From IMG/VR virus record IMGVR_UViG_3300044700_000691, positions 152,816 through 216,815 of that record: 64,000 bases of DNA. One strand, 5' to 3'. Positions within the stretch are counted from its first letter, which is position 1. Each line of letters starts with the position of its first letter. The position numbers and the translations under genes were made by a program. Of the stretch, positions 1-64,000 are shown piece after piece. The notes below the pieces were generated by a model. It saw only the letters and a program-made list of their open reading frames with translations. It was not told the DNA's origin and ran no database searches.

Positions 1-772
1 TAAATTTAATGTTTTTTTCGCCAGAACCTTCTTCAATCATTCGTAACTTATTTGTTTTAATAGTTACATAATAATTACAGCAGTCTTCTTCTGGTTTTTC
101 TTCAATTGTACACTCTTTTTCAACTTCCTCTAGCGTTTTGTATGGGCCAGACGCAAGTTTTATCTTACCCTTAGCTTCAATATCAGTTCCAATTAAAGAT
201 TCTATAGTTGGAGCAGTTTCGCCAGACTTAACCTCGATTGTATGTATTACTTTATTCTCGTCTTCCATTGTTAAACAATAAAAAAGAGATTCGGCCGGAG
301 CCGGTAGCAATTTTTGATCTTCTGGATCTTCTTTTGTATATTGAGCTGCATCATATGGAATAGTTGCAGGCAAGCCTGGTTTTTGTATAACAGCAGGTAG
401 TCCTGGTTTTTGAGTAACTGCAGGCAATCCAGGTTTCTGAATAGTCGCAAGTTCCTTACTTCCTTGAACAGCAGGTAGATTAGATCCTCCGGCTGGAAGC
501 TCAAGAGCTTCGTTTTTAGTAGACTTGCTCTTCTTTTCATTAACATAACCACAAATAACTTTGTGTATTGCAAGTAAAAGGTCACGTATTTTATCTGCAC
601 CTGTATACTTTACATAGGTAGAATTTCCATAGGCATCTACAAAATCTAGGTCAGGGTACACATTAAAGTTGTGCAAAACGGTTTTTTGATCGTTTTGGTT
701 CCAAACTGGCTCGCAGTCTTTAACTTGCCATTTAAGTTCGTGACTTTGAAAAATTTCGCAGATTACTCCCAT
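1..772 (-). CDS. hypothetical protein, runs off the left window edge (missing from ORF track)
   Basis: ATG at 772 just after the stop of 777..1262; my translation is open to position 1 (MGVICEIFQSHELKWQ...KNIKF); phage-like codon use; internal QKPGLPA repeats. Confidence 0.8.
   Translation of the reverse strand, partial: MGVICEIFQSHELKWQVKDCEPVWNQNDQKTVLHNFNVYPDLDFVDAYGNSTYVKYTGADKIRDLLLAIHKVICGYVNEKKSKSTKNEALELPAGGSNLPAVQGSKELATIQKPGLPAVTQKPGLPAVIQKPGLPATIPYDAAQYTKEDPEDQKLLPAPAESLFYCLTMEDENKVIHTIEVKSGETAPTIESLIGTDIEAKGKIKLASGPYKTLEEVEKECTIEEKPEEDCCNYYVTIKTNKLRMIEEGSGEKNIKF
359..439 (-). repeat. 3 x 27-nt tandem repeat encoding QKPGLPA(V/T)(T/I)
   Basis: cagaaacctggattgcctgcagttact / caaaaaccaggactacctgctgttata / caaaaaccaggcttgcctgcaactatt on the minus strand. 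Confidence 0.85.
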
Positions 773-776
773 TTAA

Positions 777-1262
777 TTATGCTTGTGGTTTTTCTCCTCT
801 AAAGGCTTTACCTTTATTGGAATCTTTTCTTTCTGGATCAACTGTTTTATAGTTTGCCCAAATTTCATTGTATATTCGACAGCTTGCTCCCATAAAATTA
901 ATAATGCCGACAAATTTCTTACGATCATCGCCAGTCATCTTGGAAACTTTTCTTCCAATACGTCGAGCATCGTCAAGATCTAATTCTTCTTCGTCATCTT
1001 TACCAACTAATTCTTTAAGAGAATTTCTTTTCTTTTCATTTAGTTGAATAAAAGACTCAAACGTCATTGATCTTGAGTCTTCAGCATATGCTGACTCATG
1101 GTCAGCTGCATATGATTCAAATCGATCAAGCTCGTCGCCAGTCATTAGACCAGTTGCATACATAACAAATCTTTCATAAAGATCTGCTCTTTCCTGCATA
1201 GGAATACCTGCTTCATCCATATATTGAATTATGCTAGGAGGTACGCTTAGTGTAATCCTCAT
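777..1262 (-). CDS. hypothetical protein with internal capsid-targeting-like motif (MTFESFIQLNE)
   Basis: 161-aa ORF tightly packed in the post-capsid operon. Confidence 0.75.
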   Translation of the reverse strand: MRITLSVPPSIIQYMDEAGIPMQERADLYERFVMYATGLMTGDELDRFESYAADHESAYAEDSRSMTFESFIQLNEKKRNSLKELVGKDDEEELDLDDARRIGRKVSKMTGDDRKKFVGIINFMGASCRIYNEIWANYKTVDPERKDSNKGKAFRGEKPQA

Positions 1263-1273
1263 CGAGTTTTTAA

Positions 1274-1627
1274 TTATTTTTGTTTGCTAGCCATCTTAGG
1301 ATCAACTGACTTAGTGATAGCTGTACCTTTAATAACTAATTTGCCAAATGCTGGATCAACTGACTTAGTGATAGCTTTACCTTTAGGCGCAGCTTCTGCT
1401 AAGTTTTGGTTAACAGACTTAGTGATTTTAGCACCTTTAGCGGCTTTAAGATCAGTCATTTTAGTGTCAACTGATTTTTTAATGCTAGAACCTTTAGGCA
1501 TATCTAATTTAGCCATTTTAGGATCAACGCTTTTTCCTAATCTAGAACCTGCAGCAGGCATAGATGCTAAGTTTTGGTTAACTTTTTCAGTTAGGAATTC
1601 TGTGTAAGACAATACTTGGTTTGCCAT
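1274..1627 (-). CDS. small basic repetitive protein, probable internal head protein
   Basis: N-terminal VLSYTEFLTE motif; six 17-19-aa repeats starting KSV(D/N); Lys-rich; downstream of a GATAAATA promoter. Confidence 0.7.
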   Translation of the reverse strand: MANQVLSYTEFLTEKVNQNLASMPAAGSRLGKSVDPKMAKLDMPKGSSIKKSVDTKMTDLKAAKGAKITKSVNQNLAEAAPKGKAITKSVDPAFGKLVIKGTAITKSVDPKMASKQK

Positions 1628-1628
1628 T

Positions 1629-1706
1629 TCATTGTTTCATTTTTTTAATTACTCGATCTTCTCTGATCACTCCTGGTCTCTCCAATCCTGTAATATGAGT
1701 ATTCAT
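1629..1706 (-). CDS. possible 25-aa leader ORF (MNTHITGLERPGVIREDRVIKKMKQ)
   Basis: TGA stop 1 nt before the next ATG; start codon lies inside an 8-bp perfect hairpin. Confidence 0.35.
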   Translation of the reverse strand: MNTHITGLERPGVIREDRVIKKMKQ

Positions 1707-1785
1707 ATTAAAAATAAGTTAAGGCCGTTAGAGGGTCTCAGATTAAATAGTTGTTATAATTACCTAATTAGACAATTATTTTAGT

Positions 1786-1793
1786 TATTTATC
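1786..1793 (-). promoter_or_regulatory. late promoter-like GATAAATA
   Basis: One mismatch from T4 gp55 consensus TATAAATA; directly after the capsid-gene terminator. Confidence 0.55.
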
Positions 1794-1810
1794 TGACCTC
1801 TTAAAATAAG

Positions 1811-1832
1811 AAAGCCCTCCGAAGAGGGCTTT
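1811..1832 (-). terminator. intrinsic terminator after major capsid gene
   Basis: AAAGCCCTC-UUCG-GAGGGCUUU stem followed by U-rich tract. Confidence 0.85.
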
Positions 1833-1861
1833 ACTTTATTGAGATATTAATCTATTAAAGA

Positions 1862-3451
1862 CTAAGCAACATACTCACCAGTTAAGTGTTTAACACCCGT
1901 TGCATTAGCACCGTCAACAATATTAAATTGTACGTACTGAGTTTGTGGATGCCATCCAGCTTCAACTAGAGCATATCTTGACTTCATTCCGATTTTCGGA
2001 GAGAATGTACCCTCTGAAATAGTTTGAAGAGATTCAGCCATGATGTAAGGCATGAATTTAAGTCCTGGCTCTTCGTCAGCACCTTTACGTCCGATAAGAA
2101 CAGTGTTGTTATCAAAACGTAAGTTTGGATCAACATAGATAGTTAAACCGTGAACTTTACCAGCAGGGTAAAGAGTTCCAGCAGTAGAACCTAAATCATT
2201 GTTGAATGGAGCGATTGAATAACCAGCAGCATCAGCCATAGCAGATGCAACTTTAGCAGAAACTACTGCGAAAGTACCAGCTCCGAAACGAGCTCTGTGA
2301 TAAATTAAGTTAGCAGATTCAAGAATCTTAGTAACTAATTTTCTTTGAGAAGTCGTTACGTTTTCAAAAGTACCAGAACCTGGTTGAACGTTAACGTTAG
2401 CAACATAACCTTCAGTTGCGTTAGCAAGTGTAGCATTAGTTGTAGCTAAGTTTTTAACTTTAGAAACGATTTCTTTGTTGATTGTTTGAGCAAGCTCATT
2501 AACAGCAACGTTCTCCAACATAGAGATTGCATCGAAATTCCAAACTCTGTTAAGATCTTGGATTTGTTCAACAGTTGCAGAGATAGAAACTTGAGAAGTT
2601 TTAGCCTCAACGAACTTAGTAAACATTTTAAGACCCATTTGACGGAATTTAGAACCTTCACCAGCTGCTCTATCCATAGATTGAGTATACTCATTTCCAG
2701 AAAGGAAAGGACCAGAGAAATCTGTGTGAGCTTCAGTTGAAGTCGAAGTGAATCCAGAGATGTGGTTTTCTAAAGCAGATACTAAATCAACTTTGTTAGC
2801 CGCATCTAAAGTTACACTGTTTAACACTTTACCAGCACCTAAGTAAGTAGCTAAAGTGATAGAATCATCAGAAGTAACTACTTTGAAGATCAATTGACCG
2901 TCAATACGTGAAGCACCTACGAATTGTAGTGTAAGTACTGCAGCTGTTCCAGCTCCATCACCATCAACTGTGTACTCAGTACCAGCTGTGAATGTAGCCT
3001 TTTCACCTGTAGTGAAATCAGCGATTTTGATCAAATATGGTTCGAATTCAGTACCTAAGTTACCACCTTGGTAAACATAATCTAGGTAAGGAAGGAAACC
3101 AACTGGAGAGTCCATAGGAACTACACCAACTAGGTCGAAACCAATTGTTTTTGCTGCTACTTGAATAGCAACTGGCAATAAACTTGGGAATTTATCACCT
3201 GAACCGTTTGCACCTGTTGTAGGAGCTAATGGGTTACCGATTCCACTGATAGAACCTGGTTGTTGATAGAATAAGCCTGGAGCAACTGTAGCTTCATTGA
3301 TTGAACCTGCGTTTTCGAACATTGCGTGATAGTGGCAATAATCTACTAACCAAGGACGTGAATCTGCGTTTACACCATAGCTTTCTAAAACTGGAGCCCA
3401 AGTTGACTTAATCGAAGAATCGTTTAGTCTTTTAAATACTTTTGTAGACAT
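1862..3451 (-). CDS. gp23: major capsid protein (T4 gp23-like)
   Basis: W.PVLE N-terminus, LLPVAIQVAAKTIGFDLVGVVPMDSPVG, ELAQTINKEI, YMPY/MPYI and KIGMKSRYAL motifs typical of gp23. Confidence 0.95.
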   Translation of the reverse strand: MSTKVFKRLNDSSIKSTWAPVLESYGVNADSRPWLVDYCHYHAMFENAGSINEATVAPGLFYQQPGSISGIGNPLAPTTGANGSGDKFPSLLPVAIQVAAKTIGFDLVGVVPMDSPVGFLPYLDYVYQGGNLGTEFEPYLIKIADFTTGEKATFTAGTEYTVDGDGAGTAAVLTLQFVGASRIDGQLIFKVVTSDDSITLATYLGAGKVLNSVTLDAANKVDLVSALENHISGFTSTSTEAHTDFSGPFLSGNEYTQSMDRAAGEGSKFRQMGLKMFTKFVEAKTSQVSISATVEQIQDLNRVWNFDAISMLENVAVNELAQTINKEIVSKVKNLATTNATLANATEGYVANVNVQPGSGTFENVTTSQRKLVTKILESANLIYHRARFGAGTFAVVSAKVASAMADAAGYSIAPFNNDLGSTAGTLYPAGKVHGLTIYVDPNLRFDNNTVLIGRKGADEEPGLKFMPYIMAESLQTISEGTFSPKIGMKSRYALVEAGWHPQTQYVQFNIVDGANATGVKHLTGEYVA

Positions 3452-3468
3452 TTTGTTTTAAAAATTTT

Positions 3469-5499
3469 TTAGTTTTGTGCTCTTCTTTTTAGAGCGTCGA
3501 GGTATGTGTTACCATAGCCTCTTTGATGTTCCGCAACTTTCTCAATCGAGATAAAACCTTCTCTACCTTGGCTTTCGTTGATGTGTTGCGCATTTTTATT
3601 TTGTTTTTCGAAATAAATTCTTTCATTAATTCCTCTTAGATCTCTGCTCTCCCAGAAGTTTTTAACTTGGTAAGGAGTGTTAAGAACAGTTAGGGAAGCT
3701 TGTGCTTCTAAGCGGCTCTTTTCTGCAGGGGTCATGCTTTCAAAAATATCTTTGAATTTAGTAGGCATGAATTTGATTAAGGTAGGAACGTTTTCTTGTT
3801 GTTTGTTAAGAACTGACTCAATAATTTGGATAACGTCTTCTTCTTTAAAATAAACTGCTCCAGAAAGAGCTTCTATAATAGCAGTTTTTTGTGTTTGATC
3901 TAAATTAAAGAATCTTGATTTATTATCTTCGTTAAGAAGTTTTAGGAATGGATATCTGCTTTCTAATACAGATTTAGCTGAGTTATCTTTAATATGCTTA
4001 ACAATTGCATTTACTGAACCAACTATATCGTTAACTTTAGAACCTTCAGCAACTTGGTAGTTTACTGATTCGTCTAATTTTTCGATTTGGCTAAATGCAG
4101 AGGCAGATTTGGTAGAAAGACCAGATTTACCGTCATTTAGTGATTCTGCAATATACTCAGAATATTTAATTCCTTTTTCAAGGTTTTCAGCAAGATAATT
4201 AGCGTAACCAACTGAGTGCTTTAAGTTTTCAGCAACGTATTCAGTGTATCTGATACCTTGTTCTGATTTTTCAGCAACATACTCAGTGTATTGAATTCCT
4301 TTATCAAGGTTTTCTGCTAAGTATTCTGTGTACTTAATATTTTTGTTTACGTTTTCTGCGATATGCTCAGAGTAATCAATTGCATTATTTAAGTTTTCGC
4401 CAACGTATTCAGAGTAACCGATACCTTGTTCAACTTTTTCAGCAAGATAATCCGAGTAATCGATTACCTTATTAACTTTCTCAGCAACATGCTCAGAATA
4501 GTCAATTGATTTGTTTAACATGCCAGAAAGGTAATTGTTATATTCAATTACTTTGCCAAGCTCGCTTGAAAGATAGTTAACGTACTCAACTAATTGGTTA
4601 TTAGTTGCAGGTGTGTTTTCTTCTTCAGCATTTAGATCTGTAACCAAATTCGGATCTTCATCTGTTTGGTCTTCTTCGGTAACTGCGAAGTTATCAACCA
4701 TTTTATCTACACTCTCCTTAAGAGAATCAAACTTGCCTTTAACAAGTTCAGAATATTGGTTGAACGCTTCTTTCGTTACAAACTCATTAGTCATGTGTTT
4801 GTTATTATTTTCCATAGGTTTTACTATCTCTTCATTATTTATCTTATAAACTTTGATCGATTCTGCGAGGTTTAAGCTTTCAGAAATATCTACCAATTTG
4901 TTTATAATTGAGCTTGATTTAATATTATCCAAAGATTCGAAAAGCATAGAATAATTGCTTTGGAAACTTTCGTTAACTGATCTTCTAAGAACTGCTTCGC
5001 TAAAACCAGGCTCAGCGACTAAGTCGTATGTGAATATTCTTTGGATTTTTACTTTACCCTCATTTGCTACTTGACCAGCAGCTCTTGAAGAGGTTGAAAT
5101 TGTACAGCCTGACTCAACTAGAGTTTTTGCAATCTGACCAGCCGGTGTATTTAGCAGACGTACTTTAATTTTTACGTTATTAGAATCTTGATCGTACCAT
5201 AATTTCTCAATTACGTGAGAAACATTCTTAAGTGAAACATCAAAATTTTGTGGATGATCTAACTCACCAAATAGTTGACCCTTTTCGATTTTCTCGTTTA
5301 GGTATTCTAGGTGTGGAAGATACTCAGCTTTTTCGTAGATTCGGTTGTTGTTATTCTTTGTGTCAAATACTGCACAAACCCCTTCCATAACAATGTCACC
5401 ATTCTCTGACTTAACTGTGTTTAGACCTTCATTTACTCTTTCAATAATGAAGAGCATATCTGAGGTATTTGTAATTTCGTTTACGTCTGTAAGGACCAC
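3469..5499 (-). CDS. gp21: prohead protease (gp21-like) fused to scaffold/core protein (gp22-like)
   Basis: N-terminal EGVCAVFDTKNNNNRIY, GELDHP, VSH, ISTSSRAAG and TYDLVAEPGFSEA are gp21 motifs; C-terminal coiled-coil repeats; immediately upstream of gp23; GTG start. Confidence 0.9.
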   Translation of the reverse strand: MVLTDVNEITNTSDMLFIIERVNEGLNTVKSENGDIVMEGVCAVFDTKNNNNRIYEKAEYLPHLEYLNEKIEKGQLFGELDHPQNFDVSLKNVSHVIEKLWYDQDSNNVKIKVRLLNTPAGQIAKTLVESGCTISTSSRAAGQVANEGKVKIQRIFTYDLVAEPGFSEAVLRRSVNESFQSNYSMLFESLDNIKSSSIINKLVDISESLNLAESIKVYKINNEEIVKPMENNNKHMTNEFVTKEAFNQYSELVKGKFDSLKESVDKMVDNFAVTEEDQTDEDPNLVTDLNAEEENTPATNNQLVEYVNYLSSELGKVIEYNNYLSGMLNKSIDYSEHVAEKVNKVIDYSDYLAEKVEQGIGYSEYVGENLNNAIDYSEHIAENVNKNIKYTEYLAENLDKGIQYTEYVAEKSEQGIRYTEYVAENLKHSVGYANYLAENLEKGIKYSEYIAESLNDGKSGLSTKSASAFSQIEKLDESVNYQVAEGSKVNDIVGSVNAIVKHIKDNSAKSVLESRYPFLKLLNEDNKSRFFNLDQTQKTAIIEALSGAVYFKEEDVIQIIESVLNKQQENVPTLIKFMPTKFKDIFESMTPAEKSRLEAQASLTVLNTPYQVKNFWESRDLRGINERIYFEKQNKNAQHINESQGREGFISIEKVAEHQRGYGNTYLDALKRRAQN
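4132..4593 (-). repeat. 11 x 14-aa (42-nt) tandem repeat in scaffold region
   Basis: Units such as SIDYSEHVAEKVNK, NIKYTEYLAENLDK, GIKYSEYIAESLND; 462 nt = 11 x 42. Confidence 0.9.
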
Positions 5500-5518
5500 G
5501 TTGCCTGATTTTTTTTAT

Positions 5519-5526
5519 TATTTATA
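5519..5526 (-). promoter_or_regulatory. T4-type late promoter TATAAATA
   Basis: Perfect consensus 20 nt upstream of the protease/scaffold start. Confidence 0.75.
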
Positions 5527-5569
5527 TCGTATCAGTACAAATAATTTATAACAGATGACAACTTGTCAT

Positions 5570-6424
5570 CTATATAGTTTTATTTATTAAGCGTAGTAGG
5601 TCCTGCTTCTCGAGATCAGTTAGTTTATCAAAATTAGGTACCCTTGTATGAATTTTAAAGACATATGCACCTTTATTTTGAAACCCAGTAGCTAATCCTC
5701 GGCCTGGAATGGTTATTTGAATATCGCTAAAGGACTTAGCGCTAAGAGATTTTATCTTAAATTTTGTGCCAGACACAGATTTAAAGATTAGATTTTCAAT
5801 ATTAATTAACTCGGTTAAGTCTACTTCTCTGTTATCTATAATATTACCGGCTGCATCCATAACAATACCAGATGGTATTACTATTTCTAATAGGACATAT
5901 AGATTACCAATAAATGTGCGATTAAACATTGCACCTCCACCAAGTTTACCAGTATTTCCCATATTTTGGAAAGTTAATCTAGAAAATGCTCGATTACCAT
6001 CAAAAATTAATTGGTGTTTGGTTTTGTCTGGGCTAAGCTCTACACTAAAACGATTTGGGGTAGACTCGCCCTTTTTATTATAGACTACTTCAATAGTCTT
6101 ACCAGTTAAAAGGTCTTTAAGATCGATTTTTTGATTAACTACTATATCAAGATCAATACCCCAATTTTGGGTAAAAATATCGGTTGAGCCAAATCCGCTA
6201 AACATGTCACGAAGGTCCTCAAAGTTAGCACCGCCTTTATCGTAACCTTTACGCTTTTCTACATCTCCTAATACACCATAAGCTTCGGCGATTTCCTTAA
6301 ATTTGGAATCACCGTCAGGATTTTTATCAGGGTGATATTTAATGGCAAGTTTTCGATATGCCTTTTTAATATCTGCCTGATTGCATCCGCGCTCAACTTC
6401 TAGTATATTATAATAGTCTTTCAC
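5570..6424 (-). CDS. dnaJ: DnaJ-family co-chaperone (J-domain plus C-terminal domain, no Zn finger)
   Basis: DYYNILEV...[19 protein letters not shown]-domain with HPD motif. Confidence 0.92.
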
Positions 6425-6443
6425 TATAATTAATATACCTAAA

Positions 6444-7247
6444 TTACTTACCCACGGTAACTGTATCTGATAAAATTAATGGTTTTGCTAAACTTACAAC
6501 GCCTTTAGCTAGGCCTGGGGTCGACGGCATTTTGCCATCGATCATTGATGCAAGGGACTCAATTGTTGCCATAAGTGCATCTCCCATAACAGCTGGCTCA
6601 GTTAAGCCGCTTGCTCCAAGTCTAGTAAAGTCTCCTCTAAGCCATACTTGCTCAGATGTTACCCTAACCTCAGAGGTTGCTGTAATATCAACAGTTGAAT
6701 TTGCAATAATTTTAATAGTAGGACCCTCTAGTTCAATAATAGACTCAGTGTCTTTATGCTCAATTGTAATAGTTGAATCCTGAGCAATATTAATTCGGGA
6801 TTTTTTATTTTCGAATGTTAAGCCTTTGCCTACAGTAAACCACAATTTAAGCTGTTCATCGCCATCCCATAGGATAAAATGCGAACCTAAATATTCACCA
6901 TCCTTTTTTAATTCTTCCTGTAAGTCTGCCGCAAGTTCCTGTAACTGAGAATACTCAGGCGAATAAATGTCGCCTTGATCAAATGTTACAACTACAAGGG
7001 CTCCGTTTTTTGGAATAGAAATACTGGCAGCACCCTCTTTACCAAAAAATGTAGGTTTTGCCATTGGATTTGCCCAAGGAAGATCCTCAGTTTTTAGTGT
7101 ATCAAATACTCCATGCACTAAAATTTTACATCGACCCTGTTTAAGAGGATCGTTTGCATCAACAACTGTACCCATATACTTTTTTAAAATATAGTCAATC
7201 GTTGTGTCTGACGAGCGTTTAATATCTAGGTCTCTGTTTACAATCAT
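6444..7247 (-). CDS. gp5: baseplate central spike/hub protein (gp5 N-terminal OB-fold), no lysozyme domain
   Basis: [21 protein letters not shown]...LPWA...[16 protein letters not shown] motif of the gp5/VgrG OB-fold; beta-rich C-terminus. Confidence 0.8.
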
Positions 7248-8950
7248 TATGGCTTAAGTGGATTTTGACTAGTTATTTTACCTCCAACTTTCCTTTGGTT
7301 TACCGCTTTCATAATTGGAACGTCTCCTGGGAAAATATCAGTATTAATTTTTCCAATTTGGGTAATCTCCTTTCCAGGAAACATATCATTCTTGATTGGT
7401 GAAGCTGTTCTGGTGTCTTTACCTGGAAATATATCATTTTTAATTGGTAAAACAGTTCTAATGTCTTTGCCTGGGAAAGTGTCTTTTGTAATTGTACCAC
7501 CGGCCTTTCGTTCAGTTAATATCTGTACTAGCGATCCATCATATAAGTCATCATTAATTGGAGCAGCTCCTCTTTCTTTGGTAACTGCGGTTAAATCTGT
7601 TGGCGAAAACTTTTCAAATGGCCTAGAATTAAGAGGACCATTTGATAGTGCACCATCAACGGCTGCATCAAACTGTCTTTCTAGACCAAGTAGAGCATCA
7701 TTTAGGGCTCGTTGAGGAGCTCCTAATATATTAGTTAGAGCTCGACGGCCCGCGGATAACACTCTAGTTATTCCTCCAGTAAAAGGACCAAGATCAAGAG
7801 CACCGCCCAATCCTCCAAATAGTGGATTTAAGCCAGCTTCATCATCAAAGAAACCAGCTGTGCCAAATGCTTTATCGCCAAAATATGTGGCTGGCATTAC
7901 TCGATCAACAATAATTTTAATTTTAGGTTGTAGGTTACTGGAAGATTCGCCAGTCGACGATTTAGTTTGAGTTCCTGCATTTTCTAAAAAGTCTGAAAAA
8001 TCAAATTTGCAGCCCATGCATCTAAATGCAATTCCACCAAAGTTTACCTGGCCACTGAACGTTTCATCGTATTGTGCACTGGGTCCGCCAAAGCCTAAAT
8101 TAATATTAAGTCCAACATTTTCACCATTTTTTAGGAAACGTAAATCCATAAAATAGATATCCATTGAGAACTTTTCAAGATTCGGAGGCAATACCTTTCT
8201 ACCATTAAACGAATCATAACTCAATAGACGATATGCTTCGGCAAGGCGGGTTAATCTAAGATCTACTGTCTCATCTCCAGTTATTGTAAGTGTAATTGGT
8301 TCAAATTTGTAGCCTGCTTGGCAAGCTTTCCATAGGTTAGGTATTCCATCTAGTTCTTTAAATGCCCATGGAGATTTTTCTTGAATATGATTTAAAGTTT
8401 TAATAAATTCCATTAAATAGAAACCTCGGTTTAATTCGCCAGCCGGTCTATTTGTGATAGTAGAGGCTGCTGCCGAATTCAATAGTAGATTTTTAGGTAA
8501 AATTTCGTCGTTAGTTTCACTAAGTTTAAGAGAAAAACTATTCAAGTATTGAATTGCACAGGCTTCGCTGGCATTTGCAAGTAGGTCAGGAAAATTTGTT
8601 CCAGTGTTTACTTCAGTAATACCGCTTCCATCTGATGACATTTTTGCCCAGTCTGGCAAATAGAACAGTGGATTTGCTTTAAGCCCAGTGTATGGGTTTA
8701 TAGTTCCTTTAGCTTCACTTAATTGACTATGTATGTCTAGTGCAAATCCAAAATAGGTAGGTTCATCATATCCAGTCGAAAGCCTAGAATTTCTAAATGA
8801 TTGAATAATATTAGGTAATGATCTAGTATCTTTATCATTTACAACAGATGCTACCCAAGAGCTTCTTTTATCACCAGCTGTTGCGTCAGCACCCAAGGCA
8901 CTGCTATTAACATATGGATCTGGTTGTGGTTCAAAATCTGGTAATGACAT
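7247..8950 (-). CDS. putative baseplate/tail structural protein
   Basis: 567-aa ORF inside the baseplate operon with 1-nt overlap to gp5; no decisive motif. Confidence 0.5.
   Translation of the reverse strand: MSLPDFEPQPDPYVNSSALGADATAGDKRSSWVASVVNDKDTRSLPNIIQSFRNSRLSTGYDEPTYFGFALDIHSQLSEAKGTINPYTGLKANPLFYLPDWAKMSSDGSGITEVNTGTNFPDLLANASEACAIQYLNSFSLKLSETNDEILPKNLLLNSAAASTITNRPAGELNRGFYLMEFIKTLNHIQEKSPWAFKELDGIPNLWKACQAGYKFEPITLTITGDETVDLRLTRLAEAYRLLSYDSFNGRKVLPPNLEKFSMDIYFMDLRFLKNGENVGLNINLGFGGPSAQYDETFSGQVNFGGIAFRCMGCKFDFSDFLENAGTQTKSSTGESSSNLQPKIKIIVDRVMPATYFGDKAFGTAGFFDDEAGLNPLFGGLGGALDLGPFTGGITRVLSAGRRALTNILGAPQRALNDALLGLERQFDAAVDGALSNGPLNSRPFEKFSPTDLTAVTKERGAAPINDDLYDGSLVQILTERKAGGTITKDTFPGKDIRTVLPIKNDIFPGKDTRTASPIKNDMFPGKEITQIGKINTDIFPGDVPIMKAVNQRKVGGKITSQNPLKP
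7301..7492 (-). repeat. 4 x 16-aa repeat I(K/T/N)xDxFPG
   Basis: ITKDTFPGKDIRTVLP / IKNDIFPGKDTRTASP / IKNDMFPGKEITQIGK / INTDIFPGDVPIMKAV. Confidence 0.85.
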
Positions 8951-8955
8951 TGTAT

Positions 8956-10488
8956 TTAAATATTTTTTTCCGAGTCTAATTTATTATCATCACTAATTTC
9001 AAGCCATTCGCGTCTAACTAAAATAAGTTCAGTTGAATATTTAAATTCAGACGCTTCTGGGCTTCCATTAAATTCATATATTATATCTTTTACAATATAT
9101 GGTCCAGTCAAGTATAAATCAATTACTTCCCCTGATCCTTTGATTGAGGTGACGGGTTGTTCAAAGTTTGAATCTGGCGCAATTGCATCTGCTTCACCTG
9201 ATAATTGTCTCTTAATTAACACATCAACTTTACCACCTCGATAGATAGCTTGAGTTACTCCAGGCAGCTTAACAACCAAATAATTTTTTCCAAGTTCATC
9301 AGTATTATGGCTATTTAGTAATCTAGCAAATTTATAGTTTGCATGGCCGTTATTATAGTCAACTCCAACCCACCTACTAGTTTGTTCCTTTGAAAATGTA
9401 GCAAGCTTGGGTTTTTGATAAGTAGCATTTTTATTCTCAATTGTTTTTTCGCTCAATGGCTCAATATAGTGATTGATTGGCAGCTTATTTTCTAAATAAA
9501 ACTTTCTATCGTGCCACGTAATACTTTTCCTAAAGCTTTGTTTTGATAAAACCTCGCCGTGGTTAGAATACATTGCATAGTGTGCAATGTTGAATCCAGA
9601 ATGGGTGTCCGTGATTGACGAAGATAATAGTACATCGATTAACTCTGTGTCTTTAGGTTTATCGTCTTTTGATTCAGTCTTACTTACACTATTGACTGCA
9701 CTATATTGAGACTCCATTCCATCGCCGGCTGTTTGCATAACTTTAGTTTCTTTGCTAAGGGCTTTTTCATAATTAACAAAATTTAAAATATAATTAGTGT
9801 CGATAAAACATCCAAAAAAGCTCTTTTCGTTTTTATAGGCTCTAGCACAAATATCTTGTATGAAAGTTTCAATCGTTCCGTTTGGATTAATCCAAGTCAT
9901 TAGATCATCAGTTGAAGTTTCGTTTGTTGCAAAACCTAATTTTAGGTGATCGGCCAAACTTTTTAGTGCCTCCCATGATTTCTTTTTTGGAATACTTTGT
10001 ACAGTATTTCCATATATTCCAGGAACATATAGCTTTGCAGTAATTGTATAGATACTTTCAATGCGGCCTGCTCCAGTGTAAAGTGTACTTAACTCAGAGC
10101 TTACAATATTAGTAATTAAATAATCAGATCTAATTGGTTTTATTGCTGGCGAAAGGGACTTTATGTATAGTTTTAAAATAGGGTTGGTTCTTGGAAAATA
10201 CATTCCAGAAAATACTCCAGTATTATCAATAACACTTAGCGTCAGCTCTGGCAAAAATCCATTTTGATTTATAGAAAGAGACACTAGCCTATTTTGTGGA
10301 ACAACATAGTTATCAATTTCAACATAGGGTGCAATCAACCCAGTTACAGTTTGAATATTTGCGTTATTTGCGCGCTCGGTGGTTACTTCTGACTCTGACT
10401 CAAAACTTTCTGGATTTATATGAGAAATCCTTCTAATTTCTAAATTAGGTTGAGTAATCGCTAATATTGAATTTGGATCCAGTGCCAT
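8956..10488 (-). CDS. baseplate hub protein (gp27-like)
   Basis: Beta-barrel-like ends (LTLSVIDNTG; LPG...GGKVDV...LTGPYIVKDIIYEF...TELILVRRE); lies between gp53-like and gp5-like genes. Confidence 0.55.
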   Translation of the reverse strand: MALDPNSILAITQPNLEIRRISHINPESFESESEVTTERANNANIQTVTGLIAPYVEIDNYVVPQNRLVSLSINQNGFLPELTLSVIDNTGVFSGMYFPRTNPILKLYIKSLSPAIKPIRSDYLITNIVSSELSTLYTGAGRIESIYTITAKLYVPGIYGNTVQSIPKKKSWEALKSLADHLKLGFATNETSTDDLMTWINPNGTIETFIQDICARAYKNEKSFFGCFIDTNYILNFVNYEKALSKETKVMQTAGDGMESQYSAVNSVSKTESKDDKPKDTELIDVLLSSSITDTHSGFNIAHYAMYSNHGEVLSKQSFRKSITWHDRKFYLENKLPINHYIEPLSEKTIENKNATYQKPKLATFSKEQTSRWVGVDYNNGHANYKFARLLNSHNTDELGKNYLVVKLPGVTQAIYRGGKVDVLIKRQLSGEADAIAPDSNFEQPVTSIKGSGEVIDLYLTGPYIVKDIIYEFNGSPEASEFKYSTELILVRREWLEISDDNKLDSEKNI

Positions 10489-11057
10489 TATTTAAATATT
10501 TTTGATTCAATTAGGTTTTTTAACACATTTGATCTTGAAATTGGGGTAGGACAGTCCTGTTTATTAACCTTTGTAACATCTGCACCAAATATAACCTTTC
10601 CATTTTGAACTTTAATATTTTTATCGTTAGGCAGAGTCAAATTTGGCTGCGTCAAACTTGTTCCAAGCTTCTTTAAATATGAAAGTCTAGTTGAATCCCT
10701 TTTTGTAGCTAAAATTACGTTCGGCAAAGCTTTAACTGTGCCCTTATCTATAATATCTTCGGTTTTAACGAAATATGCATCAGGTGTATTTGGAACCCTA
10801 ATTAATTGATCTCTAACCAAACTAAATGGATTTGATATACCATTATATTTACACAAGATATCTGCATAGTTTTCAGTTCCATAATATAGAATTGATATTA
10901 AATCTGGTCGCATTTCTTCAATAGGATCAACTTTATGTAAAGTATAGTCGCTAGTTAACTGCTTACTATCAAACCTAACTGTACCTTTGCTAAGGATTTT
11001 TTGAGTAAAACTTCCTGAAAAAAATGGTTTATTTGATATAGTTTTAAATAATAACAT
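10488..11057 (-). CDS. gp53: baseplate wedge protein gp53-like (LysM-like)
   Basis: RPDLISILYYG...ADILCKYNGISNPFSL...IRVP. Confidence 0.8.
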   Translation of the reverse strand: MLLFKTISNKPFFSGSFTQKILSKGTVRFDSKQLTSDYTLHKVDPIEEMRPDLISILYYGTENYADILCKYNGISNPFSLVRDQLIRVPNTPDAYFVKTEDIIDKGTVKALPNVILATKRDSTRLSYLKKLGTSLTQPNLTLPNDKNIKVQNGKVIFGADVTKVNKQDCPTPISRSNVLKNLIESKIFK

Positions 11058-11073
11058 GGTTTACTTTATATTT

Positions 11074-12885
11074 TTATCTAGATCCGCCGACTGTACCAAC
11101 TTCAGGCGGCACATAGAAGTATACGTCCTTTAGAAATACTGCGCCTTCTCCGTCCGCTGTGCCTGCGCCATATCGATTATTTAACCAATTTGCAACTTGT
11201 CCTTGTCTGGCGTCGCTTGCGCTCTGCTTTTTCGGCTCCTCCGTGGTTCCTCTACTAGCTAATTCCTGACCTTTATTTTCTATTCCGTATGTATTAGCCT
11301 GATCATATGTGTGTCCTACAAATGTTTCAACATAATCGGTTCGACCTAAGTTAAACGTTTGTCTAATATCAGCACTATCTCTTGGTCTGGTTGGAGAAAG
11401 AGTTACTGTAAATTTTAAATCAATTGGAAAATCTTCTGGACCCAATTCTTCGCCAAAATCCAATGAACAGCTTCTAACAATAACATCTCCAATTCTCATA
11501 ATTGGATTCATTGGGTTGCCTATTGTTAAGTGCCAGTTCCCAGTTGGCATGTCTGGAACATTTGCTCTCTGTTGAACAAATGCAGGAAAACTGTCGGCTA
11601 GTGCCTTTGTTATTTCAACATTAAGAGCTGCCTCCATGGAAGCTTTGTCTGCTGCTGACATACCTTCATATGGGTTAACATTAAAATCACCACTTAATAC
11701 AGATTTAGCAGTACCCACTACTACATTGGTAGCAGTCTTTGCCAAAGCCGGCGCTAATTTGCCTGCCAATTTTAAAATTGAACCTGCCCTGGCCTTGGCG
11801 ATATCGGTAAATGCAGCAAGTAACTTATCTGGATTTAATCCGCCTGAAACAAAGGCACTTTCTAGTAGAGCCTGTTCAGTTGGTGCAAGTGCAAGTCCTA
11901 GTTTTTTATAGTAGACGTTTAGTGACTGCAACCATTCTCCATCAGAATAGGTTAAAGCTAGCATGTTTGCAATAATGTCTAGTGCAACTCTTTTTTGACT
12001 CATCCCAAAATACGAATCAGTTTTATATTCAAATATAATTACCCAATTGGCATCTTGAGCAGTAGTCGAAAGCCCTCTATCCCTAATTAAAAAATCTTTT
12101 TTAACATTAACTGGACCTTGTATTTGATTAAAAAAGGCGCCATTATCTGCCCATAATCCCTTTAAATAAATTTGTTCATTTTCTTCAATTTTAGCCCTAC
12201 CGTATTGGTCAGCGGTTCCGCCACCAGCTATTCCATCTGCCTGATTTGCTAGATTTTCTACCGCTGCTATGAGAGCTTTATTCGCGCCGCTTGCACTTAA
12301 ACCTTTAACTAGGGATTGTGTAAAATTAGTAACATTATTTCCCGCAACTTCCTTAGGCGCAGTGTCCTTTTTTGTCCAAGCCAGCGACCATGTACTTTGC
12401 CAAATTTTGTTTAGGTCATTACCCGTTCCAGCCCCAAACCAAGTTACAGCCTGTGCGACTGGTATATTTTGAACCGGTTTTGCTCTTTTAATTGCAGCAT
12501 CGTCATTTGATGCTAACGGAAATTTTCTAAGGGTTATAAGTCGGTTGTTTGGCACAATTCCATACCATTTACAAAATAGGAAATCTGACCATGTGTATGG
12601 CGAGTTTTTTATGCCATACTTACTATTATCTTGATTGACTGGAATAGTTTTAGCCCAGTCAACAATAGCAGATGCAGTTGGATTACTAATAATATGAGGC
12701 GCGGCCCCATGTCTTGAACTTTGATTATTGGATGAATAGGTTGATTCATCAATTATATCAACTCCACCACTATACTTAAACACATAAAATGCATTAAATA
12801 GAGAAGTGGCTCCGCCCGATGACTGTGGAGCACCGGTTTTGGTATCTATAACTGGAACTTCTTGTCCTTTACTGCCTGTTGCCAT
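11074..12885 (-). CDS. putative baseplate-tail tube junction protein (gp48-like)
   Basis: C-terminal tube-fold-like segment WHLTIGNPMNPIMRIGDVIVRSCSLDF...FPIDLKFTVTL; first gene of the baseplate operon. Confidence 0.5.
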   Translation of the reverse strand: MATGSKGQEVPVIDTKTGAPQSSGGATSLFNAFYVFKYSGGVDIIDESTYSSNNQSSRHGAAPHIISNPTASAIVDWAKTIPVNQDNSKYGIKNSPYTWSDFLFCKWYGIVPNNRLITLRKFPLASNDDAAIKRAKPVQNIPVAQAVTWFGAGTGNDLNKIWQSTWSLAWTKKDTAPKEVAGNNVTNFTQSLVKGLSASGANKALIAAVENLANQADGIAGGGTADQYGRAKIEENEQIYLKGLWADNGAFFNQIQGPVNVKKDFLIRDRGLSTTAQDANWVIIFEYKTDSYFGMSQKRVALDIIANMLALTYSDGEWLQSLNVYYKKLGLALAPTEQALLESAFVSGGLNPDKLLAAFTDIAKARAGSILKLAGKLAPALAKTATNVVVGTAKSVLSGDFNVNPYEGMSAADKASMEAALNVEITKALADSFPAFVQQRANVPDMPTGNWHLTIGNPMNPIMRIGDVIVRSCSLDFGEELGPEDFPIDLKFTVTLSPTRPRDSADIRQTFNLGRTDYVETFVGHTYDQANTYGIENKGQELASRGTTEEPKKQSASDARQGQVANWLNNRYGAGTADGEGAVFLKDVYFYVPPEVGTVGGSR

Positions 12886-12948
12886 TTAGTTAATCCTTTT
12901 TATTATCTATTTGTGACAATAAAAGAGTTCGTATGCGGAGGTAATGGA

Positions 12949-13668
12949 TTATCCGTGAAACGGATCGAGATCTGGATTAGGAATCATTTTCCAGCGTCTT
13001 TCTAGGTTCATGCCTTGGCCTCTAGCTAATTGAATCTCTGTTGAGTGATCTTTAATTGCATTTAGTGCACCAATATAATCACGTCGATCAACAAACGATT
13101 GAACATAGTCAGCAACATCATCAGTTAAAGAAACTCTATAAACAACTGGATGGCGCTGTTGATTAAAGCTGCAGCGCATCATCATCATATTTAGCTGACC
13201 ATTGTATGCTTGCATTACGCTCTTTCGGGTCGGGGCAGTTTCATCAGCAAGACCTAAATCATGGATTCTATCTAATTGATTTAGGTAATTATGATCAATA
13301 TTTTCTTTAGTAAAAGATTCTACACCATGACAATCTGCAATACCAAAGTACCAACTAGCTGGCTTCTTTGCTTCATTTAAAAAAGAAGAAAAGGTTAGTA
13401 CTCTACTTTCAGGCAACGGCTCATTTACATCAATTAGGTCTAGATCTGCATCGCGAAGATCGTAAATCTCGTCAAAGGTTGTACCTTCGAACTCAATAGG
13501 TTCTTCTAAATCGACCATGTATAAAGTTTGATCTGGTGCATAGTCTAATCTATAGACTTTGCCAATAGTAACAATTTTATTATCAATTGGGGCGCCTACC
13601 AGATTGAGACGGTCCATTGTATCTTTAGATAATCTAAGCTTAACTTTATCGCCGATTTCAAATGCCAT
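12949..13668 (-). CDS. hypothetical protein, N-terminal SH3/KOW-like domain, internal capsid-targeting-like motif
   Basis: FEIGDKVKL start; ESRVLTFSSFLNEA. Confidence 0.7.
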   Translation of the reverse strand: MAFEIGDKVKLRLSKDTMDRLNLVGAPIDNKIVTIGKVYRLDYAPDQTLYMVDLEEPIEFEGTTFDEIYDLRDADLDLIDVNEPLPESRVLTFSSFLNEAKKPASWYFGIADCHGVESFTKENIDHNYLNQLDRIHDLGLADETAPTRKSVMQAYNGQLNMMMMRCSFNQQRHPVVYRVSLTDDVADYVQSFVDRRDYIGALNAIKDHSTEIQLARGQGMNLERRWKMIPNPDLDPFHG

Positions 13669-13669
13669 T

Positions 13670-13936
13670 TTATGATTTATAGATTTTTACAACCAAATTA
13701 CCATCGCCTTTAATTAGTCGATGCCAATCGTGCTTTTTAATATTTATTCGATTGGTTTGATTTAACTCTATAGGTAGTGAGTTATCTAATTGGATTTTCC
13801 AGCCATTACCCTCAATCAATTCAAGAGCACGATCTTCATCATCCCTATGCCATAATAGTTCAATTGGATCCACTGCTTGGGTGAATTTTCGTATTACCCA
13901 GTTATCACCAGATGCTATATCTTTATATGGATGCAT
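13670..13936 (-). CDS. small cupin-like phage protein
   Basis: LLWHRDDEDR...GWKIQLDNSLP...WHRLIKG; start moved to MHPY, 1 nt after the upstream stop. Confidence 0.65.
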   Translation of the reverse strand: MHPYKDIASGDNWVIRKFTQAVDPIELLWHRDDEDRALELIEGNGWKIQLDNSLPIELNQTNRINIKKHDWHRLIKGDGNLVVKIYKS

Positions 13937-13937
13937 G

Positions 13938-14414
13938 TTACCTAGTCTTTTTGACATCTGCCCAAGATTTACTTGGACCTGCCGCATTTACTCTAGCCAT
14001 TGCCCATTGATGAGCAGTCATTCCTGGTCTGGAACCAGAAGAGTAGAATGCACCTAGACCTTTGGAATATTCTCGTTTTAAATCAGCAAACGAATAACCC
14101 TTTTTAGTAGCAACTGCCCTAATTTTAGCTAGGGTTTCTTTGCTAAGGTTAGAAGATTTTTTCTTATCCGCCTCAGTTACCTTTGAATCAGGTCTTGGCG
14201 TATTTTTCCAACCAGATTTCTTTCGTTCAGCGGCCTCCATCTCATCTCTAAGTTTATATGCAGCATCCTTTTTACCGCTATCTAATAAACTCTTCGCTTT
14301 ATCTAGCTTTTTATCTCTAGAACTTCCTTCTGGGGCTTTATATTGAGCTGGATTTTCAAGAGTCGACTTTTTCTCAAGTAAACTTATGTATTCATTAAAT
14401 GGTTTTACGTACAT
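13938..14414 (-). CDS. DUF5824-like protein with capsid-targeting-like N-terminus
   Basis: YSKGLGAFYSSGSRPGMTAHQWAMARVN motif (family recalled, not searched); MYVKPFNEYISLLE. Confidence 0.6.
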   Translation of the reverse strand: MYVKPFNEYISLLEKKSTLENPAQYKAPEGSSRDKKLDKAKSLLDSGKKDAAYKLRDEMEAAERKKSGWKNTPRPDSKVTEADKKKSSNLSKETLAKIRAVATKKGYSFADLKREYSKGLGAFYSSGSRPGMTAHQWAMARVNAAGPSKSWADVKKTR

Positions 14415-14417
14415 CGT

Positions 14418-14705
14418 TTATGACTTTTTATTTAGTTGGCGCTTTACCTCGGCTCTAACCTTTTCCATCTTTTTAGCATAGGCTGGATTATCATTACGAT
14501 TAAATACAATTTGCTGGTTAAGGCTACCTGTAATTTTTCTCATATCGCCGCCTCTAGTTTTAATTAACCATGAAGCTAAGGCTTTGATTCCAAGGCTTTT
14601 AAATCTACCATTTGCATCAGGGGCATTTGAATCGTGCCAATCTGGTGAGTTTTTGGTTTTTCTTGCCTCTGTAATAAATTCTGTGTATGTAAGTATATTA
14701 TTCAT
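14418..14705 (-). CDS. basic hypothetical protein, probable internal head protein
   Basis: True start MNNILTYTEFITEA at 14705, 4 nt after the upstream stop; very close to T4 CTS MKTYQEFIAE. Confidence 0.75.
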   Translation of the reverse strand: MNNILTYTEFITEARKTKNSPDWHDSNAPDANGRFKSLGIKALASWLIKTRGGDMRKITGSLNQQIVFNRNDNPAYAKKMEKVRAEVKRQLNKKS

Positions 14706-14709
14706 ATAA

Positions 14710-15237
14710 TTACCAGTACCCCGGATAAGTTTTACCGCCCCAAAGATGAGCATATCGATTTATTCGGCAAGCCCAATATCCAGCTTTGGTTTTGTCTTTC
14801 TTTAGGTGACATTGATGTCTAGCTGCAAATGATGCTCTAGCCTTTGGATTGCTTACCTTTGCGGTAAGGCCTCCATGGATATCGCCGAATGCAATTTTAA
14901 TGATTTTGCCAGTTTTTGGATTTTTAACGTAGACATGATACTTTTTAGCACCACCTCGTTTTGGATAGTTTAGGTCAACTTCTCGACCTTTATATTCAGC
15001 CTCATTAAGTTCTTCAATTGGAAAATCTAGTGGCACTGGCTCCCCTAAATATTCTCCAATAAAACCTAAATCAGTTTTTATGAATAATTCCTCTGTAATA
15101 GAATCAAATGTAACCCCATTTTCAAAATAAAACCTAGCCTCAGTTAATAACGAAATATGTGCATCACTGCCCGGCCTAAAGGCGGATTCGGCAATACATA
15201 TATTTTCATTTAAATGATACTGTAGATTAGGCGACAT
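14710..15237 (-). CDS. conserved T4-like phage protein (DUF5754-like C-terminus)
   Basis: KKYHVYVKNPKTG...IAFGD...KARASFAARHQC...AGYWAC motif (family recalled). Confidence 0.6.
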   Translation of the reverse strand: MSPNLQYHLNENICIAESAFRPGSDAHISLLTEARFYFENGVTFDSITEELFIKTDLGFIGEYLGEPVPLDFPIEELNEAEYKGREVDLNYPKRGGAKKYHVYVKNPKTGKIIKIAFGDIHGGLTAKVSNPKARASFAARHQCHLKKDKTKAGYWACRINRYAHLWGGKTYPGYW

Positions 15238-15251
15238 TTAATAATTAGATT

Positions 15252-15596
15252 TTAGTATTCCTTTGGGTCTTCTTGAATTAGTTCCTTATCTTGAGAATCG
15301 TTAACTTCATTAATTAAAAAGTTAAATACCTCTTCTACGTCATCTTTTGATGTAGCAATATGGTCAGCTGCCCATGCGTGTCCGTTTTTCAAAATTTCAT
15401 CAACACTAGACTCGTCCATTTCTAATAAAAGATCAACACATCTTTTAATTGTTTTAAGATTTCCAAAAAACATATAATTTTCATATTCAGCTTCATGTGA
15501 ATCTTCTTTGCTGTGTATTGGTTCAGCTGCTAGTTGAATTTGAGTTGGCTCGAAATCTTCTTGTGAAAATGATTCGAAAGTTTTAATTTTTTGCAT
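15252..15596 (-). CDS. hypothetical protein with capsid-targeting-like N-terminus
   Basis: MQKIKTFESF; acidic; tightly packed in operon. Confidence 0.7.
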   Translation of the reverse strand: MQKIKTFESFSQEDFEPTQIQLAAEPIHSKEDSHEAEYENYMFFGNLKTIKRCVDLLLEMDESSVDEILKNGHAWAADHIATSKDDVEEVFNFLINEVNDSQDKELIQEDPKEY

Positions 15597-15597
15597 T

Positions 15598-17211
15598 TTA
15601 CTTTTTATTTAAATTTTTATAAAAGCTAGTAAAGTCTAAAATATTTCTATTAGCTTTTTTAGATTTCTTTGGTTGAAAATTATCACCAGAACCTGGTGAA
15701 GTTTGAGTTGGCGCAATTGGATTACCCATGCCGCCGATACTTGCTGGTGTTTGCATTGCTACACCTGGTGATGCAACATCCTCTTTAACTTGACCGGATC
15801 CAACTTTAGTTGCTCCTTTAATTTTACTTTGTGGTGCATCTAGTCCGCTTTCTGCACTTGTAAATAAGAAGCGTGTCCACTTTTCAGCTTTTAATTGAGC
15901 CTCTTTACCACCAGTCACCTTGGCAGTTCTTGAAATGGTTCTTCCAATAATAGGTAAAGTTGCTTGTCTAAATCTTGCGAGTTGAGCTCCAAGATTCTTT
16001 TGCTCTTCTCCTTGATATTCGACAGTTGCCGATAGCGTACCAAGATAGGTTCCAATCTTTAGTAGATAATTAATTCGGCTGGAGTCTAACATTTGTTTAG
16101 ACGTAATTGCAATTTTAGTTCTTTCAAATAGAGGAAGCTTAATTTCTGGAGAATAGGCAACTCCCTTATAACGACTTATGTCAAGGTCAGTTTTATATTT
16201 TCCAAGACGAGTCCTTGCCTCTAAGTATGCCTCAATTGCCTCAACCATATATTGTTTCTTGGCCGAATCGTCGAGAGTCTGTAACATAGTTCGACGTTTT
16301 GTAATAGCATCAATTTCGCCTCGCTCATCCGTCATAATCATAATACGAACTTTTACAAATTGAGACTCTAATGTATTTAGGTCTGGCCAATTTCTAAGTT
16401 CTTCGATTGCATTTCTAATAATAACGTCACGTTTAACTAATTTCTCAGCCTTACCGCCAGTTCGCTTATTAAAATCCTCTGACGATTTCTTGAAGTCGTC
16501 AACATCATTATCCATTTCCGTTTGAACTTCTTCCCATTCAACATCAATAATATCTGGTTCAGGCTTCTTTTTATCCTCATCTTTATTTGAAAAGTCTGAA
16601 ATAATATAGGCTACCTTTACCGAGTCTTCTGCTGTTTTTCTAAAGTCTTCAGAATCTGCAGTCGTACCATCCATTTTTTCCTTGGCAGAGCTAACTAATG
16701 TTTTAGTAACCTCAGCTTCAGTTTTCTTTTGATCAGTAAATGAAATTTTAATTTTATCAAGCAGGTCATTAACCTCGGCTGTCCAATTGCTCTCCTCAAT
16801 GGTTTGATATGCTTCCCATACAATAGCCATTCGACCTTTGTATGCTCGTATTCTCTCTAACTGTAATTCAATGTCTTCGCCATCTTTAATCATTTGATCA
16901 AGAACTTCGGTTTCAATTTTTAAAGTTTGAGAAATAAAATCAATATACTTATTTAAAATATCAATCCATTCTTTATTAAGAAAAGCTTGGCTTAATTGCT
17001 GAAGAACCTGAGGATCAGTCTTTGCCTTATTTAAAATATCATTTTCGATAAGTCTTGATAAAAACTCATCGACCTTCTTCATGATATCCTCCTCCTTTTT
17101 ATTGGAGCCTTTGGCAAATGTGATAATATCAGAAATTTCATTTCCAATAATAATTAATTCAGATTCTAATAGAAGCTGTTCGAGGATATGTATGTGTTTA
17201 AATTTCAGCAT
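15598..17211 (-). CDS. 537-aa helical protein with C-terminal copy of the major capsid N-arm
   Basis: Long ORF; C-terminal 35 aa are 18/35 identical and ungapped to the gp23 N-arm; ends with ILDFTSF motif. Confidence 0.8.
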   Translation of the reverse strand: MLKFKHIHILEQLLLESELIIIGNEISDIITFAKGSNKKEEDIMKKVDEFLSRLIENDILNKAKTDPQVLQQLSQAFLNKEWIDILNKYIDFISQTLKIETEVLDQMIKDGEDIELQLERIRAYKGRMAIVWEAYQTIEESNWTAEVNDLLDKIKISFTDQKKTEAEVTKTLVSSAKEKMDGTTADSEDFRKTAEDSVKVAYIISDFSNKDEDKKKPEPDIIDVEWEEVQTEMDNDVDDFKKSSEDFNKRTGGKAEKLVKRDVIIRNAIEELRNWPDLNTLESQFVKVRIMIMTDERGEIDAITKRRTMLQTLDDSAKKQYMVEAIEAYLEARTRLGKYKTDLDISRYKGVAYSPEIKLPLFERTKIAITSKQMLDSSRINYLLKIGTYLGTLSATVEYQGEEQKNLGAQLARFRQATLPIIGRTISRTAKVTGGKEAQLKAEKWTRFLFTSAESGLDAPQSKIKGATKVGSGQVKEDVASPGVAMQTPASIGGMGNPIAPTQTSPGSGDNFQPKKSKKANRNILDFTSFYKNLNKK

Positions 17212-17630
17212 TAGTCTAGGGTTAATCTGTATGCAAGTTTATTCTTTAATGATAAAAACTCGTCTCTTACATTGTATAATTCAGTGTTTGTTTCTTGATC
17301 AAATATTTCACAAAAATCTTGTTGAAATACTCTTTCGATATTTTGAATAAAAATTGGCATTGCTTGATCGTAGTCCATAACTAGAATTGCGCAGCCTCCA
17401 ACTTTAAATCTGCCAAATTTACCAATGATCTGTTCAGCAATTTCATCAACTAATCCTAAGAAATCATCATAAAATGCACCAAATGCATTGTGTTGAGCTT
17501 CGTTTGTAGTTTGCCAATGTAAAATATGAGCCTGGTCTCTAATTTGCAGTAGACTTAACATAAATGTAGATACATCCATGGCATCAGTCTGTGGCTCGTC
17601 TAACCCGCTTTGTAATTCAAATGGAATCAT
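17211..17630 (-). CDS. ferritin/Dps-like protein (DUF5856-like)
   Basis: QAHILHWQT...HNAFGAFYDDFLGLVDEIAEQIIG, a four-helix ferroxidase-type pattern; start moved to MIPF (ATGA overlap with upstream small ORF). Confidence 0.7.
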   Translation of the reverse strand: MIPFELQSGLDEPQTDAMDVSTFMLSLLQIRDQAHILHWQTTNEAQHNAFGAFYDDFLGLVDEIAEQIIGKFGRFKVGGCAILVMDYDQAMPIFIQNIERVFQQDFCEIFDQETNTELYNVRDEFLSLKNKLAYRLTLD

Positions 17631-17806
17631 TTCTTTGTAGTATGTTTTTTCCAATCGGCGAATGGTTTAATCCAAAAGGTCCGATTAGTTTCCTTTTGTA
17701 AAAGATCCATAATCTTATTGTCTCCACTTGGATGCTGCATAACTGCATTTTCCAATCTGGCTTTACCCTGAAGATAAGCTTTGTAGTTTTTCTGAGAAGA
17801 ATTCAC
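17627..17806 (-). CDS. 59-aa protein missed by ORF track (MNSSQKNYKAYLQGKARLENAVMQHPSGDNKIMDLLQKETNRTFWIKPFADWKKHTTKK)
   Basis: GTG start 20 nt after AATAAATA; fills the gap; ATGA overlap with next gene; C-terminal IKPFADW motif. Confidence 0.7.
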   Translation of the reverse strand: MNSSQKNYKAYLQGKARLENAVMQHPSGDNKIMDLLQKETNRTFWIKPFADWKKHTTKK

Positions 17807-17848
17807 AAGTTTCGCCCTTTTAGGATATTTATTAGAGCAAGGCTAGAC

Positions 17849-20743
17849 TTATTCTTGAGGAGCAGTTGAGAATGAATCCATGTTAAGATCTATTCCCAAT
17901 AGAGAGTCAGATGAAGTAGATTTAGGTCTAATATTATTAGCCTGTTCAATCTTAAAGTATTTAAGCTGATCATCTGTAATCTTTCCGTTAATTAAAACAT
18001 AGTCTCCTGTGTGTTTACTAACTGCCATAAAATATGTGCCGTCCTGTAAATATCGATCAAACTCAATCTTTAATACTCCATTTAAATAGACACCAGTATT
18101 AAATGTACCGTCTTCTGCGATTGCACCGTTAAATACAGCAGTCAACTCATCTTTGTAGTTCTTATAGATTAGGTTGAATCCGGCTGCTAAAATTTCAACA
18201 ACCTCTTCTTTAGTTGAAGCTTGAACAGCAGCTGTAATTCCTTGGCTAAAATATTCTTTTCTTGGAGTAGCAGAAGCTGATGGTGTAAATGCCGTAGAGT
18301 TTTCAAAATACTCTGGCACTTCCTGTTTAGCTGCAGTAAATAGATCGGCTAAACCTTTTCTAATATAGTTTCCAGTATCTGCTCCCATACCAGTACCGCT
18401 TTGTCCAGTTAATCTAAAATTATCTCCGCTTGATTTAATTTCAATTAAATCTGTCTTAATTTTAATATCGCCCTTATCTCTATTTCCAGCGTTTACCGCA
18501 TCCTTAATTAAGATTGACATTAAAATTTCGCCGCGACCAATGTTTACATTACCAACTGACCCAATTAAATTAAAAAGCTGATCATATAGTGCTGGGCTAA
18601 GACCTGTCGTATCAAATAAGGTTTTTAGATTGCCGTTTGGGCTATTTGTAATATCTTCAAATGTAATAGTTGGATTATCTAAATACACCAATAGGTCATC
18701 GTCTTGATCAAGATCGTCCGCAATTGAAACAATGGTTTTTGCTAAATCTTTATAGCCTTTACCTGTGCCGAGAATATCAAATAACTCTTTATTTACGTCG
18801 TTATGGGTTCTCTTTAATAGTTTTTCAATCTTTTTATAGAGAGCCTCATTATATGGTGCATCAATAATTAAATCAAGCAGGTCACTTTTCTTTTTATCAA
18901 GCTCTGCAACTGAAATCGACTCAGTTAAAAGGGATTCTTCAATCTCCTTTGTCATATTATAAAACTCTGAGTGTAGAGGCTTACTGGTTATGTTTTTATA
19001 CAAAACAAAATCTTGGTTTTTAACTGAATTAACAAGCTCTGCTTCTAGTTCAATTTTAGGTACTTCTACTACCTTTAACTGAGATGGAATTTTTGCGTAT
19101 GGAGCTCTCTTATTAATACGATTTAGGTCAATTACTAAATCTGGCACAAACTCTAAGTTGGTTGCAATTGCTTTAATTGAATAACCTTGGCCAATTGCAC
19201 CAATTAATTCATCTATTCCAACTGAATCTACAGTTGAACCGCCTACTACATAATCTGAAGTTTTTGATAATCGGTCAATTGAATTTTTGACTGTTTCCGA
19301 AGACATTGGAAAAGCTGAACTTCTTTGTCCAGGGTGATACGCTACCATTAAACAAGGAACATCATACTTTCCTTTAATATTAGCTGCGATTTTTTCGTGT
19401 TCTTTACTTAGAGGTTGAAATTTATCTAGGTAAATAACGATTTCAATATCTTTTTTTTTAGTTTGATTTGCTTGAAATTGACTAAAAAAATCTGAGGCAT
19501 CCTCATCTGTACCAAAAAATTGATTAAATGTTGGAAAAAATGCCTCGTTTAATTTATCCTCTGCTGCAAGTTGAACTTTAGCAATTTGGGATTTTAGAGT
19601 TTCTTTCATAGTTTTATTAAAAAAGGTTGAGCTAACTCTAATATTTTTCTTTCTAAATGTATTTAAGAAAACTCTGTACAATTCCTTAAGAGTTTTATCT
19701 GAATCGATTAATCTAATTACCATATCATCATTGATCAAGACACGATTAACATCAAACTCCGGCTTATTTAGGAATTCTGGAGTTGTTATTTCAAGACCGC
19801 GATATTTGCTACCGTGCTCCTGTATAAAATCTTTAAATATTGCATTTATAATTTGAATATAACGTCTTTCAAATGTTGTACCATCTGGCTTAATTGCATC
19901 AAGGTCTGCTTGTGAATAGGTTTCAATAAAATTCATTAAGTCAGCTGTCATAATCCAAATGTAATCATCAGTCTTTGGTGCAGCTACTCTGTCTTGTGCC
20001 TTTTCCTTTGCTCTTGCTTGGAAAACCGGGTCAACTAATTTTGCTAAAAATACTGAATCTTCTCCGCCTGGTTCATAGAATCTAAAAACAATACCTTCGA
20101 TATCTTTGTCAGCGGTGTCTCTTAAAAAAGAGGTTCTAAGTTCAGGATTAAGAACATTAATAATGTATTTGGTAAAAGATGCAGTTTTAAATTTTCCAAC
20201 TAACTCATCAAGCGGAGTATAGACAAAATCTAAAATTTTCTCTTTTTGATCATCTGTTAGTTTTCCTTGAAAAATAATTGGTGGGCGCTCGATATCTAAA
20301 ATATCCGCCCATTTGTCTAATTCTGCCTTATCTTGGATAGTCTCAGCCTGTTCGCCAGCTTTATCCAATATATGAATATAACTTAGGATCAAGTGGTTTT
20401 TAGGTAATCTATCGTATTGTATTGATTGAGCAGTCGGTGAACTAAAATACTCCATTCCAAAATGATAGTTACATGGAAGTTTTTCAATTGAGTCAGCCGA
20501 TAATTCATCGAAGTGTTTAAGTGCAGGGTTATAGTATGAACTTAGGACACGATCTACACCTGTTAATTTAGTATTACGTTTAAAAAATTCAAATGGTTCT
20601 TCGGAATTTCCACAATTTCTTTGTGCACCAAAAAATGCACCGTCCATTTTTTCGTTAACAATAACTTCTTTATTAAGAAGAGCCTCTAAAAATTCTTTGC
20701 CCTTTTTTTCGTAAATGTCCTTTAAGTGGTTTAGTCCTGCCAT
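17849..20743 (-). CDS. 964-aa multidomain protein: RNA/DNA-ligase-like nucleotidyltransferase + degenerate cytidylyltransferase + PD-(D/E)xK-like nuclease
   Basis: EKMDG (motif I), GMEYF, IEGIVFR (IV), AKLVDPVF (V); YLDKFQPLSKEH (HxGH-like); GRGEIL...GDIKI...IEIKS. Confidence 0.65.
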   Translation of the reverse strand: MAGLNHLKDIYEKKGKEFLEALLNKEVIVNEKMDGAFFGAQRNCGNSEEPFEFFKRNTKLTGVDRVLSSYYNPALKHFDELSADSIEKLPCNYHFGMEYFSSPTAQSIQYDRLPKNHLILSYIHILDKAGEQAETIQDKAELDKWADILDIERPPIIFQGKLTDDQKEKILDFVYTPLDELVGKFKTASFTKYIINVLNPELRTSFLRDTADKDIEGIVFRFYEPGGEDSVFLAKLVDPVFQARAKEKAQDRVAAPKTDDYIWIMTADLMNFIETYSQADLDAIKPDGTTFERRYIQIINAIFKDFIQEHGSKYRGLEITTPEFLNKPEFDVNRVLINDDMVIRLIDSDKTLKELYRVFLNTFRKKNIRVSSTFFNKTMKETLKSQIAKVQLAAEDKLNEAFFPTFNQFFGTDEDASDFFSQFQANQTKKKDIEIVIYLDKFQPLSKEHEKIAANIKGKYDVPCLMVAYHPGQRSSAFPMSSETVKNSIDRLSKTSDYVVGGSTVDSVGIDELIGAIGQGYSIKAIATNLEFVPDLVIDLNRINKRAPYAKIPSQLKVVEVPKIELEAELVNSVKNQDFVLYKNITSKPLHSEFYNMTKEIEESLLTESISVAELDKKKSDLLDLIIDAPYNEALYKKIEKLLKRTHNDVNKELFDILGTGKGYKDLAKTIVSIADDLDQDDDLLVYLDNPTITFEDITNSPNGNLKTLFDTTGLSPALYDQLFNLIGSVGNVNIGRGEILMSILIKDAVNAGNRDKGDIKIKTDLIEIKSSGDNFRLTGQSGTGMGADTGNYIRKGLADLFTAAKQEVPEYFENSTAFTPSASATPRKEYFSQGITAAVQASTKEEVVEILAAGFNLIYKNYKDELTAVFNGAIAEDGTFNTGVYLNGVLKIEFDRYLQDGTYFMAVSKHTGDYVLINGKITDDQLKYFKIEQANNIRPKSTSSDSLLGIDLNMDSFSTAPQE

Positions 20744-20758
20744 AAATTTAAATTAGTA

Positions 20759-21259
20759 TTAGTCCAAAGATCCGTATTTTCCTGCTCCCATATCCTTTGC
20801 AAAATCTTTGCCAGCCTTTGAAGAAACGCTAAGGCTAATGCCTTTTAGTAAACCAGCATCCTCTGGGTTCTCTTCAAAATAGGTAATTAAGCTAGCTAGG
20901 TTAACATTTTGATATGGTTGAATTGTTCCTTCTGGTAGTTTTTTTTCTAATTCTCTACCAGATGAATAGTCTTTCCAGTTAAGATTCCAACAATAAAATC
21001 TAACTTCTTCTTTCATTTTTGTTGTATAGTAACGGTCAACATCTGCAAGTCTGGCTTGAACTTCAGAAAGATCAGTTTTATATGAAGTCGAGTGGCCATA
21101 GATATCAGCTGGTGTTCCAATGCTTAAACTATCTGATGTAATATCAGTCAATTTAACTAGTTGGTCCATAAGTTCCTGAAATGGTAATCCTTTAAGTGCC
21201 TCAGATTCTTCTGCTTCGTTTAGGAACTGCTTAAAGTTTCCAATAGTGCGTTTTGTCAT
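20759..21259 (-). CDS. hypothetical protein with capsid-targeting-like N-terminus
   Basis: TIGNFKQFLNEAE; follows GATAAATA at 21282-21289. Confidence 0.7.
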   Translation of the reverse strand: MTKRTIGNFKQFLNEAEESEALKGLPFQELMDQLVKLTDITSDSLSIGTPADIYGHSTSYKTDLSEVQARLADVDRYYTTKMKEEVRFYCWNLNWKDYSSGRELEKKLPEGTIQPYQNVNLASLITYFEENPEDAGLLKGISLSVSSKAGKDFAKDMGAGKYGSLD

Positions 21260-21280
21260 TTTATAGTTGCCTATTTCTGA

Positions 21281-21880
21281 TTATTTATCCCGAACTAATC
21301 TTTGGATTAACTCGCAAAACTCATCAACTGAGTCTTGACTAAAATTATTTGTAAAATGGTCAAAGGAATTACCTTCACGAGCATCTTTAAATCTAAATGG
21401 CGCATCTTCAATCAATTTTAGCATAAGTCGCTTTTCTTCTTTTGCTGAAACTAATCCATCCCATAGGTCTTTTTTGCGAGCCTGATCCTGTTTAAATTCA
21501 TCTGGTGCATCAATCATAATAGTTTTGCAGTTTTGGTAGCCCGGTCTTTTAATTAAGCCATATAGCTCAGATTGAGCTTGACTAAATTCCAAGCGATTCC
21601 AAATGGTTGCCCAAGTAGCTGCGGTAATATGAGCTCTATCAAATACAAAAATCTTATCGGGAAAATGCTCATGTAGATCAAGTATTGTCATAATATTACC
21701 CATACTAAAATAGTGAATACCAGAATCAGATTTATCCCATTCTTTAACTATTGCTGAATATTCATCAGCTAGGTAAAATTTATAATAAAATAGATTTAAT
21801 TCATCACCGTGTAGCTTAACCAGTTGATTAAGTAAATGGGTTTTGCCTGAGTGACGGGTACCTTCAATAAAAATTATCAT
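21281..21880 (-). CDS. deoxynucleoside monophosphate (thymidylate-type) kinase
   Basis: MIIFIEGTRHSGKT P-loop and FVFDRAH motif. Confidence 0.7.
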   Translation of the reverse strand: MIIFIEGTRHSGKTHLLNQLVKLHGDELNLFYYKFYLADEYSAIVKEWDKSDSGIHYFSMGNIMTILDLHEHFPDKIFVFDRAHITAATWATIWNRLEFSQAQSELYGLIKRPGYQNCKTIMIDAPDEFKQDQARKKDLWDGLVSAKEEKRLMLKLIEDAPFRFKDAREGNSFDHFTNNFSQDSVDEFCELIQRLVRDK

Positions 21881-22407
21881 GAGTATTTAAGTTGTATTCT
21901 TTCTCTTGATAATATACCAATATTTCCATTAATTTGGAGCAATTCGGTCTTATCAACAAACCAATATTCAATTGATTTTGTAATCTTACTTAGGTATGGA
22001 TCTTTAGTGTATTTGTCTATTTGAACTAGAGAATCTTCAAATATTCGGATTTTATCAAAAGACGGCCCGACTGTATCTAAATATTCAAGTAGCATTTGCG
22101 GCTTATCTGTATTACGCTCGCATAGAATAATTTGGTTAAATGTTTTGGTAATTCCAAAATTATCTAAAACTGCCTCCATTGCCTTTCTGGTTGCAGCTAC
22201 CCGGTGGCTTAGAATTATTGTAGTGTGATCCTTATCCAGTTTGTTAAAAACCGACTCGATTAGTTGCAATCTATATAGATTGGTATTTAGGGATTTTGGA
22301 TTATCGAACCACTCATATGGTTTTTTGAACTCTGTACCAGCATGGGTAAATGGGGGAACCCTAAATAAGGTTTCATCAAAATCTACGACGTTTAAAACTT
22401 TCTCCAT
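21877..22407 (-). CDS. HAD-superfamily phosphatase (Swiss-Army-Knife RNA-repair HAD-like)
   Basis: VVDFDETLFRVP motif I, ILSHR, IFEDS; start moved to MEKV at 22407. Confidence 0.75.
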   Translation of the reverse strand: MEKVLNVVDFDETLFRVPPFTHAGTEFKKPYEWFDNPKSLNTNLYRLQLIESVFNKLDKDHTTIILSHRVAATRKAMEAVLDNFGITKTFNQIILCERNTDKPQMLLEYLDTVGPSFDKIRIFEDSLVQIDKYTKDPYLSKITKSIEYWFVDKTELLQINGNIGILSRERIQLKYS

Positions 22408-22444
22408 ATGAAATAAATAACTTTGAAATAATATTATACTAAAA

Positions 22445-22906
22445 TTGAACTTAGAGTTTATAAAAGGGGAGTACGAAGGTAACAGAGTTAACTTGGTTAG
22501 GGAAACTATCCAAAGAAAACAGCCATTTTCCATCTTTACTTTCAGCAACCCAAAGATTTATCGTCAATTTTTAACAGATTTATCCAAATTTGCAACCTTG
22601 CCGTATGTTCGTCAAACATTTATGACAAATCATCAAATGGGAGGCTATCCTATCATCTATCCAAGCATCTTTATAACTAATGTTGGATCAGCCGTATCTG
22701 ATCAAGACTTTAAAAATATGATGCTAGGCAGTTTAAAACAGTACCATATCGATTCTATAATTTGTCTCTATGCAGGTCAAATTAGTTCCTATTATAAAAA
22801 TGGAGACAGGCACTCCATTGGAACAGATATCTACACTTCACTCAATCCACAAGAATTTGATACATATTATTTTAAGGTTGAGAGTACTTGTTACACCTTT
22901 GTTTAA
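22445..22906 (+). CDS. hypothetical protein
   Basis: 153-aa ORF (TTG start) heading the uvsY-uvsW island. Confidence 0.6.
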   Translation: MNLEFIKGEYEGNRVNLVRETIQRKQPFSIFTFSNPKIYRQFLTDLSKFATLPYVRQTFMTNHQMGGYPIIYPSIFITNVGSAVSDQDFKNMMLGSLKQYHIDSIICLYAGQISSYYKNGDRHSIGTDIYTSLNPQEFDTYYFKVESTCYTFV

Positions 22907-22937
22907 ACCTTAGGGCCAGTACCAAGTAAAAGAAGAT

Positions 22938-23387
22938 ATGGAATTCGAACAACAATCACCAGAAGTTAAAAAGAGTTTATCTGATGTTTTTTCAGCAAAG
23001 CGTAAAGCTGTGTCTGAAGAGGTACAGGAAGGAATTGGTTATATGAGTAATATAAAGCGACTCGCTGATGCCCAAGTCTACTTTTTAAGCTTGCGTCAAC
23101 GATTGCTTGAGGAAAACCATACCCTAATTGAACACTTCAATCGCTACAAAAAGAAATATAGAGAACAAAAAGGAGACGAGTGGGAAGCAGTCTCCAGAAC
23201 ATCCCAGCTAAGATACAATTCTAACGAAAAGACTACTATTGTCGACGGAAAAACGTCTATTATCAAAGAAACGATCGACCAGATCGAAAGCCAAATTCAA
23301 TTTTATCAAGACACAATCAAGACAGTAGACGCCGCGCTTTTTGGTACAAAAACTAGACTTGATATTGAAAAGATGCTGGGTGTGTAA
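22938..23387 (+). CDS. uvsY: recombination mediator UvsY-like
   Basis: Helical 149 aa, C-terminal FYQDTIKTVD...FGTKTRLDIEK; directly before UvsW as in T4-like phages. Confidence 0.6.
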   Translation: MEFEQQSPEVKKSLSDVFSAKRKAVSEEVQEGIGYMSNIKRLADAQVYFLSLRQRLLEENHTLIEHFNRYKKKYREQKGDEWEAVSRTSQLRYNSNEKTTIVDGKTSIIKETIDQIESQIQFYQDTIKTVDAALFGTKTRLDIEKMLGV

Positions 23388-23402
23388 AAACATCCAAAGA
23401 GT

Positions 23403-24965
23403 TTGCTAAAGTTTAAGTTAACACCAGATAAAAGATATTTTCAATTAATACATAATGACCTTAAAAAAGAACTGGTTGATCTTAAGAACTTTTTTAAAAA
23501 ACGAGCTAAAGGCTATCACTTCAGTCCGCTATTTCAGCGTCGCCTTTGGGACGGTTACGATAAATTTATTGATCGTGAAAACCGAATTGGCGTAGGGTTA
23601 TGGTATCAAATCAAACAGTTTAGCCAAATTTATGGTCATGAAATTGAGTTAGATGGCTTAGATTCTCTGCTTAATCTTGAATTTACAAAGGATCAACTTG
23701 ATAAATTTGCAAGCGTCCTATTAGATGGAGTTGATCTTACTCCATACGATTACCAAATGGAAGCTGCCTACCGTGCACTTAAATTTAAGTTTAGCGCTCA
23801 GGAATTAGCAACATCAGCCGGTAAAACCCTAATCCTATTTTTATATCTAAGTTTCCTTAAACGTAAGGGAATTATTAATGGTAAAGATAAAAAGGCTCTA
23901 ATCGTAGTGCCTAATATCTCACTAGTTGGCCAAACTGCAGAAAAATTTATGAAAGACTATCATACTGGTCTAATTAACTGGAATATCCTTGAAGTTGGTG
24001 GTAAAAACAAATACTCAGACAAGAAATTTGAAGATGCTGACCTGGTTATTTCAACATATCAAAGTTTAGCAAAACGCGATGGAGATTTTTTTAAGAAATT
24101 TACCGTACTGTGTATTGATGAGTGCCATACTTCAAGAGGCGATACAATTAAAGATATTCTTCTAGCCTCAACCAATGTTGAATATAAGCTGGGTCTATCT
24201 GGAACAATTCAAGTAGATGAAGATTTTTCTGATTTCTATAAAATCCAAGAATACATTGGCCCTCTAAGCATGACTCTTAAATCAAGCTTTTTAATTGAAA
24301 ACAAACATTCGCCTGATGTTTACATCAAGATGCTTTTCTTAAAATATCCTGAAACTGAACCTTTTATCCAAAACTATAAGTATATGCAGGAGCACGGTAA
24401 AAGTCAATTTCATCGTATTGAAGACTATGGCAAAAACATGTTTCAAATGGAAAAGGATTTTATTATTTCATATGAACCGCGTGTAGATTTTATTTCGTCA
24501 CTAGTCCAAAAACTAGGCGGCAACTCACTGATACTATTCATTAATGTGAAGGACAAATATGGTCAACGTATTAAAGAAAGAATTTTAGAATGGAATCCAA
24601 ATTCATTCTATATTGATGGTGAAGTAAGTGGAGATCATCGAGCCGAATATAAAGATGCAATGGAAGCTGGGTCTAATGTGGCCCTAGTTGCAAGCTATGC
24701 AACCTTTGCGACTGGTATTGACTTAAAGAATGTGCAAAATATTATTTTTGCAGAAAGCTATAAATCTGAAATTACTATTCGACAAGCAGTCGGTCGTGGA
24801 ATGCGAAAGTTGGCTGGAAAAAGCAAGGTAACAATTTACGATCTAGTTGATGATCTAAGTGGTTATATTGTAAAGCACGGTAAAGTTCGTGAGAAAATTT
24901 ATGAAAAGGAACAGTGGATTGTGTCTAAACACAGCTACGATTTAAGTAAATTTCTTAAGGATTAA
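23403..24965 (+). CDS. uvsW: SF2 DNA helicase UvsW
   Basis: YQMEA Q-motif, LATSAGKT, DECH, GLSGT, TFATGID, QAVGRGMR. Confidence 0.92.
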   Translation: MLKFKLTPDKRYFQLIHNDLKKELVDLKNFFKKRAKGYHFSPLFQRRLWDGYDKFIDRENRIGVGLWYQIKQFSQIYGHEIELDGLDSLLNLEFTKDQLDKFASVLLDGVDLTPYDYQMEAAYRALKFKFSAQELATSAGKTLILFLYLSFLKRKGIINGKDKKALIVVPNISLVGQTAEKFMKDYHTGLINWNILEVGGKNKYSDKKFEDADLVISTYQSLAKRDGDFFKKFTVLCIDECHTSRGDTIKDILLASTNVEYKLGLSGTIQVDEDFSDFYKIQEYIGPLSMTLKSSFLIENKHSPDVYIKMLFLKYPETEPFIQNYKYMQEHGKSQFHRIEDYGKNMFQMEKDFIISYEPRVDFISSLVQKLGGNSLILFINVKDKYGQRIKERILEWNPNSFYIDGEVSGDHRAEYKDAMEAGSNVALVASYATFATGIDLKNVQNIIFAESYKSEITIRQAVGRGMRKLAGKSKVTIYDLVDDLSGYIVKHGKVREKIYEKEQWIVSKHSYDLSKFLKD

Positions 24966-25744
24966 TTAATATGACCGTCTGCAACTTCCTCTTCTAAAAA
25001 ATCTAGAAAATACTGCTTTGCATTTTGCTCAAATTCTCTGTGTTGACGTTGGATTGACTTAAGATCATCTTCAATCTGTTCAAGTTTAGAGTATTCTGCC
25101 TTAAACCATTTAATAGATTCAGTTAATTTATCAGTAATATCCTTTACTGCGTCTTCATCTTCAACTAAACCAAGTTCAGCAAGACGTTTCCATTCAGCAC
25201 TATTAATTGCATTAGCAACGTCTGCAATAGTTTCTTCATCGTAATATTCTTTAGTATCTAAATATTCCTGAATGGTTTCTTCAGCGTATTCTAATAGACG
25301 ATCTGCTCCATTATCTGGTGAAAGGTGAATCCAACCGCCGCTATTGCCGCCCCAACCAACATGTCCAACCCAATCATAAGATTGTTCAATGTCTTCTTGG
25401 AACATTTCGGCTTGGTCCTGTAGCCATCTATACCAAATATCAGAGAGTCTTTCTTCGTCCAGCTCTATGCCAACCTTTGCCAAAACCTCTTCATTATCTG
25501 GCGAATTATAAACCTTTACGTTTAGGGCAAAAAAGTCTCCATTGTATTGATTACGACCTCTGTTTAGATTCCAACCATCTGAAAATATCGAATCGATCTT
25601 GGCCTCAAATAATTCTAGTTTTTCAAGTAAGTCCTTTTCCAACCAAAAATCTCCAAGCTGCTCTGTATAAAAGGCAACTAGCGAATTATTATTTGCCTTT
25701 ACGTATTCTCTACTAAAATTTTCAAATAGTTTAATATGTTTCAT
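24962..25744 (-). CDS. acidic hypothetical protein with capsid-targeting-like N-terminus
   Basis: MKHIKLFENF; 260-aa ORF. Confidence 0.75.
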   Translation of the reverse strand: MKHIKLFENFSREYVKANNNSLVAFYTEQLGDFWLEKDLLEKLELFEAKIDSIFSDGWNLNRGRNQYNGDFFALNVKVYNSPDNEEVLAKVGIELDEERLSDIWYRWLQDQAEMFQEDIEQSYDWVGHVGWGGNSGGWIHLSPDNGADRLLEYAEETIQEYLDTKEYYDEETIADVANAINSAEWKRLAELGLVEDEDAVKDITDKLTESIKWFKAEYSKLEQIEDDLKSIQRQHREFEQNAKQYFLDFLEEEVADGHIN

Positions 25745-25745
25745 G

Positions 25746-26198
25746 TTATTCTACTCGACCATCATTTCCATCCATTGCATCATGCACTGAATTTAAATTG
25801 TCCAGGGATGTAGTTAATTGAGAATACATCCAAGACTCTAGTTGCTCGCCTTTAGCCATTCGGTCTTTAATCATATTTGCATAGTCTGCAATTCTTTCAA
25901 GTTGGCCAAATGTCATTTCATTTAATTCAGCTAGGGTATCTCTGCCCTCTGCTTTATTTGTAAATTCTTCAAAAAGAAGTATTGAAGATTCATTAACTGG
26001 TTGGTAAGCTAAGGTTTTGGTTTTTTCTTTAACCGCAGTAGATTTAATTTGTGTAGTTTGACCTTGAGACACCTTAACCGCTAATTCTGTAACCTTGTCT
26101 CTAATCGCACAAATTTTTTGATAGTCCCGTTTAGTTATCTGAGTCGTTGATTCGTTAATTGTAGACAAATAGGTTAAAAACTGGTCGATTTGCGACAT
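25746..26198 (-). CDS. hypothetical protein, probable internal head protein
   Basis: Start moved to MSQI at 26198; internal ESSILLFEEF motif; helical C-terminal module. Confidence 0.7.
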   Translation of the reverse strand: MSQIDQFLTYLSTINESTTQITKRDYQKICAIRDKVTELAVKVSQGQTTQIKSTAVKEKTKTLAYQPVNESSILLFEEFTNKAEGRDTLAELNEMTFGQLERIADYANMIKDRMAKGEQLESWMYSQLTTSLDNLNSVHDAMDGNDGRVE

Positions 26199-26200
26199 AT

Positions 26201-26815
26201 TTAAAGAGATATTTTTGCAGCAATAATTATCCCAAGCACCAATTTGCAATAAATCATTTGGAAATCGTAATACGTCATAATAATATCGTATTGCTTTTTA
26301 TCCATTTTTATTACGTTTGCGCCAGAAGATAATTTATTAATGTTATTTATTAATTGTACAGTCTCTTTGAGTTGAGTTACGCCAATTAGACGCATCAAAA
26401 TATCATTAAACGTACTGTAATTTAGGGTAGAGCGCTCGTCCGCGATCTTTTTTAGCCAGTGTTCAATTACCAGGACAGCATCACGTTTTTTAATAATGTC
26501 CCCAGCGGGTAAAGCCTCATTTATTATATGAACAATATCATCAAGCTCAGTAATTAGGTCTGCCCTAGTACTTAACCAGTCCAGTTCTCTGTCAAAAACT
26601 GAAATTGCAGTAGTTTGCTTTTCTCTAGAATAGACAAAGTTAATAACAAAAGGATTTGTCATTGAATTTGCTGTAATTACAAACTCCCCGTCATCGGCCT
26701 GAGGTCTTTTTAGCTCCTCGGCTTCAATCTGGAAGTCTTGGAATGGAAAGTTTCGCAAAAAAGGATAATTTGCGTAAACTTTAGATAGAGTTCTGTCTTG
26801 TGCTACCAATGCCAT
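26201..26815 (-). CDS. hypothetical protein
   Basis: 204-aa ORF following AATAAATA at 26828-26835. Confidence 0.7.
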   Translation of the reverse strand: MALVAQDRTLSKVYANYPFLRNFPFQDFQIEAEELKRPQADDGEFVITANSMTNPFVINFVYSREKQTTAISVFDRELDWLSTRADLITELDDIVHIINEALPAGDIIKKRDAVLVIEHWLKKIADERSTLNYSTFNDILMRLIGVTQLKETVQLINNINKLSSGANVIKMDKKQYDIIMTYYDFQMIYCKLVLGIIIAAKISL

Positions 26816-26889
26816 GCTAATTTTTATTATTTATTAGTATTATACTAGTAGGTTAAACTAAGAACACCAACCGAGTAAAACACTTAAGT

Positions 26890-28320
26890 ATGCAAACAAA
26901 AGAACAATTAGACAAAGAGATTAAACGTCTTAATCTAGAGCAAAACGCTCTAAAAATCTTGATTAACTCGTTTTACGGAGCCTTCGGTAATAAGTATTTC
27001 TATTTTCACGATACAGATATTGCACAATCGATCACCCTACAAGGACAAGACCTTATTAAATTTTCAATTAAAGCAATTAATCACTACTTTACAGAAAAGT
27101 GGCACCTTGATACAGAATTACATGAAAAGCTTGGCATATCCAATCTAAAGATTAATCAAGTTAAAGAAGAATCTGCAATTTATACTGACACAGACTCATG
27201 TTATGTTAGTTTTCATCCAGCGATTAACTCAATCGAAGGTTTTCCTTTAAATGATACAGAAGCTCTTAAGTTTTGCTTGGCAATCAATCGCGAAAGACTA
27301 AGTGCCTATTTCAAAGCAGCCTTTCAAAAATATGCAACTGCATTTAATACTGATAATTGCCAAGAGTTTGAAATGGAAAATCTTTCTAGAGCCGCAATTT
27401 GGTGTGCTAAAAAGAAATACGTTCTTAAAGTAAGTTATGAAGACAATCCAGCTGAAGAGTTATCAGAAAAAGAAAGTCAAGTAGTAAAAGGTCTTGAAAA
27501 AGTTCAATCATCATATCCTATTTGGGCAAGAACCCATCTTGAAAAACTATACGACTTCTTTTTAGATCGCGGTTATGACTTAGATCTTGAAGATGAGCTT
27601 ATTCCTAAATTACAGGCCCTACGTGCTGAAATGGAAACTCTTTCGCCCGATGATATTTGTTTCTCGTTTTCTGTTCGTACCTATGATAAGTATGTTAAGA
27701 GTGAACATCCTTTAAAATTAGATAAAGGTGTTCCAATTTATACTAGAGCTGCAGCTTATCATAATTTCATGTTAAAAGAAACAGGTAATATAAAATATAA
27801 TCGTGTGCTAAGCGGTAAAGTTAAATTTTACTATGCTGCGCCCAATCCATACGAATTTGATATTTTTGCATTTTCTCCAGGAGTTTATCCAACTGAATTT
27901 GCTCTACCGATGGATAAAGATCAGCAGTTCTTTCGTTTAATTTGTGAACCTTTAAATAAGCTGCTTCTTGCAATGGGATTACCTCAAATTAATCCACAAT
28001 TACGTCGTGCAATTGAAGTAGTTAAACACAGACCTAAAAAAGGTCAAGATATACAGTCTTTTCCGATTCATATCGTCGACTCTGAGACATTTGAAAATAC
28101 CCTAGTTCCAGAGTCTCTTCAAGAGTTTATTGCAAATCCAGATTCAGCAATTCCACCTCAATTGATGCCACAATACTTAAGTATTGTATCTAAATATGGT
28201 TTAAATACAGTGGTTGTCCCAGATGCTGAACTTGCAAAATATATTGATAAAATTAAGAAAAAGAAAGCTACAAAAGCCGTTGTTGTCGAAGAAGATGAGA
28301 TGGAGGAAGTAGAAGACTAA
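26890..28320 (+). CDS. gp43: family B DNA polymerase, C-terminal subunit only (gp43B-like)
   Basis: KILINSFYG (motif B), YTDTDS (motif C), KKKY, VKGLE; no exonuclease motifs or motif A (DxxSLYPS). Confidence 0.9.
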   Translation: MQTKEQLDKEIKRLNLEQNALKILINSFYGAFGNKYFYFHDTDIAQSITLQGQDLIKFSIKAINHYFTEKWHLDTELHEKLGISNLKINQVKEESAIYTDTDSCYVSFHPAINSIEGFPLNDTEALKFCLAINRERLSAYFKAAFQKYATAFNTDNCQEFEMENLSRAAIWCAKKKYVLKVSYEDNPAEELSEKESQVVKGLEKVQSSYPIWARTHLEKLYDFFLDRGYDLDLEDELIPKLQALRAEMETLSPDDICFSFSVRTYDKYVKSEHPLKLDKGVPIYTRAAAYHNFMLKETGNIKYNRVLSGKVKFYYAAPNPYEFDIFAFSPGVYPTEFALPMDKDQQFFRLICEPLNKLLLAMGLPQINPQLRRAIEVVKHRPKKGQDIQSFPIHIVDSETFENTLVPESLQEFIANPDSAIPPQLMPQYLSIVSKYGLNTVVVPDAELAKYIDKIKKKKATKAVVVEEDEMEEVED

Positions 28321-28324
28321 TTAA

Positions 28325-29431
28325 ATGGAGATAACTGAAGTTTCAAAGTTTGTAAAAAGTGTCATGAGCGCCAGATTTCCTGGCATTCACGATAAACAGA
28401 CTATTGATGAGAGCGATGGCAAATTAAATTTTGCATGTCCATTTTGCGGAGACTCTAAGGTTAAAGCTTCCAAAAAAAGAGGACACCTCTATATGGAAAC
28501 TAAAACCTATAAGTGTTTTAACGATGGTTGCATGGCATGGATGAGTCTTGCTGAATTTGTTGCAAGCCTAAGCAATCAATATGGAATTATATCGTCTCTG
28601 TTCTTAGACGAAGCTGATCTTGATATTAATTACAAAAAAACTACTGAAAATCACCTTGTTAGATTCTTAACATCTAACAGAAAAGGTATGATTTCAATTA
28701 GTGATGTAATTAACCGTTTTTCGCTAAAGAGATTAGACCAAATTTCAGAAAATTCTGCTGCATATAGCTTTGCTCAATCTAGAGGCTTAACTAAAGTTAA
28801 AAACTTTGGCGATATTATGTATGCTGATGCAATGGATAATAAAGTTTATATTTTTAACTTTGATCACCGTTCTGGTAAAATTCTAGGCCTTGCAACTAGA
28901 AGTTTAGACCCATTTACCGATAGAAAATACCTGATTAAATCCTATAATGAGGTTTCTAAAATCTTTACAAATGGAGATACTCCAGAAATTATTGATGATG
29001 CCAATTATCTTAATAACTATTTTAATATCCTAAATGTTGATTTTACGCAGCCGCTAATGGTTGCAGAAGGTCAAATTGACTCAATGTTTTTAAAGAACGG
29101 TTTAGCAACATCTGGTGTTTCCAAAGCTAAATCTATCTTAAAAGCAATGGGTGCAGTCGATATTAAAATTATATTTGACCGAGACAAAGCCGGTAAAGAT
29201 TCAATGCTAGCTTTTATTAAAGATGGATATTCTGTATTTTTATGGAATAGTTTAATGGATGAATTAAAGAAAAAGTTTCCAACTCAAATTATTAAGCTTT
29301 CAAAAATTAAAGATATTAATGACCTATTTCTTTTCCTAAATAAACAGGATCCATCATTTACAATTTCTCAATTTCAAGACTTAATAGGTAAGCACTTTAG
29401 TAATTCAGTATATGATATAGTCTACCTATAA
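28325..29431 (+). CDS. gp61: DNA primase (gp61-like)
   Basis: CPFCGD...CFNDGC Zn ribbon; TOPRIM EGQIDSMF and DRDKAG. Confidence 0.9.
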   Translation: MEITEVSKFVKSVMSARFPGIHDKQTIDESDGKLNFACPFCGDSKVKASKKRGHLYMETKTYKCFNDGCMAWMSLAEFVASLSNQYGIISSLFLDEADLDINYKKTTENHLVRFLTSNRKGMISISDVINRFSLKRLDQISENSAAYSFAQSRGLTKVKNFGDIMYADAMDNKVYIFNFDHRSGKILGLATRSLDPFTDRKYLIKSYNEVSKIFTNGDTPEIIDDANYLNNYFNILNVDFTQPLMVAEGQIDSMFLKNGLATSGVSKAKSILKAMGAVDIKIIFDRDKAGKDSMLAFIKDGYSVFLWNSLMDELKKKFPTQIIKLSKIKDINDLFLFLNKQDPSFTISQFQDLIGKHFSNSVYDIVYL

Positions 29432-29434
29432 ATA
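29427..29434 (+). promoter_or_regulatory. T4-type late promoter TATAAATA
   Basis: Perfect consensus 5 nt before the gp4 ATG; would drive gp4-gp2-portal late. Confidence 0.6.
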
Positions 29435-29439
29435 TTAAT

Positions 29440-29952
29440 ATGAAAGATCCCAATCAAAAAAAGAATATAAAAACATTTCTTAAACCTAGAATCGGCGGAT
29501 CTGTTAAACAGGGGTATTTTAGACCTCAACAGCCAGATCGTTATATGGGCGATCCGGGTCAAATTATCTATCGATCCAGTTGGGAATATAAATTTCTAAA
29601 ATGGTTAGATTCAAGCCCGTCAGTTCTTAAGTATTCGTCTGAACCATTTGGTATTCCATACTATAATCCAATGGACAAGCGCGGTCATATTTACTATATT
29701 GATTTTTTTGTTAAATTAGCTGGGCCAACCGGTAACGAAGAAAATTGGTTAATTGAAGTTAAGCCAAACAAATATGTTTCGCCACCAACTAAACCTAAAC
29801 GCATGACAGATAAGCAAACTGCAAGTTATGTCTATGCAGCAAAGCAGTTTATTACAAATCAGGCAAAATTTGAAGCAGCCAGAGACTATGCTGCACAAAA
29901 AGGAATTAAGTTTGGAATTATTACCGAAAACTTCTTGTTTAAAAGTTTGTAG
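29440..29952 (+). CDS. gp4: head completion nuclease gp4 (TnsA-like)
   Basis: YRSSWEYKF, YSSEPFGIPY, YYIDF, IEVKP, NQAKFEAA. Confidence 0.9.
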   Translation: MKDPNQKKNIKTFLKPRIGGSVKQGYFRPQQPDRYMGDPGQIIYRSSWEYKFLKWLDSSPSVLKYSSEPFGIPYYNPMDKRGHIYYIDFFVKLAGPTGNEENWLIEVKPNKYVSPPTKPKRMTDKQTASYVYAAKQFITNQAKFEAARDYAAQKGIKFGIITENFLFKSL

Positions 29953-29961
29953 AATATAAAG

Positions 29962-30627
29962 ATGATAAAAACAACATTTAGTTCCCAAATAGACGATTTT
30001 AGAAGTAAAGGTGAAAAACTAGAGGATCCTTTCTTTAGCGAACTTTCGCCATTACCAGACTCAGTTTTTATTCCAGCTCATATCTATACTTTCTTTGCCT
30101 TACCAGTTGACGATCAACAAATCCCAACGGCTGATCAATATCTTGATGCAAAGGCAATGACTAACTATTCAATTAAGCGACCTTATTATGACCAGAGACC
30201 AATCGGCATCTGTTTAGCAAATGACGCAGAGTCTGTTACCATATTAAATCTTAAAATAATGCCATTAGGGGCTACCCAAGTTATCCTGAATATACTCTGG
30301 CAGACTCTTAATAGTATCATACGTAAATCATATGATGATAAAGGACAATTCATCAATGATACCCGAAAGTTATATCAACTTCCTGAATATGCCCCACTTA
30401 TGGGATTTAATTCAAATCCATTTGCAATGGTGGATCTTTTTCAAAACGCGAGCGGCGGAAAATTTAACGTGCGTTACGCAGTAAATAAATATCAAAAAGA
30501 AGCTATTACCAATCCAAAGCTTATACCCTTTCACCTGGTACCCAGAATTGCTCAAACTAATATTTTTGACGGCATTCAGACAAGATCAATAAGCATGGAA
30601 TCAGTAATATCACAATTTAACGCATAA
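29962..30627 (+). CDS. gp2: DNA end-protector gp2-like
   Basis: IYTFF...PYYDQRPIGICL...LNLKIMP resembles the gp2 motif; adjacent to gp4. Confidence 0.55.
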   Translation: MIKTTFSSQIDDFRSKGEKLEDPFFSELSPLPDSVFIPAHIYTFFALPVDDQQIPTADQYLDAKAMTNYSIKRPYYDQRPIGICLANDAESVTILNLKIMPLGATQVILNILWQTLNSIIRKSYDDKGQFINDTRKLYQLPEYAPLMGFNSNPFAMVDLFQNASGGKFNVRYAVNKYQKEAITNPKLIPFHLVPRIAQTNIFDGIQTRSISMESVISQFNA

Positions 30628-30629
30628 TT

Positions 30630-32339
30630 ATGGCAGGATTTCTAGACAATATCGGCTTAGGAGGACTTAAATCAAGACTATCAGATTTAAGCCGAGTTGG
30701 TATGAAGTACGAGGATCTTTTAATTAAGAACTCACAATCGATAGGTTTTATTGAAAGTCAATTAATGCAAGCTCGAGGCAGTGTTTTACCAGGAGGTCAG
30801 ACTGACTCTTTAGCAAGAGCAACTATGGCAATCTCAGATACAACATCTGCTCTTAGAACTAAAGCTATTGCATTTTTCCAATTGGATTATGCAACAAAAC
30901 GCGAAAGACTTAGAGACCTTGCATCAAATGGTGAAATTGAATTTGTAATTGAGTCTATTACAGACGACGTTATTGTATTTGATGAAGATAACAGATTTGC
31001 TTATCCAAATGACCTAGTTGGCGAAATGCTCTACAAAGGTAAAAACAAAGAGCAGCGTCTTAAATATCAAGAGAAAGTTATTGACAAATACAATGAAAAC
31101 TTTGAAAAAATCTACAATGCATGGGGTTTCAACGAAGGAATTTCAGCATGGCAGTATTTCTTTCAATGGTTAATTGAAGGTCACTTAGCATTTGAAATTC
31201 TCTATGATGACTTACAAAATCCAAGAGAAATTATTGGATTTAAGGAGATTGACCCTTCTACACTATATCCACAAATTAAAAAGGATGCAGCTGGAAAGAT
31301 CTTTTTAGAATGGGCACAAAAAGTTCCTGGCGAATCTAAAGTAAGAACACTTACTGATTCTCAGGTTTTATACCTATCATATTCAAACCACTTTAGAACA
31401 AAACGTATCTCGTTTGTTGAAAGAATGGTTAGATCATTTAACTTAATGCGTGTTATTGAACACTCTAAAGTTATTTGGCATACAATGAACGCTCCGATTC
31501 GTTTAACAACTAAAGTTCCAATTGGAAGTAAGTCACTAAACAAAGCAAAAGAAGATGTTCGTGAATTTGCAAACCAATTAAAAGAAGATATTTTCTTTGA
31601 TACTAATACTGGTGAAATTCAGGTAGACGGTCGTCCAAATCTACTATTCTACAAGAATTATATTTTACCAGTTAATGACCAAAACCAGTCAATTGAAATT
31701 GCACCACTAGAATACGCAGGTCCTAATATGTCTGGCTCTGAACTTCTTAACTACTTTAAAGAAAAGTTAAAGATGGATTCAAAAATCCCTTATTCACGAT
31801 GGGATTCAGCAAATGGCTCAGGTCAATATACAATGAATGCTGAAGGTATTCGTCGAGAAGAGATTCGTTATAATAAATTTGTAACGCGTTTGCGCTCTGC
31901 ATTTAAGGAACTTTTAACTAAGCCTCTATATTTACAAATGTGTCTTGATTTTAAAGACTTAAAAGATGATTATCGTTTTAAAAATGCAGTTGGTATTAAC
32001 TGGCATGATGATAACGTCTTTGAAGAAATTAAACAACAGGACTTACTTAATAAACGTCTTGCAACAATTAACGCTCTTAAAGGAGTTGTTGATGATGAAG
32101 GCAAACCATACTTCTCTACTGAATACTTGGTTAAAGAGTATTTACGTATGAGTGATGAAGATCTTCAAAAGAATAGAGACTATATGAATCAAACTCCAAC
32201 TGGAGAAGGCGAAGCTGGAGAAGCAGCCGCACCTGGAGCTGCTCCTGAAGCAGGTACTGCACCGGAAGGTGGAGCTGGCGCTGAAGCCGCAGCTGGCAAA
32301 GAAACTGCATCTGAATTAGGCGCGCCTGGAGCTCTATAA
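30630..32339 (+). CDS. gp20: portal protein (gp20-like)
   Basis: EIEFVIESITDDVI, WLIEGHLAFEIL, IDPSTL, FNLMRVIEHSKVIW, KIPYSRWD, IRREEIRYNKFVTRLR; G/A/E/P-rich tail. Confidence 0.93.
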   Translation: MAGFLDNIGLGGLKSRLSDLSRVGMKYEDLLIKNSQSIGFIESQLMQARGSVLPGGQTDSLARATMAISDTTSALRTKAIAFFQLDYATKRERLRDLASNGEIEFVIESITDDVIVFDEDNRFAYPNDLVGEMLYKGKNKEQRLKYQEKVIDKYNENFEKIYNAWGFNEGISAWQYFFQWLIEGHLAFEILYDDLQNPREIIGFKEIDPSTLYPQIKKDAAGKIFLEWAQKVPGESKVRTLTDSQVLYLSYSNHFRTKRISFVERMVRSFNLMRVIEHSKVIWHTMNAPIRLTTKVPIGSKSLNKAKEDVREFANQLKEDIFFDTNTGEIQVDGRPNLLFYKNYILPVNDQNQSIEIAPLEYAGPNMSGSELLNYFKEKLKMDSKIPYSRWDSANGSGQYTMNAEGIRREEIRYNKFVTRLRSAFKELLTKPLYLQMCLDFKDLKDDYRFKNAVGINWHDDNVFEEIKQQDLLNKRLATINALKGVVDDEGKPYFSTEYLVKEYLRMSDEDLQKNRDYMNQTPTGEGEAGEAAAPGAAPEAGTAPEGGAGAEAAAGKETASELGAPGAL

Positions 32340-32357
32340 TAACTAACAATTTTTCAT

Positions 32358-32390
32358 AAAAAAAGCCGCAATTTGCGGCTTTTTCTTTTT
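32358..32390. terminator. bidirectional intrinsic terminator between portal and gp25
   Basis: A-tract, AGCCGCAA-T-TTGCGGCT, T-tract between convergent genes. Confidence 0.85.
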
Positions 32391-32402
32391 ATATCGAGTC
32401 CG

Positions 32403-32780
32403 TTATTTGTATGCAATAACAAATCTAGCCTTACCATCAATTGTTAATAATAGGTGTATAGAATCTTTAAATTGATCTATTCCGTCTGGTACAAGATAAG
32501 CCTTAACTTCAAAGTTTCTATTCTTTAATAGTGAACAATATTGTTTTAATTGGTAGCGTACGCCGATTTCTAATCCAGCTAAATCTACTGAGTCTGAAAA
32601 ATCAAATAAGAACGACTCTTCATCTACTCCATAATCGGACCCACCGAGTACAGTTTTAGTTGGAGTTAATAGCGTCATTTTAATTTGAGCCAATAACACC
32701 TGTAATTCTTCCCTTTCAATAAATGAAAGTTCTTCGTATCCTGGATCGTTTTCGTGTTTTAAGTAAATATCAGTAATCAT
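32403..32780 (-). CDS. gp25: baseplate wedge gp25-like
   Basis: QIKMTLLTPTKTVLGGSDYGVD...FLF pattern and size. Confidence 0.65.
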   Translation of the reverse strand: MITDIYLKHENDPGYEELSFIEREELQVLLAQIKMTLLTPTKTVLGGSDYGVDEESFLFDFSDSVDLAGLEIGVRYQLKQYCSLLKNRNFEVKAYLVPDGIDQFKDSIHLLLTIDGKARFVIAYK

Positions 32781-32781
32781 A

Positions 32782-33516
32782 TTAGAATCTCATTGTATAC
32801 ATCCAACCGGCAGAGTTTTCGCCTTTAATTGCTTCCAAAACAGCTGCCATTTCAGTATCAGCCTTTGTTACTAGGTTGGTGTAATTTATTTTAACATCTC
32901 CAGGTAGTACATAGTCAAATGTAGTAATCATTTCCCCAAGTCTCTGTTTAGACTTTGCTCTGCAATAGCGTTGAAACATTTCATCTTCATATAGATTAGA
33001 TGGATCAATTTTCTTAGCAACTTCTAGCACAGCGCCTCTCTTAGGGGTTCTGCCAAGAACAGTTATTTGTTTAGTGTTTTTGTTATAATCATATGCAATT
33101 GTATCTAACAGAAAGGCTTTAGTTAAATCCAGGAATGAAAACATTACTGTTCTATACATTAAAGATTCTCCAACAAACGGTGTTAAGAAAGTTTCGGCTC
33201 CAATAAATTTGTTTTCGCCAAAGTCTCTATCCACTGTTGAAAATACTGAAGCTCCAGTCGGCTCAACTGCTTTGTGAACAAATTGTACGCAATCTGGTAA
33301 AGTAATAGTACGGCTTGCTTTAAATTGAGCAGCACTAAACACATCAATTGGAATTTGCAAATACGCTTTATCTAGAGCATATTGCCAATTATCATAGAAG
33401 AAAACCTCAGCATTCTTTATAACCCTTTCTACTTCTTTGGTTGGAAGTTGATAGGGAAGGGCTCCTGAAAAAGTTACTTCATCAATAATATCTGATATTA
33501 ATTCTTGTCTAGTCAC
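32782..33516 (-). CDS. gp13: neck protein gp13-like
   Basis: YCRAKSKQRLGEMITTFDYVLPGDVKINY...ADTEM C-terminal motif. Confidence 0.8.
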   Translation of the reverse strand: MTRQELISDIIDEVTFSGALPYQLPTKEVERVIKNAEVFFYDNWQYALDKAYLQIPIDVFSAAQFKASRTITLPDCVQFVHKAVEPTGASVFSTVDRDFGENKFIGAETFLTPFVGESLMYRTVMFSFLDLTKAFLLDTIAYDYNKNTKQITVLGRTPKRGAVLEVAKKIDPSNLYEDEMFQRYCRAKSKQRLGEMITTFDYVLPGDVKINYTNLVTKADTEMAAVLEAIKGENSAGWMYTMRF

Positions 33517-33535
33517 GCAGTTTGCGTTATTTTAA

Positions 33536-33763
33536 TTAGGCAGTTGGTGCCTGTGCAGCAGCCATTTTAGCAGCTTCTGCTTTCTTTTTATCCTCTTCGG
33601 TTTTTGCAGCAGTAGCATCAGCAATTTTTAATTTAATTGCATCAAGTTCTTTTTGAGAATCTAGTACCTTTTGCATAGCAGTTGCTTCTTGTTGGTTTAA
33701 CGCAACTAGGTCTGCTGAAGCATCTTCATTTAGACCAAAGTAGTTTTGAAATGACTTAATCAT
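33536..33763 (-). CDS. small coiled-coil protein with capsid-targeting-like N-terminus
   Basis: MIKSFQNYFGLNEDA; GATAAATA at 33784-33791. Confidence 0.7.
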   Translation of the reverse strand: MIKSFQNYFGLNEDASADLVALNQQEATAMQKVLDSQKELDAIKLKIADATAAKTEEDKKKAEAAKMAAAQAPTA

Positions 33764-33782
33764 TTTATTGTAGTTCTTTTTG

Positions 33783-35126
33783 TTATTTATCGGAAATATA
33801 GTCCGAAAAAGTTTTTATACGGGTTGTGCCAGAACCAGGATTTGCTCCAAGTTCTTGACGACTTGCTTTATATGAACCCCATTGAGATGGTACGCGAATA
33901 GTTCCGGAAACTCGTTGTGGATTTCTTTCCGGTTGCAGGTCATCCATATCTGGATTGCTTTTCGTGCGGTCTCTGAATAACTCTGGTGTTAGCAGGTCCT
34001 CTTCAATCTTTCCACCTAATATCATCCATACCTTTTTAGGGTCCTTTCCTTCAGGGATCCCCTGTGAAAAGCTATCAAAGTCTTGTGCTAACCAAAACTC
34101 TCTCATTAGAGTGCCAGATACGCCATCTTCATCTCCGTCTGCACCAGAGTTTCCTCCAAATTCAGGGCGTTCAGTTTCTATTCTATTAATTTTAGAAATT
34201 GAGCCTTGCCATTTTTCCATAGCAGCCCATCTGGGCATATCCTCATCTGTAGCATAAAGATTAACTACCGTATTTGGTGCATATTGTGTTTGGCCAAGAG
34301 CTTCAACAAATTCATATCCACTTCTGACTGGAGTAACGTTTGATAGGTGCAATTCAACATTATCAAAGTCTTCTAAATAGTAATCTAATACATCCATTGC
34401 AGATTTGCCGCTAATTCCAGCCATTTCTGTCTTGGAAATAAACACATGTACCTCGTCGTTTTCTTCTGCAATTTTTGCAATTGCATCATAGTGACCGGCA
34501 TGTGGTGGTTTAAATTTACCACTAAATATTCCGACGGTTTTAATATTTAATTTTGGAACTTGAGTACGACCAATTTTTCTGGTCTTCATTGTAATTTCTG
34601 CAAACTCAGTCTCTAGACTCTTTGCAAGTGCTAGGTTTTTGCGATCATCATCATAAAAAGTAAAATGAGTAAAGCCTTTTGCCATTAGTTTACGAAAGGC
34701 TTCTTTTTTCTTTTCTGCAATAGTGCCGTCGAATCCAAATTCTGGATCACTTACTGCATAAATTAGGTTGGGGTGAATATCTATACCGTGGGATAATAGA
34801 AATTCTCTGACTAGTTTCTTATTATCTCTAGCTGTAATAATCCCGACAGCAGTCCCGGATTCGTATGCAGAACGTAATATGTTAAGTACCCATTCAACTA
34901 ATCTTCCAGCCTTTAAAATATTAGCATCATTGAATTGGGTATAGTTAACCTCATGATGAGGTTCCTTTTCATAATCGTTAAACTCCTGTGGAGTAAGATC
35001 AAATTTCTCGCCAGTCAAGGCATCCTTAACAAGGATCTTTGCATTGGTAACAACTAGCGTGTCATCCAAATCAAATACGATAATTGAATTGTCTCTAGAA
35101 AATGCCATTTCGTTTACTGTTTGCAC
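33783..35126 (-). CDS. HAD phosphatase fused to HxGH cytidylyltransferase-like domain
   Basis: VFDLDDTL, IITAR, FYDDD (HAD); IFSGKFKPPHAGH and VSGTLMRE (nucleotidylyltransferase); C-terminal IKTFSDYI motif. Confidence 0.8.
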   Translation of the reverse strand: MQTVNEMAFSRDNSIIVFDLDDTLVVTNAKILVKDALTGEKFDLTPQEFNDYEKEPHHEVNYTQFNDANILKAGRLVEWVLNILRSAYESGTAVGIITARDNKKLVREFLLSHGIDIHPNLIYAVSDPEFGFDGTIAEKKKEAFRKLMAKGFTHFTFYDDDRKNLALAKSLETEFAEITMKTRKIGRTQVPKLNIKTVGIFSGKFKPPHAGHYDAIAKIAEENDEVHVFISKTEMAGISGKSAMDVLDYYLEDFDNVELHLSNVTPVRSGYEFVEALGQTQYAPNTVVNLYATDEDMPRWAAMEKWQGSISKINRIETERPEFGGNSGADGDEDGVSGTLMREFWLAQDFDSFSQGIPEGKDPKKVWMILGGKIEEDLLTPELFRDRTKSNPDMDDLQPERNPQRVSGTIRVPSQWGSYKASRQELGANPGSGTTRIKTFSDYISDK

Positions 35127-35195
35127 TGGCCATTATTTTTTATTATTTATTTAGCCAGTATATCAATGTAAATATACTAATCCTGGCTCAATAAA

Positions 35196-35227
35196 AGCAA
35201 AAAACGCAAAGCTTCGAGGCCTTGCGT
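35196..35227 (-). terminator. intrinsic terminator
   Basis: AACGCAAGGC-loop-GCUUUGCGUU followed by U-tract on the minus strand. Confidence 0.7.
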
Positions 35228-35260
35228 TATTTGAACAGTTTCTTCCAAATGGTAAGATCC

Positions 35261-36637
35261 TTATAATTCAGTCTGTATTGACTCGACTGCTTCTTTGTAT
35301 TCTTCCATAGTTACTCCAATTTCGCTTGCTTGCTGGTCTGGAGACATAGTCAATGATCTTTGTTGATTATCTGCGTTAGCCAACCATTGTGTAACTTTAG
35401 TCATTACCTCTGGAGATACAGATTCGTACACAGCAGATTCCATTAAACCATTTCTATAACAACCAAGTGCCTCTTTAACGTAATCATTATATTCTATCGC
35501 AGAATCGTCGTTATGTATTTCTAGAGCTTCATTACAAAGTTTTTCGCAAACCTCATAAATTGATTCGCAAGTAGATTCATAACAAGCCGACTCGTAATTT
35601 GCATATTCATTAACCGTAATACCGTCATCTACCATTTCATACATACATTTTTCCATATATGCACAGGCTTCATTAACATAACCATCGAACTTATGTTCAG
35701 GGTCTTCATCATCTTCATACATTGAAGCATCTGAACAAGTAGATTCGCATATTGATTCAATTAGGTGATGTGCAGCTTCAGATAACATTGATTTACTACC
35801 ATCATGGCAAGTATGACCTAGGCCTTCTGCCATATACTCAGAATTTCCTGGGTTATTCATTATTCTTCCATTGGGAAGTGTTACACGGTCCTTTCCGATT
35901 CCATATTCAAAGTTATTTGAATTGTGACCTAATTCGTTTGGAATTTCGTCAGCTTCCTCATCATCACTATACGTATCACAGTGTTCTCCGCAATCAGAGC
36001 AAATATCTCCCATCATAACAGCAGCTCCGCAACAGTCTGAAGATACTCCATACTCGTACGCATCTCTAGGATCCCATGATTCATTTGTACGTGACTTAGC
36101 GCCATCATAAATAGTTTTTAACCATGATTCAAGTTCTTTATTATCACCTGCATCTAGGTTAGAATATTCTTTTTTGAATGCTCTAACAAAACTTCTAAAA
36201 GTTTTAGATTCTTGAGCAAGTAGATCAATTTCAGACATTGCGCCTTCTTTAATAGCAACAGCTTTCTTTTTAGGGGCACCAGATTTAGCGTCGGCTGCCG
36301 CTTTCTTCATAGACTCCTTTTTATCTCCGTCCTTATCTAAATCTAAAAAATCAGGTTTGCCTGATTTACCAGGTGCAGCCTTTTTACCGGCTGGCTTTTT
36401 ACCAGCTTTCTTATCTAGATATGCCTGTAAACCCGCGTTAAGCTGTTTCTTTTCATTTAAGAAATCTGCAAATCTTAATACTTTGTTTTCTGCGATTTGT
36501 GGTTCTTGTCCACATGTTTCGCAATCTTCGGTTACTTCTGGATTACGGCCAGCTTCATTATCAAACTGTTCGTCCTCTGAGTAGTAATTTGGCTTCTTTA
36601 AAAAAGAAGGTAAGTCTTTGTTAGAAAATTTTCCCAT
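35261..36637 (-). CDS. mosaic acidic/Cys-rich protein, probable internal head protein
   Basis: VLRFADFLNE motif, KPDFLDLDKDG module, SDCC...CSDCGEHC module, duplicated CESTC domain; GATAAATA at 36659-36666. Confidence 0.7.
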   Translation of the reverse strand: MGKFSNKDLPSFLKKPNYYSEDEQFDNEAGRNPEVTEDCETCGQEPQIAENKVLRFADFLNEKKQLNAGLQAYLDKKAGKKPAGKKAAPGKSGKPDFLDLDKDGDKKESMKKAAADAKSGAPKKKAVAIKEGAMSEIDLLAQESKTFRSFVRAFKKEYSNLDAGDNKELESWLKTIYDGAKSRTNESWDPRDAYEYGVSSDCCGAAVMMGDICSDCGEHCDTYSDDEEADEIPNELGHNSNNFEYGIGKDRVTLPNGRIMNNPGNSEYMAEGLGHTCHDGSKSMLSEAAHHLIESICESTCSDASMYEDDEDPEHKFDGYVNEACAYMEKCMYEMVDDGITVNEYANYESACYESTCESIYEVCEKLCNEALEIHNDDSAIEYNDYVKEALGCYRNGLMESAVYESVSPEVMTKVTQWLANADNQQRSLTMSPDQQASEIGVTMEEYKEAVESIQTEL

Positions 36638-36661
36638 TTTAACTAATTATTTCATGATTAT

Positions 36662-38653
36662 TTATCTATGGCGGTCCTCTATACTTGACTCAGCTAGACC
36701 TGTGCTATCTGCCGATGTCGTAATATTAACATGGCCATTGTCTTTAAGCTTTCCATCAATCCAAAGTTCAGCTAAGAGGTCCTCAACGTGGTTTTGAACC
36801 ATTCTTTTAATTGGCCTGGCTCCGTATTTCTCATCATAACCGTGTTCAATAATAAAGTCCTTAGCTAATTGGTCTAATTCAAATGTATAACCGTTTTCAA
36901 GTGATCTTTCAAGCAAATTTTTAAGTTCAATCTCTAAAATTTGACGAATTTCCGCTTTTTCTAGTGAATCAAAGATAATAATATCGTCTACTCGGTTTAA
37001 GAATTCCGGTTGGAACTTATTTTTAAGAGCTTTGTCTAAAACACTCTTTGCAAGTGCCCTTTCCTTTTCAATATTGTTTGCTGTTGCAAATCCAATGCCG
37101 ACTCCGCGATCTTGCAGATCCCTTACTCCAACATTAGACGTCATAATAATAACAGTGTTTCTAAAATTGATTTTTCGGCCTCTTCCATCAACTGCATAGC
37201 CTTCGTCAAGAATTTGAAGTAAACTATTAAAGATATCTGGATGAGCTTTTTCAATTTCATCTAATAAGACTACCGAATATGGCTTTCTGCGAACTTTTTC
37301 AGTTAATTGGCCGCCATCTTCGTATCCAACGTATCCTGGAGGCGCTCCCATCATTTTAGAAGCCGTAAATTTCTCTCCATATTCATTCATATCGACCCTG
37401 ATCATATTTTCTTCAGAATCAAACATTTCATGTGCTAGGGCTTTAGCTAATTCGGTTTTACCAACACCAGTTGGTCCTAAAAACATAAATGTTCCAATTG
37501 GTTTTTTCCTGGAGGCAATATTTGCTCTACTTCTCTTAATTGCTCTAGCCAGTTTCTTAATAGCCTCTTCTTGACCAATAACTCTTTTACCCAGGTCTGA
37601 TTCAAGCAAAGCAATTTTCTCAAGATCAGTTTGTGTAAGTTTTGATACTGGAATGCCAGTCATTGTTGCAACAACTTCAGCAATTTTACGATCGTCTACT
37701 TCAAGTCGATTGTCTTTTAGTGTTTTTTCCCACTCAACTTTAGCTTCATCAATTTTAGCAAGTTGATCGCGTTCAGCATCTCTTAATTTTGCAGCGGCTT
37801 CATATTTTTGTGACTCTACGGCAGTTCTTTTATTTTTTGAGATTTCTCCAAGAGCATCTTCTAATTCTCTTATTATTTGTGGAACAACTATGCCATCGAT
37901 ATGTACATTTGCGCCAGCTTCGTCTAATAGGTCAATTGCCTTGTCTGGAAAAAATCTTTCAGTTAAGTATCGATCTGCAAGTTTTACACATGCATCCAGT
38001 GCCTTTGAGCTATATGTAACAGAGTGGTGACTTTCGTAATATTCTTTAATATTTTCAAGTATTTGCCGAGTTTGTTCTGGAGTAGATGGTTCAACCATTA
38101 CCTGTTGAAATCTACGATTTAGTGCTCCATCCTTTTCAATAGATTCTCTATATTCATCTAACGTAGTTGCGCCAATACACTGAATTTCTCCACGTGAGAG
38201 TGCAGGCTTTAGGATATTTGCTGCATCTAGTGAACCGCTTGCTGAACCGGCTCCAACCATTGTATGGATCTCATCAATGAATAAGATAATATTTGGATTG
38301 GCACTTACCTCATTAATAATAGACTCCATTCGTTCTTCAAACTGGCCACGATATTTGGTTCCAGCAACAAGAGAACTAATTTCAAGAGAAACAATTCTTT
38401 TGTCAAACAAAATTCTAGGACAAGTTTTGTCAACAATCATTTTTGCAATACCTTCAACGATTGCAGTTTTACCAACACCAGGTTCCCCTATTAAGATAGG
38501 GTTATTTTTCTTGCGTCTAGATAAAATTTGACTACAGCGTTTAACTTCAGAAAGACGACCAATTACTGGGTCCATTTTTCCTTCTAGTGCAAGTTGAGTA
38601 AGGTCCTTTCCGAAATTATCTAGGACTGGTGTTCGTGCGTTTCCTTTTGTCAT
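36662..38653 (-). CDS. clpC: ClpC-type AAA+ chaperone lacking the N-terminal domain
   Basis: GEPGVGKT/FIDE (D1), GPTGVGKT/LLDE (D2), UVR-like AVESQKYEAAAKLRD, GIGF ClpP-docking loop. Confidence 0.9.
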   Translation of the reverse strand: MTKGNARTPVLDNFGKDLTQLALEGKMDPVIGRLSEVKRCSQILSRRKKNNPILIGEPGVGKTAIVEGIAKMIVDKTCPRILFDKRIVSLEISSLVAGTKYRGQFEERMESIINEVSANPNIILFIDEIHTMVGAGSASGSLDAANILKPALSRGEIQCIGATTLDEYRESIEKDGALNRRFQQVMVEPSTPEQTRQILENIKEYYESHHSVTYSSKALDACVKLADRYLTERFFPDKAIDLLDEAGANVHIDGIVVPQIIRELEDALGEISKNKRTAVESQKYEAAAKLRDAERDQLAKIDEAKVEWEKTLKDNRLEVDDRKIAEVVATMTGIPVSKLTQTDLEKIALLESDLGKRVIGQEEAIKKLARAIKRSRANIASRKKPIGTFMFLGPTGVGKTELAKALAHEMFDSEENMIRVDMNEYGEKFTASKMMGAPPGYVGYEDGGQLTEKVRRKPYSVVLLDEIEKAHPDIFNSLLQILDEGYAVDGRGRKINFRNTVIIMTSNVGVRDLQDRGVGIGFATANNIEKERALAKSVLDKALKNKFQPEFLNRVDDIIIFDSLEKAEIRQILEIELKNLLERSLENGYTFELDQLAKDFIIEHGYDEKYGARPIKRMVQNHVEDLLAELWIDGKLKDNGHVNITTSADSTGLAESSIEDRHR

Positions 38654-38656
38654 ATA

Positions 38657-39283
38657 TTATTTAGTTCTATTTGTATTTTTAAGCATCTTACTTTCCAAAC
38701 TAGCAACAGCTTGTTCTAGTGTTGACTTGGAATTTTCTAAAAGGTTTCTCTCCATTTGACGACGGCGACTTTCAATCATTCGGTCAAATCTATTATTTAA
38801 ATAATCAGATACTCCAGTCGAAACTGCAATTTCATAATAATATTGGTGATTAGATAGAATAATCGTTTGATATTTAAGAATAATAAAGACTTGCGCGTTT
38901 GGAGTTTGCACATAGCGAGCACCACTAGTTGGTGCAATTAATAGAGTATTCTTAGGGTCTTTAAGCGAAACTTCAAGCGCTTTAATTGCTAATGCAGCTC
39001 GATCATCGATGGCAATGCCAGGTCGTGAGCTATATAATTTTTTTAGTCTCTGGCTAACCAAATATCTTTTAAATTTAAATGAAAGTTTACGAATCATTTT
39101 TTTTATAAAACTTGGGGTTTTAATAATAGCTTGTGGATTTATTAATTTGTCAAAGGCAACTTCACTAAGAATCTCGTAAGATTCATAGCTAAACTTAACC
39201 TCATCTTCTTGATGAGCAGGTTTTACCGAAAAACTTTTTGGTGTCTTTTTAAAGACCAAATCGAGAGCAGGTTTCTGTCGCAC
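38657..39283 (-). CDS. hypothetical protein
   Basis: 208-aa ORF, tightly packed. Confidence 0.7.
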   Translation of the reverse strand: MRQKPALDLVFKKTPKSFSVKPAHQEDEVKFSYESYEILSEVAFDKLINPQAIIKTPSFIKKMIRKLSFKFKRYLVSQRLKKLYSSRPGIAIDDRAALAIKALEVSLKDPKNTLLIAPTSGARYVQTPNAQVFIILKYQTIILSNHQYYYEIAVSTGVSDYLNNRFDRMIESRRRQMERNLLENSKSTLEQAVASLESKMLKNTNRTK

Positions 39284-39510
39284 TATAGGATAATTTTAGA
39301 GCCAGTACCCTCCTCTGGTTCCTCCATTTTTTCAATTAGCTGACTAAAGGATTCTTCGATTCCGACTGCTAACAAATCTAGCATATCATCATCCGTTTTT
39401 AAAAATCCCATTAATTTAGCTTGACCCATTGCCTGCATCATTGCTTGAGCAGTTTCCTTTGCAAACTCGGTAATATCGCCACTAGGCAATTTCTTTAACT
39501 TTGATTCCAT
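39283..39510 (-). CDS. hypothetical protein
   Basis: Start moved to MESK at 39510. Confidence 0.6.
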   Translation of the reverse strand: MESKLKKLPSGDITEFAKETAQAMMQAMGQAKLMGFLKTDDDMLDLLAVGIEESFSQLIEKMEEPEEGTGSKIIL

Positions 39511-39637
39511 ATGTTTTTTTATAAATTTTGTGAATTGATTCGGCAAGCTTTCTATCTAAGATAACTTGCGATAAGAGAATGCCGTGTGTTTTACAATATT
39601 CTCTAACAAATACTTTAAAGTTGGGTTTCTGTTCCAT
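39482..39637 (-). CDS. 51-aa ORF missed by track (MEQKPNFKVFVREYCKTHG...)
   Basis: Fills gap; ATG 6 nt after TATAAT. Confidence 0.5.
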   Translation of the reverse strand: MEQKPNFKVFVREYCKTHGILLSQVILDRKLAESIHKIYKKTYGIKVKEIA

Positions 39638-39656
39638 AATAATATTATACTAAATT

Positions 39657-40292
39657 TTAGTCCCACCAGCCTTTTAAGCCAGTACCATTAAACCAGTTAT
39701 TCCAAAGATCCTGACCGTTCTTTTCTTCTTCGGTTGCATTTTTTACAATCTTTTTAAATTCTTTGTGATTTTGGCCGTGTAGAATTGTAAATAATTCTTT
39801 CCACTCTTGCTCTTCAATTTCACGAGATCGATCGAATACTTTACGATTGTGCTTCTTTTCGGCTGGCACTTCGTTATCGACTAATCGACTAAAACCAGGT
39901 TTATCTGGAACTGGTTCAAATTCCCAATCATGGTGATAAATTGGGCCAAGTTCAGCTTCAGCCATCTCAATATAATTGCTCTCATTATAATTCTTAATGA
40001 TTTCAATTGCTCTACGCATAGCTGCTACCTTTTTCATTCTTGGCTCTTCGACTTCCATTCCTTTAACGGCTAAGTTATCAGACATATGAGTCAAACCAGT
40101 TTCCAAAAACATTAGGGTTCCATGATGATCCCACCAATAATGATTAGCTAAGGCCTTTCTAAAACGCCAAACATTTTTTACAAAACGACCAATGTCTCTC
40201 CTGAAAAAATCATAAAATTTATAGACACGACTTTCGTGCCACATTAATCTCTTTAAGCTTTTTGAAAAACTATCTGCAAAGTTAATATCCAT
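39657..40292 (-). CDS. hypothetical protein
   Basis: 211-aa ORF, Trp-rich, ends LKGWWD. Confidence 0.75.
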   Translation of the reverse strand: MDINFADSFSKSLKRLMWHESRVYKFYDFFRRDIGRFVKNVWRFRKALANHYWWDHHGTLMFLETGLTHMSDNLAVKGMEVEEPRMKKVAAMRRAIEIIKNYNESNYIEMAEAELGPIYHHDWEFEPVPDKPGFSRLVDNEVPAEKKHNRKVFDRSREIEEQEWKELFTILHGQNHKEFKKIVKNATEEEKNGQDLWNNWFNGTGLKGWWD

Positions 40293-40323
40293 AATAATAA
40301 GTATTTAGGATATTATACTTAAT

Positions 40324-40989
40324 TTACTTAACTTTGAACTTAAATCCGGTGATTTTTTCGATTCGGGCTACAGTAACTTCATTATTCTGCATACCATCTG
40401 ATTTGTCAGTGGTGTTTGCAAATAGGTAAGCATGCCATTCTTTTTTAGATTTAATGTAGATAACTTTCCAGCAATGTGTAGGAACAGCTGTGCCTTTACC
40501 AATAGTTTTTGCAACTCCAATATTGCCGCACCATACTTTAACTGAATCTGCAACAGCTGCAGTTTGACGAGTATAGGTCTCTAGCGATTTCCAGTCTCCA
40601 GCGTTTAGCGAATGGTATTGTGCTGCCATATTTGAAAAATAGAAACATTCGTCCTGTACAGCTTGACTTTGGCAAAGATTATCTGCAGCTGGCATCATAT
40701 GACCCCGGTCAGTTCCTGATCCAACAAAATCTGCTGCAATATTAGTTTCATTTGGAAGAAGCGGATCTGGTTTAAATACATCCTTTCTCTTAAGTGGAGT
40801 AGGGCAAGTTACCATTGCTTTAGTTGTCCACCATTCTATAATAACAGGGTACTTTAGCGATTTTGAAAAAACTGCTGTGTAGTTTGTATGCTTTAGTCTA
40901 ACTGTATCAGTAGTAGCAAATTTAATTTGGGTCTGTGCTGATGCTACCGCCGGTAACAAAAATAGCAAAATATAAAATATACGTTTCAT
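40324..40989 (-). CDS. secreted DNA/RNA non-specific endonuclease (NucA/Serratia family)
   Basis: DRGHMMPAAD active-site motif, FYFSNMAAQ...LNAGDWKSLE; N-terminal signal peptide MKRIFYILLFLLPAVASA. Confidence 0.88.
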   Translation of the reverse strand: MKRIFYILLFLLPAVASAQTQIKFATTDTVRLKHTNYTAVFSKSLKYPVIIEWWTTKAMVTCPTPLKRKDVFKPDPLLPNETNIAADFVGSGTDRGHMMPAADNLCQSQAVQDECFYFSNMAAQYHSLNAGDWKSLETYTRQTAAVADSVKVWCGNIGVAKTIGKGTAVPTHCWKVIYIKSKKEWHAYLFANTTDKSDGMQNNEVTVARIEKITGFKFKVK

Positions 40990-40997
40990 AGGAATAT

Positions 40998-41243
40998 TTA
41001 TTCCCCTGATTTAACTATTTCAATTAGGATGCCAGCTTGACCTGCTGAGATATTATATGTATTAAATCTATTATCATGGATCCAGCCATAATCCTTAAAC
41101 TTAAATAAGATACAGTCCTTACCCTCAAACCAAACATGAATTGCATTTGTTGCATAATCGATCGACGGCTGAGTGATTACTCCCGCTTTCCAGCTGTCCC
41201 TAAATTCTGGTTCAAATTCGCCTGGTGATATTAATATATGCAT
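40998..41243 (-). CDS. hypothetical protein
   Basis: 81-aa ORF in operon. Confidence 0.6.
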   Translation of the reverse strand: MHILISPGEFEPEFRDSWKAGVITQPSIDYATNAIHVWFEGKDCILFKFKDYGWIHDNRFNTYNISAGQAGILIEIVKSGE

Positions 41244-41272
41244 TCAAGATTATTTAACTCGAAAGTTAATCT

Positions 41273-42526
41273 TTAATTACTTAAGGGTGCTTTAATTGAT
41301 GGGTGAGATTTATATCCTTTTACTTTAAATGTAATATCCGGGTCAAACGTATTAATAATTTCATCCAATTCTAGTAAGTGCCAATTTTCATTTCCTGAAT
41401 TTATTTCTAATTTAGGTAGATAGAAGGCCTCACGATCTTTAACTCTTGGAATACCCCACTGGTCGATTTCTGAATGCGATAGGGTACTAGGATCTCCTCC
41501 ATTATAGATTTCATTAAACATTTCTTGGGTAACCATCTTGCGTCTTTCGTCTAGACTATATTGATATCCAATTTGCTCGTTTGCTGCGTTTAGGTGATTT
41601 AAGTAGAGATGTGTATCACCAAGACTTCCTACTAATTGATCAGGCACCATGTTAACCATCTTTGCAATAATCTCCAATAGCAATCCATATGAGGCAATAT
41701 TAAAAGGTAAACCTAAGAACGTATCAACTGAACGTTGATTCCACATTAAAGAGATTGATCTTTGTGGAGTTGATTCATGAAAAGCTCTTTCTGTAATAGC
41801 AAGATTCTCTAACTCAACATCAGTGTTCTCCATTACCCATTTAATTCTTTCCGCAATAGTTAATTCCTTTGTGTAAACTTGAAATCCATAATGACAAGGT
41901 GGAAGAACCATTTGGTCTAATTCACCTACATTCCAAGCATTAACCATTAATCGTCTTGAGTCTGGATTTGTTTTAAGTTCGTTGATTAGGTTTGCGATTT
42001 GGTCTATACTTGTTTCATATACTCCAGGTTCAACAATCTTTTCGTCTCGTGTAGTTTTTCTAACCCATTTTCTCCATTGCTTACCATAGATTGGACCTAA
42101 CTCACCCCATTTCTTAGCAAACTCATCATCGGTTTTGATTTTGTCAATGAATTCTTCCATTGTAAATGGTTCAGTTAATGTTCTATTTTTCTTAGAATTC
42201 TCTAATAATTTGGTTTTACCAACATATTCACCTTTATTATATCTTTTAATATAGGCTTGGTAAGCATCACCGTTCCAGATGTTGCAATTATTGTCAACCA
42301 GGTACTTAATATTAGTATCTCCTCGTAGGAACCAAATTAACTCAGTAACCATGGTTTTCCATGCCATTTTCTTGGTCGTTAAGAGAGGAAACCCATCTTT
42401 CATATTGTGTCGAACTGTGTAACCAAAAATACTTAAGGTTCCAGTACCAGTTCGGTCGCTCTTTTCAGCTCCATGTGTTAGGATTGTCTTAAGCAAATCC
42501 GTGTATTGTGTATCTAGCTTGTTCAT
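41273..42526 (-). CDS. thyA: thymidylate synthase with insertions
   Basis: DRTGTGT, FPLLTTKK, ELIWFLRG, LGPIYGKQWR, LPPCH, NQRSVDTFLGLPFNIASY, DTHLY; start moved to MNKL. Confidence 0.95.
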   Translation of the reverse strand: MNKLDTQYTDLLKTILTHGAEKSDRTGTGTLSIFGYTVRHNMKDGFPLLTTKKMAWKTMVTELIWFLRGDTNIKYLVDNNCNIWNGDAYQAYIKRYNKGEYVGKTKLLENSKKNRTLTEPFTMEEFIDKIKTDDEFAKKWGELGPIYGKQWRKWVRKTTRDEKIVEPGVYETSIDQIANLINELKTNPDSRRLMVNAWNVGELDQMVLPPCHYGFQVYTKELTIAERIKWVMENTDVELENLAITERAFHESTPQRSISLMWNQRSVDTFLGLPFNIASYGLLLEIIAKMVNMVPDQLVGSLGDTHLYLNHLNAANEQIGYQYSLDERRKMVTQEMFNEIYNGGDPSTLSHSEIDQWGIPRVKDREAFYLPKLEINSGNENWHLLELDEIINTFDPDITFKVKGYKSHPSIKAPLSN

Positions 42527-42527
42527 A

Positions 42528-42893
42528 TTATTTAAATACTTTAATTTTAGCGTCAACTTCTGTTAATTCTGACCAGGTTCCAAGATAGGTTACTGCTCTA
42601 ACCTTTCTATTGTCAATCCAAACATATTCTTGGTCGTCCTTGATTCTTGGCTTATCCATTACTAATCCATGATAATTAAAACCATTAGTCTTTAACCAAT
42701 TTTCAGTAACTTCCCGGTCCTTGCCTTCACGAGCAGTAAAAAATGTAATAATATGACCTTCACCATACCATTGATTAATAATTGCTAACGAATCTGGATA
42801 AACCTTAGCCGTTGAGTATAAATGAGACTCTTCGTTTTTAATATCTTCGCAGATTGTTCCATCTATATCGATTAAAAAAACTTTAGTCTGCAT
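42528..42893 (-). CDS. small HAD-family phosphatase
   Basis: LIDIDGTI, FFTAR, MDKP, WIDNR. Confidence 0.8.
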   Translation of the reverse strand: MQTKVFLIDIDGTICEDIKNEESHLYSTAKVYPDSLAIINQWYGEGHIITFFTAREGKDREVTENWLKTNGFNYHGLVMDKPRIKDDQEYVWIDNRKVRAVTYLGTWSELTEVDAKIKVFK

Positions 42894-43080
42894 TAGATCC
42901 TATTTTTTTAATTTGATAAGAGTACCCTGAATCAGAGTTTACCTGAAATCTTCTTCTCATTTCCTCTGCTGCTTGCTCAGTTTCAAATTCCATTACTTCA
43001 CTAGTGCTGTCCAATAATATAACTGGAAGATGCGAAGAGTTTTCATTGGATTTTATCATTTTTACAATTACGTAGCTCAT
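42883..43080 (-). CDS. hypothetical protein
   Basis: 65-aa ORF, tightly packed. Confidence 0.6.
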   Translation of the reverse strand: MSYVIVKMIKSNENSSHLPVILLDSTSEVMEFETEQAAEEMRRRFQVNSDSGYSYQIKKIGSNAD

Positions 43081-43082
43081 AT

Positions 43083-43439
43083 TTAAAATTTTAAATTAAT
43101 GTTTATATTATTTGAGGTGTCACTCCAAAATTCATAAGTATCGCCATCTTTAAACTTATTTTGACCACTTGCTATTTCATCTGTAACTTTCTTGGCAGCG
43201 GCTTCTTCTATTTTACGTAGATCCGCCCGTAGATCAGCATTAATTTGAGTAAATACTTCATCTTCCCAGCTTGCTGAAATACCGCTATCTGAAACTAATA
43301 CAGTCTTATCTGAATTAATAACAAACCATTTATATCCAGTCATACAACCAGCTAAAAATAAAAGCCGACTTTCAGGATCTTCTCCATACTTATCGACTAG
43401 TCTGTCAAATACTTTAAGTCCAATATCAATTACATCCAT
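43083..43439 (-). CDS. hypothetical protein
   Basis: 118-aa ORF, tightly packed. Confidence 0.65.
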   Translation of the reverse strand: MDVIDIGLKVFDRLVDKYGEDPESRLLFLAGCMTGYKWFVINSDKTVLVSDSGISASWEDEVFTQINADLRADLRKIEEAAAKKVTDEIASGQNKFKDGDTYEFWSDTSNNININLKF

Positions 43440-43729
43440 TTTGTTTCTGAAGTTTTCTGATTGTATAGCTGTCTAACTAACTTACCTAATTCCATATCAT
43501 TTGGATTTTCATCAAGTAGATGGGTTTGAATTACTAGAAAATTTCCTTGAAGACTATTCCAAAAAACTCGGCTTGCTTCATTAAGAGCCTCTTCGTCTTT
43601 CATATAGGTAATATTACCAGTTTTATCAATTTCAATTAATTTTTCGCCAGCATCATTGATTGTAAAAAGATATTCTGGTTGTACTAATTTAAGTTCGCCA
43701 ATTGGCTCTAGATTTTCTTGATTTTCCAT
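43430..43729 (-). CDS. hypothetical protein
   Basis: Start moved to MENQ. Confidence 0.6.
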   Translation of the reverse strand: MENQENLEPIGELKLVQPEYLFTINDAGEKLIEIDKTGNITYMKDEEALNEASRVFWNSLQGNFLVIQTHLLDENPNDMELGKLVRQLYNQKTSETKWM

Positions 43730-43780
43730 ATTAATAGGTTTAAGATATTTTACTATAGTCAATTACTAAAGTTTATTCAT

Positions 43781-43810
43781 AAAAAAAGCTGCCAGTAATA
43801 GCAGCTTTTT
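43781..43810 (-). terminator. intrinsic terminator
   Basis: AGCTGC/GCAGCT stem flanked by A/T tracts. Confidence 0.75.
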
Positions 43811-43844
43811 CTGAGTTGGAGCTCTAGGTTCCAAAGGAATCCTA

Positions 43845-44435
43845 TTATACTAAGTCCTTAGACTCAATTAGTGTATAGGTAAATGATTTACCATGAACTG
43901 CAGCGGCCTTACGGCAAATTACCATAAAAGACTCAAAGTCTGCAGCTTTTTTAAATACTTGACAACCTTCTGACCAGTTTTCAACATAAGTTGAATCTGC
44001 ACCAGCTTTATGAATATTAATTCCAAAAATTCCTTCTTGGATTTTGTTTTCATCGTATTCCATGTCTTTATCAGCATCACGATATACTTTAACTGGTTTT
44101 GCTTGTTTAAGAGCTTCATATTTACCTTGGTGTAAACCTAGGGTATGTGAACCTCTATATTGACCTTCAACTAGTCGTGCAACTCCCGCTGCATTATGGT
44201 ATTCCATAACTCCCTTTTTACCAGGATCTGTTGTACATGGCCATTGGTGAAATTTCCAAGCACCACCTTCTTTATATGATACAGTAAGCTGATCATCGAA
44301 AGCGTTTGTAACCTTCTGGCCAGTTGCAGAATTTCTAACGCCTACGATATTAACATCAAAATCTTTTGCACCTTCAAACCACGCATAGCCTTTTGCTTTA
44401 ACAGCGGCTTCTATTTGTTCTCTTGTATATGACAT
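43845..44435 (-). CDS. YkuD/L,D-transpeptidase-like protein
   Basis: GINIHKAG...NWSEGCQVF matches the H-x(n)-S-x-G-C catalytic pattern. Confidence 0.55.
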   Translation of the reverse strand: MSYTREQIEAAVKAKGYAWFEGAKDFDVNIVGVRNSATGQKVTNAFDDQLTVSYKEGGAWKFHQWPCTTDPGKKGVMEYHNAAGVARLVEGQYRGSHTLGLHQGKYEALKQAKPVKVYRDADKDMEYDENKIQEGIFGINIHKAGADSTYVENWSEGCQVFKKAADFESFMVICRKAAAVHGKSFTYTLIESKDLV

Positions 44436-44457
44436 AATTATTTAAAAAATTTTTTGA

Positions 44458-45501
44458 TTAGAACCAATTTCTTGGATCAGCTTTCTTTGCAGCTTTTTTC
44501 AATTCGTTAGCTGCTCTATTTGCTAAATCTTCTGCTTCTCTTGCTGCTTGTTCAGCTGCACGTTTAGTTTCTTCTGCTACTCGTTGTGCCTCTGCTGCAG
44601 TTGCTCTAGCTGCTTCATCTGCTAATCTCTTAGTTTCAGCGGCTTGTCTTTCTAATTCTCTAGCTGCGGCTGCTGCTTGCTCATCGGCAATACGCTTAGC
44701 ATCTTCAGCTACTTTTCTAGCTTCTTCAGCTGCGGCCTTTGCAATACGATCAGCTTCTTCTGCTGCTCTTTGTGCCTCAGCTGCTGCAACTGCTGCTGCT
44801 CTTTGTGCTTCAGCTGCTGCGATCTCAGCTTGTCTATGAGCTTCTTCTGCTGCCTTTTGCGATTCGGCTGCTACTAGTGCAGCGTCTTCTGCTATTTGAT
44901 TTGTATCAATACTTACACTTAAGTCAACATCAAGACCAACTAAAACTGCTACTTCACCGCTAACTCCGATTGTTGCAACTCCATCTACATAAGTAGCTTC
45001 GCCACCTCCACCGATTCCAACTTGTTCTCCAACCGATACTCCTGCACCAGCTGTAACTGAGCCTTCTCTTAAATCAACTGTTCCTTCTCCATCTACTCCT
45101 ACTGATGTTCCTGCTGATACGCTTCCATTTGCTACTACACCTTCATCACCTGCTCTTACTTCAAGGCTAGCTTCGTTTCCGGTTTTAACATAGGCATCTA
45201 CTGTACCACTAGCACCAAATCCTTCAGCATTGGCTTGACCTTCTACTGTGATATGAGCTTCAGTTGTATCTGAATAATTTGCTTCTACGTAAACGTTATT
45301 TCCATCTAATCCACCTTCAACTGATGCTTCAGTTCCAGTTTTAACAGATACTTCAATACCTATCGAGGCATTTTCATCTCCTGTTGATACTCCTGCAGAT
45401 GCAGTTGTTGTAGTATCAATTGATGCACCGCCTGAAGTTCCATCTGAATGTACTTCGGCTGAATTGTTGTTCTCAAAATTTGAGTTTGTTTCTGTTGACA
45501 T
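44458..45501 (-). CDS. acidic protein: Gly/Ser/Thr beta-strand-rich N-terminus plus Ala-rich coiled coil
   Basis: Alternating hydrophobic strands for about 200 aa, then approx. 11-aa AEE/KR repeats. Confidence 0.75.
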   Translation of the reverse strand: MSTETNSNFENNNSAEVHSDGTSGGASIDTTTTASAGVSTGDENASIGIEVSVKTGTEASVEGGLDGNNVYVEANYSDTTEAHITVEGQANAEGFGASGTVDAYVKTGNEASLEVRAGDEGVVANGSVSAGTSVGVDGEGTVDLREGSVTAGAGVSVGEQVGIGGGGEATYVDGVATIGVSGEVAVLVGLDVDLSVSIDTNQIAEDAALVAAESQKAAEEAHRQAEIAAAEAQRAAAVAAAEAQRAAEEADRIAKAAAEEARKVAEDAKRIADEQAAAAARELERQAAETKRLADEAARATAAEAQRVAEETKRAAEQAAREAEDLANRAANELKKAAKKADPRNWF

Positions 45502-45516
45502 AATTTATTTTGTTTT

Positions 45517-45801
45517 TTATTTTGTTTGTAATTCGCTAACTGCAGCTTCAACATACTTATCTCTTTGTTGTTGAAGATACTCAATTCTATCTAACAGAAT
45601 TTGTTTATCCTCCTTATCCGTTTGCTGGATATAGGCTTTTTGTTCTTCATATAGCTTTTGCCAATAAGCAACCCGCTCTTCCATCATTTTACCCTGATAC
45701 CAGATAATTCCTACCATAAGTACTATTGTAAAAGATTGCTCTTTAAGTTTAGAAAAGAACGTATCGGTAAATCCGCCAATTGGTGTTTTAGGTTCTGCCA
45801 T
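45517..45801 (-). CDS. membrane-anchored coiled-coil protein (possible lysis accessory)
   Basis: One TM segment (SFTIVLMVGIIWY) then coiled coil; start moved to MAEP. Confidence 0.55.
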   Translation of the reverse strand: MAEPKTPIGGFTDTFFSKLKEQSFTIVLMVGIIWYQGKMMEERVAYWQKLYEEQKAYIQQTDKEDKQILLDRIEYLQQQRDKYVEAAVSELQTK

Positions 45802-45808
45802 TATGATT

Positions 45809-46192
45809 TTATCTTTTTCCTTCATGAACTACCTTTAGTCCATCATTTCTGTCAATATACATGTATTCACATGATACTAAGCCAAATTCGTCAATGTGGT
45901 CTAAAACTTCGTCCGCTGAAAATTCAGAACATGAGTAAATATCAAATTGAAAAAACGCTGGATTGGGTTTATCCCAAACGTGAATTGCTGCATGTGATGT
46001 AGCTAAGGTAACTGTACCAGTAATACCTTCATTTCCAGGTTCATCTACATAAATTGAAGATGGACCAGCAACAACTACCATTCTTACCTTTTTAACAAGA
46101 TCAGTTAACCACTGATTTAAAATAGTTTCATCTTTTGGAGGGTTTTGAATATAGCCTCTTACTAAAAGATGAAGATGATTAGGGGTGAACAT
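45809..46192 (-). CDS. S-adenosylmethionine decarboxylase-like proenzyme
   Basis: GITGTVTLATSHAAIHVW...FQFDIYSCSEF matches the prokaryotic class 1B AdoMetDC pattern. Confidence 0.8.
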   Translation of the reverse strand: MFTPNHLHLLVRGYIQNPPKDETILNQWLTDLVKKVRMVVVAGPSSIYVDEPGNEGITGTVTLATSHAAIHVWDKPNPAFFQFDIYSCSEFSADEVLDHIDEFGLVSCEYMYIDRNDGLKVVHEGKR

Positions 46193-46209
46193 TTTAAAAT
46201 CCCTCTAAA

Positions 46210-47034
46210 TTATTTTAATAAATTGTAATATTCGTTAAAGTGTTTAATACGATCATCAAGACCGATTGTTCCACCATTAACTCTTTTGGTTACCGCTGTA
46301 ACAGTTGCAGTATCTGCGCCTTTATCACAAATTGACCAAAGTTTATTTGAATCAAAAAAGAAAGCTGCAGAAGCTAAAGGATATTTAGTTGCAACTAGAT
46401 CTGGATTAACAACTGTATCTTCACCAATAAATTTAGCAAAGTTAGTGTAATTTGATTTTCCTGTTAATTGGATATAACCTCTACCACGGAATTTGAAACC
46501 TTCTTTAGAAGCTTCATTACCATTACCCATACGATCTGCATAAACTCTTGAAGCAATCTTCTCTGGTTGACGAGCATAAGATTCGTTTAAGTTACCAGGG
46601 AAATATTTACCAAAGATTTTTTTAAGACCATCTGCTGAGTAATTAACGTTTTCGCTAACTGCTTTAAATCCGCCACTTTCATGACCACATTGTGATAAGA
46701 AGTGAGCTAGACGTAAATTATTAGTAATATTGAATTTAGCAGCTGTATCTGGAATTTGTGCAATAACTGAATCAGGAATATGACCTTTAAGCGCAGCTAA
46801 TTTAAAAGCAGAAGCTGGGATTGCCACAGCTGGTGCTGCAACTGATTCGCTAATTCCTAATTTTGCAAGTGTAGTAGGGCCAGCAATACCATCAGCAGTA
46901 AGACCATTTGCGGTTTGCCATGCTTTTAATTTTGCCTCTGTACCAGGGCCAAACGATCCGTCTGAACCCGCTCCTAATTTTTCTTGAAGTTTTTTAACTA
47001 AGTCTCCGGTAGAACCGACTTTAAGTACTGACAT
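46210..47034 (-). CDS. endolysin: peptidoglycan-binding domain plus GH19 lysozyme
   Basis: VKKLQEKLG...DGSFGPGT...DGIAGPTT; RLAHFLSQCGHES; FRGRGYIQLTGKSNY; VNGG..GL.DR. Confidence 0.92.
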   Translation of the reverse strand: MSVLKVGSTGDLVKKLQEKLGAGSDGSFGPGTEAKLKAWQTANGLTADGIAGPTTLAKLGISESVAAPAVAIPASAFKLAALKGHIPDSVIAQIPDTAAKFNITNNLRLAHFLSQCGHESGGFKAVSENVNYSADGLKKIFGKYFPGNLNESYARQPEKIASRVYADRMGNGNEASKEGFKFRGRGYIQLTGKSNYTNFAKFIGEDTVVNPDLVATKYPLASAAFFFDSNKLWSICDKGADTATVTAVTKRVNGGTIGLDDRIKHFNEYYNLLK

Positions 47035-47045
47035 TTTGTTAAGAT

Positions 47046-47441
47046 TTATTTTTTAAGGAATAATTCAAAGATGAGTCCAAAAAGTGCAGCAAAAATAATC
47101 CACATTGCTTTGTTAATACCGTCTTTCCACTTACTAACTTCATTAAGCATCTCGAATTTTTCGCGCATATTTTTTTCATTGTCTTCTCTAAATTGAGTGT
47201 TTTTATTTACTCGAACAATAACTCCTGTTTCGGGATCAAGCAAAAGTTTTTTAATTTGACTAATGTCATCATGCAATTTTTCATGTGATTCCTCAGCTGC
47301 CTCAACCTTTTCTTGAATAATCTTTAGTTCACCATTGGGCATATGCTTACGAATATGATCCAGTGCACCAAGGATTTCGTCCATCATTTGGCTAACCCCG
47401 GCTGTATTGCTTGTTCTACGTTTAATAGGCTGGTCTCCCAT
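47046..47441 (-). CDS. holin-like protein (coiled coil plus C-terminal TM)
   Basis: KAMWIIFAALFGLIFELFLKK C-terminus; directly upstream of the endolysin. Confidence 0.5.
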   Translation of the reverse strand: MGDQPIKRRTSNTAGVSQMMDEILGALDHIRKHMPNGELKIIQEKVEAAEESHEKLHDDISQIKKLLLDPETGVIVRVNKNTQFREDNEKNMREKFEMLNEVSKWKDGINKAMWIIFAALFGLIFELFLKK

Positions 47442-47463
47442 TGAGTTTGTTCTAATTTTTTTA

Positions 47464-47685
47464 TTAAGCGGTTGGTTCTTCTAGTAGTTGAAGACCTTCT
47501 TCAGGCTCAACTGCAGGCTGTTCCATATTTGGCATCATAGCCGGTTCAGCTTGAGGCATCATTGGCTCTTCCATTGGTTGTTCTTGAGCAATTGGCATCT
47601 CTGGTTGCATAGCTGGCATTGCATCAACAGCAGGTTGATCTTTAGCTACAAACTCATCGAAACTCATAATACGATTGTCCATCAT
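47464..47685 (-). CDS. small P/E/M-rich protein with capsid-targeting-like N-terminus
   Basis: RIMSFDEFV; perfect TATAAATA upstream. Confidence 0.7.
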   Translation of the reverse strand: MMDNRIMSFDEFVAKDQPAVDAMPAMQPEMPIAQEQPMEEPMMPQAEPAMMPNMEQPAVEPEEGLQLLEEPTA

Positions 47686-47703
47686 TTCAGTTTTATTTTT
47701 TAT

Positions 47704-47711
47704 TATTTATA
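47704..47711 (-). promoter_or_regulatory. T4-type late promoter TATAAATA
   Basis: Perfect consensus 18 nt upstream of the ATG; heads the lysis operon. Confidence 0.75.
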
Positions 47712-47719
47712 CGCCTGGA

Positions 47720-47747
47720 AAAAAGAAAAAGGGCCAAGGGGCCCTTT
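47720..47747 (-). terminator. intrinsic terminator
   Basis: AAAGGGCC/GGCCCTTT stem followed by U-tract on the minus strand. Confidence 0.75.
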
Positions 47748-47769
47748 AAAAATTTCAATAGTCGATTAA

Positions 47770-48147
47770 TTAAAAGCCTTGTTCACGACGTAATTGAGCT
47801 TCATCGTGATCCATTTGAATTTTAGTCATTCTTTCCATTTCCTCGTCACTAACTGATTTCTTAAATCTAATTCTAGGGTACCAGTAACGATCGTCATCAC
47901 TGTCAAAGTCTGGATAAGATTGCTCAGTGTCTACTGAATATCCTTGGTCTTCAACCCATTTCATCATGTTAGAAAATTCTTCTGGATGAATATCGCCCCG
48001 TACCTGAATAGTAATTTGACCGCTGTTCGCATATGTATCAGAATAGGCTCTAACATTAAATTTATTGCTAAAGTCTACACCTAATTGTTCTGGCGTATAG
48101 TCTTCATTTGATTCATTAATGTATTGGCTAAAAGGTTTAATGTGCAT
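47770..48147 (-). CDS. hypothetical protein with capsid-targeting-like N-terminus
   Basis: MHIKPFSQYINES. Confidence 0.75.
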   Translation of the reverse strand: MHIKPFSQYINESNEDYTPEQLGVDFSNKFNVRAYSDTYANSGQITIQVRGDIHPEEFSNMMKWVEDQGYSVDTEQSYPDFDSDDDRYWYPRIRFKKSVSDEEMERMTKIQMDHDEAQLRREQGF

Positions 48148-48167
48148 TAGTTCTTTATTAATTTTTA

Positions 48168-48887
48168 TTATGCGCCAAAGGCTTTAGTAAAGCCTTGAGG
48201 ACAAGTTTTTGTACATATTAAATCTGCAATAACCGGTGCGACTGCCGCTCCGATTGCAATACCGACACCAGCTGGTGTTGCCCATAACGCTGCAGAATCT
48301 AAACTTTTAGCTAAACAATTTGAAATTACATTTTTTAATATTTCGTGGTCAACACTATCGCTAACACCTGGTATTTGTAAAAATGCCTCTGTCACAATTG
48401 CGCTCATTGCCGCTACTGCTGCAGCCTTAGCCGCCATATCTGCAATATAGAGAACAGGCGTTGCCATTAACGATAATGTGGTTGATGTTGCTGCTCCAGC
48501 CGGTTGAGCTGGCGTAAATGCTGCAACTACACCTGCAGAGATTGCTGCGGTTATTGCTATATTACATGCGTTTTCATCCGCCCAGTGGTATGCCATTACA
48601 GCACCATCTTTTACTACTTCATAACCTTCTTTAACTCCAGACTCTATTTGATTTCCAATATTAATAAGTACTGGTACTACTTCTTCTTCCCATTCTCTAC
48701 CAGTCACATCTTCAATTCTATGATTTATTTCAGGATGGTCGTGAATATATCGTATTGCTTTGTCGGTAAGTCCCCATGATTCGCATGTTGAACAAGGTGC
48801 ATCTCCACCAAAGCCATACCATCTTACATTGTTATCTCCGCAATCTGAGCGATGATATACTATTCCGTCTCCGTTTTTGTCTGCCAT
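48168..48887 (-). CDS. Cys-containing protein with long hydrophobic Ala/Gly-rich C-terminal helices
   Basis: 239-aa ORF behind GATAAATA at 48909-48916. Confidence 0.7.
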   Translation of the reverse strand: MADKNGDGIVYHRSDCGDNNVRWYGFGGDAPCSTCESWGLTDKAIRYIHDHPEINHRIEDVTGREWEEEVVPVLINIGNQIESGVKEGYEVVKDGAVMAYHWADENACNIAITAAISAGVVAAFTPAQPAGAATSTTLSLMATPVLYIADMAAKAAAVAAMSAIVTEAFLQIPGVSDSVDHEILKNVISNCLAKSLDSAALWATPAGVGIAIGAAVAPVIADLICTKTCPQGFTKAFGA

Positions 48888-48921
48888 AATTTCTCTATTA
48901 ATTTTTATTATTTATCTAAAA

Positions 48922-48950
48922 TAAAAAAGGAGAACTTTTCAGCTCTCCTT
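48922..48950 (-). terminator. intrinsic terminator after tRNA-Ser
   Basis: AAGGAGAGC-UGAAAA-GUUCUCCUU plus U-tract. Confidence 0.75.
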
Positions 48951-48952
48951 TG

Positions 48953-49037
48953 CGGAAGATGTAGGATTCGAACCTACGGTACCTTGCAGTACAACAGTTT
49001 TCAAGACTGCCGCGATCGACCACTCTGCCAATCTTCC
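48953..49037 (-). tRNA. tRNA-Ser(UGA)
   Basis: GGAAGAT acceptor stem, anticodon loop CT-TGA-AA, long variable arm, GGTTCGAATCC; no encoded CCA. Confidence 0.95.
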
Positions 49038-49047
49038 AGTGTATATT

Positions 49048-49302
49048 TTACCAATCTCGCTTAACGTCGTGTTTTGAAAAATTAGGTACAATATTGTACT
49101 TTTCTTGGGTTTCAATACCCTGCATTTTTTTTCGTTCGGCTGAATCAGATTCTCTTTTCTCGAGTTTAGCAATCCACAGCTTTTCTTCAGCAGTTCCCCA
49201 TTTTTTTAATTGGTCCCTAAGTGATAAAGTTTGATCGGTTCGATCAAATTCTCTAGCAAATTCGTCTTTTCCTCGATTTGGTCGTTGTTGATAATCTGCC
49301 AT
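49048..49302 (-). CDS. hypothetical protein
   Basis: 84-aa ORF between Zn-finger gene and tRNA. Confidence 0.6.
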   Translation of the reverse strand: MADYQQRPNRGKDEFAREFDRTDQTLSLRDQLKKWGTAEEKLWIAKLEKRESDSAERKKMQGIETQEKYNIVPNFSKHDVKRDW

Positions 49303-49321
49303 ATTGTGTATTTTATTTAAT

Positions 49322-49555
49322 TTAGGTTAGCCGGTTTACTATTTTCTCGTGCAACTTATGAAGATCTGTGTTATCATAGATTAGAATCTTTTCATCTCCA
49401 ACTCGACCTACTGCCTTTAGGCCGCAGCCTTCACAAATAAATCCATCTTGATAGTGTTCGTCCATCAGGCTTCCAAAGATTTGATCTGTATCAATATCGG
49501 CTGGAATATCTTCTCCCCACATTTCAGGGGCGCATTTATCACAAAAGTCTGCCAT
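49322..49555 (-). CDS. small zinc-finger protein
   Basis: FCDKC...ICEGCG. Confidence 0.7.
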   Translation of the reverse strand: MADFCDKCAPEMWGEDIPADIDTDQIFGSLMDEHYQDGFICEGCGLKAVGRVGDEKILIYDNTDLHKLHEKIVNRLT

Positions 49556-49558
49556 AGT

Positions 49559-49663
49559 TTAAAATTTACCCCATCCACTGCGGTGACGATTTTCTTCAGC
49601 TATCTTAAAGCCTAATAGAATCTCTTTGCAGATTTTTTTAATCTTATTAATTATATTCTTCAT
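49559..49663 (-). CDS. 34-aa ORF missed by track (MKNIINKIKKICKEILLGFKIAEENRHRSGWGKF)
   Basis: ATGA overlap with the upstream stop; fills gap exactly. Confidence 0.5.
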   Translation of the reverse strand: MKNIINKIKKICKEILLGFKIAEENRHRSGWGKF

Positions 49664-50733
49664 AGTAAGTGTGGTTTTGCTTCTGTTTGACCAGCATTAG
49701 TTATTTGTACCCATTTTGGGTGGTATTTTGCAAGAGAGTCAGCTCCAGCATAGGACAGAGCAGATTTAACTCCATCAATAAGGCCCTCTACTATAAATTT
49801 AACTCCGCCTTTGTATGGAATAATTGTTGATTCGCCTTCAACATTTCGTTGAGCTTGACCATGAACGGTTTTAGTTTCTAAAGAAGCTGCGCCTCTATAT
49901 CTCTTATACAAACCAGTTGACTTTTCAACAATTTGACCAGGACTCTCATGTGTTCCAGCTAAGAGTGAACCTAGCATTACTGAACTTGCTCCTAGTGCTA
50001 GGGCTTTTGCAATATCGCCGCTTGTTTTAATTCCGCCATCTGCCATTACTGGAGTTTTTGCAACTGAAACAATATCACTGATACAGGTTACGTTTGGAAT
50101 ACCAAAGCCAGTCTTAATTCTGGTTGTGCAAAGAGAACCTCCACCAATTCCAACTCGTAAGCCGTCTGCTCCCCATGATTCTAAGTCTTGAGCTGCCTCG
50201 GCCGTTGCAATATTTCCTGCAATAATATCAACGTGTTCAGGTAAATTTGCCTTACACCATTCGATCATGACCTTTACATTTATGTGATGGCCGTGTGCAA
50301 CATCAATTAAGAGGATATTTGCGCCTGCTTCAACTAGGGCCTTTGCTCTATCCATATCACTTGCCATTACACCAATTGCCGCCATAATTGGAACCTGTTT
50401 AATTTCAGCGTGCCAATCATCATACATAATTCCCCAATCTTCATATGGACCGCCGAATCCATCACCATATATTTTATAGCTCAACAATTTAACCTGATTG
50501 GCCTGCTCTTCAATTGACATAAATCTGTGAATACAGCCAACTCCGCCTAGGAGAAATAGCCTAAATGCCATTTCTAATTCGCATACCGTATCCATCGGTG
50601 AAGCAACTAGAGGTCGCATCAAGCCATATCGACGGCTCACTAGTGTATCTAATTTAATAGTTTGACGACTTGATACTTCAGAATAACCTGGTACCAATTG
50701 GATATCATCATATGTAAGAGCAGTCTTATTCAT
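49660..50733 (-). CDS. IMP dehydrogenase/GMP reductase family enzyme, no CBS domains
   Basis: LTYDDIQLVP, ASPMDTV, IDVAHGH, AGNIAT, GIGGGSLCTTR (catalytic Cys), ADGG, MLGSLLAG; start moved to MNKT. Confidence 0.92.
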   Translation of the reverse strand: MNKTALTYDDIQLVPGYSEVSSRQTIKLDTLVSRRYGLMRPLVASPMDTVCELEMAFRLFLLGGVGCIHRFMSIEEQANQVKLLSYKIYGDGFGGPYEDWGIMYDDWHAEIKQVPIMAAIGVMASDMDRAKALVEAGANILLIDVAHGHHINVKVMIEWCKANLPEHVDIIAGNIATAEAAQDLESWGADGLRVGIGGGSLCTTRIKTGFGIPNVTCISDIVSVAKTPVMADGGIKTSGDIAKALALGASSVMLGSLLAGTHESPGQIVEKSTGLYKRYRGAASLETKTVHGQAQRNVEGESTIIPYKGGVKFIVEGLIDGVKSALSYAGADSLAKYHPKWVQITNAGQTEAKPHLL

Positions 50734-51445
50734 TATCTGTAAATTTAACAAAGGTTATTTCATTAGTAATAGGGTCCCAATCGAATGTTACCGGTTTATT
50801 AACATATTCATAGTATTCATTTAGGATTGATACATTAAACCAGTGAGTGGTTCCATCAAACTTATAACCAGATCCACCGTGAATATGTCCACATACATGA
50901 ATTTTAGGTTTAACTTTAGATTGATCGATATGATTTCTCAATAGTGGACAACCTAAATTTGGTTCGTTATATGGAGGACCGCTTGTATCTAAATGACCTT
51001 GAGCTGGCCCGTGTGTAACTAAAATATCAGTATTAGTTGGAATTGCAGCCCATTTAGCAGCTAACTCTTCTCCTTGACGAGGAAGATTGAATGCCCAATT
51101 GTGAAATTCTGGTTGCCAAGGACTACCGTAGATTTTAGCTGTTTCATTATCATCTCCGACTTCAATTGTACTATCTTGCAAATAATCAATCCACTTATAA
51201 GAATTAACAATTTCCATTGATTTCTCTGGAAAATCTTCAAACATGCGGTCATGATTACCTGCAATAAAAATTTTATGGTCATATTGATCTAGTCCATCAA
51301 ACCATTTACAGAAACTGGTAATATCACCAGGATTACGTCCTGAATTCATGATATCTCCAGCATGGATTAGTAAGTCTCCACCCGGTAAATCATTGGTTAC
51401 CTCATGGTGTTTTGTGTGCGTGTCAGAAATTAACGTTATTCTCAT
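50726..51445 (-). CDS. calcineurin-like metallophosphoesterase (MPPED-like)
   Basis: ISDTH, HAGD, AGNHD, THGP, CGHIH. Confidence 0.92.
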   Translation of the reverse strand: MRITLISDTHTKHHEVTNDLPGGDLLIHAGDIMNSGRNPGDITSFCKWFDGLDQYDHKIFIAGNHDRMFEDFPEKSMEIVNSYKWIDYLQDSTIEVGDDNETAKIYGSPWQPEFHNWAFNLPRQGEELAAKWAAIPTNTDILVTHGPAQGHLDTSGPPYNEPNLGCPLLRNHIDQSKVKPKIHVCGHIHGGSGYKFDGTTHWFNVSILNEYYEYVNKPVTFDWDPITNEITFVKFTDNE

Positions 51446-51481
51446 CCTATAGTTTATTTGTGTTGATTAATACTATTATAC

Positions 51482-51511
51482 AAAAAAAGAGCAGTGATTA
51501 GCTGCTCTTTC
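51482..51511 (-). terminator. intrinsic terminator
   Basis: AAAGAGCAG/CTGCTCTTT stem with flanking tracts. Confidence 0.75.
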
Positions 51512-51535
51512 TTATACATTCTATATTTAATTAGA

Positions 51536-52093
51536 TTATCCCAATTCATAAAATTTTTCAAGAGCAGCTTGTATTCTGTCCGATATTGATGGATCAGCGG
51601 TTTCAGCGATATCTGCAATTAGTGCAATACCATTTACAATACTATCATAACCTGGAAGATATGTAACATTTTTATCCTTTTTGTACATACTTAATACATC
51701 AATTAGGGTATCTTCAATAAAACCTGCAATGGCTTCAACATTGACATTCATTGGATCCTCTCCATCTGGAGAAATAATTTCAGCATACTGTCTAACCTCT
51801 TCGCCAATCTCTGCAATTTCTTCAGCGTGCGATTTGTTATCTTGGTAAACGTCTTTCTTTTTAGTTTTAGTAACAAGATCCTTTGGAACTCTAACAATCC
51901 TTTTGCTAGAATCCAATAGTTCAATTTTAATAAAGTCATCATCCATATCAATTACTTGGCCAGGTCCTCTATAACTAGTTACATAGTCACCAGGCTCAAT
52001 ATCAGGATTTTCCTCGTTTTTCTGAAACTCTGCTTCAGGATCTTTCATAAATTTATCAAGATCAAAATCTTCGTATAGCTTAATATATTTCAT
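51536..52093 (-). CDS. acidic protein with capsid-targeting-like N-terminus and SH3/KOW-like domain
   Basis: True start MKYIKLYEDF; IEPGDYVTSYRGPGQVIDM. Confidence 0.7.
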   Translation of the reverse strand: MKYIKLYEDFDLDKFMKDPEAEFQKNEENPDIEPGDYVTSYRGPGQVIDMDDDFIKIELLDSSKRIVRVPKDLVTKTKKKDVYQDNKSHAEEIAEIGEEVRQYAEIISPDGEDPMNVNVEAIAGFIEDTLIDVLSMYKKDKNVTYLPGYDSIVNGIALIADIAETADPSISDRIQAALEKFYELG

Positions 52094-52460
52094 TGTACTT
52101 AATAATAAGTTCTCCAAGAACTTCGATTTTTCCAACTAACTTTTGAAAGTCAGTTTGCTTAATTTTAACAGTGTCTTTAGTTGAGGCAAGTTCATCAATT
52201 AAAGTATTGTATTCTTTTATTGCAGAGTCGCGATCTTCAACCGTCCAGCCCTTTTTTGCTTTTTTGTAATATGGTAACTTAACAACAAAGTGGTTATACG
52301 TTAACATTGCGTTACCGCCGCGTTCCTTTGCATTTTCTGCAATTTTAGTTGCTCCCATTAATCGGGACTCGTCAAACTCAATAAATTTCTTTTTGAGATT
52401 GTCAGTAGGTGCTTTAGCCTCATTGATAAATTCGCTAAACTGTTTAACTTGATTCTTCAT
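52080..52460 (-). CDS. hypothetical protein with capsid-targeting-like N-terminus
   Basis: QVKQFSEFINEAK; GATAAATA at 52466-52473. Confidence 0.75.
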   Translation of the reverse strand: MKNQVKQFSEFINEAKAPTDNLKKKFIEFDESRLMGATKIAENAKERGGNAMLTYNHFVVKLPYYKKAKKGWTVEDRDSAIKEYNTLIDELASTKDTVKIKQTDFQKLVGKIEVLGELIIKYNEIY

Positions 52461-52479
52461 AAGGTTATTTATCTAAACG

Positions 52480-52506
52480 AAAAAAGGACTGAATTGCTTC
52501 AGTCCT
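52480..52506 (-). terminator. intrinsic terminator after tRNA-Leu
   Basis: AGGACUGAA-GCAA-UUCAGUCCU plus U-tract. Confidence 0.85.
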
Positions 52507-52507
52507 G

Positions 52508-52592
52508 TGGTACCCTCTGAGAGACTCGAACTCTCACACCCTGCGGCACTAGATCCTAAGTCTAGCGTGTCTACCAATTCCACCAAAAGGGC
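52508..52592 (-). tRNA. tRNA-Leu(UAG)
   Basis: CTAGA-CT-TAG-GA-TCTAG anticodon arm, long variable arm, GTTCGAGTC, encoded CCA. Confidence 0.95.
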
Positions 52593-52601
52593 TTGGATTT
52601 A

Positions 52602-52811
52602 TTACTTACTTAGATACTTTTCAACGGCAGCGATGCGATCGTCTGCATCTACTAACATTGTAATAGCTTCTTCAGCATTTTTATAGAAATCTCCAGTCGA
52701 ATGGTCGCCAATTCCTACTGCATGATTACTTAATAGTTCAAGAGTTAAAAGAGCCCTTTGTCTATCTGCTTCAGCTGCGGATTTCAGCATATTTGCTAAA
52801 TGTGCTTTCAT
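52602..52811 (-). CDS. small conserved-looking phage helical protein
   Basis: 69 aa with AVGIGDHS motif; TAGTATAAT upstream. Confidence 0.7.
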   Translation of the reverse strand: MKAHLANMLKSAAEADRQRALLTLELLSNHAVGIGDHSTGDFYKNAEEAITMLVDADDRIAAVEKYLSK

Positions 52812-52834
52812 TGTATTGATTTTAATTTATTATA

Positions 52835-53095
52835 CTAATGTTTCTTATACTTTACAATTTTAATCTGAACAGTATCACCTACTCGCATTGCCTTTCGCAT
52901 AGTATAGGTTGTTCCACAGTCAGTTTTGACTCTCCATTCAGGATCAAGCTGTAATGTATGCTTTTGTCCAATTTGGAAGTATTCAACTTCCGTTATAACA
53001 CAATCCTTTTCAATAACTTCAGCAACCTTAGGCGATTCACAGCCAAGTGCAGCTAGTGTAAAAATTGTTCCAATTATAAAATATACTTTTTTCAT
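52835..53095 (-). CDS. putative lipoprotein
   Basis: Start moved to MKKVYFIIGTIFTLAALGC (lipobox); the track start lies inside tRNA-Arg. Confidence 0.65.
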   Translation of the reverse strand: MKKVYFIIGTIFTLAALGCESPKVAEVIEKDCVITEVEYFQIGQKHTLQLDPEWRVKTDCGTTYTMRKAMRVGDTVQIKIVKYKKH

Positions 53096-53107
53096 ATTTA
53101 AATTTTG

Positions 53108-53182
53108 TGGTAGTCCCGCCAAGAATCGAACTTGGATCCACTGCTTAGAAGGCAGTTGTTCTATCCGTTGAACTACAGGACC
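53108..53182 (-). tRNA. tRNA-Arg(UCU)
   Basis: ACTGC-CT-TCT-AA-GCAGT anticodon arm, GTTCGATTC, encoded CCA. Confidence 0.95.
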
Positions 53183-53190
53183 GCGTTTTA

Positions 53191-53376
53191 TTATTCTTTA
53201 TCTAATTCCTTGTATAACTTATCGCTGTACAAATTAACTAAAATAAAAAGGGTCCACCATCTGACATCAATCACATCTAGGATTGTTTTATCAAATGCGG
53301 CAAAGCATAATACAACCATTAATAACAAGTTGATAATTAACTGTGCCCAAACAAAAAACTTACTGATCTTCTTCAT
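53191..53376 (-). CDS. small two-TM membrane protein
   Basis: Two hydrophobic stretches in 61 aa. Confidence 0.6.
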   Translation of the reverse strand: MKKISKFFVWAQLIINLLLMVVLCFAAFDKTILDVIDVRWWTLFILVNLYSDKLYKELDKE

Positions 53377-53389
53377 AATTATAATATAC

Positions 53390-53983
53390 CTATTTTTTAT
53401 AAAAATATCCGTGAGTATTCCAGCCTAAATCGCAGTTAACATCTTTTTCTACTCTTCTTAAATACTTTATTCTTTTTTCTTGAGATACAAAAGGTACGCT
53501 CCAAAATTGTCTGGTTTTTGTTTTAAACCAACCAAAGACAAATGAATAAACTCCCATAACTAATCTTAGTTTAACAGAGTTTAAATATAGGGTTTGAACT
53601 GGTAGTGCCGGAGCTCCATGTGTTAAATAAGTTCTAACTTTTTTATCACTTAATAGTGGCTTTGGATAGCCGTATAATTTAGTTAAGGGTACAAAGTTAT
53701 ATGCAAATCCTGGTGTAAATACTTCATCGAAGAAAGTTTCCATTCTTGGAGTTAATCTAAACCACCATACCGGAGAAATAATATAAATTCGGTCTGACCA
53801 TGTTACCGCTTCTTTATATGATTGTATCAAATCGGTTCTTGGTCTTGCGTAATCGTCATTGTACAGATCTAATACTTTGACAGATTCATTGTTTTTAATT
53901 AGGGTATTTTCAATTGTTTTAAAAATTCCATTATAGCAAAAAGATTTGCGGTTAGGGTGCGCTATTATTATTAAATTATTCAT
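53390..53983 (-). CDS. flavodoxin-like NAD(P)H:quinone oxidoreductase (KefF/MdaB family)
   Basis: IIAHPNRKSF, VLDLY, ISPVWWFRLTPRMETFFDEVFTPGFAY. Confidence 0.85.
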   Translation of the reverse strand: MNNLIIIAHPNRKSFCYNGIFKTIENTLIKNNESVKVLDLYNDDYARPRTDLIQSYKEAVTWSDRIYIISPVWWFRLTPRMETFFDEVFTPGFAYNFVPLTKLYGYPKPLLSDKKVRTYLTHGAPALPVQTLYLNSVKLRLVMGVYSFVFGWFKTKTRQFWSVPFVSQEKRIKYLRRVEKDVNCDLGWNTHGYFYKK

Positions 53984-53984
53984 T

Positions 53985-54188
53985 TTACTTTAATTGGTTC
54001 TTGTTTATAAATTCCATATGCTTTTCCGTTTGCGGCTGAGGTGTTTCTTTAGAATTTCCCAAATCAGTACTATTATTTGTATCAGTTTTCTCATCAGTTA
54101 GCTTCTTTTTATATTGATACCAAGATGGATTCGGTAATCCGCTATAGTGATCCCAAAGATCCTCTTCTATTAAATCAACTTTACTCAT
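53985..54188 (-). CDS. hypothetical protein
   Basis: 67-aa ORF with LWDHYSGLPNP motif; 3' half may instead be an overlapping 29-aa ORF. Confidence 0.5.
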   Translation of the reverse strand: MSKVDLIEEDLWDHYSGLPNPSWYQYKKKLTDEKTDTNNSTDLGNSKETPQPQTEKHMEFINKNQLK

Positions 54189-54216
54189 TTAACAATTTTA
54201 TTAAAAACTATATTTG

Positions 54217-54291
54217 TCGGGATGGCAAGATTCGAACTTGCGACCTCCTGCTCCCAAAGCAGGCGCGATAACCGAGCTACGCTACATCCCG
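54217..54291 (-). tRNA. tRNA-Pro(UGG)
   Basis: CGGGATG acceptor, CCTGC-TT-TGG-GA-GCAGG, GTTCGAATC; no CCA. Confidence 0.95.
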
Positions 54292-54314
54292 AGTAGCTAA
54301 GACTAATATACTAA

Positions 54315-54617
54315 TTAACTAGTAATTAGCGTATTCTCTGTTTGTGACTTTGAACCTGTCAATCCTAATTTTTTATCAAGTCTTGAATCAGTGTAGGATT
54401 TGCACTCTAATTCGACTCTCTTTAATTCTAACTCTAAATCTGTTCTCCATATTTGAAGATCTTGTTGAAAATTTCGATTCATTTGATCGATTCCTTGGTG
54501 CAGATTTTCAATCTGCTTTGCTTGTCTGTTAACCTTAAGCAAACCAATAACAACTACTACTGCAAATGCAATAGCAACCATCGTTAGCATACCTAAAGCG
54601 AATGAAGTTAATTCCAT
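54315..54617 (-). CDS. N-terminal TM plus coiled-coil protein
   Basis: Hydrophobic residues about 5-28 then heptads. Confidence 0.65.
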   Translation of the reverse strand: MELTSFALGMLTMVAIAFAVVVVIGLLKVNRQAKQIENLHQGIDQMNRNFQQDLQIWRTDLELELKRVELECKSYTDSRLDKKLGLTGSKSQTENTLITS

Positions 54618-54678
54618 TGTTTTTAGATTATTTTGTGTCTTAGCTACAATGGTCTTATACTACTAAATAAGAAATGGA

Positions 54679-54915
54679 TTAATCGAGATGAAAATAGATC
54701 TCAGCCAGTGGATAGAGTTTTTCACTGGGGCTTTTAACTGTTAACTGCGGTCGATAAACTCTAGTGTTGGTTTTCCTATGAGTTTTTGCCATCCAAATAG
54801 TTACAAACTCTTTGACAGTGTCTTCTACCTCTTCACCTCTAGAATTTACCATAGTAAAACTTTTGCCGATATAGGTATCGTCAATGGTAATTGGTGATTT
54901 TAGTAGTATAGACAT
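54679..54915 (-). CDS. hypothetical protein
   Basis: 78-aa ORF. Confidence 0.6.
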   Translation of the reverse strand: MSILLKSPITIDDTYIGKSFTMVNSRGEEVEDTVKEFVTIWMAKTHRKTNTRVYRPQLTVKSPSEKLYPLAEIYFHLD

Positions 54916-55001
54916 AATAACAGTTGTTAATTTTAGTTATTTAACAACAAGTCCACTATAAGTTTTTAAAAATGTGAGATTTCTTTAAAAATAACATTAA
55001 A

Positions 55002-55235
55002 TTAATCTGGCAGGTCCAATGCAAGGGCTTGCATAAAATTTGGATTTGCCTTGATTTCGCTAATTGCAGCAACTAATTCATTTTTAGACATGCCGAAGAG
55101 GGAACATCGATCCTTAATACATTTTTCTTCTTTGGTACCATAATTTTCCCAGACATCATAAAAATATCCAAGCGCATGGTCCCAGCCGTATATGATAGTT
55201 TGTCCACTATCCAGTTTTTTGGTGTATCTGCTCAT
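55002..55235 (-). CDS. hypothetical protein
   Basis: 77-aa ORF, YGWDHALGYF. Confidence 0.65.
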   Translation of the reverse strand: MSRYTKKLDSGQTIIYGWDHALGYFYDVWENYGTKEEKCIKDRCSLFGMSKNELVAAISEIKANPNFMQALALDLPD

Positions 55236-55543
55236 TACCTCTTTGATTTAATTGCATTAAGAATAATATTAGTTATCCTATTCAAGCGCCATTCACTTTT
55301 TTGTTCTTTGATTGTTAAAGGCTCAGTATTATTATGAACATTTACTTGGCTATTGTATTGATACTTAAATGCATCAAAATATACTTGGTGCAAATGAGTT
55401 GGAATAGTACTAAAATCTGCAGTACACTCAATTGGTAAATGAGTCCCGCTGCCAGCAATCTTAATACTACTCTTAATAGTAACTTTACCTGAACCTTGCA
55501 TGGTCAAGTGACTTGAATCTGTATTAATTGTTAGCGTGCTCAT
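55235..55543 (-). CDS. hypothetical protein
   Basis: Start moved to MSTL; 1-nt overlap with the next gene. Confidence 0.6.
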   Translation of the reverse strand: MSTLTINTDSSHLTMQGSGKVTIKSSIKIAGSGTHLPIECTADFSTIPTHLHQVYFDAFKYQYNSQVNVHNNTEPLTIKEQKSEWRLNRITNIILNAIKSKR

Positions 55544-55811
55544 AATCTGATACTTTAAGACCCCATTGCATATCAACCCAGCTCATATTGATCTCAGCCT
55601 GCTTTTTGGTTGTATATCTATTGTTTTTACGTAAGTAGTCAACACCCCATTCCATCCATTGATTTCGCTGTTCCATTGTCATAGTCCAATCCCAAAACCA
55701 ATTGTCTTTGCGCTCAACGATATCTGCGTATTTAACTTCATGACCGGCTAGCTCAAACATTTTATCAATGAGAACCTGTGCTACTTCTTCTGGAGATTTC
55801 TTCTTTGCCAT
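55524..55811 (-). CDS. hypothetical Trp-rich protein
   Basis: 95-aa ORF, tightly packed. Confidence 0.7.
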   Translation of the reverse strand: MAKKKSPEEVAQVLIDKMFELAGHEVKYADIVERKDNWFWDWTMTMEQRNQWMEWGVDYLRKNNRYTTKKQAEINMSWVDMQWGLKVSDYEHANN

Positions 55812-55812
55812 A

Positions 55813-56076
55813 TTATAGAGCTTGAATTTGAGCTAGGGTTGCGGTTACTTCAGCTTCACATAAATAACCTAATACATCACTAGTAATTGGAGTATCATAG
55901 GTAATATCTCCGTCTTGTCCAAATACTGCCAATTCGTATAGCCCGTTTTTTCCACCATACGAATACGGGCTTTTAACTATACTTGCGCCAAATCCATTAC
56001 TAAATTTGATTTTGGCATGCACGCCACCCTCATGGTTTGGGTGATCTTTAAATTCTAAATCTTCAAATGTTTTCAT
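55813..56076 (-). CDS. conserved phage hypothetical protein
   Basis: FSNGFGASIV...YGGKNGLYELAV motif seen in many phages (recalled). Confidence 0.75.
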   Translation of the reverse strand: MKTFEDLEFKDHPNHEGGVHAKIKFSNGFGASIVKSPYSYGGKNGLYELAVFGQDGDITYDTPITSDVLGYLCEAEVTATLAQIQAL

Positions 56077-56079
56077 TTC

Positions 56080-56319
56080 TTAAAAATTAAAAGGTTCGCC
56101 ATTTACTGTAACTGCAACAATATCCTTGTAGTTAGATAGACTTTGAATATATTTCTTGGGACTCTTAATCTTATCGTAAACTAAGGTTTGTCCAGTGTTA
56201 AGTGTAATTGAAATTTCAGACCCACCTGGAGTCAAGCTTAAATTATTTGTTCTGAATTGATCAGATACCTTTACCGTTCTACTTACTTGCATATATCGTT
56301 TTAAATTTGCTGGATTCAT
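56080..56319 (-). CDS. hypothetical protein
   Basis: 79-aa ORF. Confidence 0.65.
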   Translation of the reverse strand: MNPANLKRYMQVSRTVKVSDQFRTNNLSLTPGGSEISITLNTGQTLVYDKIKSPKKYIQSLSNYKDIVAVTVNGEPFNF

Positions 56320-56325
56320 ATTAAA

Positions 56326-56655
56326 TTATTGGCCGCAACCACAGTCTGCATCCTCTGATAGAGGACCCTCGATTGGTGGTGCACTTGGTTTATAGAATGC
56401 TTGATTACGCTCCCACAACTGGTCATCTGTAATATCGAGTTGACCCTCTTCGTCGATAAATCTTAGAGTCCATCCACCATCGCCATACTTTTGGTTAAGC
56501 TCATCTATTCGGTCAGGCTTGTTATCAACTAAATCTCCTTTTGCAAAGAGATAACTTGAACAAATGTGAGAATAGAGAACTTCTCCTTCTTCGGTTACTA
56601 CTAAAAATTGGGCGTCTTCTACTTGTCTAACGCCAGGATAAATGTATAGATTCAT
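56326..56655 (-). CDS. hypothetical protein
   Basis: Start moved to MNLY, 4 nt after the stop of an upstream micro-ORF. Confidence 0.65.
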   Translation of the reverse strand: MNLYIYPGVRQVEDAQFLVVTEEGEVLYSHICSSYLFAKGDLVDNKPDRIDELNQKYGDGGWTLRFIDEEGQLDITDDQLWERNQAFYKPSAPPIEGPLSEDADCGCGQ

Positions 56656-56659
56656 ATAA

Positions 56660-56755
56660 TTAGCTTGAATATGCGATTCCCCAAATAATTCCACCTAACC
56701 AAAGAGCTATGATCAAATATATGATCGCATCCTTTCTATTAAATGTGTTTTTCAT
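56660..56755 (-). CDS. 31-aa single-TM micro-protein missed by track (MKNTFNRKDAIIYLIIALWLGGIIWGIAYSS)
   Basis: ATG 6 nt after TATAAT; hydrophobic helix; fills gap. Confidence 0.55.
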   Translation of the reverse strand: MKNTFNRKDAIIYLIIALWLGGIIWGIAYSS

Positions 56756-56780
56756 AATAATATTATACCCAATTATTTTG

Positions 56781-57908
56781 TTAATGGCTGTCACCAACTT
56801 CCCAGTTTTCTGCATATATTAAGTAGTCTGGATTAATTACCTTTGCAACTTTATGACGATCACCGGTGTGGTGTTTTACAACAACTCCTTCGTGTGGCAC
56901 TTTAGTTCCAGGGATAAAATTCTTAAAGACATACATATCTTCAATTTCTTTATTCCACTCTCCAACATATAACACATCAACATAAGGTAAATCCATTTCA
57001 ATTCCAACAAAATTAAAAGATTCATCAGTTGAACAGTATTTGCCATTGATTTCCAAGTCAAACCCTGCAAATTCAATTTCCTTTAGTCCATAATCATAGT
57101 TCTTTTGAATACCTGCTCCATAAATTTCGCCGTATAAAACTACGCCTATACCAATACCGTCTGGGAATCTTTCGGTGTCCTTGGCAAACTTCCATAAAAC
57201 TTCCTTAATGTTATATTTATCGGCAACATCATACCACACATTAGTATCATAGAAACCCTGAGAGTCAGAACCCTTTTCAACATTGTGTGAACCTGCTACA
57301 AATTCATAATCGACCCATTTAACACCAAATAATTTCTTTACTTTATCAAATAAGGAAAGTTTGTTTTTCTTTACAATACCGTATCTTGCATTAGTACCAT
57401 GGATCTTACGAGAAATCTCAACCCAATCTTCTTCGGTAAACATTCCTGGTACATTTTTTGCATTTGGAAATTTATAGTAGATATGAAAGTTTGGATTTTC
57501 GGAATACCTAATCTTTTTACCGCTAGCCAATTGAACCTGTTTAACTGGAGGTTCGTATTTCCAAATATCCATTGCATACATCATGTCCTTACCTTCATAG
57601 TAGTTTTCCATGAATGGAATATGCTTTAACGGAATCACTAGACATTCAGAATAAACACCACGTAATTTTACAGTACGGACCCTACCACCTTTTCTAAGAT
57701 AGTTTGTAACATTAAGTTCATCAGAAAGCTTAATTGGAATTACTGCATCGGTTGTTGCAGTAACTACCCAATCATCAACTTTATATTGACCTTTTTGCAC
57801 AATGCAGTTCCATCCACCAACTACAGCTAATTCAATTTTATCAGCACCTTCAATTGGTTTAATTTCCTTAACTGTTGCAACAAAGCACACTGAATTATTA
57901 TTTTCCAT
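56781..57908 (-). CDS. RNA ligase, DRB0094 family (N-terminal OB/tRNA-binding fold)
   Basis: IKPIEGADKIELAVVGGW; RKIHGTN (motif I), YGEIYG, FDL, HEGVVVK, KVINPDYL. Confidence 0.88.
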   Translation of the reverse strand: MENNNSVCFVATVKEIKPIEGADKIELAVVGGWNCIVQKGQYKVDDWVVTATTDAVIPIKLSDELNVTNYLRKGGRVRTVKLRGVYSECLVIPLKHIPFMENYYEGKDMMYAMDIWKYEPPVKQVQLASGKKIRYSENPNFHIYYKFPNAKNVPGMFTEEDWVEISRKIHGTNARYGIVKKNKLSLFDKVKKLFGVKWVDYEFVAGSHNVEKGSDSQGFYDTNVWYDVADKYNIKEVLWKFAKDTERFPDGIGIGVVLYGEIYGAGIQKNYDYGLKEIEFAGFDLEINGKYCSTDESFNFVGIEMDLPYVDVLYVGEWNKEIEDMYVFKNFIPGTKVPHEGVVVKHHTGDRHKVAKVINPDYLIYAENWEVGDSH

Positions 57909-58374
57909 TTTTGTGTTCGTTTATAAATTTTTTAAGATCTTCTTTTTTCTCATCATTGAATACATCTTCCATTTTAATTTCTTTTACTGGAAGTAGTTGT
58001 AATTCAAATCTATTTTTCATTTGTTCCAACTTATCATCGGGTACGCCATGTAAATTTTTACCGCCATGACGATTTTCAACTATTAGAGAAAATACTTGAT
58101 ATCCAAGTTCTTCAGCCAAATCAAAGTAGGCTGACATTTCCCAAGCTTGAGTAAAGGTATTTGATACTACAATAATAGGTTCGCCAGCTTTCATTTCTGC
58201 CATTACTGAATGACGACACCAAGCATGAGCTTCACTCAATTTAGTTGCATCAAAGTTATAATTAGAATCCTTATCTACAAAGAACATATCTGCTTCATAG
58301 TGCCTGCCGCCTAATTCTTTGGCTAGGGTTGATTTACCACTTCCTGGTAATCCTCTAAGTAAGTATAGTTTCAT
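57898..58374 (-). CDS. polynucleotide-kinase-like P-loop protein (AAA_33)
   Basis: LYLLRGLPGSGKST, EADMFF, VVSNTFTQAWEM..Y, HGVP. Confidence 0.85.
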   Translation of the reverse strand: MKLYLLRGLPGSGKSTLAKELGGRHYEADMFFVDKDSNYNFDATKLSEAHAWCRHSVMAEMKAGEPIIVVSNTFTQAWEMSAYFDLAEELGYQVFSLIVENRHGGKNLHGVPDDKLEQMKNRFELQLLPVKEIKMEDVFNDEKKEDLKKFINEHKNGK

Positions 58375-58379
58375 ATTTT

Positions 58380-58721
58380 TTAAAGTGTGTAATATTGTTG
58401 CAGGTCTTCTCGTATTTTAACTGTGCCGTCTGGTAAAAATCGAACCACTGCCTCATGTATTTTAGGAGAGTCTTCATTTTCAAATCTACCATCCATTTCA
58501 TATAGAACATAGATAGTTTGACCTTCAGCGACTGCCGCTTGAATAAGTGCATCTTTGCTAAGGGTAAGATCAATATCTCCCCACCAAAGTTTTCCAGCGT
58601 CAGTGCATACGTTTGCATTAAATATTGCAAAGTTGTTTGGGTTGCGATCTCGATAACCGCTCTTGCTTGCCGAAATCATTCGACCCGAAAAGCCTAGTGC
58701 TTCATTTAATAAATTTTCCAT
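58380..58721 (-). CDS. hypothetical protein
   Basis: 113-aa ORF with AGTATAAT upstream. Confidence 0.7.
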   Translation of the reverse strand: MENLLNEALGFSGRMISASKSGYRDRNPNNFAIFNANVCTDAGKLWWGDIDLTLSKDALIQAAVAEGQTIYVLYEMDGRFENEDSPKIHEAVVRFLPDGTVKIREDLQQYYTL

Positions 58722-58761
58722 CTTTATTGTGTATAGAGTTATTATACTAAAAAGAATTGAG

Positions 58762-59661
58762 TTAGAGCCTCTCTGTTCTTATTTTAGTCTAAAGATTCGC
58801 CGCAACTAGGGCAAAACTTCCAACTAGATTTTTTGATACGTGAGCCGCATCCGCCACAGTAGTTACGTATCTCAGCAACTTCTAATGGTTTTTTTGAAAG
58901 TGGTAGGAGTTTTATAATTAAAGTTTCGTTAACCCACCAATTATAAGATCCGTTTTCTTCAGAGAATTTTTGTTTTGAATTAGAACCCTTTTCAATTCTA
59001 CCTGTTTCAATTGATCCAGCTACTGGCATTGAAACATTGTTGAGAGTGGTTCCACCATAACTTAAATTACCTACTGCACTTGAGCTAGTATAACTTATAC
59101 CTGAGCCAAGCGAACCTGTACTGGTTCCTGTACAATAGATACTTGGAGTATTAGTAGTTATAGTTGTTCCAGCCCAATTATTTGAATTAATTGTCATTGA
59201 ATTACCATACCAGTAATTTCCTCTTAAGTTCAGCTCATAGAAAAATTCAACTTTAACTTGTCCATTTTTAGCAATAGCTTCTTTGGATTCTGTAGAGTCT
59301 TCAACTTCATATGTTTCAAACTTAAATTTTTTAGCAACATCAAGATAACGCTCAAGGTAAATTCTTTGGCCGGGTCTAATAACTAGACCAGCTTGAGAAA
59401 TCTCTTTACTGTTAATTGAAATTTTTGCTAGTACTTTGAACTGATGGGGATTAAAAATTTCCAGTTCAAATTGTTGTCCGTCATTTAGGTAGACAGAGTC
59501 TTCGTATTGTTTAATACGGTTTTTGTTGCTGGTGATATTCACCGAACAACGCTTTTGTTCTTGTAGTGTATACATTTTAGATTTATATTTTTGCTTACCT
59601 CTTTATGACCATGCGATCATTCAAGGGCTATTAACCCGAGGCGAACAAGGAGAGGCTCTAA
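58762..59661. repeat. inverted repeat pair flanking the zinc-ribbon gene (58762-58778 / 59643-59661)
   Basis: TTAGAGCCTCTC at 58762-58773 is the exact reverse complement of GAGAGGCTCTAA at 59650-59661; TGTTC/GAACA extends it after a 2-nt bulge. Confidence 0.8.
58784..59575 (-). CDS. conserved-looking protein: beta-rich N-domain, S/T/G/N linker, C-terminal zinc ribbon
   Basis: YCGGCG...FCPSCG; 263 aa. Confidence 0.8.
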   Translation of the reverse strand: MYTLQEQKRCSVNITSNKNRIKQYEDSVYLNDGQQFELEIFNPHQFKVLAKISINSKEISQAGLVIRPGQRIYLERYLDVAKKFKFETYEVEDSTESKEAIAKNGQVKVEFFYELNLRGNYWYGNSMTINSNNWAGTTITTNTPSIYCTGTSTGSLGSGISYTSSSAVGNLSYGGTTLNNVSMPVAGSIETGRIEKGSNSKQKFSEENGSYNWWVNETLIIKLLPLSKKPLEVAEIRNYCGGCGSRIKKSSWKFCPSCGESLD

Positions 59662-59681
59662 TCTCTCTTCTTCAATATTAT

Positions 59682-59921
59682 TTACTTCTTATTTTTAAAA
59701 AGTTTCACAGTTCGGATTAGCTGGGCACAGGTTTCTACAACTGCAAGACACAGCGAAACTCTAATAGCCCAATAAATTGACCAGTGTACATTTTCCAAGT
59801 GGTCTAGCGCAATAGTACATAGAGTTACTAGTGAGATTGGAAAAATAAAATTTACCACCACCATTACATAGAATATAAGGTTTAGGATTGAGTGCAGTTT
59901 TTCTTTAGAGTTTTCTTTCAT
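59682..59921 (-). CDS. two-TM membrane protein
   Basis: Two hydrophobic helices in 79 aa. Confidence 0.6.
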   Translation of the reverse strand: MKENSKEKLHSILNLIFYVMVVVNFIFPISLVTLCTIALDHLENVHWSIYWAIRVSLCLAVVETCAQLIRTVKLFKNKK

Positions 59922-60058
59922 TAAAATAGTATTTTGATTGTAATGACAATTATTGCAATAACTGCACCAGTAAATAATACGGCTGTCACTATTGATTCAT
60001 TGCCTTCAACTTGTTTTTTGCTACGACCTTGATATTCGTTCGGATCCCAGTTTTCCAT
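59921..60058 (-). CDS. 45-aa single-TM protein missed by track (MENWDPNEYQGRSKKQVEGNESIVTAVLF...)
   Basis: Fills gap; 1-nt overlap with the next start. Confidence 0.65.
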   Translation of the reverse strand: MENWDPNEYQGRSKKQVEGNESIVTAVLFTGAVIAIIVITIKILF

Positions 60059-60069
60059 GTTGCTTTATT

Positions 60070-60597
60070 TTATTTAACTATACGTCTAGCGTAATCGTTA
60101 ACCATTGGTCTACCTGTATTATAACAGCCAACCGCCAATGGCCAACTATCATATCTTTTATACAGATATGCCAAAAGTTTCATTGAAATTTGAACATTTA
60201 GTTCAAGGTTATTTAGTAATTGTTTCTTGGTTATCGGCTCATCCCAAATAAAATTTGCAGTTGGTACCTGTATCTGCATTGCACCATACGCTGCAGCAGA
60301 TGAAGTTAGCTTTGGATTGTATTTCCAATCAAATGGACCATGGTAACCTGTTTCTTCCCTTGCCACTCCCATTGCAATATGGAATGGAACATTATATTCA
60401 TCTGAATATTTCTCTAGATAATAATAAAGAGCTAAACTTGGCGGTGACTTCTCATTGATTGTTCCGCTGCTTAGCTCTTTAGTTGGTTCAGTATTAAATA
60501 GTCTCCAAAGAAAACCAAATGCTAATATTCCAGCCAATACAATGAGAGTTTTAAATGAATTTACTCCCATAATTTTAATTTTAGTGGCCAGTAGCAT
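60070..60597 (-). CDS. membrane-anchored lytic transglycosylase (SLT/GH23)
   Basis: N-terminal TM; VAREETG (catalytic Glu), AYGAMQI, AVGCYNTG. Confidence 0.85.
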   Translation of the reverse strand: MLLATKIKIMGVNSFKTLIVLAGILAFGFLWRLFNTEPTKELSSGTINEKSPPSLALYYYLEKYSDEYNVPFHIAMGVAREETGYHGPFDWKYNPKLTSSAAAYGAMQIQVPTANFIWDEPITKKQLLNNLELNVQISMKLLAYLYKRYDSWPLAVGCYNTGRPMVNDYARRIVK

Positions 60598-60910
60598 TTA
60601 CATATGCTTTTTGTGCATATATGTTAAAAATAACACGTCCGATTGAGTCTGAGTAAATTGTATAAACTCCAGTCTTTCTATCGATAATCAATAGCTCTTC
60701 CTTTTCATTTACTGCAATCGACGTACTTTTAAGAGATCTAGCTTCTCTCCAAGCTTCACCTTTAACTTTGTTTAAGGCTAATTCGTAATAATAACCAATA
60801 CAAAATCCTGCGATTAGTGCACTGGCTAAAACTGCAACTGTTCCAATTCTTTTAAGAAGGGCTGTTGCTTTTTCTGTTAGGTGTTGGGCGAAGTTTTTTT
60901 GATTTTCCAT
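60581..60910 (-). CDS. single-TM protein upstream of SLT
   Basis: Hydrophobic IGTVAVLASALIAGFCIGYYY. Confidence 0.65.
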   Translation of the reverse strand: MENQKNFAQHLTEKATALLKRIGTVAVLASALIAGFCIGYYYELALNKVKGEAWREARSLKSTSIAVNEKEELLIIDRKTGVYTIYSDSIGRVIFNIYAQKAYVNATGH

Positions 60911-61916
60911 TCTTTATTTGTTTAGGTGTATCTTTAGTCAATATACCTAGATTATAGTCAGTTTGGTCTTTGTACAATTCCCTAGCCTCAGCTAACAGAA
61001 CTGGATATGACTGGTCAATTCCTGGAAAATCTCTATCTAAATCTTCAAGAATTTTACCTAAAAGTTGAAGCCTAACGATTGCATAATTTAAGTTATGCTT
61101 TAGACCCCATATATGTAAAACATTATTAAATTTCTGTTTAACTGTATCAAGAGGTTCGGTGTGAATCCAACCTTCCATTTCTGGATCTAGGTGGGTCACA
61201 TTAATCTTTTTGCCAGGAATCCAGTCTGATTTAAGATAAGTTTCAATATTAATTCCTCGGGCTTCAGCTAAATTAGACAATAGGTATTGTTCTATAAAAA
61301 TCTGATCGCCTGCTCCAATAATAGGTTTCCACTTATCGCTATTTTCAACGATCATTTCTGCATGATACATCCACTCATGGATAAATTCGCTAGCTCCATT
61401 ACAATACAGCATTGCCGTGTTAACTGCTCTAGGCGACCATTTTTCAACTGGACTCTCTAACTCTGCAACTTTGTATAGGTCATCGCCATTTACATAACCA
61501 ACTTCTGGATATTTGTCAGCATCGGTTATTTCACCATGGAAAGTTAATATTTGTGCATCAATATTAAAAAAATCTCTAGATTTAATATAGAGATCGGTAT
61601 CGATCATGCAAAATTTATTAAAGTCTAGTGAAACGTGTTTTGCAATTAGCATTTTAGGATATGCCCAAAATCTATCATCACTTCGCATTAACACCTGTTC
61701 ATGGTGGATAGTATCAACAAACGAATAGGCATTGTGCAGACCATAGTGAAATAGCTGAGCCTCTCGTTCGGGACTAATATAGAGACCAATTGGGCCAAAG
61801 TTTTTTCTCCAATACAGAGCTGACGTTAATTGACATAGTAAATTAACTGATTTAAATATTCCTTCATCTACATCTCCTGAGTAGAATGCATGTACTCCTA
61901 ATATAGGTTCATTCAT
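60852..61916 (-). CDS. DUF6734-like / nucleotide-sugar transferase-like protein
   Basis: FWAYPKM...MIDTDLYI DxD motif, NTAML, FIEQYLL. Confidence 0.55.
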   Translation of the reverse strand: MNEPILGVHAFYSGDVDEGIFKSVNLLCQLTSALYWRKNFGPIGLYISPEREAQLFHYGLHNAYSFVDTIHHEQVLMRSDDRFWAYPKMLIAKHVSLDFNKFCMIDTDLYIKSRDFFNIDAQILTFHGEITDADKYPEVGYVNGDDLYKVAELESPVEKWSPRAVNTAMLYCNGASEFIHEWMYHAEMIVENSDKWKPIIGAGDQIFIEQYLLSNLAEARGINIETYLKSDWIPGKKINVTHLDPEMEGWIHTEPLDTVKQKFNNVLHIWGLKHNLNYAIVRLQLLGKILEDLDRDFPGIDQSYPVLLAEARELYKDQTDYNLGILTKDTPKQIKNGKSKKLRPTPNRKSNSPS

Positions 61917-61922
61917 AATTTA

Positions 61923-62195
61923 TTAAGCTAATAGCTCATTAATTTTTTCAATAATATCTGCTTGGGATTTTACGCCAACCGATTGGTGTACAGTTTCGCC
62001 TGCCTTTAAGTATACCAGGGCAGGAATTGATCTAATTCCATGTAGGGCTGCTGTATCTGGATCTTCATCCGCATTTACTTTAGTGATTTCAACTAAATCG
62101 TTTTCGTTAAACTGTTCAGCTACTTTTTCCATAACTGGACCAAATGTTCTACATGGTCCACACCATGGCGCTGAGAAATAAATTACATTAATCAT
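61923..62195 (-). CDS. trxA: thioredoxin
   Basis: FSAPWCGPC, IRSIPAL. Confidence 0.95.
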   Translation of the reverse strand: MINVIYFSAPWCGPCRTFGPVMEKVAEQFNENDLVEITKVNADEDPDTAALHGIRSIPALVYLKAGETVHQSVGVKSQADIIEKINELLA

Positions 62196-62208
62196 CGTTT
62201 TCTTTATT

Positions 62209-62496
62209 TTATTTTACTCTTAAAACCTGTTTGGATTTTTCTTCTATCCATTCAAACTTTCTATATTTAAAATCCTTCCACTCTTCAAAATCATCTAGCA
62301 TATCGATAACTTCGGTTGGAATCAGGACAAATCCGTCTGGCGTAGTGCCAGCAAATTTATAATAATTAGTGTCCTTTAATTTTTCTTTGACTAGTGGATT
62401 TTCAACCGGTTCATCATATAAACCAGCCTCTTGGTCTAATCGCATCATTTCAGCAAGGATTTTTCCTCGCTCTTCTTTAGTAAGCTCCTCTGACAT
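62209..62496 (-). CDS. hypothetical protein
   Basis: 95-aa ORF after tRNA-Leu. Confidence 0.65.
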   Translation of the reverse strand: MSEELTKEERGKILAEMMRLDQEAGLYDEPVENPLVKEKLKDTNYYKFAGTTPDGFVLIPTEVIDMLDDFEEWKDFKYRKFEWIEEKSKQVLRVK

Positions 62497-62513
62497 TTAG
62501 TTGAGGTTATTTT

Positions 62514-62602
62514 TGGTACCGACGGCCGGAATCGAACCGGCACGGGCATTACTGCCCAAGAGATTTTAAGTCTCTCATGTCTACCTGTTTCATCACGTCG
62601 GC
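62514..62602 (-). tRNA. tRNA-Leu(UAA)
   Basis: AGAGA-CT-TAA-AA-TCTCT anticodon arm, long variable arm, GGTTCGATTCC, encoded CCA. Confidence 0.95.
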
Positions 62603-62649
62603 ATAACTAAGTTATTATACTACGTTTGTTAACTGGGTTATCTTCCTTA

Positions 62650-62657
62650 GATAAATA
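62650..62657 (+). promoter_or_regulatory. late promoter-like GATAAATA
   Basis: 23 nt upstream of the GH19 gene start. Confidence 0.55.
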
Positions 62658-62680
62658 TTTATAGAAATAACTAATTATTA

Positions 62681-63622
62681 ATGGGACAAAACATTAGAGA
62701 CTTTAAGTCATGGCAAAGATTAAATGAAGACACTTCATTTTTAGGATGGATTGGCGATCTTGCAACATCGGCATTTACCGGAAAGGCAGTTGAGCCTGCA
62801 CCAAGTTCAGTAACTTCAATTGCAGAACCTGGATCAACCGCAGCTGCAGTTATAGATAAGACTGCTTCTGCCCTAGGTATAAAGACTGATACTAAAGCTG
62901 ATGATAAAGAAAAATCTAAATCAGATTCTGCTAAGTCGTCTACTAAATTTAAAAAGTTTGACAAGAAAATTCCAGCAGAAAACGTCTTAGCGCTTGAGGC
63001 TGCAATGGAAAGACATGGAATTACAAATGACTTTGCAAGAAAAGCAATTCTTGGTGTAATTTCAAAAGAAAGTTCAAACTTAACTCCAGAAGGGGACTAT
63101 AGTAATACTTCAAATTCAAGAATCAGAGAAGTATATGGTGCAAGAGTAGCAGATCTTTCCGATAGTCAACTTACTGCACTAAAAGAAGAGCCTACTAAAT
63201 TTTGGGATAGAGTATATGGAGTAGACGATCCAACTGGTCGTGGTGTAAAATACGGCAATACTCAACCTGGCGATGGGGCTAGATATAGAGGTCGTGGATT
63301 TAACCAAATAACATTTAAGGCTAACTATAAAAAACTGCAAGACCTATTTGATAAAATGGGTAAGCTTAAAGCTGGTACTGAAATTAATATTGTTGAGGAA
63401 CCTGAATTACTAGAAGATCCAAATATTGCAGCTGAATTTGCAATGTTGTACTTTATTAATAGTTTTAAAGGAAAGGGTAAAGACCTAAACTCCTACAATA
63501 ATTTAGAATCTGCTGTTACTGACTATGTTCAAGCCAATGCTGGATGGGGTACAGATATTCGTGCCGGCCATAGTGCAAGAGGTTATGCAAGAGCACTAGA
63601 CTATGCATCAACTATTGCATAA
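62681..63622 (+). CDS. GH19-like lysozyme with capsid-targeting-like N-terminus (probable virion-associated hydrolase)
   Basis: AILGVISKES, GNTQPGDGARYRGRGFNQITFKANY; N-terminal NIRDFKSWQRLNE; no PG-binding domain. Confidence 0.8.
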   Translation: MGQNIRDFKSWQRLNEDTSFLGWIGDLATSAFTGKAVEPAPSSVTSIAEPGSTAAAVIDKTASALGIKTDTKADDKEKSKSDSAKSSTKFKKFDKKIPAENVLALEAAMERHGITNDFARKAILGVISKESSNLTPEGDYSNTSNSRIREVYGARVADLSDSQLTALKEEPTKFWDRVYGVDDPTGRGVKYGNTQPGDGARYRGRGFNQITFKANYKKLQDLFDKMGKLKAGTEINIVEEPELLEDPNIAAEFAMLYFINSFKGKGKDLNSYNNLESAVTDYVQANAGWGTDIRAGHSARGYARALDYASTIA

Positions 63623-63647
63623 CTTATAATAAACTAGATAAACACAG

Positions 63648-63676
63648 AAAGCCGCTAATTGCGGCTTTTTCTTTTT
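63648..63676. terminator. bidirectional intrinsic terminator
   Basis: AAAGCCGC-TAATT-GCGGCTTT plus T-tract between GH19 and tRNA-fMet. Confidence 0.85.
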
Positions 63677-63678
63677 AG

Positions 63679-63751
<73 letters not shown>

Positions 63752-63789
63752 ATATAATATTTTCAAGATGTGATTGTTGGAAAGTAAAA

Positions 63790-64000
63790 AAACGCTGAGA
63801 TTATACGTTTTAACGTTAGATCTTTACATAGGATTATTGTTTCCCTACTTATCCAGAGACTTTTGATCTCTATTCTAACAGTGCCGGTTTTTTAGGTGTA
63901 CCACTCCTTGAGCTGCGGGTTTGAACTACTCTCCTCATATTATATCTACCAGAATCTGCCGATCCCGTTAACCCTTGCGAGGCTATAGATTTTTCTGAGA
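63790..64000 (-). ncRNA. 3' part of a candidate large structured ncRNA (GOLLD/ROOL-like), truncated by window edge
   Basis: No convincing ORF; several stems (three-way junction ATCTA...TAGAT, AGAGAT/GTCTCT, TAGGG/TCCTA); ends AATCTCAGC plus U-tract just upstream of a tRNA; family resemblance is from memory only. Confidence 0.5.

What the first reader, a model, noticed from the sequence alone, without database searches (positions are those of the whole stretch)
63790..64000. Probable 3' end of a large ornate ncRNA next to tRNA-fMet
Seen (minus strand): about 210 nt, visibly richer in G+C than the flanking intergenic DNA. It has a three-way junction (AUCUA...UAGAU enclosing UAGCCU/GGGUUA and GGAUC/GAUUC hairpins), AGAGAU/GUCUCU and UAGGG/UCCUA stems, and ends AAUCUCAGC plus a U-tract about 40 nt before the tRNA. 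Known: GOLLD and ROOL RNAs are 500-800+ nt phage ncRNAs of unknown function usually found beside tRNAs, GOLLD often from lake samples. The resemblance to GOLLD is recalled, not computed. One frame is open from the edge to about 63870, so a gene end is an alternative.
Basis: partly seen in the sequence, partly recalled or inferred. Interest (0 to 1): 0.6.

Follow-up and report, generated by a model that had tools for sequence, protein, structure and literature searches.

The report
Cut-off 3' end of GOLLD RNA
The last 207 bases of the window are the tail of a GOLLD RNA, a known ~840-nt phage non-coding RNA that builds RNA-only nanocages; it is cut by the contig end, complete in identical contigs from other samples, and abundant in lake and estuary metatranscriptomes.

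Summary
Window 63792-64000 (minus strand) matches Rfam GOLLD (RF02032) at positions 216-416 of 416, with 127 bits and E 2e-35. It falls below the 150-bit cut-off only because base 64000 is the end of a 216,815-bp IMG/VR phage contig. Five other contigs of the same phage continue past this point; two are base-identical to the window over 7,320 nt. In them the full model matches at 243 bits. Homology to about 100 other viral GOLLD loci spans about 825 nt. Contigs from four independent metatranscriptomes cover L006:7114-7956 (843 nt) at 67 to about 12,900x, while the flanking genes sit at 0-12x. One run shows a template-switch signature at the 5' end. The open frame at the window edge is 58 codons stop to stop. 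There is no ROOL match. The RNA lies in a tRNA island, with 18 tRNAs upstream and an initiator-type tRNA-Met 42 nt downstream, next to an endolysin-like gene in an uncultured jumbo phage. This is a new member of a known family. By analogy with the cryo-EM work it should assemble into a 14-mer nanocage; its biological role remains unknown.

The parts
63794..64000 (-). 3'-terminal 207 nt of the GOLLD RNA (Rfam model positions 216-416 of 416). This is about a quarter of an ~843-nt RNA; the rest lies beyond the contig end.
   Evidence: 127.4 bits, E 1.9e-35, cut at the 5' side; window 64000 is the contig end; the full copy at L006:7112-7542 scores 243.2 bits. L006 is identical to the window, with window position = L006 position + 56680. 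RNA contigs end at L006:7114/7115, which is window 63794/63795.
63933..64000 (-). Outer stem (63997-64000 with 63933-63936) enclosing the three-way junction. The junction has a closing stem (63985-63988 with 63946-63949) and two hairpins at 63971-63983 (loop CGCAA) and 63950-63967 (loop CGGCAg). By position these are probably the L21a/L21b self-kissing loops of the cryo-EM structure.
   Evidence: structure line. helices 1-4: 91-96% of cells paired, and 16 of 17 pairs changed on both sides; the first loop reads CGCAA in most sequences and UCGAA in L019 and L058 (GC versus CG). Kretsch 2025 (PMC12286853) reports that same switch for L21a. The mapping to L21a/b is my inference.
63911..63926 (-). 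3' strand (GUU..CGCAGCU) of a long-range helix whose 5' strand (AGCUGCGAAC) lies outside the window, at about L006:7381-7391.
   Evidence: the full-length alignment shows the [[[ ]]] pairs; the partners are marked as missing in the window fragment.
63886..63902 (-). Hairpin GGU(ACA)-CCUAA-(AAA)ACC. Only three pairs form in this member.
   Evidence: helix 5: the outer three pairs are conserved or covary; the inner pairs are unpaired in most members.
63815..63879 (-). Long-range helix (63873-63879 with 63815-63821) enclosing hairpin UAGAGAU-CAAAA-GUCUCUG (63854-63872) and hairpin GUAGGG-AAACAAUAA-UCCUAuG (63827-63848). GGGAAACAAUAAUCC is invariant.
   Evidence: helices 6-8: helix 7 has 97.5% of cells paired and 4 pairs changed on both sides; the block is invariant in 29 of 29 sequences.
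63786..63807 (-). Terminal hairpin with the conserved loop UAUAAUCUCAG (63793-63807), followed by a U7 tract (63786-63792). This is the 3' end of the RNA.
   Evidence: helix 9: 100% paired, with 2 of 3 pairs switching between CG, GC and AU; contig ends at window 63794/63795; it does not meet the criteria for a canonical intrinsic terminator.
63678..63751 (-). tRNA-Met (CAT) of initiator type, on the same strand, 42 nt downstream of the GOLLD end.
   Evidence: Initiator hallmarks are read from the sequence.
63648..63668 (.). Two-way intrinsic terminator hairpin (GCCGC-AAUUA-GCGGC) between the tRNA-Met and the convergent endolysin-like gene. It is the first canonical terminator downstream of GOLLD.
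   Evidence: L006:6966-6990 on the + strand and 6988-6968 on the - strand, converted to window coordinates.
62681..63622 (+). Convergent 313-aa endolysin-like gene. It served as the anchor that found the full-length copies.
   Evidence: phrog_181 endolysin, E 4.6e-26; no Pfam match; related loci L006-L018.

Best explanation
Window 63794-64000 (minus strand) is the 3' quarter of a GOLLD RNA gene of an uncultured freshwater/estuarine jumbo phage. It is truncated only because the assembled contig stops there.

The complete gene, seen in base-identical contigs, gives an ~843-nt non-coding transcript with a ~414-nt 5' domain and a ~430-nt conserved 3' domain. It sits inside the phage's tRNA island and accumulates far above the neighbouring mRNAs.

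By analogy with the solved GOLLD structure, the RNA should fold without protein and self-assemble into a 14-subunit closed nanocage. The part in the window would supply:
- the ring-forming 3' domain elements;
- the two loops that probably join the two half-shells;
- the invariant GGGAAACAAUAAUCC loop;
- the UAAUCUCAG hub loop.

What the cage does is not known. The most likely role is holding or scaffolding a translation-related cargo (phage tRNAs or ribosomes) during lytic growth.

Shown here: family identity, full length, transcript presence with approximate ends, and covariation. Inferred: cage assembly. Speculative: the cargo.
For: Identity and extent:
- GOLLD RF02032, 127.4 bits, E 1.9e-35, model positions 216-416, cut at the 5' side.
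- the window end is the contig end.
- L006 and L010 are identical to the window over 7,320 nt.
- the full model 1-416 matches at 243.2 bits (gathering score 150) at L006:7112-7542.
- blastn homology of this RNA to about 100 other viral loci starts at L006 ~7930 and ends at ~7106, so both domains are conserved and the flanks are not.

Expression:
- six metatranscriptome runs from six different studies hold the sequence.
- four of them give contigs over L006:7114-7956 at depth 67 to about 12,900, against 0-12 on the endolysin-like gene and 0-66 on the 142-aa ORF.
- one 835-nt contig ends at 7956 with GGG plus adapter, a template-switch signature.

Structure and non-coding nature:
- 88.7% of cells paired, 34 of 45 pairs changed on both sides, 0 of 500 shuffles as high.
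- the 5' domain folds with z = -2.95.
- 13-23 stop codons per frame.

Setting and mechanism:
- phage hallmark genes are in the window.
- Kretsch et al. 2025 (PMC12286853) report a D7 14-mer cage, a 5' cap and 3' ring, location near tRNA islands, and expression rising during lysis.
Against: - The fragment alone scores below Rfam's gathering score (127 against 150 bits).
- A whole-genome search of the window's own record with the family found nothing, because only the truncated copy is present.
- Logan contigs cannot show strand or true RNA termini, and shared contig ends can reflect strain variation in the assembly graph. Only one run gives an adapter-supported 5' end.
- No assembly or structure data exist for this member.
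- Two related jumbo phages (94% and 100% complete) lack GOLLD, so it is dispensable in that lineage.
Confidence: 0.95

Rival explanations
1. The stretch is the 3' end of an ordinary protein-coding gene that runs off the contig.
For:: one minus-strand frame is open for 42 codons from the window edge down to 63870.
Against: -: in the identical full-length copy that frame closes at L006:7364-7366, giving 58 codons stop to stop.
- every frame has 13-23 stops across the 843-nt RNA.
- the longest ORF with a start codon on that strand is 61 aa.
- the substitutions among homologues are paired, compensatory changes in helices, not codon-like.
Confidence: 0.01
2. It is a ROOL RNA or another ornate phage RNA rather than GOLLD.
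For: ROOL also lies near tRNAs in phages (Kretsch 2025).
Against: -: at an E-value limit of 10 the only large-RNA match is GOLLD; ROOL is not listed.
- the full copy passes GOLLD's gathering score end to end.
Confidence: 0.01
3. It is a true GOLLD-family sequence but a decayed or truncated remnant in this phage, so the contig end reflects a real genomic boundary and no functional RNA is made.
For:: the record is classed as linear and 84% complete, and it ends inside the element; the other end of the contig does not carry the missing 5' part.
Against: -: five other contigs of the same phage from other samples run straight through the break with a complete GOLLD. Two of them are 100% identical over the 7.3 kb that overlaps the window.
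- the complete RNA is abundant in four metatranscriptomes.
- the fragments do not reach the contig's other end, so the gap is simply unassembled.
Confidence: 0.03

Closest known systems
GOLLD RNA (Rfam RF02032). First described by the Breaker laboratory (per Kretsch 2025; the attribution to Weinberg et al. 2009 is from my own memory). Cryo-EM structure of env-38 in Kretsch et al. 2025, PMC12286853.
   Same: - A full covariance-model match in the complete copy.
- About 840 nt, with a conserved 3' domain and a 5' domain.
- The invariant GGGAAACAAUAAUCC and UAAUCUCAG loops.
- Phage-encoded, in a lake-type sample, inside a tRNA island, and next to a Met tRNA as env-38 is (Kretsch places env-38 downstream of its Met tRNA; here the tRNA follows the GOLLD end).
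- High RNA abundance.
   Different: - A new sequence: 65-73% identity to other viral GOLLDs outside its own species-level group.
- A 6-nt insertion (CAAACC) in the long-range helix, shared with only two loci in the 29-sequence alignment, L072 and L076.
- One hairpin is reduced to three pairs.
- No tRNA sits inside the linker, unlike L026 and L028.
- The host is a ~250-kb uncultured jumbo phage.
ROOL RNA
   Same: A large ornate phage RNA near tRNAs that forms an RNA-only cage (an octamer).
   Different: Unrelated sequence and secondary structure. No match here.
GOLLD copies in huge-phage genomes (for example LR745206.1, 635 kb)
   Same: blastn similarity of about 70% in both the 5' and 3' domains (H1; L030).
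   Different: A different phage. The major head protein of this phage is only 33-40% identical to those of deposited huge phages.

Membership tests
GOLLD RNA (RF02032) | Covariance-model score at or above the gathering score of 150 bits | tested here: met
   The window fragment scores 127.4 bits, with E 1.9e-35, covering only model positions 216-416. The complete copy in contigs identical to the window scores 243.2 bits over positions 1-416.
GOLLD RNA (RF02032) | A giant RNA (about 800 nt or more) with a universally conserved 3' domain and a less conserved 5' domain | tested here: met
   RNA contigs cover L006:7114-7956, which is 843 nt. Homology to other loci runs from ~7930 to ~7106. Some loci match only the 3' part, which fits a more variable 5' domain.
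GOLLD RNA (RF02032) | Ornate secondary structure supported by covariation | tested here: met
   For the 45 pairs inside the window: 88.7% of cells paired, 34 pairs changed on both sides, 0 of 500 shuffles as high, and slid controls at 0.144 or below against 0.474. The 5' domain was tested only by folding energy (z = -2.95).
GOLLD RNA (RF02032) | Encoded by phages or prophages, often beside tRNA islands | tested here: met
   Major head, portal and protease genes are in the window. There are 18 tRNAs upstream and 2 downstream in L006, and 6 in the window.
GOLLD RNA (RF02032) | Non-coding and expressed as a discrete abundant RNA | tested here: met
   13-23 stops per frame. Four metatranscriptomes give 67 to about 12,900x on the RNA against 0-66x on the flanking genes. 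Strand and exact ends cannot be proven from contigs.
GOLLD RNA (RF02032) | Self-assembly into a D7 homo-14-mer nanocage | not testable with these tools
   Known for env-38 only. Here only the conserved loops and a GC/CG switch in the probable L21a loop are seen.
ROOL RNA | A match to the Rfam ROOL covariance model | tested here: not met
   There is no ROOL row at E up to 10 on window 63600-64000. There is none at the gathering score on the window or on L006-L010.

The most novel reading that the evidence does not exclude
GOLLD and a CAT-anticodon tRNA (here an initiator-type tRNA-fMet 42 nt downstream, with the first canonical terminator only after the tRNA) may form a conserved co-transcribed module. 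The cage would then act on translation initiation or on tRNA-Met handling during infection, rather than being a generic container. Support is thin. In 25 sequence clusters of viral GOLLD loci, 7 have a same-strand tRNA within 300 nt downstream, and 5 of those 7 read CAT, against 17% CAT among all tRNAs in the same loci (p = 0.002, not corrected for shared ancestry).
Probability: 0.1. Interest if true: 0.7.

Novelty: new member of a known kind. Interest (0 to 1): 0.3.

Why it matters
GOLLD is one of very few natural RNAs known to build a protein-free cage, and its function is still open.

This locus adds no new principle, but it is a well-defined natural example:
- a complete ~843-nt copy in a widespread lake and estuary jumbo phage;
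- embedded in a tRNA island of about 20 genes;
- with evidence from environmental RNA data that it accumulates far above the neighbouring genes.

It also shows that the apparent oddity of half an RNA is an assembly edge.

Tried and rejected
- The Rfam gathering-score scan of the whole window found only six tRNAs. The truncated GOLLD appears only with the E-value threshold.
- A search of the window's own record with RF02032 found nothing, so it is blind to the cut copy.
- I looked for the missing 5' part at the other end of the contig, in case the genome is circularly permuted. There was no GOLLD and no tRNA in C1:1-6000.
- The three longer sibling contigs do not reach that end.
- blastn against deposited phages gave mostly tRNA-Met matches and one weak GOLLD match.
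- The sigma-70 promoter scan gave no more sites than shuffled sequence, and none placed for a start at L006:7956. The promoter is therefore not identified.
- The terminal hairpin plus U7 tract does not qualify as a canonical terminator.
- The abundant RNA piece at L006:8107-8250 has no Rfam match and no fold signal. It is left unexplained.
- The published inter-subunit contacts were not mapped residue by residue.

Full report
**What is there**

- ARAGORN and Rfam place a tRNA-Met (CAT) at 63678-63751 on the same strand.
- A scan of the whole window at Rfam gathering scores found only six tRNAs.
- Rescanning 63600-64000 with an E-value threshold gave GOLLD (RF02032) at 63792-64000. The match scores 127.4 bits with E 1.9e-35, covers model positions 216-416 of 416, and is flagged as cut at the 5' side.
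- ROOL is not among the matches at E up to 10.

The Rfam structure line contains:
- the AGAGAU/GUCUCU stem;
- the UAGGG/UCCUA stem;
- a terminal hairpin whose loop holds AAUCUCAG, followed by U7.

**Why only half**

The window is G000:C1:152816-216815 of a 216,815-bp IMG/VR virus record, so base 64000 is the end of the contig.
- The missing part is not at the other end of the contig.
- I used the convergent 313-aa neighbour gene (62681-63622) as an anchor. This found five further contigs that encode the identical protein.
- L006 and L010 are identical to the window over all 7,320 overlapping bases. Window position equals L006 position plus 56680.
- In all five contigs the full GOLLD model matches at 243.2 bits, above the 150-bit gathering score, at L006:7112-7542.
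- The full alignment shows that window 63911-63926 is the 3' strand of a long-range helix whose partner lies beyond the window.

**Full extent and expression**

- blastn of L006:8260-7100 against all fetched loci shows homology to about 100 other viral contigs. It starts at L006 ~7930 and ends at ~7106. Both a ~414-nt 5' domain and the Rfam-modelled 3' domain are therefore conserved, while the flanks are not.
- Six metatranscriptome runs from six different studies hold the sequence.
- I laid four of them on L006:5500-10000. Their contigs cover 7114-7956 at word depths of 67 to about 12,900. The endolysin-like gene is at 0-12 and the upstream 142-aa ORF at 0-66.
- Contigs end at 7114/7115 in two runs.
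- An 835-nt contig ends at 7956 with GGG plus Illumina adapter in RNA sense, which is a template-switch signature of an RNA 5' end.
- A minor form reads through to 8108 in one run.
- Contigs cannot prove strand or termini. The flank contrast does argue against DNA carry-over.
- The RNA is 43.1% G+C against 30% for the upstream flank and 35.9% for the genome.

**Not coding**

- The frame open at the window edge closes at L006:7364-7366, giving 58 codons stop to stop.
- Each frame has 13-23 stops across the RNA.
- No minus-strand ORF with a start codon exceeds 61 aa.

**Structure**

- A pattern built from two invariant loops found 116 stretches in IMG/VR.
- I aligned the window fragment with 28 diverse representatives and counted the 45 Rfam pairs that lie inside the window.

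| Measure | Observed | Control |
|---|---|---|
| Cells paired | 88.7% | 70.2% in shuffles |
| Pairs changed on both sides | 34 of 45 | - |
| Covariation score | 0.474 | 0.163 in shuffles; at most 0.144 with slid partners |
| Shuffles reaching the observed values | 0 of 500 | - |

- The weaker helices are a hairpin that forms only 3-4 pairs in most members, and a long-range helix that MAFFT misaligns.
- The 5' domain folds better than shuffled sequence (z = -2.95).

**Setting**

- The window carries major head, head protease, portal, helicase and ATP-dependent protease genes.
- The head protein is 33-40% identical to those of uncultured huge phages and Lak phages.
- GOLLD lies in a tRNA island. 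There are 18 minus-strand tRNAs within 4.4 kb upstream, then a 142-aa ORF, then GOLLD, then the tRNA-Met, then a two-way terminator.
- The tRNA has a C1xU72 mismatch, A11:U24, and GGG/CCC in the anticodon stem. From established knowledge of bacterial tRNA-fMet, these are initiator hallmarks.
- Two jumbo phages whose homologue of the anchor protein is 48-55% identical lack GOLLD, although their records are 94% and 100% complete.

**How it probably works**

Kretsch et al. 2025 (PMC12286853) report the following for GOLLD:
- It folds without protein into a D7 14-mer cage 380 A across.
- The 5' domains form the caps and the 3' domains form the rings.
- The two half-shells are joined by two self-kissing loops (L21a, L21b) and an A-minor contact.
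- Expression rises during lysis.
- Possible cargo includes tRNAs or ribosomes.

By model position, the two junction hairpins in the window are probably L21a and L21b.
- The first loop reads CGCAA in most sequences and UCGAA in two. That is the same GC/CG switch the paper reports.
- The second loop, GGCA, is nearly invariant.

Cage assembly for this member is inferred, and its biological role is unknown.

**Verdict**

The truncation is an assembly edge.

Noticed in passing
L006:8107-8250 (beyond the window end; would be window ~64787-64930): A second abundant piece in the RNA contigs, lying between the 142-aa ORF and GOLLD. Depths are 4843 in X15, 115 in X17 and 13 in X18, with a shared boundary at 8107-8110. 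It has no Rfam match and no fold signal on either strand (z about +1). It is conserved only in contigs of the same species.
   Followed up: partly
80 distinct GOLLD loci among L019-L139; in the window, tRNA 63678-63751: When a same-strand tRNA follows GOLLD within 300 nt, it usually reads CAT: 17 of 19 loci, or 5 of 7 sequence clusters, against 17% CAT among all 223 tRNAs in these loci. The anticodon stems differ between clusters, so not all of these tRNAs are initiators. The test is not corrected for shared ancestry.
   Followed up: partly
L026:322-390 and L028:1567-1635: A tRNA-like insert scoring 33 bits sits inside the GOLLD match of another phage. This fits the published remark that tRNAs sometimes sit in the GOLLD linker. 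The RNA in this window has none.
   Followed up: no
window 36662-38653 (-): A 663-aa protein matches phrog_4871, 'ATP-dependent protease', at 797 bits. It is a large AAA+ protease gene in a phage genome.
   Followed up: no
window 60070-62195 (-): A small cluster lies just upstream of the tRNAs: an SLT lytic transglycosylase (60070-60597), a DUF6734 protein (60852-61916) and a thioredoxin (61923-62195). The convergent 313-aa gene next to the tRNA-fMet is endolysin-like in PHROGs only.
   Followed up: no
window 48952-54291 and 62514-62602 (-): Five more tRNAs (Ser-TGA, Leu-TAG, Arg-TCT, Pro-TGG, Leu-TAA) are scattered among genes on the same strand. With the 18 beyond the contig end, the phage carries at least 24 tRNAs.
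   Followed up: partly
L006:7506, 7842, 7867: Strain variants inside the GOLLD RNA appear in the RNA contigs: A>G at 7506 in two runs, and T>C at 7842 with C>T at 7867 together in one contig. I did not check whether they preserve pairing.
   Followed up: no
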